Sequence record: NC_048674.1
Reading direction: 5' to 3' (one strand)
Length of the DNA stretch: 64,000 bases
Part shown: piece by piece, positions 1 through 64,000 of the stretch
Layout: every line of letters starts with the position of its first letter
Numbering within the stretch: position 1 is the stretch's first letter
The notes under the pieces: model-generated
What the model was told of the DNA's origin: nothing
Databases searched by the model: none
Seen by the model: only the letters and a program-made list of their open reading frames with translations
Made by a program: the position numbers and the translations under genes

Positions 1-655
1 GAAATCGTCCATCATCTGAGTAACAAGGGAGGTTGTTGGAACGATTAGCAATATTTTCCCATCATAATTAGTCATATACCAGTAACAAATAAGAGCTGCT
101 ATTAGGGATTTACCGGCAGACGTAGGAAGGTTTAAGATACCCCGGTTATTCTGAATTGCGTAATAAACCGCATCAGCCTGATACCAGTGCGCGGTAATCT
201 TATTTCCCCCAGAATATATATCAATATCAGCCAACCATTTATCAAACTCTTCTCTAGATGTGAAATGGTTAATAGGAGTAAAGTCTTCTTCTTTTTCAAA
301 TTCGTATTCGTTTCTANGCCAGCCATAATACCATGAGAAAATTCCCGTCTCATAAACTGGTAATCCGCGAAATCGTCCATCATCTGAGTAACAAGGGAGG
401 TTGTTGGAACGNNNNNNNNNNNNNNNNNNNNNNNNNNNNNNNNNNNNNNGCGCAATATTTCTCAAGGTTATTGACCAGACCATAAGGGAATTTTCCATCA
501 GGTTGTAGGAGACGGATCCGACCATCCCAACCGCTATATTTAANNNNACCACCTTCCGTCTCAAATGAATAATACTCTCTCAACTCCATGAAGATGTCAC
601 GTTCACACTCGATAATTGCATTACTATAGTCGTTGAATTTAACTGATACTTTCAT
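1..655 (-). CDS. uvsW: UvsW DNA helicase, 5' part (fragmented by assembly gaps, runs off window start)
   Basis: N-terminus MKVSVKFNDYSNAIIECERDIFMELREYYSF...WDGRIRLL matches T4 UvsW. Positions ~1-295 read WYQADAV...NLPTSAGKSLI (Walker A)...IVPTTSLVTQMMDDF. Positions ~295-411 are a misplaced downstream piece next to an N gap. Confidence 0.88.
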
Positions 656-689
656 CTCGTTCTCTCTTTAAATTTTTCACATATATAAT

Positions 690-710
690 TATTTAGGGCA
701 ACACTAAATA
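690..710. promoter_or_regulatory. Divergent pair of late promoters (CTAAATA): minus strand for uvsW, plus strand for ORF 756
   Basis: TATTTAG at 690-696 and CTAAATA at 704-710, between divergent genes. The same motif precedes the spanins and tail fibre. Confidence 0.65.
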
Positions 711-755
711 AATGCGAGGGAATACCATTTCCTCGTGACGTAGGGAGAAAATAAA

Positions 756-1118
756 ATGCTTATAAATAGTAAGCTGTTTAAAGACACCCTACCCGTCCTA
801 ACCGTTATTGTGGCGATCTGGGCCTCTATATTTTCATATAATGAATTTATAGCGGATTCCCGCCAAGTAGCTTTTAAAGAGCAAATCACTTCCCACATGG
901 ACAAATCTATAGATAACCTAAGAACGGAGATTAAATCTCTCCCAAATAAGGATTCTGTAGAAACTGCTCAACTGCGGGCAATGCTTTATAGTAAGGATCT
1001 TATCGATGAGGTTAATAGGGGGAACCGAGTTGAATTGGAGAGACTTGAGAAGCGGATCAGTGAGATGGAAAACGCCAGAGTTGAGAAGAAAACTCAAACA
1101 AAACGCGAGGACGGTTAA
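756..1118 (+). CDS. Late-expressed protein with one N-terminal TM helix and a coiled coil
   Basis: Hydrophobic LPVLTVIVAIWASIFSY segment, heptad-rich C-terminus, upstream CTAAATA, downstream terminator. Confidence 0.7.
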   Translation: MLINSKLFKDTLPVLTVIVAIWASIFSYNEFIADSRQVAFKEQITSHMDKSIDNLRTEIKSLPNKDSVETAQLRAMLYSKDLIDEVNRGNRVELERLEKRISEMENARVEKKTQTKREDG

Positions 1119-1131
1119 GTTGTCTAACGTG

Positions 1132-1163
1132 GGTCATGATGCAATTTGCTCATGGCCTTTTTT
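1132..1163 (+). terminator. Intrinsic terminator
   Basis: Stem ggtcatgatgc/gctcatggcc followed by T6. Confidence 0.7.
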
Positions 1164-1177
1164 CTTTTAAAAAGGGG

Positions 1178-1207
1178 TTGACTCATGAAACTTGTGTGTA
1201 GTATTAT
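1178..1207 (+). promoter_or_regulatory. Early sigma70-type promoter
   Basis: TTGACT then TATTAT (18-nt spacer), followed by a GAGG RBS. Confidence 0.7.
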
Positions 1208-1239
1208 CTATCTCGTTGAGACACAAAAGAGGAATTACA

Positions 1240-1722
1240 ATGCTGAATGATCCTTACGAGTTGTTTTTTGATATGGATGGGGTGATGGCTGACTGGTGTC
1301 GTGCATTCGATGCTCGTTTTGGTGAGGGTGCGGCAGAACAGTTTGACAGTCTGAACAAAGAAGATAAGAATCTTATCAAAGAAGAACTGGCAAATGGTAA
1401 TTTCTATCGTCATCTTCCGGTGATGGAAAAAGGGGTTTCTCTGGTTATTGAGATGGTTCGTAGTGGTCGCAAGGTAAGTATCTTAACCAGCGTCGGTCGT
1501 CAAAACCCAGAGAACGTAGTTCGCCAGAAGAAAGCTTGGGTCTCTTATGTATATCCTGCTGACGTCGCTGCGGTACTGTTAGAAAACTTCCATTATACCC
1601 TGTGTAGTGAAGACAAAGCCGCGTTTGCTCGTCCTAACGTTTGTCTGGTTGATGACCGTGCCAAGAGCCGCATCCCGTTCATCGCTGCTGGTGGTGTTGC
1701 TGTTGATATCGCTGACCTTTAA
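1240..1722 (+). CDS. HAD-superfamily phosphatase, 5'(3')-deoxyribonucleotidase (NT5C)-like
   Basis: Motif I FDMDGVMAD, motif II ILTS, motif III K (EDKAAFA), motif IV LVDDR. Start chosen after the RBS. Confidence 0.8.
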   Translation: MLNDPYELFFDMDGVMADWCRAFDARFGEGAAEQFDSLNKEDKNLIKEELANGNFYRHLPVMEKGVSLVIEMVRSGRKVSILTSVGRQNPENVVRQKKAWVSYVYPADVAAVLLENFHYTLCSEDKAAFARPNVCLVDDRAKSRIPFIAAGGVAVDIADL

Positions 1723-1734
1723 GAGGAATTAATT

Positions 1735-2070
1735 ATGTTGGTAGAAAGTTTGTCTGTTGGTGTTGTTTGTCTTGGTCTGGCATATGGTCTTGACAAGTTT
1801 TTAGGAACTGGTATATTTTCTTGGAAAGAGAAAACCCCATCAAAACTGATGCGATCTAACGCAGATCAAGATTCAGTAATGAGGAACCAACACCACCAAA
1901 AAGGTATGATCGCCAAAAATGTGTTTGGTAAATTTTATGGTGGAAAACACAAAGCTAGGGTAAGTTATACCGAGAAAGAAATTTGTGTCCCTCACCCGGT
2001 AATTGTTAACTTTATTAACAACCTTTATAAAGAAAGGAAACAAAAATGTGTAACGAAGAATTGCAAGTAA
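1735..2070 (+). CDS. Hypothetical protein with N-terminal hydrophobic helix
   Basis: RBS gaggaa, in operon, typical codon usage. Confidence 0.6.
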   Translation: MLVESLSVGVVCLGLAYGLDKFLGTGIFSWKEKTPSKLMRSNADQDSVMRNQHHQKGMIAKNVFGKFYGGKHKARVSYTEKEICVPHPVIVNFINNLYKERKQKCVTKNCK

Positions 2071-2369
2071 AATACCCAAACATTTATTTTTCGAAGTACT
2101 GCACAGGGTCTTATTGGCGAAAAGGGGTTGGTGGTCGAGATGCAGAAGCACTCCCACGAAACAAACCACTTGAGTTCCTTAACGAACAGTGTGGTTTGGT
2201 AAATGTAGGTGTTCGATATTTTGTATGTACTTGTTGTGGTACTGCACAAGACGAAGACCAACTTGTTGGTAATGTGTTTGCTGGGAAATATTGCAAAACC
2301 TGCTATGACAAAGAGCCACAAATTCGCAAATCTATTGCTGAAAGCAAAAAACCCGGTTTTTACGACTAA
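2046..2369 (+). CDS. Hypothetical Zn-finger protein
   Basis: CTCC...CKTC cysteine pairs. Confidence 0.6.
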   Translation: MCNEELQVKYPNIYFSKYCTGSYWRKGVGGRDAEALPRNKPLEFLNEQCGLVNVGVRYFVCTCCGTAQDEDQLVGNVFAGKYCKTCYDKEPQIRKSIAESKKPGFYD

Positions 2370-2384
2370 ATAAAAGGAAATAAT

Positions 2385-3386
2385 ATGATTTTTGTAAAAT
2401 ATAACTCTCTTGAGAACCACTATCGTCAAAACGTCATCGACTCTTTTGCAACTTCCGGATATACTGCAAAGGGTGTTGAATGGGTTGCAATGGAAAAGAT
2501 TCATGGTACTAATTTTCAACTTGCTGTAAATGATGAACATGTACAGGCTGGTCGTCGAACTGATCTTCTTGGTGATTTTGACCAGTTTTATGAAGCAGAC
2601 CTGATTGTAAAGAAATATCATGATAATGCCCGAAAAGTATACAACTTTGTTAAACAAAAACACCCAGAAGTTGATCAAGTTACAATCTTCGGGGAATATG
2701 CCGGTAATCTTACTACTGGAAAAATGATTCAAAAAGAAGTAGAGTATGGAGATCAAGACTTTTATGTGTTTGATATCTTCATTTTCTCTGGTGAAACTGG
2801 AATGTACCTCTCCCACGATTTCGTTATGGATGCAATCGATGGGATCTTCAAACATGCCCCTGTTATCTACCGTGGGGATTTCGATGGTGTAACAAAACTC
2901 CCGAACGACTTCCAATCAGTTGTTATCCCAAGCAACAAAGCAGGAAAATTCGATCTTGTTGAAGGAACTGATAACATTGCGGAGGGGTTTGTTGCGAAGA
3001 CAGTAGACCCACATTATACCCGTCAAGGTCGGACTATTTTCAAATCTAAAAACTCCAAGTTTACAGAGAAAGGGAAATCTGACAAACCGGTAAAGGTAAA
3101 AGAGCCTCTGGGTGAATCAGATCTTGCTATGGTTCATGAGATTGCTGAATATATCAACGTGAATCGTCTTAAAAATGTCCTCAGTAAGATTGGGATCCCT
3201 ACCACCAAAGAGTTTGGTAAGGTTTCTGGTAACCTCTCGAAAGACGCAATTGAAGATTTCACGAAGGATACCAGCAAAAATCTACGAGATGCAGAACGTC
3301 CTTCTGATGTAGGTAAAGCAGTGAACAACCTAGCAGGGGAACTTGTTCGGGAACACTGGATGAATATCCTTGATGGAAATTTCTAA
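2385..3386 (+). CDS. rnlB: RNA ligase 2
   Basis: KYNSLENHY N-terminus, motif I EKIHGTNF, IFGEYAG, FYVFDI, EGFVAK, FKSKNSKFTEK, all matching T4 Rnl2. Confidence 0.95.
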   Translation: MIFVKYNSLENHYRQNVIDSFATSGYTAKGVEWVAMEKIHGTNFQLAVNDEHVQAGRRTDLLGDFDQFYEADLIVKKYHDNARKVYNFVKQKHPEVDQVTIFGEYAGNLTTGKMIQKEVEYGDQDFYVFDIFIFSGETGMYLSHDFVMDAIDGIFKHAPVIYRGDFDGVTKLPNDFQSVVIPSNKAGKFDLVEGTDNIAEGFVAKTVDPHYTRQGRTIFKSKNSKFTEKGKSDKPVKVKEPLGESDLAMVHEIAEYINVNRLKNVLSKIGIPTTKEFGKVSGNLSKDAIEDFTKDTSKNLRDAERPSDVGKAVNNLAGELVREHWMNILDGNF

Positions 3387-3434
3387 AAATAAATGAAAAA
3401 ANATATCGAAACAAGAGACAAAAAGGAACGAACC

Positions 3435-4070
3435 ATGAACAACGAAAAATTCAATGAAATTATGGAAAACGTAGTTGGTATGGTTGAAGCCGGTTTTGTT
3501 TCTAAGGCCGGTCAGAAACGCGCCCTAAACGAATGCGCAAAAATGATGGAACTGGTGCGGGCCGAATTCTCTTCTTTCTATCTGGACTCCATCAACATCG
3601 AACAGCGTAATATGAATCTTCCGGAACACGAAGCAGCGGTAGACCTTTATTATGCACAACCAAACACCGCGACTTTCGCCAAATATCTGGTAAAAGCAGA
3701 AAAAGCAATGCCTTGGATGGATAAAGCTCTGTGTGAAGAATTGGTTTCTATGGGTGAACAGGTTGTTGCTATGATTGAAACAGTTAAAAACGCTCCAATC
3801 AACCAACCAGAACCGAAAGTTAGCGAGAAAGAAGCCGTTATAAAGAAAAACATCATGGAGATCATGGAACTTCGGGGTGAACAGTTCAACCGGTGTCTTC
3901 GTTTGGATGAGATGTTTGGTCGGATGATGGTAACCGCTAACGTTCACCTTGTTCGTGGACACAAAGGTACTGTGTTTGTTCGCGCCTTCTACTACGTTTG
4001 TGGACACCTGACCCCCCTGAATGTAATCATTGCTGCTATGGAAGAAGCAGCAAAAAAAGAAACCAAATAA
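3435..4070 (+). CDS. Hypothetical early protein
   Basis: Long ORF with highly expressed codon usage and aggaa RBS. Confidence 0.7.
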   Translation: MNNEKFNEIMENVVGMVEAGFVSKAGQKRALNECAKMMELVRAEFSSFYLDSINIEQRNMNLPEHEAAVDLYYAQPNTATFAKYLVKAEKAMPWMDKALCEELVSMGEQVVAMIETVKNAPINQPEPKVSEKEAVIKKNIMEIMELRGEQFNRCLRLDEMFGRMMVTANVHLVRGHKGTVFVRAFYYVCGHLTPLNVIIAAMEEAAKKETK

Positions 4071-4091
4071 CTTTAAATTGAGGAATGAAAA

Positions 4092-4811
4092 ATGAAAAAG
4101 CGGTTTGTTAGTTTTGCTATCTTAGGTGCTATGTGTGCTATTAGTGCGGTACAGGTTAATGCGGCATCTTTTGACTGTGAGAAAGCATCGAGTAAAATAG
4201 AACGAACTATTTGTGCAGACGAACGGCTGAGTGAATCAGATGAGAAACTGAATTCTGTTTATAAAGAAGTTCGAAAAATTAACCCAGCGATCATAGAAGG
4301 TCAGCGAGATTGGGTCAAACGTCGTAATAAAGCATCTTCAATCGAAGAACTCGACCAACTTCATGAAACTCGGATCCAAGAACTTGAATCCATGCTTAAA
4401 CCAATCATCGAACAAGATGATGAAAGTGTGTTCACTCGTTCCGAACAACCAAAAATCAAGAAAGTGTCTGTTGTTGAAAATAAAAACGTAGTGAAAGACA
4501 TTAAATATTATGTCGATGAAGTACAACGTACTGGTGGAATGACTAATAAGGATGGATTCTTTTCCGCAAAAGAAGTGGGTAAGGGTTATCCTAGTTGGTT
4601 AAAAGGTTGTGGGATGGTTGTGGGTGAAGCACACGGTACAAAATATTTCATCAACGATGCCAAGAAATATGGTCAATTTGATATCTATATCCAGAATGAA
4701 TTGAGCTTTAAAACTGTTGCGGCTAATATCATGATTAAAAATATGGTAGATTCCGTAAAAGGCGATCTAGGTCTTGTTAAAATTATGTGTGATTCCGGAG
4801 AATTATATTAA
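4092..4811 (+). CDS. Secreted protein with LprI (DUF1311) lysozyme-inhibitor-like N-terminal domain
   Basis: Signal peptide followed by AASFDCEKASSKIERTICADERLSESDEKLNSVY...QRDWVKRRN...RIQEL, the typical LprI signature. Confidence 0.75.
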   Translation: MKKRFVSFAILGAMCAISAVQVNAASFDCEKASSKIERTICADERLSESDEKLNSVYKEVRKINPAIIEGQRDWVKRRNKASSIEELDQLHETRIQELESMLKPIIEQDDESVFTRSEQPKIKKVSVVENKNVVKDIKYYVDEVQRTGGMTNKDGFFSAKEVGKGYPSWLKGCGMVVGEAHGTKYFINDAKKYGQFDIYIQNELSFKTVAANIMIKNMVDSVKGDLGLVKIMCDSGELY

Positions 4812-5077
4812 TGAACCCCAAAGCTCGTGAATTGATGATAGAGCTATTCAATAACGGGATCGAGTGTAGGTTGGTATCTTCATCCACAAGCTCTTATATC
4901 GACGTACAGGGGCATATGGTGAGGGTTTCAGACCACGGAGGTCATTCTAAGTTCAAAGGAACTCAGATCCGAAAAGACCATGGCTATAAAAAGACCAAAT
5001 ATGGTATGATCTTTGGGTATAACGAGATTGGGATGGCAGTAAAATATCTCAAATCCCTAAATACATTAACAAACTAA
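4811..5077 (+). CDS. Hypothetical protein (RVSDH motif)
   Basis: Translationally coupled ORF. Confidence 0.6.
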   Translation: MNPKARELMIELFNNGIECRLVSSSTSSYIDVQGHMVRVSDHGGHSKFKGTQIRKDHGYKKTKYGMIFGYNEIGMAVKYLKSLNTLTN

Positions 5078-5089
5078 GAGGAATGCGAA

Positions 5090-5887
5090 ATGGCATTGAA
5101 TTATGTAGAAGAACCAGTAGAAAAAGAAACTAAACCAAAAAAGTCTACTGCGAAAAAACAAAAAGAGCTTGACCTTGGGGTAATCAACGAAATTGTTGAT
5201 GCTAATACCGCACCAGAAGCGAAAGCGAAAATTCAAGCATATGCTAAGGAATGTGGTTTTAAAATTAGCAAGTCTAATACTTCGGTTGACGATATGATCG
5301 TTAAACTCCTTGAAATGGCGGACGCCAAAGAGAATGAAAAACTGGACCTTGCACCGGAACCGAAAGAAAAAACCCCTTTTGTCGAACCAGTTGTAGTCGA
5401 TGATGAATTCGACAATGTAGAAGAGGTTATTGAACTTGGTGTGGTTGAATCAATCAAAATTGATGATGGGGTGGTTAATATCAATACTCCTAACGATGTT
5501 AAAATTGAATTCACTCCACCGAAACAACCAGAATATATTGATGCTTCTGGGTTTAAAACTCTCGACGAATTAATTGAAGATGAAAAGAAGTTCGTTAAAG
5601 AAAAAATGAATTTGGAAACTACTAAAGATACCCAAGAACCGGATTTGACTTATGGTTTCAAGCCGAAAGTAAATCTGATTGGTGCTGTTGGTAACCAATA
5701 CCTCAATTGCCCGTATTGGATTCTTGATTGGATCCTTGATAAAGGACCGTCTTGGAAGAGTATTATTGATACTCATGAACGCGAACCGGATAAAGCACTT
5801 CTGAAAACAGTTCTTTATTACATCCAGATTAATGGTAGTGTGACATTGCGCGAGAGTCGTAATTCTCGGTTCCATACCATTTATTAA
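5090..5887 (+). CDS. inh: Inhibitor of prohead protease (Inh)
   Basis: Acidic N-terminal and middle region. C-terminus FKPKVNLIG...YLNCPYWILDWI...VLYYIQINGSVTLRESRNSRF resembles T4 Inh. Lies near uvsW and rnlB as in T4. Confidence 0.8.
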   Translation: MALNYVEEPVEKETKPKKSTAKKQKELDLGVINEIVDANTAPEAKAKIQAYAKECGFKISKSNTSVDDMIVKLLEMADAKENEKLDLAPEPKEKTPFVEPVVVDDEFDNVEEVIELGVVESIKIDDGVVNINTPNDVKIEFTPPKQPEYIDASGFKTLDELIEDEKKFVKEKMNLETTKDTQEPDLTYGFKPKVNLIGAVGNQYLNCPYWILDWILDKGPSWKSIIDTHEREPDKALLKTVLYYIQINGSVTLRESRNSRFHTIY

Positions 5888-5892
5888 TATCT

Positions 5893-5930
5893 AGCCATCC
5901 TATGGGGTGGCTTTTTTGTATCCCTAAATA
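5893..5930 (+). terminator. Terminator after inh, followed by late promoter CTAAATA (5924-5930)
   Basis: agccatcc-tatg-gggtggct then T run, then ccctaaata. Confidence 0.7.
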
Positions 5931-5968
5931 CCAATTGACCATTTTGGTCAATATAAGAAGGGTGTTTA

Positions 5969-6190
5969 ATGGAATACAATTTCATCGAAGTTAATGAAAA
6001 TATTTTTGTTCTTACTGGATATTTCGGATCTTATAATTTGATTGAGAGATGGAAAAGACTTGAAGAAGATGACCATTTAATGATCGTGAAGATAAAGGAA
6101 TATTTGGGGAAGGGGAATATTGTGGTTGTACATGATGTACAAGAAGATTTATTCGTTAAGCTAGATGGAGATAAATTTTACGTTTTTTGA
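5969..6190 (+). CDS. Hypothetical protein
   Basis: ORF downstream of CTAAATA, followed by hairpins and a terminator at 6237-6261. Confidence 0.55.
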   Translation: MEYNFIEVNENIFVLTGYFGSYNLIERWKRLEEDDHLMIVKIKEYLGKGNIVVVHDVQEDLFVKLDGDKFYVF

Positions 6191-6316
6191 TTTCGTATTG
6201 TATCAGACATTACGAATGTTTTTAACTTTTATACTTAGGTGGTCGAGAGATCACCTTTTTTGTATCTTTTATATACAAAATAAAATAGTTTCACTTGTAA
6301 TCAAAGTATAAAATCT

Positions 6317-6390
6317 CTATAAGTATTTATATAGAAGATCTATAATTAGAGAGCGAAGCGAACCGCCGAAGGCGTACTCACTACGTTCGT
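6317..6390. repeat. Copy 1 of 34-bp AT-rich box plus mini-hairpin cluster
   Basis: ctataagtatttatatagaagatctataattaga (6317-6350) is identical to 48238-48271. It is followed by gagcgaagcgaaccgccgaaggcgtactcactacgttcgt. Confidence 0.9.
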
Positions 6391-6406
6391 ATTTTAAGGA
6401 GTAAAA

Positions 6407-6787
6407 ATGTTAAATTGGTTCAAGAAAACTGATACACTAGATCTGGTTGTAGAGATCTCTTATTACGATTCCATGAATTGTCTGGTGTTAATTGATACCC
6501 CCGAGATTCCTGTTACCTTCACAAAAGGTTGTGACGTTAGGGAAACAATAAATTCCACAATCATCACGTTTGCCAAAAACGATAATAAGATCCAAAGTGC
6601 ATTTAAAGATATTCGTGTTCCATCATTTGTTCGTAGTGGTTGGTTAGACGATTATAAACAAATACACAATGGGAATTTCGAAAAAGTAAAATCAAATCGT
6701 AAATTTTGGAATCATACCATTATCGATGCATCCGGTGCAAAAACATGGTGGGGTAAAGATATTCAAAGGTCTATTAAGGGGAAATGA
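6407..6787 (+). CDS. Hypothetical protein
   Basis: aaggag RBS, intact ORF. Confidence 0.65.
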   Translation: MLNWFKKTDTLDLVVEISYYDSMNCLVLIDTPEIPVTFTKGCDVRETINSTIITFAKNDNKIQSAFKDIRVPSFVRSGWLDDYKQIHNGNFEKVKSNRKFWNHTIIDASGAKTWWGKDIQRSIKGK

Positions 6788-7263
6788 TGGCTCGTGAAAT
6801 TGAAAGAAAATGGGTAGTTGATAGACCCATGATCCCATGGTATGCGATTGACATGTTCGAGGAAGAACTTGAGCATCAAGAACAGTGGTATGTTGACGGT
6901 ATTCGTTATCGCCACTGTGAGGATTATTATGGCAGTCATTGGTACATCAAAACAGTCAAAACCGGTTTCGGGCTTGAACGCGAAGAAATAGAAACTGATA
7001 TGGAACATGATGAGTTTTGGGAAATCATCAACAACCAGAATAGTAAGCCAGTCAGAAAGACCAGATACAAGATTCCATGTGAAGATGTAACGATTGAGGT
7101 TGACCTGATGGAAGATTTCCCATGCGTGTATGCGGAAATTGAGTTTGGAAGTGTGGAAGAAGCGTTAGCTTTTGATAAAATTCCATATTGGTTTAAGGAA
7201 GAGGTTACTAATGATACTAACCATTCCATGTATGCATATTTTATGAGGTATAATGATGAGTAG
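6784..7263 (+). CDS. CYTH / triphosphate tunnel metalloenzyme domain protein
   Basis: N-terminal EIERKW (ExExK), IRYR, KTVKTG.GLEREEIE, RKTRY, EVD, AEIEF motifs. Confidence 0.8.
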   Translation: MMAREIERKWVVDRPMIPWYAIDMFEEELEHQEQWYVDGIRYRHCEDYYGSHWYIKTVKTGFGLEREEIETDMEHDEFWEIINNQNSKPVRKTRYKIPCEDVTIEVDLMEDFPCVYAEIEFGSVEEALAFDKIPYWFKEEVTNDTNHSMYAYFMRYNDE

Positions 7264-8106
7264 TATGGAATTTGTGAAATGTAAGATAATCACAACTGGG
7301 TTGGGGGTGGAGTCGTTTCTTGAAGCAAACATTCCTAATTGGAGGGATGAAAGCGTTGACCCACGGGATGCATTTTATGAGCTGGTAACAGAAAAAGAAT
7401 TCATGATCTTAAACGATACAGTGTATCGCGTTATTTCTTATAAAGAACTAGACCCATGTGGTTATACTGACGTTGAGTGTAATGTAGATGGAACCATTGA
7501 TTGTATTTCCTTGTGGTATAACGGTGGTGGATGTCTTTCCGAAACTATTGAAGGTGCTATGAAATGAAAGTAGAAAAAAGTATTTTACGAGAGATGTGTT
7601 GGGATGATTGTCCGGAAGGGTGGGAAGTTCTGGATAATGAAGTGACTGGTTCCGGACGATGGTCTGAATACCATACAATGGTGTTTCGTATGCTTGGTGA
7701 CGACCGTTATTGGGCTGTTAATTATAGTGTTGGTCTTACAGAAATGCAGGATGAACGTCCATTCGAAAGTGAACCTGATATGGTTGAAGTATTCGAAGTA
7801 AAACCAGTAGAAAAAGTCATCATTGAATATGTGCGGGTGTAAAATGAAACGTGTTTCTCTTAAGGACCCATTAGGTCACGAATTCATTATGTCCGCATAC
7901 CCTTGCATTGAAACAATGATCATGAATATTAGTATTGTTCGTTGGTTTTTCAATAATGAAAATAATATATTTGTTGAAAAAGATCCCAATCAAACAAACC
8001 CACAGGGATATATCTTCTATGAAGATAATAAACAAGAACCATTTCTTTATCCCTTCTCTCTGTGTGTATATGAATGGGAACTAGAAAAATTCTTCGATGT
8101 TTTTGG

Positions 8107-8142
8107 TTGACATCCGATTGGGGCTATGAGACACTAGCCCCA
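8107..8142 (+). promoter_or_regulatory. Early promoter with the -10 box inside a hairpin
   Basis: TTGACA (8107) - 17 nt - GACACT. Stem tggggcta/tagcccca spans 8119-8142. Confidence 0.7.
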
Positions 8143-9525
8143 TCAAAACAAAGGAGACAAATATGAAAAATATTCTTGATTATCCAGTTGGAACTCCCGG
8201 TAGTGAAGTTGAAAAGCATATGTTGGTTGCTCATGAACGTCGGTGTATGGAAACCATCGAAATTTCTTTTGGTGATGAGTCGTCATTCTACGACTATATC
8301 AGTGGTAAGGCACCAGAAGATTGGGCCGAAGATTTCCGCAATCGTTACGAAGAAGTAACCGGTTTTTCTTTCCCTCGTAATATTAGGTTTGGAGAATAAG
8401 AATGAAGAATTATCCGCATTTCCGTGGTTCTGTTTTTGATGTGTTCTGTAAGAAAACCGCTATGTATCCACCATCAGAAATTTTCGCGGGGTTAGTAAAT
8501 CCAACAGGCCAACAGAAAAAGGCCGAAGTTCGTATCGCGACTATTTGTGAAGAATTATATGCACTGGAAGTTGGTGTGCTTCGGGATCTTCGTACGGTTA
8601 TGAACGAAGTTCTTGTAATGGAACAGTTCCACAAAAATATTAAGTCAATCGTCTTCGTTGAAAAAACCGCAGAACTCCAAGCACATGTAAAGTATGCAAT
8701 GGAACGTCTGAGTGGTATGATGAAGAAAGACCCTATTCTGAAAGACTACTTCGATTGGGGGTTGACCAAAGAAGAAATCAATAGTACAATCTTCAACATG
8801 GTAAACGAAATTGTTGATGATATTGAAGCCAAGGATATTGCCAAAGCACAAACTCCGGTAATCGTGGCAGAATATAACCGCATTAAAGGGGTAAAGAAAT
8901 GAGCGATATCATTTTTGAAGATTATCAATCCGGTGGGTGTTCCGTAGAAGAGATAAAAGTGAAAAATCTCCAACGTATTGAGATTAGTTATGACGGAGGT
9001 CGTTTATCTGTTTACATCGATGGAGTCAAAGCGTATGGTAACATGTGTAGTGGCGATGATTTCCATCTAACAATTAATCCGAGGTATTGATATGCGTTAT
9101 GAAGATCTAAATGAAATGTGTGGTGGTGAGGTTGCTTGTGTGGAAACATACACATTTGGCAAAAACTATGTTATCTGGGATGTTTGTGGATATGACAATG
9201 TGTATCACAAAGTTAAAGTACCACTCCAAAAGGTTACACGCGAACAAGCACTAGAACTGTTGGATTACTACGATCCAGAACGGATTGCTAACTATGAATT
9301 GGAAATGGAACTCCACCGATATCACATAGGAATCTTTATCGACCACGACAAATATTCTGTTTGTAACTCTAAGTTTTCAGAACACACTGACGATGTAGAA
9401 GACTGGTCTACGCTACCATCACCCGTAACTCTGATGAAGCGCATTCAATGTGAAGAGTTGAGGTCTGAGATCATTGATCTTGAACTCAAGATCGAAAAAA
9501 TTCAGGCAAGTATGTAATAAACAAG

Positions 9526-9554
9526 TTGACATCAAAATGATGGTATGAGATAGT
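9526..9554 (+). promoter_or_regulatory. Early promoter
   Basis: TTGACA - 17 nt - GATAGT with a TG extension. Confidence 0.65.
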
Positions 9555-12500
9555 ATCCATACAACGAAATCAATCCTAATGAGGAATTTATTATGAATAT
9601 TAAAATCACTAATTCTGGATTCTCTACTGTTGGTATGTTCGGTCAAAACCATCGTTTGATTGAGATTGATGGAACACCTTTGTTTTATACTTGCACCGCA
9701 TTCTCCCCGAATGACCATCGGATTTTTGTCCTAAAGTCGGATCGTCAACTGTGTCATTTTGTTCCTCGTGGTGTAGTCGTTGATGAAGAGTTTGTTTTTA
9801 ATAACATCGATAAGTTGATGGAAGAATCGGAGTCACACAATAATGTGTATATTTATTGTGTGACAACCACCGGAATGATTGTTCGTCCTGTTAAAGAGTC
9901 TTTTTCGTGGGGAGCACCCAGTTACAAAGGTGGTTATTCTTCTGATGTATTTGATATGGAATCTGATTTGTTTTCTAACATTATGAAACATATCATCGAA
10001 GATGATAATATCAATCACTTCTATTTTGTTGATGCGGTTACTGGTCAGGAGATCAATTAATGTTCAAATCACTATTTTGTAAACATGATATGAAGGTTAT
10101 CTTTGAATATACTTCTGAAAGTCCAGCAGAACAAATTTCTAGATTGACCGAACTCTTGGAACGACCAAAAAATGTAGAATCCCTTCTAAAAATGACACAA
10201 AAAGAACAAATTGTTATTGTATGTTGTAAAGAATGTGGTAAAATGAAGACTGTTAAGACAAAATTTAATCAAGGATAATCCCATGTTTAAGAAAACTACC
10301 AAAACCGATAAATCTGTTGCTATCTCCAAACGTATTAGCCTCATCAAAACCCACGTCACCAACACCATGGAACTGTTTGACTTCCTGAGTGGTGTTATCA
10401 ATAAAAATATTCTGGTTGGTGGTAAATCCGTCCAGTCTATTCTGGGGCCTTTGTACTACCCGAGCGCGAACAAAGCAGAACGAAACCAATATGTGTTTTC
10501 TCGTTTTGTCAATTGTACTTTGATCCGAGAAAAATATGGTGTGCGGATCACAACCAAGAACAAATATATCGCCAAAGATGTTGCAGATCTTCTTGGTCAG
10601 GTATTTAAAGTATCAACCATCAACGTTGGTGATTTAATTACCTTTGTTGTGAAGGTTGGTAAGCCATCCGGTAATGCATCGTTCACCAAAAATGAACCGG
10701 CAATTCAAGAAGCAAAAGATAAACTGTTTGAAATCAGTTGTAAGCTTCGTGAACTTGACGAAGAACAAAAAAATCTGGATATCCGGTTGAGGGAAGTTAG
10801 TGATCTGTCTCGCCGTAATCGGACTACGTATCACAGTTTTCAACAAGAAGCATACAGGATCCGAACCGAAGCAAAAAATAAATATGATGTAACCATCTAA
10901 GGGATATATCATGAGTCTAAAAACTATAAACCAATCCCAGTTAGAAAGGGCTCTAGAAAACTATACCAAAATCATGTCTATGGTTAATGACGCAGTTGAT
11001 ATCCGGGTTAATCTCCGAATGAATGAAACTATGGTGGTTGGATGGATTTTCAAGCGTCGTGTCAATACATGCCAATATTTTCAAGATAACAGCTTTGCTG
11101 GTGGATTCTATACCGAGAAATATATCCGTGCCGAGGTAACAAAAAACCTATTACGAAAAATTGGTATTCTTCACGTTGAGAAAGTATCTTTGTATCAGAG
11201 TATGGTAGATATCGATGGTGCAGATCCTTTCATCCAAGCCGATGAAGAAATGTGCAACTTCATCGATTTGATGATAGTGAAAACGCCATTGGTTGTTGAA
11301 AAGATTATTGCAAACTACCACGATTTGTATAGGACTAGACACGAATGAAAAAATTCACCATCCTGTTCTGGATTTACACATTCTTAGTTTTCGGGTATAT
11401 TGTTGAAGGTCCGGAAATAAAATATGTTGATATTCCAGCTACATTAGAAGAGTGTTATTACGAACCAGAGCACACACAAAAGGGTATGCTTGTATGCGAC
11501 TTTGATATCAGTGGATTCAGTAATTACGAGTCTGATAAGCTTATTGCTGAGTATGGTAAGTACATTACCAAGGAATATCCAAGACAAGAGGTTCGTAAAA
11601 AAGTTGATATGAAGGGTCATCAGTTCTTGATCAACGTAGAGACTTTGGAGACCAAAAAGTTTTTGGAAAATCTTGGGATAGCTGCAATCTTATGGTGTCT
11701 TGGTATTCTAATAGTCGTTGTTCGATTTATAGGTAATATGATTTATGGAGATTGTTATTATGAAACTAGTTTCTCATAATAAAGTATGCCCTACTTTCGG
11801 GGTTGATTTCCATGGGGTTAAGTTGACTTTACCCATGAAATACCTTTATGGTTTTCTGGCTATGAATTATGATGGAACCGTTGTGGCTTACATACATCCC
11901 CCGTTATTCAATAACGGGTATTGGTCTGATACATATCCACACCGAGATGATATTTATGTCGCAAAAGTAGAGACAGATATCCATCCAAGTAAAACACTGG
12001 TATGTATTAGTGACAACCGTGTTAAAAAATATATGGAATAGGAAAATGAAACTGATTGTTAAAGAAGCCCATACAGAAGATGGGATGACTGTAGGGCCTT
12101 ACCAATGGATTGAGAAAACTGATGGTACTCTTTACGCTTGGCGCTTCCATCGAGTGGTAACCAACGAGCTGTATGATCGTATGGTCAATGAATTGCTTGA
12201 TGGCAAACCGCCGGTTGGTGATTCTAAAGATCTGGCAGCCCGTAAGTATCTCAAGTTCGGTATTATTACCGACCCGTCCACTTTACCAAGCGAAAACAAG
12301 GACACACAATGATGTCAAAAGATGAAGCTATGGAAAAGGCATTTTATGAGTTGTTGGAGATGGATGATGAGTATTTTGAACTACGTCTAAAAGAAACCAT
12401 CGCACAGGGTGGAGTCTTTCAGAAAATGGCAGAAGATGGGTTTGTTCCATCCTTAGTTTCTGAGAAGGATTATCCGCATGTCTTTTAAAGTGGCGAACCA

Positions 12501-12944
12501 TTATGAATTAGAGGAAGGTCGAGAGTATTTATTTAAGGATTCTCGTGGGTGTTTCTTTCTTGGTATTTATTATGATTTTGATGTAAATGGGTTTTATACA
12601 GATTCTCATGATTTCATAGAGATGGGTCGAGTTTGCGTTGTGTGGGAACTACCAAATGAAAATTGTTGATACTATGCCCCAAAATGGTGCATTCGTTATG
12701 GTATTGGAATGGGATGACGAACTACACAGTGATAGTTTCAAATATATTGACAACGTTCTTCATGTATGGGATATTCCAGATATGGATACGTCACTTTCCG
12801 AATGGATTGAAGTAAACCTCAGTGATTATTATCATCGTTGTGTGTTTGAAGAATGTAATGTAAAATATATTGTAAAGTGAAAAAGAAAATAGCCCATAGG
12901 ATGTTCCGACTGGGCTTTACCTAAACTAAGTGAGGAAATGAAAG

Positions 12945-13679
12945 ATGTTTGATAAAATTGTTAAATTTGTTAATGAACTGGCTGAAAGTGGTTTCGTAAA
13001 CAAGATTGGAAAAGACGAATATAGTTTGGTGATGAATAACTTCTATAATAATCCGGCTTCTCCTTTGTATCTCGAACAGGTAAAAGAATACCCAGCAAAA
13101 CTTCTCATGTTTCCAGTTGGTAAACAATATTCTAAAATCACCAGTTGTAAAGGTCGATTGATTGTAGGTGGTAAAGAAAACAAGATCTGGGAATCTAGTT
13201 ATCGCCACATGTTCAATCAGATTCTCAGTAAACATTATGGTGATGAAATTGTGTACGGTATGAAAATCAAGGATGTCATTGATACCCTTAATGAAGTACG
13301 CGAGCATATGCGGGGCGTATATGGGGTAGAAATCATTTCCCGTATTGTAGTGAATTCATTCTTTACCGCAGTTTACAAAAATACAAATATTATTGATGGA
13401 CGGTTCGACGGTTATGTTAAAGATATGTTTGATAGTACAATCACATCGATTGTAGAAGCTGGGGGATATCCAATCTTCTGTGAGTTGGATAAGTTCATCT
13501 ACGTATCTCCAAACGTCATTAAGTTCGAAAATAGCACCCATGACGACCGACTGAAAAATATTATGGTTGTTGACGACTTTACTTATGTAACTGATGTAGA
13601 TCAGAAGAAGAGTAAACGTGTTCGTCCGGTGGATGTGGATAATCCCAAACATCTTCGATACTTTAACAATTTGAAATAG
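12945..13679 (+). CDS. Hypothetical protein, possible degenerate family-B polymerase-like fold
   Basis: Intact ORF with RBS. Motif order weakly recalls PolB (see findings). Confidence 0.6.
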   Translation: MFDKIVKFVNELAESGFVNKIGKDEYSLVMNNFYNNPASPLYLEQVKEYPAKLLMFPVGKQYSKITSCKGRLIVGGKENKIWESSYRHMFNQILSKHYGDEIVYGMKIKDVIDTLNEVREHMRGVYGVEIISRIVVNSFFTAVYKNTNIIDGRFDGYVKDMFDSTITSIVEAGGYPIFCELDKFIYVSPNVIKFENSTHDDRLKNIMVVDDFTYVTDVDQKKSKRVRPVDVDNPKHLRYFNNLK

Positions 13680-13730
13680 TTGACTTCCTAATCCAAAGCC
13701 TGTATCTTATCTGATATAGGCTTTTGTTGT
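13680..13730 (+). promoter_or_regulatory. Early promoter overlapped by a terminator-like hairpin
   Basis: TTGACT - 17 nt - TATCTT. Stem aaagcctgtatc/gatataggcttt spans 13695-13724. Confidence 0.65.
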
Positions 13731-13746
13731 TTCTGAGGAATAGATT

Positions 13747-14804
13747 ATGTGTGGTCAGTGCCCTGTAGATGATTTCATTGGACAAACTTTTCCTACTCCG
13801 AAAGGTGGGGTGTTGACTGTTGTTGGTATTGCGGATAGGAAGAGTGGGACACATAAATTGTATAAATTGACTTGTTCTATCTGCCATGAAGATAAAGAAT
13901 TGTTTCCCGAGTTGTTTGAGAGTACAAAGGGTAATTTGGTAACTGGGCGTGCTCCTTGTGGATGTTCTAATAGAACAAACTGGAAACCTTTTCAGATAGA
14001 AGTTATTGTAGGCCGGTTATGTAAAGAAATGGGCTATGAATATGTTGGCTTTCCAGAAGGTTATAAAAACTGCTACTCTAAATTTGAATACATCTGTCAT
14101 ACTCATGGAAAACAATCAGTATCTNNNNNNNGGAGGTGCCCTGATTGTGGAACTGAGTCTATGAAGGATAAACAGAGAAATCCAGAAGCAGAAACTATTG
14201 TTAAAGAACTCTGTGATAAAGAAGGTTATGAATACATCGGTTTTCCAGAAGGATATAAAAACGCACATTCTAAGTTCGAATACATCTGTCATACTCATGG
14301 AAAACAATCAGTATCGTTAATTGTTGTCAGAGGTGCCCTGATTGTGCGGAATATGGTTATGGCAAATCCAAACACGGATACCTTTACGTAACCAACTGGA
14401 CAAACTACGATAAAGATACAAACGAGTTTTTCAAGATTGGTATCACAAACTTCTTAGATCAACGTATCAAACAACAAGCTCGTAAAACGTCGTACAAGCC
14501 CCATCAGCTAATTGTATTCAAATTCGAGGATGGTTCTATCCCCCAAGAGCTAGAACGTCTCACAAAGCCATACAGGCAGGATATGGAGCATCCTATCATC
14601 ACACCAGACGAGTTTGTTGATGGTGCAACAGAAATCCTCCAAAACTGGATTGATATTATTAAAATTCTCCCAGAACTGATTGACACAATCAGGGAGAAAG
14701 GACACACTCCTGAAATAGAAGTTGGTAAACGACTTTACAACAAGTTGATTAAGCTTGACAAAGACCAAATGGCTAAGGTAATCTTAGATCATCTTTATAA
14801 ATGA
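13747..14804 (+). mobile_element. Hef / GIY-YIG (T5orf172-like) free-standing homing endonuclease with Cys/His repeats, frameshifted near 14315-14326
   Basis: Two repeats of GYEY.GFPEGYKN..SKFEYICHTHGKQSVS...RCPDC. An alternative frame continues CQRCPDCAEYGYGKSKHGYLYVTNW...FFKIGITNFLDQRIKQ into ORF 14583-14804. Confidence 0.7.
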
Positions 14805-14814
14805 GAATCAGAAA

Positions 14815-15372
14815 ATGAAATATGAACTTGGTAAGAAATATAAAATCGTGTACATTCATGCAGATGCATCAGATGAATTCGGCGTATCTACCGGTGATGT
14901 AATTGAATGTCATTTCATCGACGATCAAAATGGTTATTTGTGGACTCGCGACGTTTATTGTTATGGTAAACAGGTAAATCCTTATTATGATCATGGTGCA
15001 TGGTGTTTCGCTGCTCCATCAGATCCAGAAATTATTTTGGAAGAATATGAACCAGAACCAAGCTTGTCAACCATCTTCACTACCTCGGTTGAACTTGGTC
15101 GGGTTGATACTTCCAAAAAGCGAACCTATGATTACGTTCTCTCCAAATGTATGGAAGAACTCGGGGAACTGTCTTTGGAGGTGCAGATCGAAAACGGTTT
15201 GTCTTACAAGGAACCGGGTAAGGATGGTATTCGCGGTGAAGCTGTAGATTTGGCTATTGCTGCTATGGATATGTTCGCTCTTGCCTGTGGTGATATGAAC
15301 AAGCAAGCTATCGAAAATCTTTTCCTTTCTACTATGGAAAAGAAAATTGTAAAATGGAAAGAGAAGGCTTAA
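14815..15372 (+). CDS. MazG-like nucleotide pyrophosphohydrolase fused to an N-terminal accessory domain
   Basis: C-terminal YVLSKCMEELGELSLEV...IRGEAVDLAIAAMD matches the EExxE...ExxD MazG motif. Confidence 0.75.
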   Translation: MKYELGKKYKIVYIHADASDEFGVSTGDVIECHFIDDQNGYLWTRDVYCYGKQVNPYYDHGAWCFAAPSDPEIILEEYEPEPSLSTIFTTSVELGRVDTSKKRTYDYVLSKCMEELGELSLEVQIENGLSYKEPGKDGIRGEAVDLAIAAMDMFALACGDMNKQAIENLFLSTMEKKIVKWKEKA

Positions 15373-16128
15373 AATGGCAAAGAAAGAGATCGTTGAAACT
15401 CGTTGTGGTATTGACTTTTACCTTAATAAGTTTAATGAAAAGTGTTCCACTCGAAATGAAATTATGGAATGTGAACGAGATTGGATAGGTTGTTATCTTC
15501 CAAAGAAATACAAATATGTTGTTATGGAGTCCGATGGATTGTTCTATGCATATTCCAAAAAGCCGGTTCTTAAACAATACTCATGTGGTCTTGGGTGGGG
15601 TGTAGACTCAGTACAAGGTGCAGGCGATAATAACGTTGAGGTATGGTTTAATGATAGTGATTTCGGTTGGAAACCATGGTACAGTGGTTATTGTAAAATC
15701 GAAGGTTAAAAATGACACCAGTCAAGTATTGCGAAGAACACCGAGTTAGGTATTACGAATATGGGTGTCCTCAATGTAACATACGCAACGAAAGAGAAAA
15801 CCGGGTCATAAGAGAAATGTCCATCAAGAAAACAAAAAATGGACTAACATGGCCTTTGAGCAAATCAGAAAAGAAGGTTTAAAAATGAATCAATATTTTG
15901 AAGTAACTGGTGATGACCCGCTGTTTGTGTTGTTGAAAGAATCAGAAAAAGCAAATAAAGCTTTTAAAGATAAAAGATCGAATGAAAATTGGGAATTGTT
16001 AAATCTTGCATATGATGTAGTAGAGGAAATTCTATACAGTCGTTATCCAGATTGTTTTGGTTGGCGGGCTGTTGTATCTCCTTTTGACGAAGACCGTTTC
16101 TTGGTAAAAATTAAAGGGTAATTTATAA

Positions 16129-16164
16129 AAAGGGCTTGTAATCGTTCAAGCCCTTTGATAAAAT
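16129..16164 (+). promoter_or_regulatory. Terminator/promoter cassette (-35 in the stem)
   Basis: Stem aaagggcttg/caagcccttt. TTGTAA - 17 nt - TAAAAT. Confidence 0.65.
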
Positions 16165-16407
16165 TGTATCAAAGTGAAATAAGGAAAAATTATGTTTATT
16201 TCCTCTATTGATGAAAATGAAAAGCTAGTAGTTCAATCCAAGTATGATTCGGGTGTCCATCTAGGTTTCACCGCAGGCGTCCAGAAAGATGGTGAATATA
16301 CTCTGACTACTCTAGACAAAGAGCTTACCGCCCAACAGATCTCGTATCTTGAGATGATGTTGATGATGGAAATCAAAAAGATGCTAGACCCACGCTAAGG
16401 AAAAATT

Positions 16408-16620
16408 ATGAAAGTCCAGTTTAAATCAGAAGAAGCTATGACTGAGTTTAAAACGTTAGATCGCAACAACGAAGAACTAGCAAATGCATATGGTATGAGT
16501 CCCATCCCTATTGGATTTGTAGATGAAGAATGGTGGGATATCTTTAATGAGGAAGATCTGCATTTTTACACCATTAACATTTCCGACGAATCTCACTATT
16601 TCGATATTTTGGAAAATTAA
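16408..16620 (+). CDS. MKIRFK-family paralog 1
   Basis: MKVQFKSEEAMTEF...GMSPI...WWD...ESHYFDILE. Confidence 0.8.
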   Translation: MKVQFKSEEAMTEFKTLDRNNEELANAYGMSPIPIGFVDEEWWDIFNEEDLHFYTINISDESHYFDILEN

Positions 16621-16623
16621 TTC

Positions 16624-16674
16624 AAAAACGCTTGCTCTCGGGTAAGCGTTTTGTTATTCTATTCTTGTTGAAGC
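16624..16674 (+). promoter_or_regulatory. Terminator/promoter cassette (PeSL-like), copy A
   Basis: Stem aaaacgcttgc/gtaagcgtttt. TTGCTC - 17 nt - TATTCT. 50/51 nt identical to 17251-17301. Confidence 0.85.
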
Positions 16675-17028
16675 AAAACAGATGAGGAAAATAACATGGC
16701 AGAATTTATCACAGAAACATCTAACAAGACTCACCACAAAGTGGTTCAACTTCGCAAGGCCATTCGCAAGGTTGATACCGCAAAGATTGCTATCTTTCGG
16801 AAAACAGATTTGACTGATGCATATCGTGAGTACAACTACGCAATGTATCGTGCAGTTGAGGAAACCGGGGATCACAAAATTTATATCGACTTCAAATACA
16901 ACCAACCAAAAGAGAAAATAATTGATCTGGTCGAAAAAATTTGTTCCATAGAAGACACCAAGGTAGAATGGAATGGTTCTATGGGTAGTTCCATCGTTGT
17001 TACCATCAAAGTTGAATAAGGAAAAATT

Positions 17029-17238
17029 ATGAAAGTCCGTTTTGTGTCAGAAAAAGCCATGAATGAATATGGTGAAAAAGACCGTCATAACAAGCTCGTT
17101 GTAGAACGTTTTGGTATGAACCCATTTGAGGTAGATACGGATCCCGATTGTGCTTGGTGGGACTATCTCGACGAAAATGGTGATATTGAGTTTGTCTTCC
17201 CCCGTTTTGAACATCATTACTTTTTAACCAACGTTTAA
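17029..17238 (+). CDS. MKIRFK-family paralog 2
   Basis: MKVRFVSEKAMNEY...GMNPFEV...WWD...EHHYF. Confidence 0.8.
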   Translation: MKVRFVSEKAMNEYGEKDRHNKLVVERFGMNPFEVDTDPDCAWWDYLDENGDIEFVFPRFEHHYFLTNV

Positions 17239-17250
17239 GAAAATAATTCA

Positions 17251-17301
17251 AAAAACGCTTGCTCTCGGGTAAGCGTTTTGTTATTCTATCCTTGTTGAAG
17301 C
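17251..17301 (+). promoter_or_regulatory. Terminator/promoter cassette (PeSL-like), copy B
   Basis: Near-identical to 16624-16674. Confidence 0.85.
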
Positions 17302-17457
17302 GAGACTGATAAGGAAAACGATATGACCAACTTTGAATTTGCTATGAAACGCGCTAAATTCCAAATCACCAAGCACAAAGAGACTTTGATCTGTGCTGGT
17401 ATTGTTGGTGTTGTTCTTTTCGTTATCATCCCTATGTTGAACGGTTAAGGAGTTATT

Positions 17458-17844
17458 ATGCTGAACAAACGTTATACTGTAAAAAAAGATTTTGAAGATT
17501 TCCACAAAGAATTTCCCGAACTGGTTTTGGGTTCTTCTTTCACGGTAACAGGGACAGACGGAACCGGTATCATATCTATCACCATGGATAGTGGAACTGA
17601 ATATCATATCGAACAATATCCTTGGTGTTGGTGCTTCTACACAGAAGATATGATAGAAGAATATCTTGTCCAAGTTGAAAACCTCACAGACGAAGAAAAG
17701 AAAGACTTGATAGTTGCCAACTTGAAGAAGAAAGAAAAGGAGATGGAAGAAAAGAAAGCTTTGTTGTTGGCAAATTGGGAGAAGGAAGAGAAGGAGTTGA
17801 TTGAAGCTCTGGAAAACCATCGCAAAAATAAGCCGGGGGTTTGA
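17458..17844 (+). CDS. MLNK..WCFY-family protein with C-terminal coiled coil
   Basis: N-terminal domain aligns with 25051-25290. Confidence 0.7.
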   Translation: MLNKRYTVKKDFEDFHKEFPELVLGSSFTVTGTDGTGIISITMDSGTEYHIEQYPWCWCFYTEDMIEEYLVQVENLTDEEKKDLIVANLKKKEKEMEEKKALLLANWEKEEKELIEALENHRKNKPGV

Positions 17845-18838
17845 TATGATTTCTTTGGTGGCATTATCTTGTTATGCTCCGATATACTTCATTGTTCAGC
17901 TAGGGGAAAAGATAAATCGTGATGTGATTCTATCTTGTATTCTCATGATCTTTACTATCGTTCTGGTATTCTGTACCACCACGATCACCCTAAAATATGG
18001 AACAAACCCGGTGGTATTGTTTTGGATTTGTCAAACGAACATCCTTACTTGTCTGATGGCTAAAATAATTTCAAAAAGTCTTTGACTCTATAGCTAGTTC
18101 TGGTAATATACCTATGTACCCCCACTGATGAGGAAATTGAAATGAAAATTCTTTTTACCGACCACCAAGCCGAACTAATCAACCGCATCAAGGCTTATCA
18201 CGATAACCGCATCGCTCTGACAATTTCCCCTGAGTCTCGCGCATTTCGCGATATGATGGAAGGACAAGAGTTGTGCAATTCTCAGTGTATTGCTCTCCGC
18301 AACTTCTTCGGTCGGGTCATCGATTATGATGCATGTGATAATGATATCGCTGCTGATGAAATGACCAAATACATGTACGGGGTTATGCGTGACCAAGTTC
18401 GCAACTGGCTGTTTGAGGAATAAGATATGAAAAAGATTATGGAAGCTCTGGGATATGTTTGGTTCGAAACCCGTGGCGATTTTGTTGCTACTATCGGTCC
18501 ATGGGAAGAGAGTTATACCTATTATGAAGAAGCTGATTTCCCTTGCTGGTTGAAACTAGTGGATTCTCTCGATAGCCCATACAACGCAAAAACAATTATG
18601 ATTTACGACCGTGTTTCTGAATCTCTGGTGGGAGAAATTAAGTTTGAAAAATTGTGATTTGATTAAGATTCTTCAAGAACGAGATCCAAATGCAAAAGTA
18701 GAATTTGTTTTCTTCGGTAATCATTTTGACGTTGAAGGGCTAGTACATTTTGACCCAACCGGTTATAACGCTATCGAGCTGTATGGTAAGGCGTTACATG
18801 AGATGGAAATTGTTGTTACTTTCAACCAAGGATAAAAT

Positions 18839-19337
18839 ATGTTCTATGCACTGAAAAACAAATATACTGGTAAAGTTGCTATGGTAGAGGTGTGTGGTGA
18901 AGCTGTTTATTTGGTAGATGATGAAGCAATTGGAGATCATGCAGTTGCTTTTGTCTACACCGAAACCACCTCACAGAAAATTCAAGATACGTTGGATGGT
19001 GTCAACGACAATCTGTTTGTCCAAATCGACCCAGAACAATACGATATCGTGGAAATTCAAATTTAGAAGATGATTTTGTAAAATGGGAATTGTTGTTACT
19101 TTCAATCAAGGATAAAATATGATTCTCTATGCGTTAAAAAATAAACATACTGGGCGGTTAGCAGTCATTGAAGGCGCGGATTTGTCTATCGTTGTTGATG
19201 AGTATTCTGAGGTTATGTATCCTTTTGTGGAACGACGTTTGGAAGATATCCATCATCTGTTGGAAGACCGCCACACAGACTATTACCGTGGTATTAACCC
19301 AGACGATTACGATATCGTGGAATTTATTTTGAAATAA
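18839..19337 (+). CDS. Two tandem paralogous ORFs (18839-19066, 19119-19337)
   Basis: YALKNK.TG..A..E N-termini and PE/DD.YDIVE C-termini. The upstream junction sequence is also duplicated. Confidence 0.75.
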
Positions 19338-19343
19338 ATGATA

Positions 19344-19381
19344 AAAAGGGCTTGCTTCGGTAGGCCCTTTTCGACTATTAT
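19344..19381 (+). promoter_or_regulatory. UUCG terminator / early promoter cassette
   Basis: aaaagggcttgc-ttcg-gtaggccctttt. TTGCTT...TATTAT. Confidence 0.75.
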
Positions 19382-19649
19382 ATCCATATCGAAATTAGCC
19401 GAGGGAATTAACATGAACTTCTTTAATTATATTGTTGTGATGAAAACTGTTAACGGTATGGAAAGATTTTTGGTCTCTGCTATGGATCCTTCTAAGGCCA
19501 AGAAAAAGGTTATGGATTACTTGGTTGACGAATGCATTCCGTTTAGTTGTTCCTATCCGAGGAATGAAACTATACGAGTTGCAGATTCCCAAGTGGAAGA
19601 AATGAAAAATCGCTCTGATATCAAAACCCTTTATGTTTAAGGATCTATT

Positions 19650-19868
19650 ATGAAAATCAAATTCAAATCCGAAGCACATATGAACGAGTTCGCAAATATC
19701 AACCTTGGTTGGTCTTCCCACAATAAAGATCTGGTTCTTCGTCATGGTATGAACCCTTTCGAGGTTGAGGTTGATATTACTGAATCTTGGTGGGATACGG
19801 TAGATGGTGATTTCACTATCCATAAAACTGGTGAAGGAATTTATTTTGAAATAGTTGTTGCATCGTAA
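19650..19868 (+). CDS. MKIRFK-family paralog 3
   Basis: MKIKFKSEAHMNEF...GMNPFEV...WWDTVDGDFTI...YFEIV. Confidence 0.8.
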   Translation: MKIKFKSEAHMNEFANINLGWSSHNKDLVLRHGMNPFEVEVDITESWWDTVDGDFTIHKTGEGIYFEIVVAS

Positions 19869-22337
19869 TCCTGTTCTGGTATTATATCCATATCGAATCA
19901 CTGGTGATTCTTCGAGAGGATGAAATCCTCTCTATCGAAACGAGAGACGGAAAGGAAGAAATCATGAAACTCAGCAAAGCCCAAAACGAAGTAGTTGCTA
20001 TTTGTGTTGCGGAAGTTGAGCGTCTTTGGAACCAGTATCAAGTTGATTTGGTTCGCTGGGAAAACACTCCCAAGGGTAAGGCAAAAGAAGATATGACTTT
20101 CCGTCTGGGTGCTGTTAACCGTGCTACTGTTCGCGCTCTCATTAAGGCTGGTGTTCTGATTGTTGACCACAAGTTCAGTGTAAAAGAGCCTACTTTGAAG
20201 AAATATAACTATGGTCGCGACCGTGTTTATGGTGACAACTATTACGAAGAAAACATTTACCGTTTGAACAAAGAATTTATCAAATAACTCTTTACGCTTG
20301 TTTTTGCTTTTGGTAATATGTCTGTACACCAACTGAGAAGGAAATGACTATGAACACCAAACTCCGTAATCGCCTGAATAACATGCTTGGTAATCAAACT
20401 CTGGTTTGCACTTCTACTATCGGAACCATTACCATGAAGGCCGCACTTGATAATGGTGGTATGGACTTTGTTGTTGATGTGAGTATCACCACTGAAAATG
20501 GTGTTGAGAATAAAGGCCGTATGTACACCAAACAGGCGCTGGAAACTTACGGTGATTCCATCTCTCATATCGTTGTTAAGAATTATTAAGGGAAATCATG
20601 TTCGCATTTACCCGAGTAATATTTCTTTGTATTATCTATGGTGTTGGGTCTAGCCATTGTGGGGAGTATCATTGGGTTGGTACACTGTCGGTAACTCGTC
20701 GTGGACTTGTGATAAAGTATTGTCAAGGTAACAAATGGCGTGTTATGCTGGTAACAACTCGCGGCCTTTACAAAAACATTCAATCTGGGGTATGGAAAGT
20801 ATTATGAAAAGTTTTATCGTTTCCTTCAAAATTCAAAATGCATTTGGTGATAAAGTCCTTACCGAATACGTTTGGGCATACACCCCGAAATGTGCAGTCG
20901 AGAAGATCCAAGAAAAATATGTTGGCGTTTATCACGCTAAAGCAAAACTTGCTATCTAAGGGGATAGTATGAAAAATAAAATTCTTGTAGAACTAGTTGC
21001 AAAACAAACCAGTGATCTGATAAAATCTAATGGTCATCGAATGGCACTGGTGGCTTTGGGTAAATGGATTGAAGCCACACCATATATCACTGACGAGGAA
21101 CTTAATTTCCTCATGAATTTGGTTAAAGTATATCAGGAGCAATAATCATGGCTAAAGGTAAAGTAACTGCAAAATCTCTCCGCGCTGGTCAGACTGTATA
21201 TCGTGTATGTGGTCCTACTGGTTTCATCACCAAGCTTCTGATCACCTCTCGTCCNTTTGTGTANAAGAAAAAAGATTCTGTGCTNAATGGTACTATCTGG
21301 GTGAACTATCGTAAGTGGTTCAAAACCAATAGTTACAAATTCGGTGTGGTTCGAGAAGTGAGTAACTTCTTTAATGATGATTTCAGCCTTACCGATGCTG
21401 GTATTGGTGGTAGTCATCCGGGTGGTACTAATCGCACCTTCTACACTTACAAGGCTGCCAAACGCTGGTCTGAGCACGTTAAATCGCTTCCTAAGAAACA
21501 GGAGTGCTGGGACGACGATCTATGGAGCCCAACCGATTATGATGACTTTCTAAGGGGATAGTATGATGGTTTTGATTGATACAAAGAATGTCCAACTTAA
21601 GTTATATTGGATGTCACAGGATACGATTGATACTTATCCGAGCGAGAAGGCTCAAGTCATCGAATTTATTATGTCTCTGGATAGTGATCTGGTTCCAATG
21701 GTCGAACTTAGTATCGACGAATATAATTTTCTTTTGCAAGTTATGTAAAAACTACTTGTAACGGTAATCGATTTATGGGATACTTTCCTTGTTGGGGAGT
21801 TTCCCACTTTCATTAGAGAATTTTATATGTATATTCGCTTTGATATTCAAGACCTGTTGGAACTTCTGGAAATGATTGGTGTGGGTTATTACGCTACCGA
21901 GACCAATTATGATGCAGATATCGGTTTTACCCAGACCAATTACATTTTCGATATTGACGGCCACAGGGTTATCCTGACTGAGCCAAGCTTCAATGATTAC
22001 GTTACCACCTGCGAGGTGAGTGATGTTGCTACCATGAAATATCTGGCGGAAGAAAACAATATCCCGTTTGAAATGAAAGACCACTACCTGTAAGGAGTTT
22101 ATTATGATGGATTTTATTAATAGTCAATTTGGTTTCGTTCTTATTACCACCATGTTTCTGTGTGGTATCGTGTTCAACGGTGTTGCAACCTATTACGAAT
22201 CTCGCAAATACAGTAAGATGGAGAAATTCCTTTCTTACTTGATGCACTTTGCCTTGTGTGCAATGTCTATCAACGGGTATGTTGAACTTCTGAAAATTAT
22301 GGATTTCAGCAAGATTATGGGTTGAAAATAAAATGAT

Positions 22338-22373
22338 AAATGGCTTGCTTCGGTGAGCCATTTGTTTTACTAT
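22338..22373 (+). promoter_or_regulatory. UUCG terminator / early promoter cassette
   Basis: aaatggcttgc-ttcg-gtgagccattt. TTGCTT - 17 nt - TACTAT. Confidence 0.75.
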
Positions 22374-22672
22374 GTGTATATCGAAACGGGAGGTTCTTAT
22401 GGTAAACGAAATGATGAATGCAATCGCTATCAAGCTGGAAGAAGCAAAATCCAAAAAGCGTCAGGGTCTGGTTTATCGCAATGCATATGCGGTACTGGAA
22501 AACGGCCCGGATAGCGTAGACTATGTTGTTTCGGTTCACGTAGAGGCTACTATCGAATATGATGGAAAAGCGCGTGANGAAGCNCAACGCCGAGCTGATG
22601 TNATNCAAACAGAGTTGGGTTATCTTGGTTACGGTTATACTGTTGTTCGTGTTGAAGTCTAAGGAGAATATT

Positions 22673-22969
22673 ATGGAAATCACCATCGCCCTGCGTGAAG
22701 CTTTCGAATCCGTTAAATGTTTGTCTAAGAAATTTGAGGTTTCTGACCGGGATTTTGATGAGAACATACAAACCCTCTCCAACATCTACATCGCTGTTCC
22801 TATGGGTGAGGATGAGATCCGGGGTTATATTGATTCCGCCATTCGTAATATCGATGATGCAAAAACTGTTTTTGACCGTGGTGATTCTTATGAGGATGAT
22901 CTGATTGGTATTCACCTTGATATGGCTCTGGTAAATCTCCGGGCNGCAATTTNTTACGCTTCTAAGTAA
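22673..22969 (+). CDS. Helical hypothetical protein, paralog of 46103-46420
   Basis: Shared R.Y...A...........I..D....NLRAA pattern. Confidence 0.6.
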   Translation: MEITIALREAFESVKCLSKKFEVSDRDFDENIQTLSNIYIAVPMGEDEIRGYIDSAIRNIDDAKTVFDRGDSYEDDLIGIHLDMALVNLRXAIXYASK

Positions 22970-22978
22970 GGAATNAAT

Positions 22979-23458
22979 ATGAAACTGAAATTCAAATCCC
23001 CTATTNTCCGCTCCAAATTCATGTCTCGTTTTGGGTTGACTGAATGGGGTAAGAAAGCCATTGATGCCATTGAGAATGGTGCTAATTGGCAGAAGGAAAC
23101 TAAGTATGATGGTTATTACACACGGGATTACTCGTTTGGTAAGGACTATCTGACCATCATCGAAAGCGTCTCTTATTTCGAAGTTGTCATTGAAGAAAAA
23201 GCTTGGTTGATTGCGAACGGATATGGCGCTGTTACAACCACTGATGAGAAGGTTGCAGAACACTATTCTATCACCAACAAAACCCCTATGGCGGAAGTTC
23301 CGTTTATCCGTGTTGATGGTGAGTTGTATGTGTCCATCAACGAAGTTAAGATGAATGAATCCGTTCAAGCTCAAATTGATAAGCGCCTCAAGAAACAGGA
23401 AATTGCTAATAAAGCTGGTATGACAGTACAAGAAATGGAAAATATTTTTCGGAATTGA
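22979..23458 (+). CDS. MKIRFK-family paralog 4 with a C-terminal extension
   Basis: MKLKFKSP..RSKF...ESVSYFEVVIEE followed by an ~85-aa extra domain. Confidence 0.7.
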   Translation: MKLKFKSPIXRSKFMSRFGLTEWGKKAIDAIENGANWQKETKYDGYYTRDYSFGKDYLTIIESVSYFEVVIEEKAWLIANGYGAVTTTDEKVAEHYSITNKTPMAEVPFIRVDGELYVSINEVKMNESVQAQIDKRLKKQEIANKAGMTVQEMENIFRN

Positions 23459-23783
23459 TTGACTCCATTTGGTGATCTGGTAATATACACATATACCCAC
23501 TGAGGAAGAAAAGGAAATTGCCATGAACTACGTCGTTTCCCTTGCCAAGAAAGTTATCAACGTTGCAGAGAACAATATCACTGATGANNTGTATNATGCA
23601 GCTCNAACCGTNTNTGNTGTCGATTATGACTGGGCTTGCGAAATGATTTATCTCGGTGATGTGGAAGAATGTATCGAGGTTATCCGGGCTTATATGGAGT
23701 TCCTGAATTGCTTCCCTGCTCAATATTGGATTAGCGATCTGAAAGATGAGATGGAAGAAATCAAAAATCTTTTGAAAAATTGA

Positions 23784-23835
23784 TTGACTCTGAAAGAGTG
23801 TTTTGAGATACTAGCTTTGTCGGGAAATGGTTCCC
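23784..23835 (+). promoter_or_regulatory. Early promoter cassette shared with 46433-46484
   Basis: TTGACT...GATACT. gagatactagctttgtcgggaaatggttccc is 29/31 identical to 46454-46484. Confidence 0.75.
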
Positions 23836-24593
23836 TCTCTTAAAAAGGAAATTGTCATGACTGCACAAATCTTCTTCGCTACTCGTTCCGCTGCTCGTGT
23901 TGCTGGTTTTGGTAAAATGACTGACAATGGTACTCAGGCCACCAATCGTTGGGCTCGTACTGTNGATGTGAACTCTACNGGGAACAAAACCCTGTCTGTT
24001 GGTCGNGGTGTTCGNAAGAANGGTTGCAAGGCCGTTACCATCATCACCAAGAAAGCAAAAACTCTGGTTCACTAAGGAGCTNATTATGTTCTCNTTCTTC
24101 CGTAAAATCGACCCCAAAGCCGCNGCCATGGTACAGTATATGGATACNCATCCGACTGGNGATATCTTTGGTGATACGCCACGGACTGTTTTCTTTGAAG
24201 GTTTTCATCTTGGTTTTAGTTGTGATGCCGAAGGAAAACCCCGCAGTATTTTCCTTAACAAATCCAATACCAATGGCGGGACTACATGTATTGAGATTTT
24301 CGATATCAATAACAACAAGAAAGAAATCAAAGCACTGGATAATGCGCGACACCGANCCCTTAAACGTTANAATAACCATACACAAGAAAAGGNNNAAGCN
24401 AAACGNCNGGAAGCTCTGGATAGTCTGGAAGTATGATGAATATCCTCATTTCCTTGGTTCTGGTATTACTCGGCCTCTTTCTTGTTCATGTTGCTGAATG
24501 GGCTGGTAAAAAAGATGCAAATGGTGGGATTGGTGGGTTGTTTACTCTGGTAATCTGTTTTATAATGTTTGTGTTGATTGTTAAGGAGCTAGT

Positions 24594-24836
24594 ATGAAAA
24601 TTCGTTTCAAAGATACCGACGCCCAATATGAATTCTTGTGTATGTCTGATGCAAATGCAGCTATTGCAGAATATATGGGAATGGATACCCATGACGCCAT
24701 TTCGTATGAAGAGTGTGGTAAGACCATCATTGCTCTGGTAGACGTTAACGGCGACCCAATCACTGTTGGTGAATTCGACCAGTGGGAAGCACAGGTACAT
24801 CAAGGTGAACAACAGTTCTTTATCATTGAGGAATAA
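24594..24836 (+). CDS. MKIRFK-family paralog 5
   Basis: MKIRFKDTDAQYEF...ANAAIAEYMGMDTHDA...EQQFFIIEE. Confidence 0.8.
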   Translation: MKIRFKDTDAQYEFLCMSDANAAIAEYMGMDTHDAISYEECGKTIIALVDVNGDPITVGEFDQWEAQVHQGEQQFFIIEE

Positions 24837-25050
24837 TTTAGTGTCAAAGACCAATCACATTCCGAGCATAAAAAGCGTCTGGGACCAAGGCCGTCATCCA
24901 GCAAACTCACGAATCATTGGCCTTGAATCATTAGCACGAAGTGGTTCAACTAGTGAGGTAAGGCGCAAGGCTATTGTGGCACTAAAGAGAGATTTCGGAA
25001 TTGAATTCAAGGGGTGAATACTGTTCGCCAACTATTAGAGGAATAAAGAT

Positions 25051-25290
25051 ATGCTAAACAAGAAATTCAAAATCATCGAAGAAGTAAGCCCTATCATGAA
25101 ATCAGAGTTTCCACTGATGGTAGTTGGTAACTATTTCACAGTAAAAGAAACCCTCAANNCNGGNTANACCGAAGGGATTACGGTGATTGANATGGATGAT
25201 GGTACTATCTACAATATCCAAGATAGCTCAATGTCTTGGTGCTTCTACACCATTGGTATGATCCCGTGGCGTCTGGTGGAGATTAAGTAA
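25051..25290 (+). CDS. MLNK..WCFY-family protein
   Basis: Aligns with the N-terminus of 17458-17844. Confidence 0.7.
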   Translation: MLNKKFKIIEEVSPIMKSEFPLMVVGNYFTVKETLXXXXTEGITVIXMDDGTIYNIQDSSMSWCFYTIGMIPWRLVEIK

Positions 25291-26058
25291 ATGAAAATTC
25301 GTTTTAAAGATGAAAAAGCCATGGAAGAGTTTTCTAAACGGGATCCGTCTTTCCACCGCCACAACCACAACATGGTTAAGAATTTTGGTATGAAAACCTT
25401 CAAAGTAGAGATTGACGATACCGGTGATTTCTGGGATACTATTGATGGAGATTTCACTATCAAAATTGAAGACGAAAGCCATTACTTCACTATTGTTGAG
25501 GAATAAATTATGAAGATTCGTTTTAAAGATGAACAAGCCCATCAGGACTTCTCCAATTGTCGTGCTAACGTTGCTATTGCAAACTATATGGGAATGGATA
25601 CACACGAAGCATACAATTATTGTAGCGGGGATATTGGGCTGATAGATGATAATAATTGTGGTATCACTATTCCAGATCCATATATCTCTGGGTTTGAAGG
25701 GTGGAATGCGGTTATCCATAAGGGTGAGCGTCGTTACTTTGTTATTGAAGGGGAATAAGATATGAAGATCCGTTTCAAGTCAGAACAGCATCTACGCGAT
25801 TTTAAAGCTGCATCGGTAGAAAATTTGGAAATCGCGGATTTTATGAGAATGCACCCTGTTGAAGTAGTTAAGATCCATGGTCATTACTACATCGAAACCG
25901 ACATTCTTGATTGTACTCTTATCCTNGAATCCGAACACGATTTCTTCGATTGGATTAAAGATGATCCCAAAACCCTTTTCGATATCATGTTAGAAAAGAA
26001 GGCTGAATACGACAAGGCTTTCAACGACTATATCCAATCGGTTAAAGAAAACAGTTGA
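25291..26058 (+). CDS. Three tandem MKIRFK-family paralogs 6-8 (25291-25506, 25510-25758, 25762-26058)
   Basis: All start MKIRFK[DS]E and end with an E..[YF]F.I motif. The third adds a KKAEYD coiled-coil tail. Confidence 0.85.
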
Positions 26059-26119
26059 CCGTTGAGACGGTTATCTGTATATTGGGACTTGTCAAAAATC
26101 TTAGGTAAGGGGAATTTAA

Positions 26120-26419
26120 ATGGATACTACATCTTTCATCGAACCACTTCTGGGCAAGACTCAAACCATTAAGTCTATCTATTACTCATTCGTTGATAAA
26201 GGTTACGCTGACCCACAATATAACCTATTTGTCCCTATTGAGAAACTTTCCTCTACCGGACACAAAGTAAAAATGAAAGTTGCAAATACCAGCTCAAATC
26301 TAGCCTTTACTTACGAAGACGATTCAGGTATTCTCAACGTGTACATTGATGGGGAAGTAGATTTCGTTCCCAAGGTTTATATCGTCAATGGTAAAGTCCA
26401 AAATAGTAAAGGAGAATAA
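26120..26419 (+). CDS. Hypothetical protein
   Basis: Behind a TTGACC promoter at ~26056, with RBS. Confidence 0.6.
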   Translation: MDTTSFIEPLLGKTQTIKSIYYSFVDKGYADPQYNLFVPIEKLSSTGHKVKMKVANTSSNLAFTYEDDSGILNVYIDGEVDFVPKVYIVNGKVQNSKGE

Positions 26420-26422
26420 ATT

Positions 26423-27370
26423 ATGTCAGATATTATGCGTATCCGTTTCCCCAGTGAAGATCACCGGAGTCGATTTATAGCTCATAGCGTACACGCAAAC
26501 ACCCACATCGCCAAACATATGGGTATGGATTGGAATCGTGTATCATTCAATGGTCGTCGTTGGTCTCTGGTGGATGAGAACAATAAGGATGTGGTTATTG
26601 GTGGTATTGATGTTGCCACTACTATCCTTCCTTTGGAATATCAATTTTTCGAATGGGATATTCTCCCAGTAGAAAATAAACCTTCCATTAAATCTCTCTG
26701 GGATATTGCACAACAGAAGAAAGCAGAGTATGATGATGCTATGGTTGAATACAACAAAGCAGTAATGGAGAAACTTGATGAAAGTGCGATTTAAAAATAT
26801 CGAATCCAAGTTTGCGTTTACCACTGGTGGACGAGCTAATATGTCTATCGCCGAATACATGGGTAACGATTTCCATGAAGCCAAATCGTGCTTTGATGGA
26901 AGCATCGAACTCGTGGATAGCAAAGGGAATAATATTACTCTCAATACGTATGGTAAAGCAGTTCCAGACAATGGATGGAATGCTTGCTTCTTTGAAGATG
27001 AAACTCAATATTTGGAGATGCATTATGAAGATTAAGTTTAAAGACGAACAGTCCCGACACGAGTTCCGCCAATGCGATAATCTTAATAAAGATATCGAGT
27101 TTAAGATTGGTAATGAACCACATGAAGTAATCCAGAATGAACATGGTTGGTATCTCTCCAATGATGGATTAAAAATAATCATCAATGGGTTTTATGCTTT
27201 CATCAGTTCCCGCGAAATGAANGTATTTTGATATTGTTGAAGATGTTATCAATCCCATGGATANCATTGAAGCTCTATGGGNNCTATGGNANGATGTACA
27301 AGAAAAGAAAGCTGCTTTTGAACGTAGCTTGGAACTTTACCACGCTGAATATAATCGAATGTTCCGCTGA
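26423..27370 (+). CDS. Three tandem MKIRFK-family paralogs 9-11 (26423-26794, 26775-27035, 27025-27370 with an N-associated frameshift at ~27222)
   Basis: Starts MRIRFPSE, MKVRFKN and MKIKFKDE. Removing the N in atgaangtattttgat gives MKYFDIVE and opens the frame to ...QEKKAAFE...RMFR*. Confidence 0.75.
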
Positions 27371-27395
27371 ATCATCAAACGATCATGAGAGGGGT

Positions 27396-27426
27396 AAAAT
27401 GCACTTTTTTGGTGCATTTTCTTTTT
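27396..27426 (+). terminator. Intrinsic terminator ending the paralog cluster
   Basis: aaaatgcac/gtgcatttt stem followed by ctttttat. Confidence 0.7.
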
Positions 27427-27474
27427 ATACAACCATCAAAACATTTTCTCTCTATCCCTTGCTGTATAAGGGAT

Positions 27475-27548
27475 TCTGTTAATATTCTTTCACATATTTT
27501 CATAACTTTTCATATCTGTTAACATTCTTTCATATTTTGATAATGTTT
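27475..27548. repeat. Imperfect direct repeat in an AT-rich intergenic gap
   Basis: tctgttaatattctttcacatattttcataac vs tctgttaacattctttcatattttgataat. Confidence 0.65.
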
Positions 27549-27589
27549 GGTTCTTAAATTAAAAAGTTTGATTCTAGAACAAAAAAGTG

Positions 27590-27618
27590 TGGACACACAT
27601 TAGGTGATGTAGTACCAT
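27590..27618 (+). promoter_or_regulatory. Early promoter
   Basis: TGGACA - 17 nt - TACCAT. Confidence 0.55.
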
Positions 27619-28304
27619 GTTCTTACTGACTGATTGGAGATAGAATCTCCGTGGAGATAGATATGAAAAACATTCGTGAAATTGCTGCTGAAATGAAAAC
27701 TTTGTTGAACTCCCGTGGTTATGGTATTACTTCTGTATTTGGTATGTATCTTGATAACAATGCTATGATGGTTATCAAAGGCCGTGAGTTGGAAAAGGTA
27801 GCGCGTGACTTTGCGTTAGTTCGTGGTATTCATTCTATTGTGATTGCAGAAGAACTTTGCTATGATTCAGTTGACTTTGAAGATCCGACTAGTGAAGCTG
27901 AGTTGGTTCGTGTGTTGAAGTGCTGCATTGACTATGTGGAGTAAGATATGGAATGGGTTATTGGTGTTGTTGCTCTGGTGTGGTGTTTCTTGATGTTTGC
28001 TTATATCACTGAAAACAAGTTTAAGAACGAGCGGTATTCTATTCGTGATTGGTTGAAGTATCATGGATTTGGTGTTCATATTCATCGCAATGACTTTCTT
28101 CTTGATAGTTGTCAAATGGTTCGTCTTGGTGGTATATCTCAATGTAATAAATGTCTTTCTTGGGTTGTGTACTGGAAACTGTACAATATCCGCCGAAAGA
28201 AATTGAGTCGTGAAGATACTATTAAGAAACTGAATGCGTTGGTTAATGGTATGGTTGTTGAGCGGATTAAGCGTGAGAGTAAGAAAGATTTTTGGAAGGA
28301 TTAG

Positions 28305-28613
28305 ATGAAGAATCTCATTGCTTTATTGGCTGTGATTGGATTGATTGGTTGTGTTCCCAAAGTAGTTCATCAAGAAACTTATCGAGATACTGTTGTTGTT
28401 ACTGAGTTTGTGAAGAGGCATAAGCGACAGCGGATTAAGGTAATAACATCTGATGGTGTTTTGATTAATCAATATGTTGCTAAACGCTGTAGTGGGTGTT
28501 ATGCTTACAAGGGTGATAAGTTCTCAGTGACTGTTACCAAGAAAACTTGGAATGATGGTGATGTTACTTATAGTATCAACCGTTATGAGACTAAAGAATT
28601 TTTGAGGAAATGA
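28305..28613 (+). CDS. Lipoprotein, CxxC family member 1
   Basis: Lipobox LIGC, then TVVVTEF...CSGCY...GDK. Confidence 0.75.
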   Translation: MKNLIALLAVIGLIGCVPKVVHQETYRDTVVVTEFVKRHKRQRIKVITSDGVLINQYVAKRCSGCYAYKGDKFSVTVTKKTWNDGDVTYSINRYETKEFLRK

Positions 28614-29203
28614 TTATGACTGCTGCTGAATTGGTAAAGGCCGTTCGTGAGAAAGAACAAGCTCGTGTAGAACTTCGCAAGGCTATTGTGCAGGGGATTT
28701 ATGACGAGACGGTTGAATCCATGCTGAATCTAGATGAACTGGAAACAGACCTCAGTATCTATGGTATTGAGCGTATTTGTAATGTTGAACTTGATGGGGT
28801 TATGTTCTATGACCTTATCCGAGATGACATCATCCCGTTGTTTGTTAAGAATGGTTTCTCTGCTGTCTGGAATGAGGATGAAGGCGATAACCGTATTTTG
28901 ATTTGGGCACCTATTGGAGAATAATATGAAAGTTATTGACTATATCAAAAAGTATCCTAACGCTTATGCATGTGCTTGTGTTGAACGTTCGCACACTACT
29001 CCCAATTATGTTAACTATCTTAACCATTGTGCACTGGCTACCTTCATCAAGGCTGAGTCATGGGATAAGGTTGAGGAACTGATTAACAGCTCTGATTACT
29101 ATAAGCCTCTTGAGGGTGTTGTTCTTGCTGCTGCTGATTATATGGATGATGACAATGATGATCGCTGGAAAGCTTATGATGCATATCAATCAGGGGAAAT
29201 TGT

Positions 29204-29512
29204 ATGAGAGCATTAATTGTTGGTCTAACTTTGTTGTTGGTTGGGTGTGCACCGGTTGGGATTGTTAACACTTTTAGCNTTAAGGAATCAGTAACCGTTA
29301 TCAAATGGGATCCTGTCAATCGGTTTATTAGTTTTGTTTCTGATAGTGGATTGGTAGTGACTAACGTTTATATCTGGGGCGCATGTGAGGGGTGCTATTC
29401 TATCATTGGTGATAAGATGGATATTACTATCACCCAACAGGTGAAAAGCAACAATACAACCGAACTTGTTGTAGATTCAAACGAGGTTGGAAAACAGATG
29501 AGAAAGTTTTAA
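29204..29512 (+). CDS. Lipoprotein, CxxC family member 2
   Basis: Lipobox LVGC, then ESVTVIKW...CEGCY...GDK. Confidence 0.75.
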   Translation: MRALIVGLTLLLVGCAPVGIVNTFSXKESVTVIKWDPVNRFISFVSDSGLVVTNVYIWGACEGCYSIIGDKMDITITQQVKSNNTTELVVDSNEVGKQMRKF

Positions 29513-29745
29513 TGAAGAAAAAATATAGTCAGAAAGAGATAAACGCGCTACTTAAACTTGCGAAGGGTATCAAAGCTGGCGACCAGATTGAAGCAACTGA
29601 CAAGATGCTCTCTGACTTGGGTAAGATTTCTTTTCCATTGTTTCGTGAGCCTTGTACTGGCAAAATGTTTTTTGCTTGGAGAGGTTGTTCATATGTATTC
29701 AAAGACCGTATTAATGAGATGCTTGATTCGTTGAGGATGGAATAA

Positions 29746-30288
29746 AGTACTTGCATCGGTCTTTGGTTATGGTATTATGCCTACATCGAAGCGAAGGAGA
29801 CTATTATGAAAATCGAATGTGAATTCAAAGCCGTACCTAACAATACCAAGTTTTACGTTCTTCGTTATGTTGGTGCACCAGCCAGTGATTCTATTAGTTT
29901 CTTCAAGGGAGATTCTAATATTTGTTATGATGTGTACGGTGAGTGGAAAACCCCAGTCGATTTTGATAACACTCATCCATGTTGGTATTTTAAGGATTGA
30001 TATGAATGTAATTGTACGCGAAACAAATCATGGGAAGGATCTGATCTATTCTCATGATGATGGATTCACTCGCCACGTTGTTCAAATTTATGATGGTGGT
30101 TACGCTTGTTATCTTAATGAGAGTCGATGCTTTAAGAGAAAAACACACGAGTTGATGATGGCTCAATGTGGTATTGATCCAAAAGAGATTAATCCTTTAC
30201 CATGGAACTCTGATGCATATTATCGAAATTGTGTGATTTAGTACTTGCGTCGGTCTTTGGTTATGGTATTATATCTACATCGAAACGA
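29746..30288 (+). repeat. Pair of near-identical early promoter cassettes (29746-29794 and 30240-30288)
   Basis: agtacttgc(a/g)tcggtctttggttatggtattat(gc/at)ctacatcgaa(g/a)cga, 45/49 identical. Confidence 0.85.
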
Positions 30289-30311
30289 GATACCTAACTG
30301 AGGAAGAGATT

Positions 30312-30659
30312 ATGAAACACGTACTGATTGCTCTGGTTGCTTTGTTCGTTCTGGTTGGTTGCAAGAAAGAAGTTAGCGAAGTTTCTTTCGTTGATACTGT
30401 GACTGTTACCAAGTTCGTTAAGAAGCATTCCGATAGCCAGCGTGTGAGCGTTACCACTTCCGAAGGTATCGAGATGAACAACCACGTTGTTTCTCAGAAG
30501 GGTACAAACTGCCTTGGTTGCTATGCTAAAGCTGGTGATAAGCTGGAAGTCACTGTTAAGAAAACTACCTATGAGGATGGTTCTGTTCATTACTCTTTCA
30601 ATAAATCTGAAATGAAAACCGCTCTGAAACTGAACCGTCGTAACAACTATGCCAACTAA
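30312..30659 (+). CDS. Lipoprotein, CxxC family member 3
   Basis: Lipobox LVGC, then DTVTVTKF...CLGCY...GDK. Confidence 0.75.
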   Translation: MKHVLIALVALFVLVGCKKEVSEVSFVDTVTVTKFVKKHSDSQRVSVTTSEGIEMNNHVVSQKGTNCLGCYAKAGDKLEVTVKKTTYEDGSVHYSFNKSEMKTALKLNRRNNYAN

Positions 30660-31127
30660 GGAACGATAATGAAACTAATTGAACTGNATTGAGATTGTTA
30701 GTAGTGGACAGTCTGAGGTTTTGGTTGACCAATCGGGCTTTCATAATGTCTTAACCAANCTTGGTATTNATGATTNTGTGTTTGAGGACTTCATNNNAGC
30801 NGAAATTTGGGTAGAGAAAAACATTGTTCTTCATAAGGTGGATGGAGTTATCTATCTGTTCTATAAGGATTTGTATCTCGCTAAATGGAATTCCTATTGC
30901 AATCAATCTGGTTGTAATCTGTGTAACCGCGCTACACTTGAAAGTAAACAAAACCGTAACATTTCTAAGTTCATGTATGACCTGATGGAACTGTATATGG
31001 ACAAAGATGTTTATAAACAAAATCCATTCAAAAACTTGGAAATGAATGACGAAATTTAGTTGACGGGGTATCNCATTTATGGGATACTCTNTTTGTCGAT
31101 TGGGACATAACTATTGAGGAAGAAATC

Positions 31128-31982
31128 ATGACTATGAACAAATGGGAATCTCAAGGTGTTGGTAAGGCTCCGTTCCGTTGTGTTGGTATGTTCAAGATGC
31201 CTAACAAGGATACTGCAACTATGCAGGATTATGCGGCACTCCCTCAAGGTTATGGTGCTGGCTCCTGTCATGTGTGTGGTACTGGTATCATTTACAACTA
31301 CATGATCCACGATGCAGACGGCCAGAAATTCGTGGTTGGTTGTGAGTGTGTGAACTACACCAACGACACAACTCTGATTGATGCAGTCAAGGCCGAGCGT
31401 AAAGCTTTCAACAACGCACAGAAGGCCGCAGAAACTCGCAAACGCAACGAAGAGGAACGAGCGCGTAATGGTGGTCTAACTGATAAAGAAATGGCTCAGA
31501 AGGCCGTACAGGACGAATGGGACGCAAAGCGTAAAGTTTATCGTGAGACCAACAAAGAACTGTTCGATGCTGGGTTGGCTACTGGTTACGAATGGATTGA
31601 AGAGATCATCGAATCCTGTATCCATTACTGCTCTATGTCTGATGCACAAAAAACTGCAATTGAAAACGGTATTGCTGATTTCGAGTTCAAGAAAAATCAG
31701 TTGAATGAATTCTTCGGTGCTGTTGGTGATCGGGTGAAGAAAGTAGAACTCACCACCACTTTTGAGATGTGTGTTAAACAGGCTCAATATTACGGTGATT
31801 ATGATGTTTACCTCGCTGTGTTGATTGACTCGGAAGGTCGGACTTACAAATACATGGGTTCATCTTTGAAGTCCATCCCAACTAAGGGAAATACCGCCGT
31901 GATGTCATTCTCTATCAAGGCTCACGAAGAATATAAAGGGGTCAACCAGACTGTAATCCAGCGCCCCAAAATGCACGATTGA
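31128..31982 (+). CDS. Zn-finger + coiled coil + OB-fold-like protein
   Basis: CHVC...GCEC, then a charged helix, then C-terminal FGAVGDRV...D.EG..Y...K.HEEYKG..QT...RP. Confidence 0.65.
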   Translation: MTMNKWESQGVGKAPFRCVGMFKMPNKDTATMQDYAALPQGYGAGSCHVCGTGIIYNYMIHDADGQKFVVGCECVNYTNDTTLIDAVKAERKAFNNAQKAAETRKRNEEERARNGGLTDKEMAQKAVQDEWDAKRKVYRETNKELFDAGLATGYEWIEEIIESCIHYCSMSDAQKTAIENGIADFEFKKNQLNEFFGAVGDRVKKVELTTTFEMCVKQAQYYGDYDVYLAVLIDSEGRTYKYMGSSLKSIPTKGNTAVMSFSIKAHEEYKGVNQTVIQRPKMHD

Positions 31983-34900
31983 GTTGACGACTTACCGGGA
32001 GTGTGTAACAATACTCCCGCAACCTAACAAAGGAAATATTATGAAGACTATCAAAGAAGTTTACGAAGAATATAAATCAAAAGACAATGCAAGTATCCAT
32101 ATTGATCTTCTGGAACAAATTCGCAACCAAACTGAATACAATTTTTATCGTGGTGTCGATGGTGCCGCTGATTTCTTTGAAGATCAATCAGGGACTATGT
32201 TTATTGATGTAGATGGGAAAAATTGGTTTGTTTCTGCTCCACAAGTCAACATCCAACCCCGAATCTGGGCAACTAATCTCAAGGCTGATGAACCGTATGA
32301 TATTGTTGCTCTTATCGATGGTGTTCTTTATGAAAGTCCAGAGACATATTCGCGAAAAGAGTTTGTTATCGCATCTGTCAATCGTCTTAGGGAAGAACTG
32401 ACAAAAGAATTTGTCAAGGAGAACTGGAACAAAACAGGTTATAACAAACTGGCTTTCGATGTAGCAATTAAAGATTGGGATGATGATAATGCGAACTCTT
32501 AACATTTATGAAATCGGGGTAGACGAACCACCAATCCCCGGTTTAGAGATCTGTTATTTGGATCGTGGTTATTCGTTTGGCTTTGTGAACGACCATCTTA
32601 AAATGGGTGTTGTTGGTGTAGCCTGTAAGCCCGGTGATGAAGACCGGGATGATTACTTTTATGGAGAAATCGATTGGGCCGACTGCGATGACCAATTCTT
32701 TAACGAAGAAGGATATCCCCATTCTCCATATCTCTATATTGATGATATGGAGAACCAACTTGAGGAAGGTGACAAGTGGGCTTACTTCCACGAATATAAT
32801 GATGCGTTTGGGGTGACTGATATTTTTCCTTTCCAAGAGGGTGAATCTTTGGAGATCGCAATCAAGCATAGCATCGTAGAGGAACTAAGTAGGGAACAGA
32901 CTGTTATCAAGAAAGGATCTATTAGTAACGATGGATATCCACGACCAGACTGCGATTTGTATTACACAGACATTAAAGTTTGGTACAATGGGAAACGATA
33001 TCTGTTGAAATTTAGCTCAACAAAACCAGATGTTCCGTGTGGTCGTTTGTTTAGTTATGAATCTATTGATGAGGTATAAAAATGAGTAGTGGAAAAGCAG
33101 TATTACGCAACGCAGCTAAACAAGCACGATGGGAACGGAATACTAGTCGTCTCATCAAAAAATACCTTCTCCGTGGTTATGATGGGGAATATAATTGTTC
33201 ATCTGCAAAATCAAGATTTGATTTGTTTGTCAATTATTGTGGTATATATTCACTCTATCGTTACGAGCCTGCATCTGGTATTGGTACAAAAATAGAAAAT
33301 CTTTGTAAAAAGAAAGGGATAGATACAAAACTTTTTAGTTTTTCAAAATGTTTGATAAATGGCCCGTTTCTATCCATCTATGGTCACAGTAAAGAATTTT
33401 TAAAATTCCTAGATCTGATTGATATTAGGTACATGTATGAAACATTTGGTAAACAACCGCATATTAGTATTATTTTGAATCAGGATATTGGGGATAAGGT
33501 TAAAAAACCGAAGTCCAAGAAGCCCGTTAATGTTTCAACCGAAACCATCACAGTAAAAAATACATCAGAGTTTGAATACATCAAAGATACAATCGATAAT
33601 ATCATCAAAGAGAAAGCGATTGCAGAAAACAAAGTAATTTTCCTTAACTCTCAACTAGAAGAGGCAAAGGGTATGATGCGTCGATTGGTCAAGGATTACA
33701 TCTGATGTGTTCGAAAGAAGAACTTAGATTTTTCTTAATGTCAAACTATCGACATTCAAGGTTCAAAGATAGAAATACTGGATTTTGGATTGACTATCAG
33801 GATATTATCACAGATAATCACAACGAGGCTCTATTGAAGTATGGGAGGTCGATGATCTCCCAACATGATAGTATCAATGGGCAGATTTTAGTGTTTGACA
33901 AAGACCTAAACAAAAAGTATATTGATTATGTCGAGACCCCAAAGCAGTCTCAAACCCTTACACACTTATTTTGAGGTTAAAAATGAAACTTGTTCAAGTT
34001 GATGGTATTCCGAAAAAAGGTTACTTTGTTGTTACTGGTATCAGTAATTTTCAAGAAACTCCGTTCCCGTTTGGTGAATCTTTTTATGCAGACGGGAACG
34101 GTCGTATTTTTGAATATGAAAATGAATATGACACATGGGAACATGATATTACCGATTCTCTTTATTTCAAGGACTGGGCTGATGTAAAATATTTTGTAAT
34201 CGAGGAATAATTATGGATTTCATTATTCGTTATTGTCATATGTTCGCCTCTTTCCTGTTCGCCTTTCTGAACAATATTTATTATTGGGTTCCTGCTTATG
34301 GTATCGAATGGTTCCTGATCATCGTTGTGATCACTATCATTGGTGTTGGTATTGGGAAAAAATACGAACAAAAGAAACAACAAGATGAGCAATTCGATTT
34401 CGGAACTCCATCAAAATAAGGNTTTNNTATGTATATTCAACATAATCTAAAAGTGGATGAACTGGTTAGGATAATTGATGAGATCTCCCCTGACCTAGCG
34501 CGTCGAGTTGATGATATGATTGAATCAGAAATTGAAGAGGCTATGGATTCTTGGGGTGATCAGGAAGAGTTTGAGAAGGGGTGTCATAAGGAATCTGTTC
34601 GTGCTGCAATCCACTTCTCCAAGTACCCAGAATGGTTAAAAGACAATGATGCATCAAAAGAAACGTATTACGTGAACTACGTATATCGTCCTTTTCATAT
34701 GGATAACCACAACGTGTCTATAACGCGATTTAACAACGACACATGGTCAATTGATATCAGTATGGGTACGGTTGGTCAAGATGGTTGGAAAGGATTTCTG
34801 AGGGGTTCTGTTGAGGATGTACAGCGCGAAGTAGTTGACACGGTTCTTGATTTACTTCAAGATGGTTTGTATCTAAAAATTAATGATTGAGGGACTTTAT

Positions 34901-37900
34901 GATCGTATTTATTGGTTTTGATGATGATATGAATGTGGTNGAAATTACAGAATGTACCCCTACTCGTATTGANGTTATGGANATGATGGTAAAATCTCAN
35001 CATNCCGTTTGTGTGGTTGTTGATGTGNAAGAAGAACAGATCGACACTTGGATTGATAGNGANTGTTCAACNCTTNNNGANGACCTAGCAGANCTAGATA
35101 TGTGCGGTATGGTAATAGCAAAAATTGACAATCGGAAATTTTAAAATGAAAAAATTAGAACTCCCAATNGGGACTGTTATCCCCCGTGGTTACATTGTNG
35201 GGATCACNAGTTGGGAAAACGACGGTGATTATTACCANACCATTTACCANACTGGTCTGACTCGNGATGANGTCGATTTCTTCCGTGTTATTGCTCCGTT
35301 TTTTAACAGCGCAAATGATTGGAAAGAGCCGGGTTATGGTAATGATCCTTACACAGATGCATTAGTTTTTGAGTTGTTTGATAAACTCGAAGAAAATCCG
35401 CATATGGCTAACCAGTTCAAGCGCTTTCTTGATATCGATTGCAATGTGATTGATGAAGAAGAGGGTGTTCCTAATTGGGTAACTATCCTAGAAACTATCA
35501 AGAAAAATATCACTCATGAAGCAACCTATTATGACGGTGATTTTATTCGTGTTGTAGAAAGTATTGATGTTTGGTTCATTCATGATGAATTTGAGATCAA
35601 AGAAATTCCAGCTAATTTTGTAGAGAGTATAAAATGAAAATGTTTTCAACTGTAACAAGTCTATTAACTGTACGAAACATCAAATTCTTTGAGTTCTACA
35701 TCAAAGATATTTGTAGTGGTGAACTTAGTTGGTTTACTTATGATGGTTTTGGTTATTTATTCAAAAAAGATACAAATGAATTCGTAGATTGTGAAATCGA
35801 TTATGATGATCCGGAAAACCCACAAAAGGTTGTAGATTCTTTTATCAACAGTCCTTGTGACCTTCCACATCGATTCTCTCTTGTAGACCAGATCGACCAG
35901 CTTCAAGAGGAACTGAAAGACCGGTTGTATCAAGATTTTCGTTTTAATCGCGACATGACAGATAAAAAGTAGTTGACGNGANTACGGGGGTATGAGATTA
36001 TACCCCNGTACCAACAAAGGAGAGAAAAGATGATTAACNCAGAATTCAAAAAAGCNGTTGCTGAGTTTTTCAACACTCATATCGAAGATCAGAAGATGAC
36101 ATTCGAATCCTTTGATGCTAAAGTTTTGTGGTGTGGTAAGCAGATCAATGATAAAACTCCTGTTGGTCGTGCGGCCATTATGTTTGCAATGTCTAAAGTA
36201 AAGGTGTGATTATGAAATTTAAAAAAAATCAAGAGATTGTATGCGTTAACAACCTTGAAATGGAAGGTGTTTTGGTTGTAGGTCAAACATATCTTGTTGA
36301 CAAATACACAAGTCTTATGTCTGGTGACATCGTTCAACTATTCGGGGTTAAAATTCAATTATCTCCAACTCGTTTTCTCCCACTTGGTCATAAAAACGAG
36401 TTGGAGATTATGAGTCTATATTATAAAGTTCGTGAACTTGATGGCGAAATTGAAGAATGTTTTAATATTGAAGCATTGACAGGGGTTGACCATTATTGGA
36501 AGCGGGAAAAACTCCGTGGGCAGATCGATGATATCGAACAAGATATCGAAAAATTGAGGAAAGACGAATGATTTTCTGGAAAAAGAATACTTGGGGGAGA
36601 TTGGCTATCGGTGATTCATTTAATGATGGTAACCTCAAGTCGAAAATCGTTGATCTAAACCATGTGTATGGTCAGATCAAACTAGATAACGGTATAGAGA
36701 TCAAATTTGATTCTGTGCACAGTTACTATTACAAAACACAAACATCTCACTGTAACACAACGCAGTGGCATTACGCCTTTATTGATGGTGGTTTGTATAC
36801 GTTCGGAGAACGTGAAGAACTTAAGATTGGTGATGTTGTAAGAGCGTCTTATTATGACGACGCAGACCGTCTTAAACATGTATGTTTTGTGGTAAAAGAT
36901 TTCTTTAAGTCCGACTCTATTATTGTTGATATCGGAGAAAACGAAGAAATACTAACGGTTGGTTATGGTCATTTGATCACACTTTACAACGACGACCTAC
37001 CTTCTTATTTTTGTAACGACCTTGANGTTGGTGTTGGTGGTNTGGTTGANAGGATCCGAGATGAACNACGGGCTTGTTAAACTTGAGGTTGAAGGTANAG
37101 AGGAATGGGTTGACTCATTCCTCAACCTNAATAAAATTCCNTATNTATCAATTGGNTCGGCTAGAATCTTTAAGATGAACAAAGAAAGTGCTTGCTATAT
37201 GACGAAATGTAGTTCATCATACGTTACCGATGACGATATTGAACTTTACAAAATAGAATATGGGGTGTAAAGTGCATTATACATTGTGGTTTGACTACTG
37301 GAATAATTCAGCTTCTGTGTTTGAAACTCATCTCGAACTATCAGGAATAAAATACGAATGGGAAGAACGAGAGGGGGATGAATCCACCATGGGGCTGGAT
37401 GGTCTTGTTTATGAGTTTTTCAGTGAAGAAGACCTAGAAAAAGCAAGTAATATTTATTTGGATATGTGAGATTTTATGACATTTCTTAATGTTTTTGTTC
37501 TTGAAACCGTGATTGGTGTTGTAGTAATATTTGGTCTGTTGGTCTGGCTTGAAGTTCGTAAGGAAAAGTAGCTATGAAGATTGTCTCAGTAGATTTCGTT
37601 AACATCATCAAAAAAGAACTTGTTGATAAAAACCTTCTTCGATATGGCGTTGACGTCGGTGTAATTACTGACGTCAAAGTAACTATTGGCGGAAGCTATC
37701 GCGTATTCGTCGGAAGAAAATCATATGTTTATCGACATTGTGATGAAATAGCTATTGCTTTTTAAAAATAGTTCGGCTACATTATCCATATCGAAACAAG
37801 AGGAAGAAATCATGACTGCTAACGAATATGAAGTAAACAAGGCCACCCGTATCGCAGAAATGCAAAAGAATGCGGATTATATCCTTTCTAAGGTAGATCC

Positions 37901-40900
37901 TGTTCTTCTCCCATACATTCAGGCATATCCTAGCTGGTGTATTGGGCAAGCCGATACTACCGTTGCATTCATTGCAACTGGTAAAGAGGTTGAAACTGGA
38001 GTCGAATACTTCAATGGGCGAATCATTCAATTCATCATGCACGAAGATGAAACAAAGTTTAAAGTCCTTTTGAGTAGTGTTGGTAAGCCGGTACTTCGTA
38101 AGAAGAAAACCCAACTTGAAGCATGTGATGCAGTAATCAAGTTCTTTAATGAAAACGTCGAAAACTTTATGGCTGTTGTAGCCAAATTTAACTGAGGAAA
38201 TTATTATGTTTGAATATATTAACGCTTGGTTGTTTACTTTGTCTGCTGGAGAATGTTTTTCTCTGGTACTTATGGTTATTGGTACATACTTCCATTGGAA
38301 CGCCCCACTTCTTCGTATTGCGGTAATCAATAACAAACTGTTTGGTGATGGCAAACTGACTGTTAGTCAACACCCAATTGGTACTATTACCGAGATCCTT
38401 TGGTATTACGGCATCTATTACTTTGTTACTCTGTAAGGACTGGATATGAATATAAAGCTAAATGATTTTGTCAAGAAAATGAAGTTTGGTTATTATACAG
38501 TCTATATGAAAGGTGATATCCAAATGTTTGTTCATGTTACTGAGGGGCGCAAGATCTCAGCTAATCCATTAGGAAACCACCAAGTCTATATGTCCAGTAC
38601 TGAGTTTCAAGAAAAACATGGTGATGATATTGTGCATATCGAGAATGGGGTCAATACTCCTGCTGGGCATGATGTAAATCAGGTGATAACAGACAGACTA
38701 CAGGTAGGATCAACAGGGAAAATCGTAGAATATGGGTATGATGATGTATACGATTTCTTTGTATCTGAAATGTGTATACAAGGTGAAGATGTTTTAGTAA
38801 TGACATACTACACATCCAAGGATAATATCAAGTCTTGTTCTATTGCAACAGTCAATGATATCATACTTTCATATTCAGAGGTACAACTATGAAAGACATA
38901 ATCAAAAAAATTGATATTGGTACTATGTTTTGGGATGGTCGTTTTGGTCCATTCAAATGCACAAAGAAGCCAGAATTTACCAAGGTTAACGCAAATCGTG
39001 ACGATGGGTATATCTGGGAAGCCACAGACAAGTTTGGTCTGGTACATGAATTTTTGTGGATTGAGAAATATTCTCATTATGGTCCCAAAATTTACCTTTA
39101 TAAGGCTTATATGAATTCGGGGGATTTTTAAAATGAAATTTCGAGAAGACACACGAAAAAGTTTAAAATAGTAGTTGCATTATAAGCCCGTTCATGTAGA
39201 ATGGGCTTTGTTGATTCGGAGGAAGTGATATGAACCATTACGTTGAACTGAACATGAAAAAGTTAGAATCACTTGGTAAACAGGCCGCATACTGTCGAAA
39301 TATGTTGTCAAAAGACCTTGATGATAGCGCCAAAAAAGAATATACTGGTCTTCTCATCGATTACGAGCAAGAGATTAAAGAAATCCAAGCTCGTTTAGAA
39401 GAAATGATTAACGACCCATGGTTCAACTAAGAGGTAATATCATGAAAAATTTTGAACTCCTTCCTACTGGTGCTTACGCAGTTGAAGTGAAATGGTTGTC
39501 TGGGCACAGCGAAGAAATGGCAGAGCGTTTCTTCAAGCGTCATGGTATCAATTACGAAAAGGTATCTATTGGTTGGGGTAACTCCTTCGTCATCACAGAC
39601 GGCCAGTATAAAGGGTTCTATGATGTTCACGCAGACCCAGCAAACCGAACCATTCTCATCCTTCAAGATCTCGGATAATTTGGAGATATAACATGACTTA
39701 CGAACAATCCCACAAAATCATCGACCAGATCAAAGTTTTGGAAGATATTATTAAAAACGGTATCTCCGTAACAACTTCTGGTGGCACCGACAACCATTGG
39801 ATCTACAGCAATACTATTCGGAATGAAGTCAATAAGGCAGCTAAAGCACAAGCTCGTATTGAACTCGACCAATGTAAAGAACAACTGAAACAATTTTTGA
39901 ATGGGAAATAAGATGAAAAAGAAATATAAGTTTAAAAGTCAAAATACTTGGGATTTGTTTATCACCAACAACAATATAGATTTATATAATAGCATCAGGG
40001 ATGTATGTGAATATCCGAAATGGTTTACTATTGAAGAGGATGAATTATTTCGACCGATTGTCATTAGTGAAGACCGAAAAACAGTTAACTACCATCCGTG
40101 GCACAAAATACCATTTACCAAATCTGAGATGGAATCTTTTCTTGATTCAGAAGAAATTATTTTGAGTGGTCAACCAGAGTTCACAAAGACTATGATGATG
40201 GAATGGGCTATGAACGACCCAGAAGTATCTGAGTATGTCAAGGATAAATTCGTTCAGAGTCATATTAAAAGTAAAGAAAGTATGTTGACAAAAGAACTAC
40301 AACAGATTAAGATTCGAGAACGTGATATTTACAAAGAACTTGAGTCGGTAGGCTCGAATATCACCCCATCAAATTTTAGTATTGACATTGAGGAATAAAA
40401 TATGCGCAATTTTAACAGTAATCAGCCTTGGTTTTTCCGCCACTTCAACAAGATCTTTACCGTGTTCTTTATCGGTGTTCTCTTGATGATTGCAGCACAA
40501 GTCGCTCTTGTTGGTTATGCTGCCGTTAACGTACAGGAACAGGGCCTTAAAGGCGTTGCTGAGTCTATCTGGTGTGGTAGCAACCAAAACACCGATGAAT
40601 GCAAGGAATCGATTCGTGGGGCGTTTATCGATATGCTGAAAGAGGGTAAGTGATGGAGATTAATCTGAGTAGTTTTTCACCTTATACACCAAAAACCCCC
40701 GGAACCTACTTATGGAATAGCGGATCCACTAACAAGCCAGATATTCGTTCTATTATTGTTGTTCTTTTCCCACAGAAATCTCAGTACGGACTTGATTGGG
40801 ATGCATATCTGGGTGTTCCGTCTATGGGTGGCCGAAACGTCGGTCATCTCAAAGGTTCTTTCCTTAAATTGGAGTTTGTGTAATGCAATACATTTTGACA

Positions 40901-41188
40901 GAAGAAGAGTATAAAGAACTGAAAGCCGTTCAAAAACGTAATGTAATGGACAACAAGAAACAGCTTCAACAACTTTGCACCAAGATTGCTAACACAATGC
41001 CTGTGTTTTACTGGAACCGGAAAGAAGCAGAAATCTGGGGCTGTATCCATAACGAAGCAATCGATAATGAGGTCTGGGAAGAAGTGACCGAACCCGGTGT
41101 AGAAGTCAAGTACACATCCGGATACTGTGATGAATGTCCGGTACAAGACATCTGCCCTACCGAATACAAGCGATGGAGTAAATGACCA

Positions 41189-41905
41189 ATGGCTAAGATC
41201 AGCAAACAGGCGTTGAAACTCCATAATAAGGCTATGGATCTTGTTCACTCGGATAAGGAACTTTCATGGAATGAGCGTCTTTTTATCCTTGAGAATTACC
41301 AAGAAGGTGCTACCCAGATGAATGGCCTTGCTGGTGCATTCTTCACCCCAGTTATGTTAGCTCGTGATGCTATGATCGAAGTTAACCAAGACCGTTCTGT
41401 ATTGGATCTATGTGCTGGTATTGGTGGTCTGTCTTTCTGGTTGTATGACAACGATGTCACTTGTGTTGAGTTGAACCACGAATATTTTGAGGTTGGTAAA
41501 CGAGTCGTACCTCATGCAAACTGGATCCGTGGTGATGCACTGGAATACTGTGATAACACTAATGACCGGTTTGATTTTTGTATTAGCAATCCACCTTTTG
41601 GAAACATCAATACATCTGGTTATAAAGGTCGGTATACTGGCGCAGAATTCGAATATAAGGTAATAGAGGCCGCTAGTAAGGTATCTGAATTCGGGGTCTT
41701 TATTATCCCTCAGATGAGTGCTGGATTTAAATATAGCGGAGTACGTTCGTTCTGTGATAAAGAACCGTCAAATAAGTATTTGAAGTTTACCGAGCAAACA
41801 GGGATCCGTCTTGAACCGGGATGTGGTGTAGACACTTCGATTTATCTTTCTGAATGGCATGGGGTAAGTCCCATGGTCGAAATAGCAACAGCGGAATTTT
41901 ATTGA
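41189..41905 (+). CDS. DNA amino-methyltransferase (probably N6-adenine)
   Basis: GAFFTP (motif X), VLDLCAGIGGL (SAM binding), ISNPPFG (motif IV), gamma-type motif order. Confidence 0.85.
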   Translation: MAKISKQALKLHNKAMDLVHSDKELSWNERLFILENYQEGATQMNGLAGAFFTPVMLARDAMIEVNQDRSVLDLCAGIGGLSFWLYDNDVTCVELNHEYFEVGKRVVPHANWIRGDALEYCDNTNDRFDFCISNPPFGNINTSGYKGRYTGAEFEYKVIEAASKVSEFGVFIIPQMSAGFKYSGVRSFCDKEPSNKYLKFTEQTGIRLEPGCGVDTSIYLSEWHGVSPMVEIATAEFY

Positions 41906-41906
41906 T

Positions 41907-44900
41907 GAAACATACGTACCAAGTAGTAACAACAAAAACAATTGATATTACAGTTTCTCAATTTGTCAAGAAATATCTTAAAGAAATTCGTGTATGGGAA
42001 GATGAATATGATTTCTTTGTTGATGACCCCACGAGTCGAGGTGATGGGTTTTTAATGCGCAAATTTTCTCTCCCAAAAAGTCTTTTCTCTATGGATATCA
42101 GACACTTTAGTTGGGAAAAGGATAAGAACAAAGCTATGGTTTCTCATATCATTGATATTCTTGAAAAGAATTATAAGGGGTAAAAGATGAGTCAGATGAA
42201 AGAATATGAGGTAAGAAAAGAGATTAGTGGATACGTTCGCGGACACAAAACTGCTTATGTATATGCAAACTCAGAAGAGGAAGCAATCGACATTGCGAAG
42301 AAAACTGATTGTTGGGGCGAATTGGATATCATCCGAGACGACACCGAAACACAAGATATTTGGTGTCTGTAGGTATATAAGTAGTTGACAAAAGGTGTAT
42401 TGGATGAGACCATATCAATACACCGACAAAGGAGAAAGTATGGTTTATATCACTTCGTATTATAGTAATGTACTTGGGAAAACCACGATCAGCCTTTCTG
42501 GGAAAAAGGTTCGTGGGAAAACTCATAGTGTTAAAGATGATCTCAAGGAGATCCGGAAGGAGATTAACCGTCTTGTTCCAGTCGAGGATCGAATGGTTAA
42601 AGGGGTTGATACCTTGACAATCACGTACTTCCCACATATGGATGTCGAAAGTTATATGGTTTCCCCAAGTATTCAATTTTAAGGTGATTTATGATTGATT
42701 TTGATAATGTAAGTGAATTCTACGGTGAAAGTTGGCATGTTGATTCATACAAGTATGTTAAATGTGAACACGCATTGGCTAACCTTAAAGGATTGTTTCC
42801 TAACATCAAGTGGGTTTATGTTCTGAAACAGATCCCGTTTGATGGTCAAGAGGCTTATAATCCACCAACAGTAGATGGTGATTGTTTGGATATTTGTGCT
42901 CGTGATTACGTGATTGTCACAGAAGAAGGGAAAATCATCTCGTTGGGTACTAGTGAATGGGGTCATCTCGAAGAGATGAACACAGACAAGTTTGAGGTGA
43001 TAAATGAGTAAGAAAGAAAAAGTAGAAAAACATGCACATCTAGTTGATAAATGGGTTTTAACCGAATCCGTTAATGTTGGTGGTGTTGTTGCGTCAAAAC
43101 CTCGCCTTGTAACCAAAGTTTCCGGGGATCGAGTTTATATTTCTCGACGAATACCAGCAGGTTTGAATCGACAATCTACTGAATTAGAGGAAGATTCTTT
43201 TGTGAGTTCCAAGAAAGTTCTGTATGTGTTTGATTCGGAAGAGGTTGCGTTTGAGGCAGCCAATCAATGTTATACTTTGTGGAGTTCTTGGTTTTTTAAT
43301 CAGAAACAAAATATGATTAATGAAAGTCAGAGGATCCTAAAGGAACTCAGTAATGGATAAGGTTTATACTTATAAATTTTATGAACACCCGATAACACAG
43401 CTATATCGGATCCGGATTTATGACGGACATCCAAAAGGAGGTTGGTATCGTCAACTTACCTCTATTGAGGGTTTGTCGGTCGTATCCTAAACAGATGGTA
43501 TGATAAACATATGGGTGTTATTGACAAGGGCGTATTTGGTCGATATGATCCATGTGATTCCGGTAATAATGAACGGATGAATAAAGCCATAGGTGAAACA
43601 GACTACTACAAAAATCAAGAAATTTATTTTGATAGTGTATGGGACTTCTATGAACATATAGGTTATAATCGTAGTGACAAAAAGGTGAGTACGTTAGATA
43701 ATCTCATCATCAACTGGAAAATTGAAAAGGAATAAAAATGAATATTAATAAATCAAGCTGGCACTATCGTCTGAACAACAAAATGTTTGATACAATCCCA
43801 ACTAGTTTGTGTCCATATTTTTGGAAAACTGTTTGGGCATTGGTTCTGATATCCGGTATGTCAACCCTGTTTATTTTTGCCCTATCTGGGATTGGATTGT
43901 CGATTCTAAAAGCATTTGGTATCACCAGTGGTCTCGTTTTGATAACTTCTCCTTTGATTGGTTTTGTATTTGCTGTGATTGCGATTGTGATTATAGTTGG
44001 GTTTTTCTTCCTTTGTGACCATATGAAGAGTTCTATGCGCCGAAAGAAATTGCAACGAGACGCTAAGAAAAAAGCAAATGGGGAATACAAAGAATCGTTG
44101 ATTACATCTTTCCTGAAAGCGAAGAAAGAAAAAATCTGCCCTTCCCTGAAATTTGTTGATTAAACATGTTGACAAGAGGATATCAATAAAGGTATCCTGT
44201 TTTTTGTTGAAACAAAACACAATTAAGGAATTTTTATTATGAGCGTATCTACTTCTATTTTTGTTGACATCAGCAATCACAACATGAACATCACCGACAT
44301 AGGCCACGTTGTTCATCGTCTCATTCAGAAAATCAACATAGCGAACACAGTTGGTAACGTTGGTGGATTTGCAACAATTCACTCTTACGATTTCCAAAGC
44401 TTTGTAATCGTATTTAACACGGAAAGCGGAAAGCGAAGTGTGTTTATGTGTACAGTTTCTCAAAAAGAGGAAATTGATGGTTTGGTTTATGATGGCGATA
44501 AAGTTTATATATCCCTTGGTCACAACCAAGAAGGTATTCGTATCATGAAGATGGTTGCGGAAAGCCTTGTTCAAGAATTTGATGACCTTCCGGTATTCTT
44601 CCGCGAATCCAACTCTTTCTATCATGAAAATAACGAATGGGTACAAGTAAAATGAAAAATTTCGATAAATGGCCCAATGCTAAAGTAGTGATGGAACACA
44701 TGGACACCCTTATGTGGTTGATGGGGTATCGCCCAAACAACGGGAAAGGTTGGACTGGCTACTACTACGATGGGATTATTAAACAACAGAAGGTTATGAT
44801 TAACCTGTCTTGGCAGGAAGCTCGTACCTTGTGTGTTAATGTATTTGATACCGTATCGATGCCGTTATACCGAGTTATAAACGGGGTTCGAATTTCCGCC

Positions 44901-47740
44901 GATTCCATGATGGATCTTGACAACTATATTCGAAATCACGTTAAAGAAGTTGATGTGATTCGCCAACTGGTGTACCATAAGAAAGAACGTAAAATCTCTC
45001 TCGTTGGTTACAACGAGTTCAAAATCGAGGGTTAATGATGAAGATTGGTTACTGTCACTACAGCACGTTCATGAGTCAATGGACGGTTTGGATCGGCGAA
45101 AGTGGTGAATTTAAAGACGCAATTAGGTACAATCCTGATGATTGTGTTGTCGACCACAAAGCAGGTACAATCGAGATAAACAACGATGGTGTTATCTCGA
45201 ATTGGGAATTCAACCCAAACTCTCCTATTGGAGATACCGTTTATAAAGCATTTGTTCGTGAAGAAAAAGAATATATTGTAGGTCGCGAATATACCAAGGT
45301 ATGGATTACCTCAGAAATGAGTATTACGATCCCAACCGAATTCCTTAAACGAACTAAATTCCGTTCTCAGGAATGGTTCATCAAGGAATACAAACGGTAT
45401 ATCGGTAGCAAATACCCAAGTGATATCAAGACGATTACCAGTAGCGTCATTGATATGATGATTCGCCATCACCTGTATCGTCATCGGGGTTTGGAGGATT
45501 GTCAGACCATCCCAACAGTATACAAAACAGTTGATATCCTCAAAGAAGCATTAGGTTCCATCAATTTCACTATGGAAGATGTATTTGTATGAAACAATAT
45601 TCGTGGAATCAAGGGGTTACATTCATCCCACTGGAATTTGACGATCAAGCATATCTGATTGATAATTTCCAGCTAATGATCGATATGTTGACAGAACATC
45701 TGGAAAAGAATCCGGACCCTGTTCATCGTCACTGGTTAGATTGCTTAGAAGTACGATATAAAAATATTTGCAAACAATCGCAATTAGAGCGTTGACATCC
45801 AGTCGTATTCTGATAATATAGGTCTTGTCGAAACGGGGAGTGTTCCCCTTAAGGAGAGAGAAATGAAAAAGTTCAATTACGCTGTGTCTATCAAGGTTCT
45901 GGGTTCTACCAATATGAAAGATTTCTTAGTGGAAGCAGTAAGCTTGAAACTTGCATATATCACCGTGTTAAATTATCTCGAATCTCAGGGGATCACTCAC
46001 AGTCCAGACTTTTCAATGAACACCGTTGGTCGCGTTGGTTCTAGTCAAGTTGAAAGTCTGGTACAATCTGGTTTCACCATCGTTAAATAAGAGGATAACA
46101 CTATGACTCATATCACTATGCAACAACTCCGCGAACTCATTATGGGTATTCAGTCCGAACTGGTAATGGTAAATGCCAAGGTTGTTACTGGTATTAGCTC
46201 CAACTTCACTTTTTCCCAAACCGCCAACGACATGAAAGAATTGATGAACAACTTGGGGCCTTGTGAATCACGCAACTACGTAGAGAAGGCCACAATCGAG
46301 TTCAAGAACTGTCACGATGTATGTGCGGCTCATGACGGAGAGATTACTGAAGAGTTCAGTATCTATATGGATCTGGTTGTTGCCAATCTTCGGGCTGCTT
46401 ACATCAACCTCGGAAAATAATTTAAAAAGTTGTTGATCGGTATTCCGGCCTATGAGATACTAACTGTGTCGGGAAATGGTTCCCAAAGGAGATTAAGATG
46501 GATAACGTATTGCTTGCTCTGCATGATGTTAAAGGTTTCAAGCATATTGATCTGACTCAATTTGAGGACAAGATCGTTGTTGTTCTTGAATCTGGTGTCG
46601 AAATGGTGTATGAAAGCTATTACGATGAAGATTTTGAGGGTGATGTACATTGCTACTATGACAAAGTGACTGGTGGTGGTGTTGAATCCTTTGACTTTCA
46701 AGATGTTCTGGATTACGAGGTCTGATATGAAAAAGAAAATCATTGATGATATCAATAGTGCAATCGATATTTTCGAAAACGAATCTCGGTTCAAAGGTAC
46801 TAATGATTGTATTGGTGTGACGATTTTCTCTTTGAATGGCGGCCCTTATTTCGAACACCATACATTTGCTTTTCAGGCTTTAGTACGGGCAAGTGAAGTT
46901 TTCAATAAGTACCAGATCGCAACAGAAAACGAATTTTTTAATGTTCAAGATGTGGATGTACGACAAGCGTACTTTGATGTAATCGTTTCTGAACTAAAAT
47001 TGGCTAAAACTTTTGTAGAAAAGTACTTGATCGAATAATCACGTTATGAGATACTATCCCTGTTGAGACGAGACACCAATTAGGAGAATGACTATGATGA
47101 ATCAAATCGAAGTAATGGTTGCTGAAATGATGGCCTTCTCAGAAGAAGTATACTTCAACAAGGTTATCCCTGATATGAAAGAACGTTTCGATGAGGAACA
47201 TGTTGAGTCTTTCGTTAGTCAAAACCTGAATCGCAATTCTTACTCCATCATGAAAGGTCGTAAGTTTGCCCGAATCGTCCGTCACGACTTTGGACGTGAG
47301 GATACTACCGGTTCCGTTGTCTGGTTTGTTAACATGGAAAACGGTAATATCCACAAGGCAAACGGTTGGGCTTCTGCATCCAAATATGTTCGTGGTAACG
47401 TGAGCAACTGGAAAGACGCTATGCATGTTGGTTCTCGCTCCGGTATCTACGGTTTCATCGCGATTCGCTAAGAGGAAAAATTATGATTATTAGTCTGAAT
47501 ATGCATGAGTTTTATGAACTTTACCCGTGTTATCAAGAGTGGGTTTGTAATGAATCCCCTTCCCAATATTCTATCAATGCGGTTTATAATCGTATGATGC
47601 ATAAGAAATCTCTAAACGTTATGGAAGCTCAGGAAGTTATGGCGTTTATTGCTTGGGTTGAAAACAACTCTTGCAAAGAAGATCTAGAAATCCTCAAATC
47701 AACTATCCAATATATGAAAGGTGTATTAAATGCTGCTTGA
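41907..47740 (+). other. Run of small hypothetical early ORFs
   Basis: 41907-42183, 42187-42372, 42438-42682, 42691-43011, 43004-43360, 43511-43735, 43738-44163 (two-TM membrane protein, SWHYRL...SLCPYFW), 44239-44655, 44652-45035, 45035-45592, 45589-45795, 45863-46090, 46103-46420, 46498-46725, 46727-47038, 47088-47471, 47483-47740. Confidence 0.65.
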
Positions 47741-48209
47741 ACAAATTAAGAAAGACCAAATTAAAGCCCGTAAATCAGAAGACCGTTCTACCCATCACGG
47801 GAAAGTTCGTATCAACGCTCTAACAACCCTAATTGGTGAAGCAAGTCCTTCCGGTAATCAGGTAGTAACTGACGAACAAGTCCAATCGGTTATTCGCAAA
47901 TTCGTTAAAAACATTGACGAAGCAGTTACCGAGATCCGCAAAAGGGTTGTATCCGTATCAAACGATATGACTAATCAAGAAGTGATGGATATTCTTAAAA
48001 CTGATATCAAATTCACGGACTTGATGATCGAACGTGAACTGCTGAGTTCCTATCTTCCGAAGGTGTTTGGTGAAGAACATATCAAAGAGGTACTTAGTCA
48101 GCTCGTTGGTGGTTCTAACATCGGTCAAGTCATGGGCGCTTGTAAGAAAGCAGCTTCTGCCAAAGGTCTTTTGTTTGATGGTGCCCTTGTCAAAAAGGTA
48201 CTGGGTTAG
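47730..48209 (+). CDS. GatB/YqeY domain protein
   Basis: LLEQIKKDQIKARK...ALTTLIGE...VTDEQVQSVIRKFVK...IERELLSSYLPK...GQVMG...K. Confidence 0.8.
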   Translation: MLLEQIKKDQIKARKSEDRSTHHGKVRINALTTLIGEASPSGNQVVTDEQVQSVIRKFVKNIDEAVTEIRKRVVSVSNDMTNQEVMDILKTDIKFTDLMIERELLSSYLPKVFGEEHIKEVLSQLVGGSNIGQVMGACKKAASAKGLLFDGALVKKVLG

Positions 48210-48237
48210 TATCATATGAAATCAAATTATAGATTTC

Positions 48238-48312
48238 CTATAAGTATTTATATAGAAGATCTATAATTAGAACGAGTGAAACGAGTACGGCGTAGCCGGT
48301 TCGCTAAAGCTC
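48238..48312. repeat. Copy 2 of 34-bp AT-rich box plus mini-hairpin cluster (cluster inverted)
   Basis: 48238-48271 is identical to 6317-6350. The reverse complement of 48272-48312 shares the skeleton gagc-x-gcgaaccg-x-cgtactc-x-tcgt with 6351-6390. Confidence 0.9.
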
Positions 48313-48319
48313 ACCAATC

Positions 48320-48388
48320 TGTCTAGAATCAATTCCTCGTTATCTCATACAATGTTATTGTATTCTCCATAGGAATTGATTCTAGACA
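48320..48388. repeat. Perfect 18-bp inverted repeat
   Basis: tgtctagaatcaattcct (48320-48337) / aggaattgattctagaca (48371-48388), with an inner atacaat/attgtat hairpin. Confidence 0.9.
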
Positions 48389-48407
48389 CCATACACGAGG
48401 TTTAATC

Positions 48408-48844
48408 ATGGTTTCTATAGAGAGTTTCGTAAACATTAAGAAAAGTGAAGGCTATAAGGAAGTAATACCGTTTGTGTCTGGTTATACAAGCCTTCAATTA
48501 AAGGTTAAAGACTGGGTATATTCCTTTCATGTGAATCACGATACCAAAGACGTCGAATATCGTGTTGTTACCCCATATGAAACCAAAGGGTTCATCATTT
48601 ATAATTTGGATCATGTACTGGTTCGAGACGGAAAATTTTTTCGGGTGGGTGAATGAGATATCAACCATACGATGAGGATGAAGGCCCTAGGCTGATGGAT
48701 ACTCACGACCGTTATGGCAATAAAAGAGATATACCAGAAGAAATGTATCACCCGGAATCAATGATGACCACTCCCACCGGTTGGTTTATTAAAATATTGG
48801 GTCTTGGTATTGTCTTGTTTTTAATTTTTAATATGGTGAAATAA
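48408..48844 (+). CDS. Two hypothetical ORFs (48408-48656 and 48653-48844, the latter with a C-terminal TM helix)
   Basis: RBS and coupled overlaps. Confidence 0.55.
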
Positions 48845-49248
48845 TGAAAAAGAATTTAACTACAAAGGAGCTTGTCAAGTCTGGTGCGGTTGTTGTTGGT
48901 AACTTTGATGGTATCAACCTTAACGAAACTGGTGATGTAACGAAAGAGGGGTTTTACTTCATTTCTGCCCCCGCTAGTTCTGTTGTTTATATGACTCATG
49001 TTGGAAATCAACAGCGAAAACGTGGTTTTGGTGAAACCATGATCCGACTTCGAAAACCACGTACCGGACAGGCTAAAGATGTTCATGATTATCTGATGAC
49101 AGGAAAAACCGTAAAACTATATTTCCTTAAATATAGCCAAGCCCGACACCTCCTTGGGATTGAAGAATACGGACAGATGAATAATGGTCATGAGTTGACT
49201 GGCAAGATCCGAAACAAATTTATCATCCATGGTCGAATGGTAAGTTAG
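48844..49248 (+). CDS. ndd: Nucleoid disruption protein Ndd
   Basis: LTTKELVKSGAVVVG...KEGFYFI...HVGNQQRKRGF resembles T4 Ndd. Adjacent to gene 52 as in T4. Confidence 0.75.
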   Translation: MKKNLTTKELVKSGAVVVGNFDGINLNETGDVTKEGFYFISAPASSVVYMTHVGNQQRKRGFGETMIRLRKPRTGQAKDVHDYLMTGKTVKLYFLKYSQARHLLGIEEYGQMNNGHELTGKIRNKFIIHGRMVS

Positions 49249-49251
49249 AAC

Positions 49252-49302
49252 AAAGCCCGTCTTTTGATGGGCTTTACAGTTTATATTCATATGTGGTATG
49301 AT
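49252..49302 (+). promoter_or_regulatory. Terminator hairpin overlapping the promoter for gene 52
   Basis: aaagcccgtc/gatgggcttt stem. TTTACA...gtggTATGAT. Confidence 0.65.
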
Positions 49303-49331
49303 ACATAAAATAAATTAAAATAAGGAATGAT

Positions 49332-50678
49332 ATGAAATTCGTAGATCGTACTATTTCAAGTTATATTCATAATGAAGCAAAAGAATATACATTTTATACC
49401 ATCGTCAACCGGGCATTACCTTCCATGGTAGATGGGTTCAAACCATCTCAGCGTTTTGTTTTGTACTCCACAATCAAAAACGCAAGTAAGGACTTCAAGA
49501 AATCCGCATTTCTTTGTGGTGTTATCTCCGACTATGGATATCCCCATGGCGAAGCGAGCGGGTATGCTGTTCTTGCTGGCATGGCAACTGAATACGCAAA
49601 CAACTTCCCAGTTATCAAGGGTCGCGGTAACTTTGGTTCACGACAGAACCCAGCCGCAGCAGAACCACGTTATATCTTCGGTAAGTTGGATGATAATTTT
49701 GACCTACTTTTTAAAGATTTGGATCTAGTTTTACCAAGTGAGATAGATTCTTATTCTATTCCAAAATTTTATCTCCCAGTCATTCCGTTTGTTCTAATCA
49801 ATGGGGTTCATGGTGTTGCAACTGGTTACGCGACTCATATACTACCACATGACATTCACAGCGTTATTGATGAATGTATTTCTTATGTTAAGACTGGTAA
49901 ATGTAAAGACCCAGAAATCAAGTTCCCTTCTTTTATTGGGAACGTTAATACATCAGGTGAACAATGGACAAACGAAGGGGTTTACGAACTTCAAGGTAAA
50001 ACCAAACTTCTGATCACAGAGATCCCAGTTAGTTTCAATCGAATTAAATATGTAGCGATTTTGAACAATCTTATTGAAAAAGACCAGATTGTTAGTTATG
50101 ATGAGATTGAAGGTGACGGTGATTTTACATTCCGAGTCACTTTGAAACGTGATTTTGATACTTCTCATGAAAATATCATGAAACAGTTCTCTCTATCTGA
50201 GAATATCTATCAGAATATCAACGTAATCGGTCCAAACTCTAACATGGTTACAGGGGATATGGATCTGCGAAAATACGACAATACAAGCCAACTCGTGTGT
50301 GAATTTGTCGATTATCGCATGACTGTCGTTGACCGTCGCATTGAAAATATGATTGAAAATCTGACTATTCTTATCCCGGAATTGAAAGCGAAGGCAGAAT
50401 TTATTCGTCTGGCTCGTGATGGGAAAATCGGTTATAATCAACCGAAGAAATCTATGATCCAACAAGTTAAAACTCTTCTGGACCCAGAGCTTTCGGTTTA
50501 TGCTGATAAGGTGGTTGGTCTTCCAATCTTTAACATGACAGAAGATGAAGTAGAAAAGCTGGTTAAAGAATATGAGCAAGCGGAAAAAGATCTAGCTTAT
50601 TGGAAAAGTACAAACTCAAAAAAAGAATATTTGAAAGATTTAACAACTTTGAAAAATAAATTGAAGGATAGTAAATAA
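49332..50678 (+). CDS. 52: DNA topoisomerase II medium subunit (gp52)
   Basis: RALPSMVDGFKPSQR, YPHGEAS, GNFGSR...AEPRYIF (catalytic Tyr), YLPVIPFVLING..GVATGYATHILPH. Confidence 0.95.
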   Translation: MKFVDRTISSYIHNEAKEYTFYTIVNRALPSMVDGFKPSQRFVLYSTIKNASKDFKKSAFLCGVISDYGYPHGEASGYAVLAGMATEYANNFPVIKGRGNFGSRQNPAAAEPRYIFGKLDDNFDLLFKDLDLVLPSEIDSYSIPKFYLPVIPFVLINGVHGVATGYATHILPHDIHSVIDECISYVKTGKCKDPEIKFPSFIGNVNTSGEQWTNEGVYELQGKTKLLITEIPVSFNRIKYVAILNNLIEKDQIVSYDEIEGDGDFTFRVTLKRDFDTSHENIMKQFSLSENIYQNINVIGPNSNMVTGDMDLRKYDNTSQLVCEFVDYRMTVVDRRIENMIENLTILIPELKAKAEFIRLARDGKIGYNQPKKSMIQQVKTLLDPELSVYADKVVGLPIFNMTEDEVEKLVKEYEQAEKDLAYWKSTNSKKEYLKDLTTLKNKLKDSK

Positions 50679-50679
50679 A

Positions 50680-51586
50680 ATGTCTATAGAAATAAACATT
50701 ATGAGACAGGCAGAAACAGAAACAAACGGGATGTTGCCTGCGCTCATCCCATCATGTATGGGGGCATTGGTAGCAAGTGTACTTGTTGGTTGTGGGTTTG
50801 TGCCGGATGTCAATCTATACATACTGTTATGTGCCATATTTTATGTTCTCCTTGATATTGTGTTCATGGTAGTTGTATGGATTAAGCGCCCCAATTATGG
50901 CAAAGAGTTTAAACATCCATTATCTATGTGTATGCTATACTCATTTTGCGATAATAACGTTGGGAAATACCTTCATATTTATAAAAATACACCAAACTTT
51001 AATCTACGAATTACTATTGCAGGAATAGTAATATACTTTTGTGATTTTGTATTTTATCTTGGTTTATTTGGTGTTCCTGTAATGGTATCATCTTGGTTGT
51101 TCCTCTAAATATAGTTTTGTAAAAAAGGAAAATGAAATGTCTATTGAAACTCGTGTAACAAAAGTAAAACAACGTATTCATGAAGAAACCCAACGGGTTA
51201 AGTCAAATGCGATTGTTACGTGGGGCCTGTTCTTCATGGCAGCAGCCCTTGCATCAATCCCAGCATCCACTATGTATGGCCCTATTATCATTGGCGCTAT
51301 CGTGATGGTGATGTTCCAGTATCTGACCATGATCTCTTATGCTAAAGAACGGGTAGGTTATCTTGGTAAAGCTTATGCTAACCCAATGACACTGATCTAC
51401 ATCGAGAGTGGTATTGATGGGGTTAAAGATCTGGAAGAGTCAATTCGGAAATGGGAAGCAATGACCAACGATGAACGAGAGGCTACCAACAAACGAATCA
51501 ATGCAATCACGGTTGTGGCTCTTTTGGCTCTCATTGCTGCTGTTTCTGGCTTCTTCTGTGGTCTTTTCTGGCTTCTCCCAGTATAA
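50680..51586 (+). CDS. Two membrane proteins (50680-51108, 51137-51586)
   Basis: Several hydrophobic helices in each. CTAAATA at 51105-51111 lies before the second. Confidence 0.65.
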
Positions 51587-51670
51587 ACCACTTGCAAACA
51601 TGTATTGGTTATGAGACTATAACCACATCAAGGGGGTTCGCCCCCTCTTTCATAACATAAGGAATAGAAA

Positions 51671-51781
51671 ATGAATCCAGTAGCTAAACATAATTTCAAT
51701 CGTCCTTCTGTTATGAAGGATAAGAAAGAGAATTCCAAGAAAATTCGTGGTAAAAAGCATAAGAAATCAGAAGGTTGGTGA
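51671..51781 (+). CDS. Small basic peptide (36 aa) MNPVAKHNFNRPSVMKDKK...KKHKKSEGW
   Basis: Own promoter (TTGCAA - 17 nt - GACTAT) and aagga RBS. Too short for the supplied ORF track. Confidence 0.6.
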   Translation: MNPVAKHNFNRPSVMKDKKENSKKIRGKKHKKSEGW

Positions 51782-52019
51782 TTATGATTGATATGACATT
51801 ATTTGGTGGTGGGGTAGTGTCTGGTCTTACAAAAGATGGAAAACCTACCCATATCAACCTTAAAGACCATTCAATGGAAACGGTCAAACTGTCTATCCAA
51901 AAAGATGCGTTTGGGTATGAAGTAAGTATTATTATTTTTCCATGTGGTAGTACTGCAAGATTTATTGGTGATGTTCGAAATCGAACTGATGTGATCCTAA
52001 GAGACAAAGATTATAAAAT

Positions 52020-52292
52020 ATGAAAATTACAAAAGTTGAATTGATGAAAGATATTGTAGCTACCGCATCTATCTTGGCAAAATATGGCTGTGATGACATT
52101 CTAGATACTCAATCTGGGTTTGTAGATTTTCTAAATGAACTAGGGTTTACTACCGTGCGAGGTAAACCATTAACGATTTTTAATTTCAGAGTTATGGTTA
52201 GTAGTCTAACCCCATATCAGAAAAAAGAGATTATAAAAGAATTTGATGCTGGTAGAATTGACCATTTGATTAACTGTATGGTTGACGAATAA
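52020..52292 (+). CDS. asiA: Anti-sigma70 factor AsiA
   Basis: DIVATASILAKY...DIL...FVDFLNELG...FR.MVSSLT..QKKEIIKEF aligns over the full length with T4 AsiA. Confidence 0.88.
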   Translation: MKITKVELMKDIVATASILAKYGCDDILDTQSGFVDFLNELGFTTVRGKPLTIFNFRVMVSSLTPYQKKEIIKEFDAGRIDHLINCMVDE

Positions 52293-52324
52293 AAAAGGGA
52301 TCCNGTGAGGATCCCTTTTGTTTT
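52291..52324. terminator. Bidirectional terminator after asiA
   Basis: A6-gggatcc...ggatccc-T4. Confidence 0.75.
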
Positions 52325-52377
52325 ATNTAAACTGATAATATATCATCAGTTGCTCATTTTATATTTAGGGTACTAAA

Positions 52378-55300
52378 ATGTATACACCACCTTTTAAGAG
52401 TTTTAACATTCCTGTTATAATTGATAATTTGGTTCTCGACCTCCCAGTAAACGAACACAAATATGACAAATTTGCTGTAACTGTAAACAATGATGGTCTG
52501 GTTGAACTTTGGCCCGAATCTTGCGTTTGTGTTGGTATTGTTTACAGTAAACAGTGTGGTTTCTATGTATGTGATGATTACAAAGGGTTTTGTTACGACA
52601 GTGAGATCCCAGTGGGTCGCATTGACCATGAAGACCCCAGTTCACTGGGATATCTAAATTGCATTTGGTTATTTGAACGTCCAGATGATGGGGTAATAAA
52701 TTTTATTTCTAAAAACATATTGACACCAGACGAAGAAAGTGTAGAATAAGGGTTGTAACGTTGATGGAGAGAAGATATGACAACCATTCACTGCAAACCA
52801 GATTATGTTGAGTTCTATCATGGTTCCTGTACTCTTGGTTTGAAAGGTAATATGTTGCTTCCTCCTGAGATGACTGATACAATTTCAGAGAAAGGTCGTA
52901 AGAAAAACTTAGACCGTGTGTTCTTCACTAAAGACCGTGGACTGGCAAAAGTATACGCACGTCGGGCGGCTCGTTCGATTGGTGGAGAACCAACTTTATT
53001 TCGTGTTGTGGCTCCAGTTGATACTGTGTTTATGAGTGAAACCCCCGGTGCTACCGTTTATCATGCCGCTTGGGCTTTTGTTGAACAAATCCCGTTCGGT
53101 AAACTTAGTGATTAAGAGGAAATTATGATGAAATTTGGACTTGATGAAGCTAACCTTGTTGTGAACCACCTGTTTCTTGACCAATCAGATGAAATTTTGG
53201 AAAAGATCCGGGACACTCGAAAGGGTGATATCAAGGATGAACCTTTCAAACTGACTGTCTTGATCAACGGCATCGAGATCGAACATGTCGAATCTTACGA
53301 AAACTTCATGAAATACCAGTATGAAGTTATGGAAAATCGGGTTAAAAAACAATACAACGTAGAAGCATTTGATCAACGGGTGCGAGAAGCGGCAGAACAA
53401 CTTATCAAATCTAAATTTGGCGATTTGATGAACAAAATGTATGATTTCGAAAATTCTGTTGATTTTTGTAATGATGTAATTGAAAAAGAATGGGGTATGT
53501 AATGAAAAAACTTCATGTAGAAAAACAAGTCATGAAAGACGTTGAAGGGGTTGTTGTTGAAGAGGGTAGCGGATTCAACCATAAATCCAAGCGTCTAGTT
53601 GTCTCCGTCATTAACAAAAAGAATGGTGTTGTGTCGCAACTTATTGCGTGTGTTACCGGGTTAACTGTTATTTTAGACCAGTTTAATATTCTTGGTGGTG
53701 TTCGCGTTACAGAGCATCATTCCAGTGGTACTGTTACTTATGTAACTGATGTGTCTGAGTTTGGAATGACTCTGAACGGTGATCTGTTTACAACCAAGAA
53801 AGAGAAAGTAACAGAATTTAAGGAACTGGAAGTCGGTGACCTTCTTACTATTGGTCTTCGTCGAAACAAAAATCCAAAAGATATTTCTGTTTCGTTTATT
53901 GGTCNNGATGGTTCNGCANTNGCAACTGATTACAANGGTAAATCATACTTCATCAANCGAAACGACCNAGANCAACTAAAGTCNCTGAAATTGAAACTNA
54001 TGTAATAAAGTGNTTGACATAACCAANCACACTCTGNTATTCTCTATCTCGTAAACAACAACGAGGAAATGACTATGAAAGAAGGTAGCAACGTACAGAT
54101 CAATAGCAATGTGATGAATGACGAAAGTCAACGTCATTTGTTTGGTGTGGTTGGTGTGGTTTCATACTACAATCCAGAGGTTTGGGTTGAGGTTACTTGG
54201 CCCAATGGTACTATCAGTGCATATGAAGAGAATGAACTGATCTGTCTTGACAAAGAAGAGAAGAAACCATTACCGGAAGTAGTACAACCTGAATCTGGAT
54301 ATGACGTTTCTTTTGTTGAAAAAGTAATCGAGAAAATCAATGATTACCATCGGGATTACCTTGAGCGTCATCCCCACGATTGGGACTGTTGTGGATTTTC
54401 CTCTGTGTATGTTGAATTTGGAAGAAAGAAAAAAGTAAAAGACCTTGTTTTGGGTCTCGGGTTTGAAATTGCGTATAAATCCGGTAAAGAGTCTTTCTTG
54501 NANCCAAAATTNANNATTCCNTATTGNGGTCATCAGTCNTTGACTTACAAAGAGGAAATCATGCAGATNATTTGTNANGAAATNAATNNTGTGGTTGGTG
54601 AAAAAGTTGCATANCGCAGCTCTTACATGGACTAATANAAGGAAAAANAATGAAAGCNTTTGTTTATAAATTNAAAACTCNAAAAGACCGGAAAGAGTTT
54701 ATCGGTCTAGCNAAAATTAATGATTGGATTGTTTCNAATTATCTGGTNGATTATCGTCTGACAGTTAACCAAGATAGCTTGAACNGACTTAANAGCGANG
54801 GTTANATTAGCCGTTTTATTGTTAATGGTGTATTGAAGGTAGACGAATTCAANACNATTGANNNTGACGAATTTNATAAATATTTNNNACTTGATAAAGA
54901 GATTGANNTTGAAGATCTNCCNAANCCTCGTCAGATTAGTGATGAGGAACTAATGGGTGGGGTCTGTAATGAGATTATTCTCAATAAAACACCAGTCGTT
55001 TCTAAGTTCGAGGGGAACAAACCCACATTTTCTGGGGATGTAACTAAACCTTTGAAGAAAAACGACGAAGGTCTTAACATAACAGGTAACCTAAAAATTG
55101 GTAATTGTCAGTTGACACCACTCGATCAAGCAATTTTCAATCTAGTTAACACACAAGGTAAACTTTCTCAAGATATGGAAATCAAAATTTCCATTAAAAA
55201 TGGTAAGGTGACATTCAGTGTATCCAAATGATCAATACCCACGTATGAACTTTGATACCATTTACCGTTTTCGGTCTGTAGAAGCGGCTCAAGAATATCG

Positions 55301-55769
55301 TACCAGTTGCGAACGTAATTTTTATAATTATGAAATTCTCAAGAATGGGTTCATTGTATTTCATATCGACGATGATGAAAATGTAATCGCGGTTTGTGAT
55401 ATTGAAGATAAGGAAAAGAAAAATCCAATCTATATCAATGATGGAACCGTTTTTATTAACCAAAAAGAGAGTTTTCTTTTTATTCCGTGTCGGTGTTAAA
55501 ATATGACAGTTAAAGAATTGAAGGATAAAGCCCGGTCTTTCGGGCTTGCTGCTGAAATTATTTTGAACAATGCAAAATATCGCGGGTTCAACGATTGGAT
55601 GTATGATTTCGTAACCCTTGACGAATCTCGTGGAATTACAGAAACAAACGTAGTTAAATTTTATTTTGTTAGCGGTGTTCATACCATTTCCCATCCAGTC
55701 AATATGGTTGTGTTGGGTCATTCACCGGAAAAAGTTATTGGTGAATTTCATAAGGATGTTATCGAATGA
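52378..55769 (+). other. Run of hypothetical ORFs
   Basis: 52378-52749, 53125-53502, 53490-54005, 54069-54635, 54650-55231, 55218-55499, 55503-55769. Confidence 0.6.
52777..53115 (+). CDS. Small ADP-ribosyltransferase-fold protein (Arr / Tpt1-like, H-Y type)
   Basis: FYHGS...G..LLPP...VFFT...LAKVYA..AA...GEP.LFRV, the pattern of Arr-like ARTs. Confidence 0.65.
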   Translation: MTTIHCKPDYVEFYHGSCTLGLKGNMLLPPEMTDTISEKGRKKNLDRVFFTKDRGLAKVYARRAARSIGGEPTLFRVVAPVDTVFMSETPGATVYHAAWAFVEQIPFGKLSD

Positions 55770-56425
55770 CCATAAAATGGAGGGATTACGAATTATCTTT
55801 ATGTGAAAGAAAAGAAATAAAGGAATTCGTAGAAGCTCATCATTACTCTCATAATATCAATGGTCTAAAAACATCATATTGTTTTCGGATTGATGATAAA
55901 AATGGGAAATTGGTTGGGGCTGTTATATTTGGACAACTTAGTACAACTGCATGGAAAAAGTTTTCTGATAAAGAGGATGATGTATTAGAATTACGGAGAC
56001 TAGTGCTGTTGGACGAGCTACCTCATAATTCCGAATCGTGGGTCATTGGTTCTTGTCTGAGAATATTGAAAAAATTAAAAACTCATAAAGTTGTAATTAG
56101 TTATGCAGATCCGTTTCATGACCATGTTGGTATTATATATCAAGCAACAAACTGGATATATGTGGGTGAAACGCCTAAAGATAAACTACTAAAAACACCA
56201 GATGGTAAGTTGTATCACAGTAGGGCATTGAGAACAAAATATAAAGGTATGTTGAAACCTTTTGCACAAAGACTACAATATATGAAAAATAATGGTCTTC
56301 TAGAAGAAGTAGTAGTACCGGGAAAACATAGTTATGTTTATCCGTTAGTTCATATTAAAAAACTTGATAAAGTTAACCAGATGGAACAAAAACAATATCC
56401 AAAGCAAAGAGATATAGAAAAATGA
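55766..56425 (+). CDS. Mom-like DNA adenine modification protein (GNAT fold)
   Basis: HHYS, LVGAVIFG, LELRRLVL...P.NSESWVIG, VISYADP..DHVGIIYQATNWIYVG. Confidence 0.8.
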   Translation: MTIKWRDYELSLCERKEIKEFVEAHHYSHNINGLKTSYCFRIDDKNGKLVGAVIFGQLSTTAWKKFSDKEDDVLELRRLVLLDELPHNSESWVIGSCLRILKKLKTHKVVISYADPFHDHVGIIYQATNWIYVGETPKDKLLKTPDGKLYHSRALRTKYKGMLKPFAQRLQYMKNNGLLEEVVVPGKHSYVYPLVHIKKLDKVNQMEQKQYPKQRDIEK

Positions 56426-56916
56426 AAATTCGTTATGTTAAAGGCGATATGATCGCCATGATGAAAGACCCAGAAGTATTGAAGATTCCAACTTTGTTCG
56501 TTCATGGGTGTAATTGTCATACTGCAATGGGTTCCGGTATTGCTGCTGGTATTGCCATGAACTTCCCAGATGCGCCTATTGTAGACGCACATTTCCAACG
56601 GCTGTTTAAGACAAACGGTCAAGTGGATATTGGAATGCTTGGTCAATATAGTTGGACTCCCTTAGATTATGATTCTCGATTGATTAACCTATACACCCAA
56701 TATTTCCCCGGTCGCGATCTTCGTTTGGATGCATTAGAGAATGGTTTCGTCCACTTAGCGGAAGATTTTGGATATGAAGGGTATCGACTTATATTCCCAA
56801 AGATTGGGGCTGGTGTTGCCGGTGGAGATTGGGATGTTATCTCACAAGTAATTGAAAATTGTTTTGACGAAGACGATTTCGAAGAATTGATTTGTGTCGA
56901 ATGGGATAAAAAGTAA
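56422..56916 (+). CDS. Macrodomain protein (Tk.4-like ADP-ribose binding or hydrolase)
   Basis: YVKGDM, VHGCNC..AMGSGIA.GIA..FP, INLYTQ, FPKIGAGVAGGDW. Confidence 0.88.
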   Translation: MKIRYVKGDMIAMMKDPEVLKIPTLFVHGCNCHTAMGSGIAAGIAMNFPDAPIVDAHFQRLFKTNGQVDIGMLGQYSWTPLDYDSRLINLYTQYFPGRDLRLDALENGFVHLAEDFGYEGYRLIFPKIGAGVAGGDWDVISQVIENCFDEDDFEELICVEWDKK

Positions 56917-56920
56917 TCAT

Positions 56921-56974
56921 TATCTCCCAAAGGCTCTAACCTAAATAAGGTTGGAGCCTTTTTATTTGGAGATA
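56921..56974 (+). promoter_or_regulatory. Late promoter (CTAAATA 56941-56947) in the loop of a terminator / RBS-sequestering hairpin
   Basis: Inner stem aggctctaacc/ggttggagcct. Outer arm tatctcccaa pairs with tttggagata, which contains the SD. Confidence 0.75.
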
Positions 56975-56980
56975 TTAATA

Positions 56981-57358
56981 ATGGTAAGATACAAGGCAAT
57001 TATATTTGGGATTCTTCTTATTTTGGTTGGTGGGTCTACTTGGTATATGTTCAACAAGATCGAATCACAGGCAATAACAATCGGAGAGATGACCCAACAA
57101 CTAGAAACAATGACATCCAAATTATCCGCCATGGAATTGAGTATAAGCGATTTCAAACAACAGTCTAGCGAGTATAGTCAGACGGAAGAGAAATCGAATA
57201 GAGAGCTTTCTAAGCGCATTGGTACGCTGGAATCTAATGCTAGTCGCGGTAAGGATGCAATAGACAAGAAACCTAAGCTAGTAGAGAAGATAATCCAGAA
57301 GGATTATGAAGAGTTTGGAAGCAGAATGGATTGCCTTACTCTGGGGGAATGTAAATGA
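56981..57358 (+). CDS. Rz-like inner-membrane spanin (PseT.3-like)
   Basis: N-terminal TM helix, long coiled coil, overlap with the downstream lipoprotein. Confidence 0.8.
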   Translation: MVRYKAIIFGILLILVGGSTWYMFNKIESQAITIGEMTQQLETMTSKLSAMELSISDFKQQSSEYSQTEEKSNRELSKRIGTLESNASRGKDAIDKKPKLVEKIIQKDYEEFGSRMDCLTLGECK

Positions 57359-57654
57359 AAAAAATTCTAATTATGATGTGTATAGTGGTTCTTGCTGCAT
57401 GTTCAACACCACCGAGACCAGACCCGGTATTAGTGTTTCATCCAAATAGACCAACACCGGTCAAAACTTATATTCCGAAATGGACTGTTATTAAGGAAGG
57501 TGAAACAACATATGTCGGAATGACATATGAGGATAGTTTAAGATATAGGGCGTGGCTGGAAAAAATAGGTGTTTATATAGACTCACAAAATAGAATGTTA
57601 TGTTCTTATAGAAAGGATCTGAAAGAACCACAATGTCAAAAAGTCCCCAAATAA
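57355..57654 (+). CDS. Rz1-like outer-membrane spanin lipoprotein (PseT.2-like)
   Basis: Lipobox LAAC, Pro-rich stretch, VGMTYEDS...W...I..YI..Q..MLC.YR..L.E..C. Confidence 0.85.
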   Translation: MKKILIMMCIVVLAACSTPPRPDPVLVFHPNRPTPVKTYIPKWTVIKEGETTYVGMTYEDSLRYRAWLEKIGVYIDSQNRMLCSYRKDLKEPQCQKVPK

Positions 57655-57677
57655 GGGACTTTTTTGTTACCTAAATA
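57638..57677 (+). promoter_or_regulatory. Terminator followed by late promoter CTAAATA (57671-57677)
   Basis: aagtccc/gggactt stem with T run, then acctaaata upstream of the tail fibre RBS. Confidence 0.75.
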
Positions 57678-57715
57678 AAAGAGTAGAAACAATTTCAAAA
57701 TAGAGGAATTTAAAA

Positions 57716-60700
57716 ATGGCAGACCTTAAGAGTTCGTCTACCGCTGGGGGTGGATTAGTTTGGACACAGACTAACCTACCATTTTCCCCGCAAGACGTTA
57801 AGCTGTTTTATAATGGTAATGAGGTTATTGATAGTGTTAGTAATCAATCTATTGGTGGGGCTAAAACCTTTACCGGAACATTGACATATAAAACTCCTGT
57901 CAATTCTAATGAAGTTGCCATTAAAGGTTATGTTGATAACCTAGATAGTACATCGGTGAAATCTGTAACCGGGACTCTCCCAATCGTCGTTACTACTGGT
58001 GTAAGTCCGCGAGTTTCAATTAATAACGCAACGCAATCCGCTCATGGGGCAATGAGCAAAGAAGATAAGACAAAGCTAGACGGTTTACCTGTTCGAGCTG
58101 TTAATAGAGATGGCGATACTATGACTGGAAACCTAATGGTTAATGGTCAGGTTGAGGCGAATAGAATCAAATCCAACGGTCAAGTTGAAGTTTATGATTC
58201 TGCTACCAATACATACGCACAGCGTATGGTTGCATCTGGTTCATTACTTTATTTCCAAGGTGGTAAAGTAGATAGAGACGTTACTGACCAACGAGTTGCT
58301 TTTAGTGGTTGGTATGGTACACCTCTCACTCAAGTAAGATTTAATATGGCTACTGGGGTTAATCCCCAAGTGTCTTATGGAAATACAAACTATGATATTT
58401 TCCATAAAGGTAATTTGCCTAGCGCGGAAGAAGTAAAGGCAATGGCTGTATATGATCGTCCACCGGAAGATGATTGCGATAAAGCAATTATGCCCGGTAA
58501 CTATGGTGTTTTCGCAAACACAAAAAATACTCCTAACGACGGTGGTACTGGTCCTAGTGGATCAACTCTCCTTGTTACCCGTTGGGGTAACGGGGCGAAT
58601 GCACAAATATTCTTTTCTTATACACAAGATCGTGTATGGGTTCGTCGTCAATATATCGGTGTTTGGCAGCCATGGGCGGAAATGTATACCTCTCTGAACA
58701 AACAGTCTGTGGGTGGTATGGGTCTTGGTGTTGGTGATAGTCCCAACGCGATCACAGTAACCGGTGGTGTTCGTGACTTCAACCTAATTAAGACCAACGG
58801 TGTTTTTACAGTTGATGGTAACTGGGCTAATGGAACTGACAATACCGCAACTGCAACTACTCATACGGGTATTGTTGAGGTTAAACAACGATCTTTCGAT
58901 AACTTGACTGTTCAGAAATTCAGTAACTGGGTAACAGTCGGTGGATTTGTAGAACCAAGAGAGTTTACAAGGGTATGGATTAATGCAGTTGAAGGTTGGC
59001 AACCATGGTTACCGACTGGTGTGTGGGAACAGGTAAACACATACAGAACTGGTATTCTAAGACACAATAACTCTACTAATGACGACTCTGTTTATCCTTA
59101 CGTATCTTATACCAAGGAAAAATATCGTGATGGTGTTGCTGCTGGTATTCCATACACAATAGGTGAGGTTAGTTTTAGAGTTGGTGCTACAAACCGATAT
59201 GATCCCCATAGTGGCGATCAGTTGTCTAGAATTATAGGTCAAGCAACAAACACAAACACAACCGGTGAATATGAAGGTACTTTGTTCTTAGCTTCTAGAT
59301 ATCGCAAAGGGTCTGATGGTTCGACTGCTGACACTAGTACACTAAGAATAAGTAGAGATGTTGGTGCTGAATTTACCCATGCAGGTAAGAAAGTACAGAT
59401 CGAAACCGGTAATGTGAATGCAGAGAAATTTATTGTAACCACAACTGGTTATGCACTTCAATATTCCGGTAATGCAAACCAAGGAATCTATTTAGATAAT
59501 AGAACAATTATTGGTGGTGGTTCATCTGGTGTTGTGATTCGTCCAAATGGTTCGGGAACTGTAACTGGGGAAACTGTCTTTAATGCAAACGGTACTATAT
59601 CAAATAACCAAGTTCCGACGTTGGCAATGCATTTAACAAACAAGGCATATGTTGATGGTGTTGCTCTTGGTGGTTTTAGTTCTATTATCACACTGAGAGA
59701 TACAGATAACCTCAACGATATTAAAACCGCTGGTATATATAGCCAAGTTGCTAACGCTAAAGCATTAACTAGTTTGAACTATCCAGTTGAGAAAGCTGGT
59801 AACCTTATTGTTACTACTTCCGCTGGCGTTATTCAAAAATATTGGGTATATAACTCGTCCGAAGTTTGGTCTAGAGCACAATATTCAAGTGGTGCGTGGA
59901 AGCCTTGGTATCGTGACTATAACGAAGAGTTTAAACCTACTTCCGCTGATGTTGGGGCGTTGTCTTTAACTGGTGGTACTGTAACTGGGGATGTTAGATT
60001 TAACTCTGGCAACACCACTAGATTGACTCTTGGTAGTGGTTCTGATTATTACGTCGAACGCTCACCATCTGGATTGACATTAGCTTCTGGAACTATCAAT
60101 CCGAAGGTTAAAGTTAATAACACAGATTATGACATATATCATACCGGCAATAAACCATCAGCCGCCGACGTTGGTACATTAACAACTACACAGATAAACA
60201 CAGAGCTTAACAAAAAGCTTAATCTGTCTGGTGGTATCATGACTGGCGCAATTCGTTGGGATGCAACAGATGAATATATCAACGCCGCGAGCAACAATAT
60301 ATATCTGGCTGCTAAGACTGGTACTGTATATCTTGAAAGCAAAAATAACCCAATGGTAAGGATTGGAAGTAACGATTACACCATATATCACACTGGTAAT
60401 AAACCTTCTGCTGGTGATTTTAATGCATACACAAAAACTGAAACAGATAATTTACTTAATACTAAATTAAATCTGTCTGGTGGCACTCTAACTGGAGCGG
60501 TAACTACTGCAACCATAAAGAATGCTGTTATGATTAACAATGGTGCATCGATTAGTTTCCAAGACGGAGCTAATGCTAGATTCCATATACTGACAGAAGG
60601 TAACACCTTTAAACTAAAACATGGAGACAATGCCGATAATCAGCTACTATACGTTAGCCCCACAGTAATGGAATTACAAACACAATTAAGTGCAAGAACT

Positions 60701-61666
60701 GCAATGTTTGTGAGTGGAGCTGATGGAACTCGGGTGTTTGGGATTGGTGCTCAAGAATCCAACGGAATAAACCCATACGTGTATGTACGAAGATCTGGTG
60801 ATACTGGAAACATACGTGTTCTGACATTTGATCAGGGTGAGATTATTGCTAACCAAGATCGAATCGCTGCTCCAACTTTCCGAGTTATTAACAACGCAGG
60901 ATTACAGTTCTCCCCAAATAGTAACCGGAGTGGTGTGACTTGGGGGATGGGTATGGATCTATCTAATGGTAACCTTGGTATCCATCGTTATCAAGATGGT
61001 GTATGGAATCTCCAACCATTTATGATAGGTTCGAACGGTGTGGTTACTATGAGTACGGGTTTCAACACAACCAGCGGAACAATGTCTGGTTCCCTAAGTG
61101 TTAATGGAAACATTGAGGTTGGTGGATCTGTAGGTGTTAATAGTGGTTATGCCTCTATCATTAGCAATAATAATAACAGACTAGAATTTCATCGTCCCGG
61201 ATTTTGGGCAACAATGATTTACATGAACACAGACGGTCAACTTCGATTTACATCAAGTAATGGTGCCGGTGGTGAAACTAAACTCAGAATGTCTATTGAT
61301 AACAATGGTAATACCGGAATAGCAGGTTCTGTTAACGCTAATGGTGGTGTTCACGACGTAGGTCAACGAGTTTATTCACCAAGTAACCCAATTCCAGATG
61401 GTGTAATACTGAGATCAGTCGTCAATGGCGGCGGCAATATGGATATTGGTTCATATGCGATGGTCACAGTCAAATCCAACCTTGGTCCACAAGGTCCGGG
61501 GACTGTTCTCCAAGGTACTCAGATTGCATTCTCGAACGCGGAAGGTACTAATATGGTTGCCTGTAACTATGGTACATGGCGTCTGATGGGTGTTTCTAGA
61601 GCAAATTCCCAAAACGGCGACGGTTGGGGTTCTTGGAACGTAACATTGGCACAGCGGATAACTTAA
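57716..61666 (+). CDS. 36: Long tail fibre distal subunit (gp36-type N-terminus, several knob domains)
   Basis: MADLKSSSTAGGGLVWTQTNLP resembles T4 gp36 MADLKVGSTTGGSVIWHQGNFP. It has three knob-like W..W domains, YH.GNKPSA and LNLSGG..TG repeats, and a C-terminal GTWRLMG...TLAQRIT. Confidence 0.8.
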   Translation: MADLKSSSTAGGGLVWTQTNLPFSPQDVKLFYNGNEVIDSVSNQSIGGAKTFTGTLTYKTPVNSNEVAIKGYVDNLDSTSVKSVTGTLPIVVTTGVSPRVSINNATQSAHGAMSKEDKTKLDGLPVRAVNRDGDTMTGNLMVNGQVEANRIKSNGQVEVYDSATNTYAQRMVASGSLLYFQGGKVDRDVTDQRVAFSGWYGTPLTQVRFNMATGVNPQVSYGNTNYDIFHKGNLPSAEEVKAMAVYDRPPEDDCDKAIMPGNYGVFANTKNTPNDGGTGPSGSTLLVTRWGNGANAQIFFSYTQDRVWVRRQYIGVWQPWAEMYTSLNKQSVGGMGLGVGDSPNAITVTGGVRDFNLIKTNGVFTVDGNWANGTDNTATATTHTGIVEVKQRSFDNLTVQKFSNWVTVGGFVEPREFTRVWINAVEGWQPWLPTGVWEQVNTYRTGILRHNNSTNDDSVYPYVSYTKEKYRDGVAAGIPYTIGEVSFRVGATNRYDPHSGDQLSRIIGQATNTNTTGEYEGTLFLASRYRKGSDGSTADTSTLRISRDVGAEFTHAGKKVQIETGNVNAEKFIVTTTGYALQYSGNANQGIYLDNRTIIGGGSSGVVIRPNGSGTVTGETVFNANGTISNNQVPTLAMHLTNKAYVDGVALGGFSSIITLRDTDNLNDIKTAGIYSQVANAKALTSLNYPVEKAGNLIVTTSAGVIQKYWVYNSSEVWSRAQYSSGAWKPWYRDYNEEFKPTSADVGALSLTGGTVTGDVRFNSGNTTRLTLGSGSDYYVERSPSGLTLASGTINPKVKVNNTDYDIYHTGNKPSAADVGTLTTTQINTELNKKLNLSGGIMTGAIRWDATDEYINAASNNIYLAAKTGTVYLESKNNPMVRIGSNDYTIYHTGNKPSAGDFNAYTKTETDNLLNTKLNLSGGTLTGAVTTATIKNAVMINNGASISFQDGANARFHILTEGNTFKLKHGDNADNQLLYVSPTVMELQTQLSARTAMFVSGADGTRVFGIGAQESNGINPYVYVRRSGDTGNIRVLTFDQGEIIANQDRIAAPTFRVINNAGLQFSPNSNRSGVTWGMGMDLSNGNLGIHRYQDGVWNLQPFMIGSNGVVTMSTGFNTTSGTMSGSLSVNGNIEVGGSVGVNSGYASIISNNNNRLEFHRPGFWATMIYMNTDGQLRFTSSNGAGGETKLRMSIDNNGNTGIAGSVNANGGVHDVGQRVYSPSNPIPDGVILRSVVNGGGNMDIGSYAMVTVKSNLGPQGPGTVLQGTQIAFSNAEGTNMVACNYGTWRLMGVSRANSQNGDGWGSWNVTLAQRIT

Positions 61667-61671
61667 TAATT

Positions 61672-61691
61672 TGGACTCCTTCGGGAGTCCA
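61672..61691 (+). terminator. UUCG hairpin with a weak U tract (probably leaky into lysozyme)
   Basis: tggactcc-ttcg-ggagtcca followed by taatttt. Confidence 0.6.
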
Positions 61692-61712
61692 TAATTTTAG
61701 AGAGAATATTAT

Positions 61713-62213
61713 ATGTTAGAAAAAATGCTTAAATTCGACGAGGGTTCGAAGCTTACTGTTTATTGGGATACCGAAGGATATCCGACTATCGGTATTGGTC
61801 ATTTAATAAAGAAACTTCGTACGAAAGATATGGGGGAAATTAACCGTGAGTTAAGTTCCCATGTTGGGAGGGTTATTACCGACGGTAAGATTACTCAATC
61901 AGAAGAAAGTCAACTTTTTGCTAAAGATCTTGAAGTAGTTAGAAATTCTATGAAAGGGTATGTCGATTTATGGTCTACATATGTTGGATTAGATGAAGTC
62001 AGAAAAACCGCATTGGAAAATATGGTTTTTCAGATGGGGGCCAAAGGTGTAAATGGCTTCCCGTCGATGCTTCGCGCTATGCGCTCCAAGAACTGGGTAG
62101 AAGCAAAGAAGCACGGTCTTGCTAGTGCTTGGGCGAGACAGACACCAAATCGTGCTAAGAGAGTTACAGACGTTATTGAGACTGGTACTTACAAAGGTTA
62201 TCCATTCGCATAA
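61713..62213 (+). CDS. e: T4-type lysozyme (endolysin)
   Basis: DEG...YWDTEGYPTIGIGHL (E/D/T triad), NMVFQMG, WARQTPNRAKRV. Confidence 0.95.
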   Translation: MLEKMLKFDEGSKLTVYWDTEGYPTIGIGHLIKKLRTKDMGEINRELSSHVGRVITDGKITQSEESQLFAKDLEVVRNSMKGYVDLWSTYVGLDEVRKTALENMVFQMGAKGVNGFPSMLRAMRSKNWVEAKKHGLASAWARQTPNRAKRVTDVIETGTYKGYPFA

Positions 62214-62216
62214 AAC

Positions 62217-62247
62217 AAAAAGGGACCCCATATCGGGATCCCTTTTT
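62217..62247. terminator. Bidirectional terminator between e and tk
   Basis: aaaaagggacccc...gggatcccttttt. Confidence 0.75.
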
Positions 62248-62822
62248 CATTTTCCACTCATACCAGCAACCCAGTGTTTACGACAAACAGAAATATATCT
62301 ATCGTTCCCACCAATACAAACTTGATCACCAATAACTTTTTTGCCGTTCTCATCAACACGAAGGTTCATCGTTGCTTTAGAACCACACCAACAAATTGTT
62401 TTATGTTCCACAATTTGTTCAGCCATAACCACAAGTTGACGACTTGCATCAAACATCTCTCCGTTAGAGTCGGACATGAGACCATAACACATAACAGGAA
62501 CATCGTAATTATCAACAATAAAAGCCAGTTGTTTTACTTGTTCGACCGTCATAAATTGGGCTTCATCGATAAGAATACAATCTATTTTCTTTCCGATCTT
62601 ATAACTCAAATAAAGATCAGTTAAATTCTCCTTATCAGAAAACATAATTGATGGACGAGAAACCCCCAATCGTGAAGAAACCATTTCCCCATCACGAGTA
62701 TCAATGCAAGGTTTTAAAACTAAAACTCCCATTCCTCGTTCTTCATAATTATAAGCAACTTGCAATAAATGAGAACTCTTTCCCGCATTCATTGCGGAAT
62801 GATGGAAATGCAAACTAGACAT
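62247..62822 (-). CDS. tk: Thymidine kinase (TK1 family)
   Basis: SAMNAGKS P-loop, KPCIDTR, IDEAQF, VPVMCYGL, ICWCG, YISVCRKHW. Confidence 0.95.
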   Translation of the reverse strand: MSSLHFHHSAMNAGKSSHLLQVAYNYEERGMGVLVLKPCIDTRDGEMVSSRLGVSRPSIMFSDKENLTDLYLSYKIGKKIDCILIDEAQFMTVEQVKQLAFIVDNYDVPVMCYGLMSDSNGEMFDASRQLVVMAEQIVEHKTICWCGSKATMNLRVDENGKKVIGDQVCIGGNDRYISVCRKHWVAGMSGK

Positions 62823-62830
62823 ATCATACC

Positions 62831-63247
62831 TCAGATAAAATCAGAAAACTTTTTACGACTCTCTTTGAGCCCTTTATAAAATGTTAATGGAAACTTATGA
62901 GCCGCAATCAATAGATCCACAATATCACAACGAACCCGATATATTTCAATCAGGTTATCACCATCATTGGCTAACAATGCACTATACCGATGGTGTCCGT
63001 CTAGAATGTAGTTATCATCAGAAACAACAATAGGTTTTGATAACACACTATATGGTGCACTTCTCATCTTTTCCACTTTTTCTTCATTATACTCTGATTG
63101 AGTCGGAAGTAAAGTCTTTACTTTAACCCTTTCCTTAATAAACCCAACCCCGTTTGTTGTACACCAATCCAAAAATCCGGGGACGTTCTCGGCTGCAATT
63201 TGAGGCATATTTTGTCTATCTATACCTTTACTGTTTTCATATTTCAT
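62831..63247 (-). CDS. ParB/Srx-like N-terminal domain protein
   Basis: LLPTQSE...KPIVVSDDNYILDGHHRY. Minus-strand CTAAATA at 63270-63276 lies upstream. Confidence 0.75.
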   Translation of the reverse strand: MKYENSKGIDRQNMPQIAAENVPGFLDWCTTNGVGFIKERVKVKTLLPTQSEYNEEKVEKMRSAPYSVLSKPIVVSDDNYILDGHHRYSALLANDGDNLIEIYRVRCDIVDLLIAAHKFPLTFYKGLKESRKKFSDFI

Positions 63248-63289
63248 TTCAATTCTCCTTAATATAACATATTTAGAGATTAGGAAATG

Positions 63290-63314
63290 AAAAAAGAGCC
63301 CGAAGGCTCTTTTT
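63290..63314 (-). terminator. UUCG terminator after hoc
   Basis: Minus strand aaaaagagcc-ttcg-ggctcttttt. Confidence 0.8.
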
Positions 63315-64000
63315 ATTTTAAGTCACTTACCTTTAGAATCCGACCATTTCTGGATTCTTGAAGTTCAACTTCTCCATATTCATCAAACGCTTTAACTATG
63401 GTTTCTATTTCGTCTTTATATTTCAGAGAACTATAGTCTGTAAACCAAGATGGATTTTTCTTTATTTCGTCAATAACCCAGTACCCAATCCAAGTAAAGC
63501 TAGTTCCTCTATACTCAAGAGGGATAACTTTCCATAAAGACTCAAGAACCTTCGTAATAACGGTTAGGTCAACCATTCTAGTCGAAATCATTTGCCCAGA
63601 AGTAGTTTTATCCATAAGAGTCGTTTCGACCAGATAATTACCAGAGTCCGCAACAACGACGTTGCTTTTTGTTAATACCGCAGAAGTTGCACCGGATACG
63701 TTAATGGGTCCTTTCTTCCATTGATATTTGATCGTAAAATCAGACTTGTTATCACCAGCGGTATCAGGGGTAAATTTAACGACTGCTGTCATAGTAGACG
63801 AAAAACCATCACCTTCCTCAAGGGTAATGGTCTGTAGTGGTTGTGGTGTAAGGTCCAATTCAGCCATACCGATCTCAAAAACAGTGTCTGTGTCGGTAGT
63901 ATCTACCGTTGCAGTTACTGTATAAGTGGCAACATCAGAAGCACCGAAAGAACTAAGAATAAGGTCTTTTTCTGTTTTACCGGAAATGACGGTAGATCCC
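63313..64000 (-). CDS. hoc: Head outer capsid protein Hoc (Ig-like domains), 3' part
   Basis: Ig-like YQWKKG...SGATSAVL...DSGNY, and C-terminal FTWIGYWVIDEI...EVELQESRNG. The frame stays open to the window edge (GSTVISGKTEKDLIL...), so the real start is upstream. Confidence 0.85.
   Translation of the reverse strand, partial: GSTVISGKTEKDLILSSFGASDVATYTVTATVDTTDTDTVFEIGMAELDLTPQPLQTITLEEGDGFSSTMTAVVKFTPDTAGDNKSDFTIKYQWKKGPINVSGATSAVLTKSNVVVADSGNYLVETTLMDKTTSGQMISTRMVDLTVITKVLESLWKVIPLEYRGTSFTWIGYWVIDEIKKNPSWFTDYSSLKYKDEIETIVKAFDEYGEVELQESRNGRILKVSDLK

What the first reader, a model, noticed from the sequence alone, without database searches (positions are those of the whole stretch)
55766..56916. 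Translationally coupled Mom-like adenine modifier and macrodomain genes in a T4-like phage
Seen: a Mom-like GNAT ORF overlaps by ATGA with a macrodomain ORF. Known: phage Mu Mom hypermodifies adenine to block restriction enzymes, T-even phages instead use hydroxymethylcytosine, and macrodomains such as DarG remove ADP-ribose from DNA or protein. Inference: this is a DNA-shielding and repair cassette, with adenine hypermodification against restriction and a macrodomain reversing DarT-like ADP-ribosylation. A Mom-type modification in this lineage would be unusual.
Basis: partly seen in the sequence, partly recalled or inferred. Interest (0 to 1): 0.7.

Follow-up and report, generated by a model that had tools for sequence, protein, structure and literature searches.

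The report
Mom and AdfM-like macrodomain, adjacent but independent
In Aeromonas phage AS-sw, an optional Mom-type DNA-adenine modifier sits directly before a widely conserved T4 Tk.4/AdfM-type macrodomain gene; both look like real anti-defence genes, but they are neighbours by a gene-sized insertion or deletion, not a co-evolved cassette.

Summary
The window is Aeromonas phage AS-sw (Straboviridae, Ceceduovirus). ORF 55766-56425 is a full-length Mom-family protein: Pfam PF25680 E 3e-40, and its AlphaFold model best matches Mu Mom 8BV8 (TM 0.75). ORF 56422-56916 is a macrodomain, and the two overlap by ATGA.

The "cassette" reading is not supported.
- Five of twelve sequenced Ceceduovirus genomes lack mom through an identical, precise 656-bp indel flanked by AATGA. 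In those genomes the upstream 88-aa ORF overlaps the macrodomain gene through the same ATGA.
- None of seven other Mom contexts examined has a macrodomain neighbour.
- ATGA overlaps are routine here (17 in the window).

The macrodomain is a homologue of T4 Tk.4 (32% identity, E 6e-23). Tk.4 was named AdfM in 2026 as T4's anti-DarTG2 factor, and homologues occur in more than 2,200 phage records.

Mom is under strong purifying selection (dN/dS about 0.05). It keeps Mu residues H58, Y59, R111, S124, D149 and Y159, but not the essential R151. Its product is therefore probably, not certainly, N6-carbamoylmethyl-adenine.

Mom is already annotated in this record, and the Mom family was already reported in T4-related jumbo phages. 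This is a new member of known kinds, of modest interest. The most useful point is that natural mom-plus and mom-minus phage pairs exist.

The parts
55503..55769 (+). 88-aa ORF of unknown function (PHROG 17527). It is present in both mom-plus and mom-minus relatives. Its stop overlaps the mom start by ATGA, and its 3' end carries the AAGGA Shine-Dalgarno-like motif that serves mom here and the macrodomain gene in mom-minus phages. It is not a Com homologue: it has no cysteines and no Pfam Com hit.
55766..56425 (+). Stand-alone Mom-family GNAT (219 aa), predicted to be a tRNA-dependent DNA N6-adenine glycyl/carbamoylmethyl transferase. It is an accessory gene found in 7 of 12 Ceceduovirus genomes.
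   Evidence: Pfam PF25680 E 3e-40. phmmer to 8bv8 E 2e-8. AF2 pLDDT 94.9. Foldseek 8bv8_A E 7e-14, TM 0.75, against TM 0.52 or less for other GNATs. Residue mapping in A2. dN/dS 0.05-0.07.
55765..55769 (+). Left copy of the 5-bp direct repeat AATGA that bounds the 656-bp mom indel.
56421..56425 (+). Right copy of the AATGA direct repeat. Mom-minus genomes keep a single copy.
56422..56916 (+). Tk.4/AdfM-type macrodomain protein (164 aa) with conserved H28, N31, Q93 and the P126-W137 glycine-rich loop. Predicted ADP-ribosyl hydrolase countering DarT2-type DNA ADP-ribosylation.
   Evidence: Pfam Macro 23.1 bits and PHROG 335 E 5e-49. 32% identity, E 6e-23, full length to T4 Tk.4. AF2 pLDDT 93.9. 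Foldseek matches to Poa1p, TARG1 and DarG, TM 0.69-0.79. Alignment A3.
56929..56961 (+). Intrinsic-terminator hairpin (14-bp stem followed by a T-run) that ends the transcription unit directly after the macrodomain gene.
   Evidence: RNA fold -28.6 kcal/mol, z -6.8, 0 of 200 shuffles as stable
54014..54043 (+). Candidate sigma-70/early-type promoter (TTGACA-18-TATTCT with TG), the nearest upstream of the gene array; another lies at 52720-52747. These are consensus matches only.
   Evidence: The overall number of such matches is no higher than in shuffled sequence. No T4 late-promoter TATAAATA lies within 4.7 kb.

Best explanation
These are two separate counter-defence genes that happen to lie side by side at the 3' end of an early-type, terminator-bounded gene array in Aeromonas phage AS-sw.

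(1) Mom. The gene encodes a stand-alone Mom-family GNAT. By analogy with Mu Mom, it transfers glycine from Gly-tRNA(Gly) to N6 of adenines in double-stranded phage DNA after replication. The glycyl group then rearranges to N6-carbamoylmethyl-adenine, which blocks restriction enzymes. Mom is an optional gene in the genus: it is present or absent as a precise 656-bp block bounded by AATGA, and it is kept under purifying selection where present.

(2) Macrodomain. The gene is the Ceceduovirus counterpart of T4 tk.4 (adfM). It most likely removes ADP-ribose placed on phage DNA thymidines by DarT2-type toxins. It is retained in all relatives whether or not mom is there.

(3) The overlaps. ATGA is this genome's ordinary gene-packing mode. 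In mom-plus phages the good Shine-Dalgarno motif (AAGGA) serves mom, and the macrodomain start has only a weak AGAG upstream. Macrodomain translation is therefore probably coupled to mom termination. That is a by-product of the insertion geometry, not evidence of shared function.

Shown here: gene identities, folds, conserved residues, the indel and its distribution, selection, and the terminator. Inferred: the chemistry of the DNA modification, the ADP-ribosyl-DNA hydrolase activity, expression timing and translational coupling.
For: Mom identity: Pfam and PHROG hits. The model matches Mu Mom 8BV8 far better than any other GNAT. The region corresponding to the Mom-specific insertion is present and highly conserved in the sequence alignments. 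Mu residues H58, Y59, R111, S124, D149 and Y159 map to H26, Y27, R78, S91, D115 and Y125, which are invariant or nearly so in 70 homologues. Their functional importance comes from PMC13219725.

Independence: mom is absent from CC2, Assk, Asswx_1, Aszh-1 and AP1 through the same 656-bp gap, with AATGA at both ends in the mom-plus genomes. Mom-minus Assk is 99.8% (left flank) and 98.4% (right flank) identical to AS-sw, while mom-plus AS-zj is only 93.5% identical on the left. Seven other Mom contexts lack a macrodomain.

Selection and origin: three mom alleles differ by 7-9% in nucleotides but have dN/dS of 0.05-0.07. Mom GC3 is 21.9% against 33-42% in its neighbours.

Macrodomain: full-length similarity to T4 Tk.4; 2,272 phage records hold a homologue, often annotated tk.4, phosphatase or macro domain. 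A T4 tk.4 knockout is sensitised to DarTG2 (PMC13716836). The model falls in the Poa1p/TARG1/DarG structural neighbourhood.

Transcription unit: terminator and no late promoter nearby. ATGA overlaps are common. Mom-plus junctions were also seen intact in contigs from four further public runs, with no mom-less joint.
Against: No direct evidence exists for any modified base in these phages, or for enzymatic activity of either protein.

Mom: the AS-sw protein is only 22% identical to Mu Mom. It lacks Mu R151 (F117 here; essential in Mu), W48 (the dimer contact) and W181, so donor, product or target sequence may differ.

Macrodomain: the protein and T4 Tk.4 both have an invariant Gln where DarG has its catalytic Lys80. 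The best structural match is the yeast ADP-ribose-1''-phosphate phosphatase Poa1p rather than DarG. The T4 evidence is genetic, not biochemical.

Other limits: I did not test whether Aeromonas hosts carry DarTG2. The direction of the indel (gain or loss) is unresolved. The promoter assignment rests on consensus matches that are no more frequent than in shuffled sequence.
Confidence: 0.72

Rival explanations
1. One reading: mom and the macrodomain gene form a co-adapted, translationally coupled DNA-shielding and repair cassette whose two activities are functionally linked.
For: The two genes overlap by ATGA and lie in one terminator-bounded unit. Both are plausibly anti-defence genes acting on DNA. 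The macrodomain start has only a weak ribosome-binding motif in mom-plus genomes, so its translation may depend on mom.
Against: Five close relatives lack mom but keep the macrodomain gene, joined by the same ATGA to the upstream ORF. No macrodomain lies next to Mom in seven other genomic contexts. The macrodomain family is found in more than 2,200 phage records, Mom in 234. ATGA overlaps occur at 17 junctions in the window.
Confidence: 0.06
2. The Mom-like enzyme belongs to a subfamily with different chemistry. It may use another aminoacyl-tRNA or an acyl-CoA, install a different N6-adenine adduct, recognise a different sequence context, or act on RNA rather than DNA.
For: It is only 22% identical to Mu Mom. 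Mu R151 (essential), W48 and W181 are replaced by F117, E and L149. The subfamily has its own nearly invariant motif (D115, P116, H120, G122) and a longer, highly conserved stretch in place of the Mu insertion. PMC13219725 states that co-substrate and substrate could not be predicted from structure or alignments.
Against: Six of the nine functionally important Mu residues are invariant or nearly so, including R111, S124 and D149. The fold, over an alignment that spans nearly the whole protein, matches Mu Mom specifically. Metagenomic Mom homologues picked at random were active (PMC13219725), though their subfamily is unknown to me.
Confidence: 0.2
3. The macrodomain protein is a Poa1p-like ADP-ribose-1''-phosphate phosphatase, or a scavenger of soluble ADP-ribose metabolites or signals. 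It would be tied to tRNA repair or NAD-centred conflicts, not a DNA de-ADP-ribosylase.
For: The top structural and sequence matches are yeast Poa1p. Poa1p H23 corresponds to the invariant H28. DarG's catalytic Lys is replaced by the invariant Q93. PHROG and RefSeq call the family 'phosphatase'. The phage encodes RNA ligase in the same window. PMC7824862 proposes this role for jumbo-phage macrodomains.
Against: T4 tk.4, which shares the same H/N/Q motifs, was the single significant hit needed by T4 to resist DarTG2, and its knockout was sensitised (PMC13716836). TARG1 and DarG are nearly as close structurally as Poa1p.
Confidence: 0.18

Closest known systems
Phage Mu Mom (PDB 8BV8; Pfam PF25680), the tRNA-dependent DNA N6-adenine glycyl/carbamoylmethyl transferase
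   Same: Same Pfam family over its full length. GNAT fold, with the stretch corresponding to the Mom-specific insertion present and conserved in the sequence alignments. Equivalents of H58, Y59, R111, S124, D149 and Y159 are conserved. Phage-encoded and presumably anti-restriction.
   Different: 22% identity. No equivalents of R151, W48 or W181. No N-terminal 32-residue extension. No Com translational activator, and none of the Dam/OxyR/C-controlled late expression context: it sits in an early-type operon of a virulent T4-like phage. The closest relatives (51-63% identity) are from uncultured large phages and Salmonella siphophages, not Mu-like phages.
T4 Tk.4 = AdfM (anti-DarT factor macrodomain; PMC13716836)
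   Same: 32% identity over the whole length. Same size. Same motifs: HGCNC...MGSG, NLYTQ and the P(K/R)IGAG loop. Stand-alone macrodomain in a T4-like phage early region.
   Different: Different genomic position. In T4 it lies between tk.3 and vs; here it lies between an array of unknown ORFs and the pseT.3/pseT.2-like spanins, with tk about 5 kb away on the other strand. Activity is untested here.
DarG antitoxin macrodomain (T. aquaticus or M. tuberculosis DarG, PDB 5M3E/5M3I) and PhiKZ AdfM gp104
   Same: Macrodomain fold (TM about 0.69). The Asn equivalent to DarG N22 is conserved. The glycine-rich diphosphate-binding loop is conserved.
   Different: Catalytic Lys80 is replaced by an invariant Gln. 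There is no C-terminal DarT-binding domain. The NCBIfam DarG model scores 26 bits against a cut-off of 250.
Yeast Poa1p ADP-ribose-1''-phosphate phosphatase (PDB 6LFQ-6LFU)
   Same: Best sequence and Foldseek match in the PDB (TM 0.73). The equivalent of His23 is conserved (H28).
   Different: The equivalents of Poa1p S30 and F152 are Ala here (A35, A133). About 23% identity. The biological context is entirely different.

Membership tests
Mom family (PF25680; prototype Mu Mom) | Family HMM score above the curated cut-off, over the full length | tested here: met
   138.5 bits against 27.1, profile positions 2-202 of 202. Mu Mom itself scores 253 bits.
Mom family (PF25680; prototype Mu Mom) | GNAT fold, with Mu Mom as the closest solved structure | tested here: met
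   AF2 pLDDT 94.9. Foldseek 8bv8_A E 7e-14, TM 0.75 over 229 columns; the next GNAT has E 1e-6 and TM about 0.5.
Mom family (PF25680; prototype Mu Mom) | Mom-specific HTH-like insertion (Mu residues about 175-209) | tested here: inconclusive
   The corresponding stretch, about residues 143-185, is present and highly conserved in the sequence alignments, and the Foldseek alignment to 8BV8 spans nearly the whole protein. I did not inspect the model's fold in that segment.
Mom family (PF25680; prototype Mu Mom) | Catalytic or essential residues R111, S124 and D149, plus H58, Y59 and Y159 | tested here: met
   They map to R78, S91, D115, H26, Y27 and Y125, invariant or at least 90% conserved in 20- and 70-sequence alignments. 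The residue roles are from PMC13219725.
Mom family (PF25680; prototype Mu Mom) | Essential R151, dimer residue W48 and W181 of Mu Mom | tested here: not met
   They align with F117, a Glu and L149. The whole subfamily has an aromatic residue at the R151 position.
Mom family (PF25680; prototype Mu Mom) | Produces N6-carbamoylmethyl-dA in dsDNA using Gly-tRNA(Gly) | not testable with these tools
   Needs LC-MS of nucleosides or an in vitro assay.
T4 Tk.4 / AdfM-type phage macrodomain | Macrodomain fold | tested here: met
   pLDDT 93.9. 199 PDB matches with E of 0.001 or better, the listed top 50 almost all macrodomains. Pfam Macro is just above its cut-off.
T4 Tk.4 / AdfM-type phage macrodomain | Full-length sequence similarity and shared motifs with T4 Tk.4 | tested here: met
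   BLASTP 32% identity, E 6e-23, residues 1-162 against 1-152. The shared HGCNC, NLYTQ and IGAG motifs are seen.
T4 Tk.4 / AdfM-type phage macrodomain | Same genomic position as T4 tk.4 (between tk.3 and vs) | tested here: not met
   Here it lies between an 88-aa ORF (or mom) and the spanin genes. The CC2 record nevertheless annotates it as 'similar to Tk.4'.
T4 Tk.4 / AdfM-type phage macrodomain | Protects the phage from DarTG2 | not testable with these tools
   Shown only for T4 (PMC13716836).
DarG antitoxin (NF048014) | Equivalog HMM score; catalytic Lys80; C-terminal DarT-binding domain | tested here: not met
   26 bits against a cut-off of 250. K80 aligns with the invariant Q93. The protein is 164 aa with no second domain.
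Poa1p-like ADP-ribose-1''-phosphate phosphatase | Residues mutated in the Poa1p structures (H23, S30, F152) | tested here: inconclusive
   H23 corresponds to the invariant H28; S30 and F152 correspond to A35 and A133. Poa1p is the best Foldseek hit, TM 0.73.

The most novel reading that the evidence does not exclude
The Ceceduovirus Mom represents a Mom subfamily that lacks Mu's essential R151 and has its own conserved His-rich motif. It might install a different adenine hypermodification, or use a different aminoacyl-tRNA, in a T4-like lineage. That lineage has Alc and DenA homologues but no known enzymes for non-canonical bases (PMC8056088). The naturally occurring mom-plus and mom-minus phages with nearly identical flanking sequence (AS-sw against Assk, 99.8% and 98.4% flank identity) would then expose an undescribed DNA modification and its cost or benefit in a virulent phage.
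Probability: 0.12. Interest if true: 0.6.

Novelty: new member of a known kind. Interest (0 to 1): 0.27.

Why it matters
Practically, it matters for annotation. The AS-sw "hypothetical protein" at 56422-56916 can be labelled as a Tk.4/AdfM-type macrodomain, a candidate anti-DarTG2 factor. The mom gene should be treated as an accessory marker that splits otherwise near-identical Aeromonas therapeutic phage candidates. These phages were isolated for cocktails against the fish pathogen A. salmonicida, so a gene likely to alter sensitivity to host restriction systems bears on host-range differences between cocktail members. Scientifically, the natural mom-plus and mom-minus pairs offer a clean way to test what a Mom-type modification does for a virulent T4-like phage. 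They also allow a test of a Mom subfamily that lacks one of Mu Mom's essential residues. None of this overturns current understanding.

Tried and rejected
(1) Com-like regulator. The upstream 88-aa and 93-aa ORFs have no Com or zinc-finger signature, and the 88-aa ORF is also present in mom-minus phages. Rejected.

(2) Mom-macrodomain co-occurrence elsewhere. Six of the closest metagenomic Mom contexts and Pantoea phage Phynn show no macrodomain within 4-6 kb.

(3) Late-promoter control. No TATAAATA lies near the genes. The sigma-70-like matches are no more frequent than in shuffles, so the promoter assignment stays tentative.

(4) Phage-encoded tRNA(Gly) as the Mom co-substrate. The window has no tRNA genes; the rest of the genome was not scanned.

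(5) Supplementary data of the Mom paper. I wanted to place the tested active homologues relative to this subfamily, but no supplements are held.

(6) Public reads. Four runs hold mom-plus contigs bridging both junctions, and no mom-less joint was seen. One run is labelled 'RNA?' but is stored as contigs only, so it does not show transcription.

(7) AsSzw2 macrodomain. An apparent frameshift lies in a stretch full of N in an UNVERIFIED record, so no conclusion was drawn.

(8) Direction of the indel. The AATGA repeats fit either loss by microhomology or seamless gain. Flank identities do not follow mom presence, which points to recombination or repeated events. I did not build a formal tree or run a recombination test.

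(9) I did not check the whole AS-sw genome for cytosine-modification genes. I relied on PMC8056088 for the statement that related phages have DenA and Alc homologues but no known enzymes for non-canonical bases.
Full report
**What is there**

The window matches Aeromonas phage AS-sw (NC_048674 / MF498775) at 100% identity and in the same coordinates. AS-sw is a 230-kb member of Straboviridae, Emmerichvirinae, genus Ceceduovirus.

Seventeen annotated junctions in the 64-kb window read ATGA. The overlap by itself therefore says nothing about shared function.

**The Mom-like gene**

- It matches Pfam PF25680 (Mom) at 138.5 bits against a cut-off of 27.1, across the whole profile. It also matches PHROG 1384, "Mom-like DNA modification protein", at E 6e-69.
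- phmmer finds the Mu Mom crystal structure 8BV8 as the only PDB sequence match (E 2e-8).
- An AlphaFold2 model built on 70 homologues has mean pLDDT 94.9.
- Foldseek places 8BV8 first (E 7e-14, TM 0.75 over 229 columns). Ordinary GNATs follow at E of 1e-6 or worse and TM of about 0.5.

The 2026 paper on Mom (PMC13219725) shows three relevant things. Mom transfers glycine from Gly-tRNA(Gly) to N6 of adenine in dsDNA, and the glycyl group then rearranges to N6-carbamoylmethyl-dA. H58, Y59, R111, S124, D149, R151, Y159, W48 and W181 matter for activity. A Mom-specific HTH-like insertion (residues about 175-209) is indispensable.

In my alignments, six of these residues have counterparts: H26, Y27, R78, S91, D115 and Y125. 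All are invariant or nearly so in the subfamily. The stretch corresponding to the insertion is present and strongly conserved in sequence. I did not inspect the model's fold in that segment.

R151, W48 and W181 correspond to F117, a Glu and L149. Overall identity to Mu Mom is 22%. Family membership is therefore solid, but the exact product and sequence specificity are an inference.

**Mom is an optional gene**

Megablast of 55200-57700 against phage genomes found 12 distinct Ceceduovirus phages.

- Seven carry mom: AS-sw, AS-yj, AS-zj, AS-szw, P19, G2 and AsSzw2.
- Five lack it: CC2, Assk, Asswx_1, Aszh-1 and AP1.

In all five mom-minus genomes the gap is the same 656 bp. The 88-aa ORF then overlaps the macrodomain gene through the same ATGA. 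In mom-plus genomes the block is bounded by a 5-bp direct repeat, AATGA, at 55765-55769 and 56421-56425.

Presence does not follow flank similarity. Mom-minus Assk is 99.8% (left flank) and 98.4% (right flank) identical to AS-sw. Mom-plus AS-zj is only 93.5% identical on the left, yet its mom is 99.7% identical to AS-sw's.

There are three mom alleles, differing by 7-9% at the nucleotide level (dS 0.33-0.47). Their dN/dS is 0.05-0.07. The gene has therefore been resident for a while and is under purifying selection. Its GC3 of 21.9%, against 33-42% in its neighbours, suggests a foreign origin.

The geometry fits either seamless gain or loss by microhomology, followed by recombinational reshuffling. 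I could not decide between these. Contigs from four further public runs carry the mom-plus arrangement across both junctions.

**Is Mom linked to a macrodomain elsewhere?**

No. The six closest metagenomic homologues with usable context (51-63% identity) sit next to RNR, thymidylate synthase (Thy1), RecJ-like, DNA ligase, methyltransferase or tRNA-repair genes. None is within 4-6 kb of a macrodomain. Pantoea phage Phynn, another Straboviridae member, has a Mom homologue next to a DNA methyltransferase.

By tblastn, Mom occurs in 234 phage records and the macrodomain family in 2,272.

**The macrodomain gene**

- Pfam Macro is only just above threshold, at 23.1 against 22 bits. PHROG 335 is strong, at E 5e-49.
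- The AlphaFold2 model has pLDDT 93.9.
- Foldseek gives yeast Poa1p (TM 0.73), TARG1, BT1257 (TM 0.79), SCO6735 and DarG (TM 0.69), all at probability 1.0.

CC2's orthologue is annotated "similar to Tk.4". BLASTP against T4 Tk.4 gives 32% identity, E 6e-23, end to end.

The HIDEN-SEQ study (PMC13716836) found tk.4 to be the single T4 gene needed on a DarTG2 host. It confirmed this with a knockout and named the gene adfM. A DarG-like AdfM in PhiKZ removes ADP-ribose from TNTC-modified DNA in vitro (PMC13309987).

There is a caveat. In the Tk.4-type proteins, including T4's and this one, the Asn equivalent to DarG N22 is kept (N31), but DarG's catalytic Lys80 is replaced by an invariant Gln (Q93). 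An invariant His (H28) matches Poa1p H23. The protein is not a DarG: the NCBIfam DarG model scores 26 bits against a cut-off of 250, and there is no DarT-binding domain. A Poa1p-like phosphatase role remains a live alternative.

**Expression context**

A strong hairpin with a T-run follows the macrodomain stop at 56929-56961. It folds at -28.6 kcal/mol, z -6.8. No T4-type late promoter lies nearby. The nearest sigma-70-like matches are at 54014 and 52720, but such matches are no more common here than in shuffled sequence.

The genes thus appear to close an early-type array of small ORFs that starts after asiA. This contrasts with Mu, where mom is late and controlled by Com. No Com-like protein is present.

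The AAGGA motif 9 nt upstream of the ATGA junction serves the macrodomain gene in mom-minus phages and mom in mom-plus phages. The macrodomain start in AS-sw has only a weak AGAG upstream. Coupling to mom termination is therefore plausible, but it is a consequence of the insertion geometry.

**Novelty**

Mom is already labelled "Mom" or "Mom-like DNA modification protein" in the AS-sw GenBank and RefSeq records. Iyer et al. 2021 reported Mom-family enzymes in group 2 jumbo phages, the group related to T4 (PMC7824862). They describe those as typically fused to nuclease domains, whereas this one is stand-alone. The papers describing AS-sw and P19 do not discuss Mom. A survey of non-canonical bases in T4-like phages lists AS-szw, AS-zj and Asswx_1 as having DenA and Alc homologues but no known base-modification enzyme (PMC8056088).

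What this analysis adds:
- the precise mom presence/absence polymorphism;
- evidence against a cassette;
- assignment of the "hypothetical" macrodomain protein to the Tk.4/AdfM type;
- the observation that this Mom subfamily lacks Mu's R151.

**Verdict**

This is a new member of known kinds, of modest interest.

Noticed in passing
window 317-54925 (clusters at 0-1 kb, 14 kb, 21-37 kb, 52-55 kb): The window holds 206 N characters scattered singly and in short runs. They put X residues into several ORFs just upstream of the finding (53502..55231). None lies in mom or the macrodomain gene.
   Followed up: partly
L016 (Aeromonas phage Asswx_1) 1432-2436, compared with window 53502..54005: By its annotation, Asswx_1 lacks the homologue of the 504-bp ORF at 53502..54005 (CC2 gene 380), while the genes on either side keep their positions. 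This is a second gene-sized, seemingly precise indel in the same early-gene array.
   Followed up: partly
L008 2548-7264 (Logan contig SRR33375183_15796, 134 kb): A 57%-identical Mom homologue lies directly upstream of a PolyA_pol-family nucleotidyltransferase, which may be a CCA-adding enzyme. It is near a PNKP-like kinase/phosphatase, Gad2-family proteins and several DNA methyltransferases. A tRNA-repair neighbourhood would fit Mom's tRNA dependence.
   Followed up: no
L006 2294-3567 (Pantoea phage Phynn, Straboviridae): A second T4-like lineage carries a stand-alone Mom homologue (48% identity), placed immediately after a DNA methyltransferase gene.
   Followed up: partly
window 41189..41905 (+): An ORF annotated as DNA methyltransferase, with weak Pfam hits to MTS and N6_Mtase. 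It may be a second adenine-directed DNA modification gene in the same phage.
   Followed up: partly
window 56981..57358 and 57355..57654 (+): An Rz/Rz1-type spanin pair (PHROG 739 and 812; annotated in CC2 as similar to PseT.3 and PseT.2) directly follows the terminator. It is itself joined by ATGA and is followed by a 1316-aa tail-fibre gene at 57716..61666.
   Followed up: partly
L014 (Aeromonas phage AsSzw2), region aligned to window 56422-56916: The macrodomain gene in this UNVERIFIED record is riddled with N and has a 5-nt gap that would shift the frame. This is probably poor sequence quality rather than a real pseudogene.
   Followed up: partly
L018 (Aeromonas phage AP1) 1-2438 and 4858-7205: AP1 differs from the other Ceceduovirus genomes on both sides of the region. 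Tail-completion genes lie upstream on the opposite strand, and small ORFs replace the long tail-fibre gene downstream. Iyer et al. 2021 already suspected a chimeric assembly for AP1.
   Followed up: no
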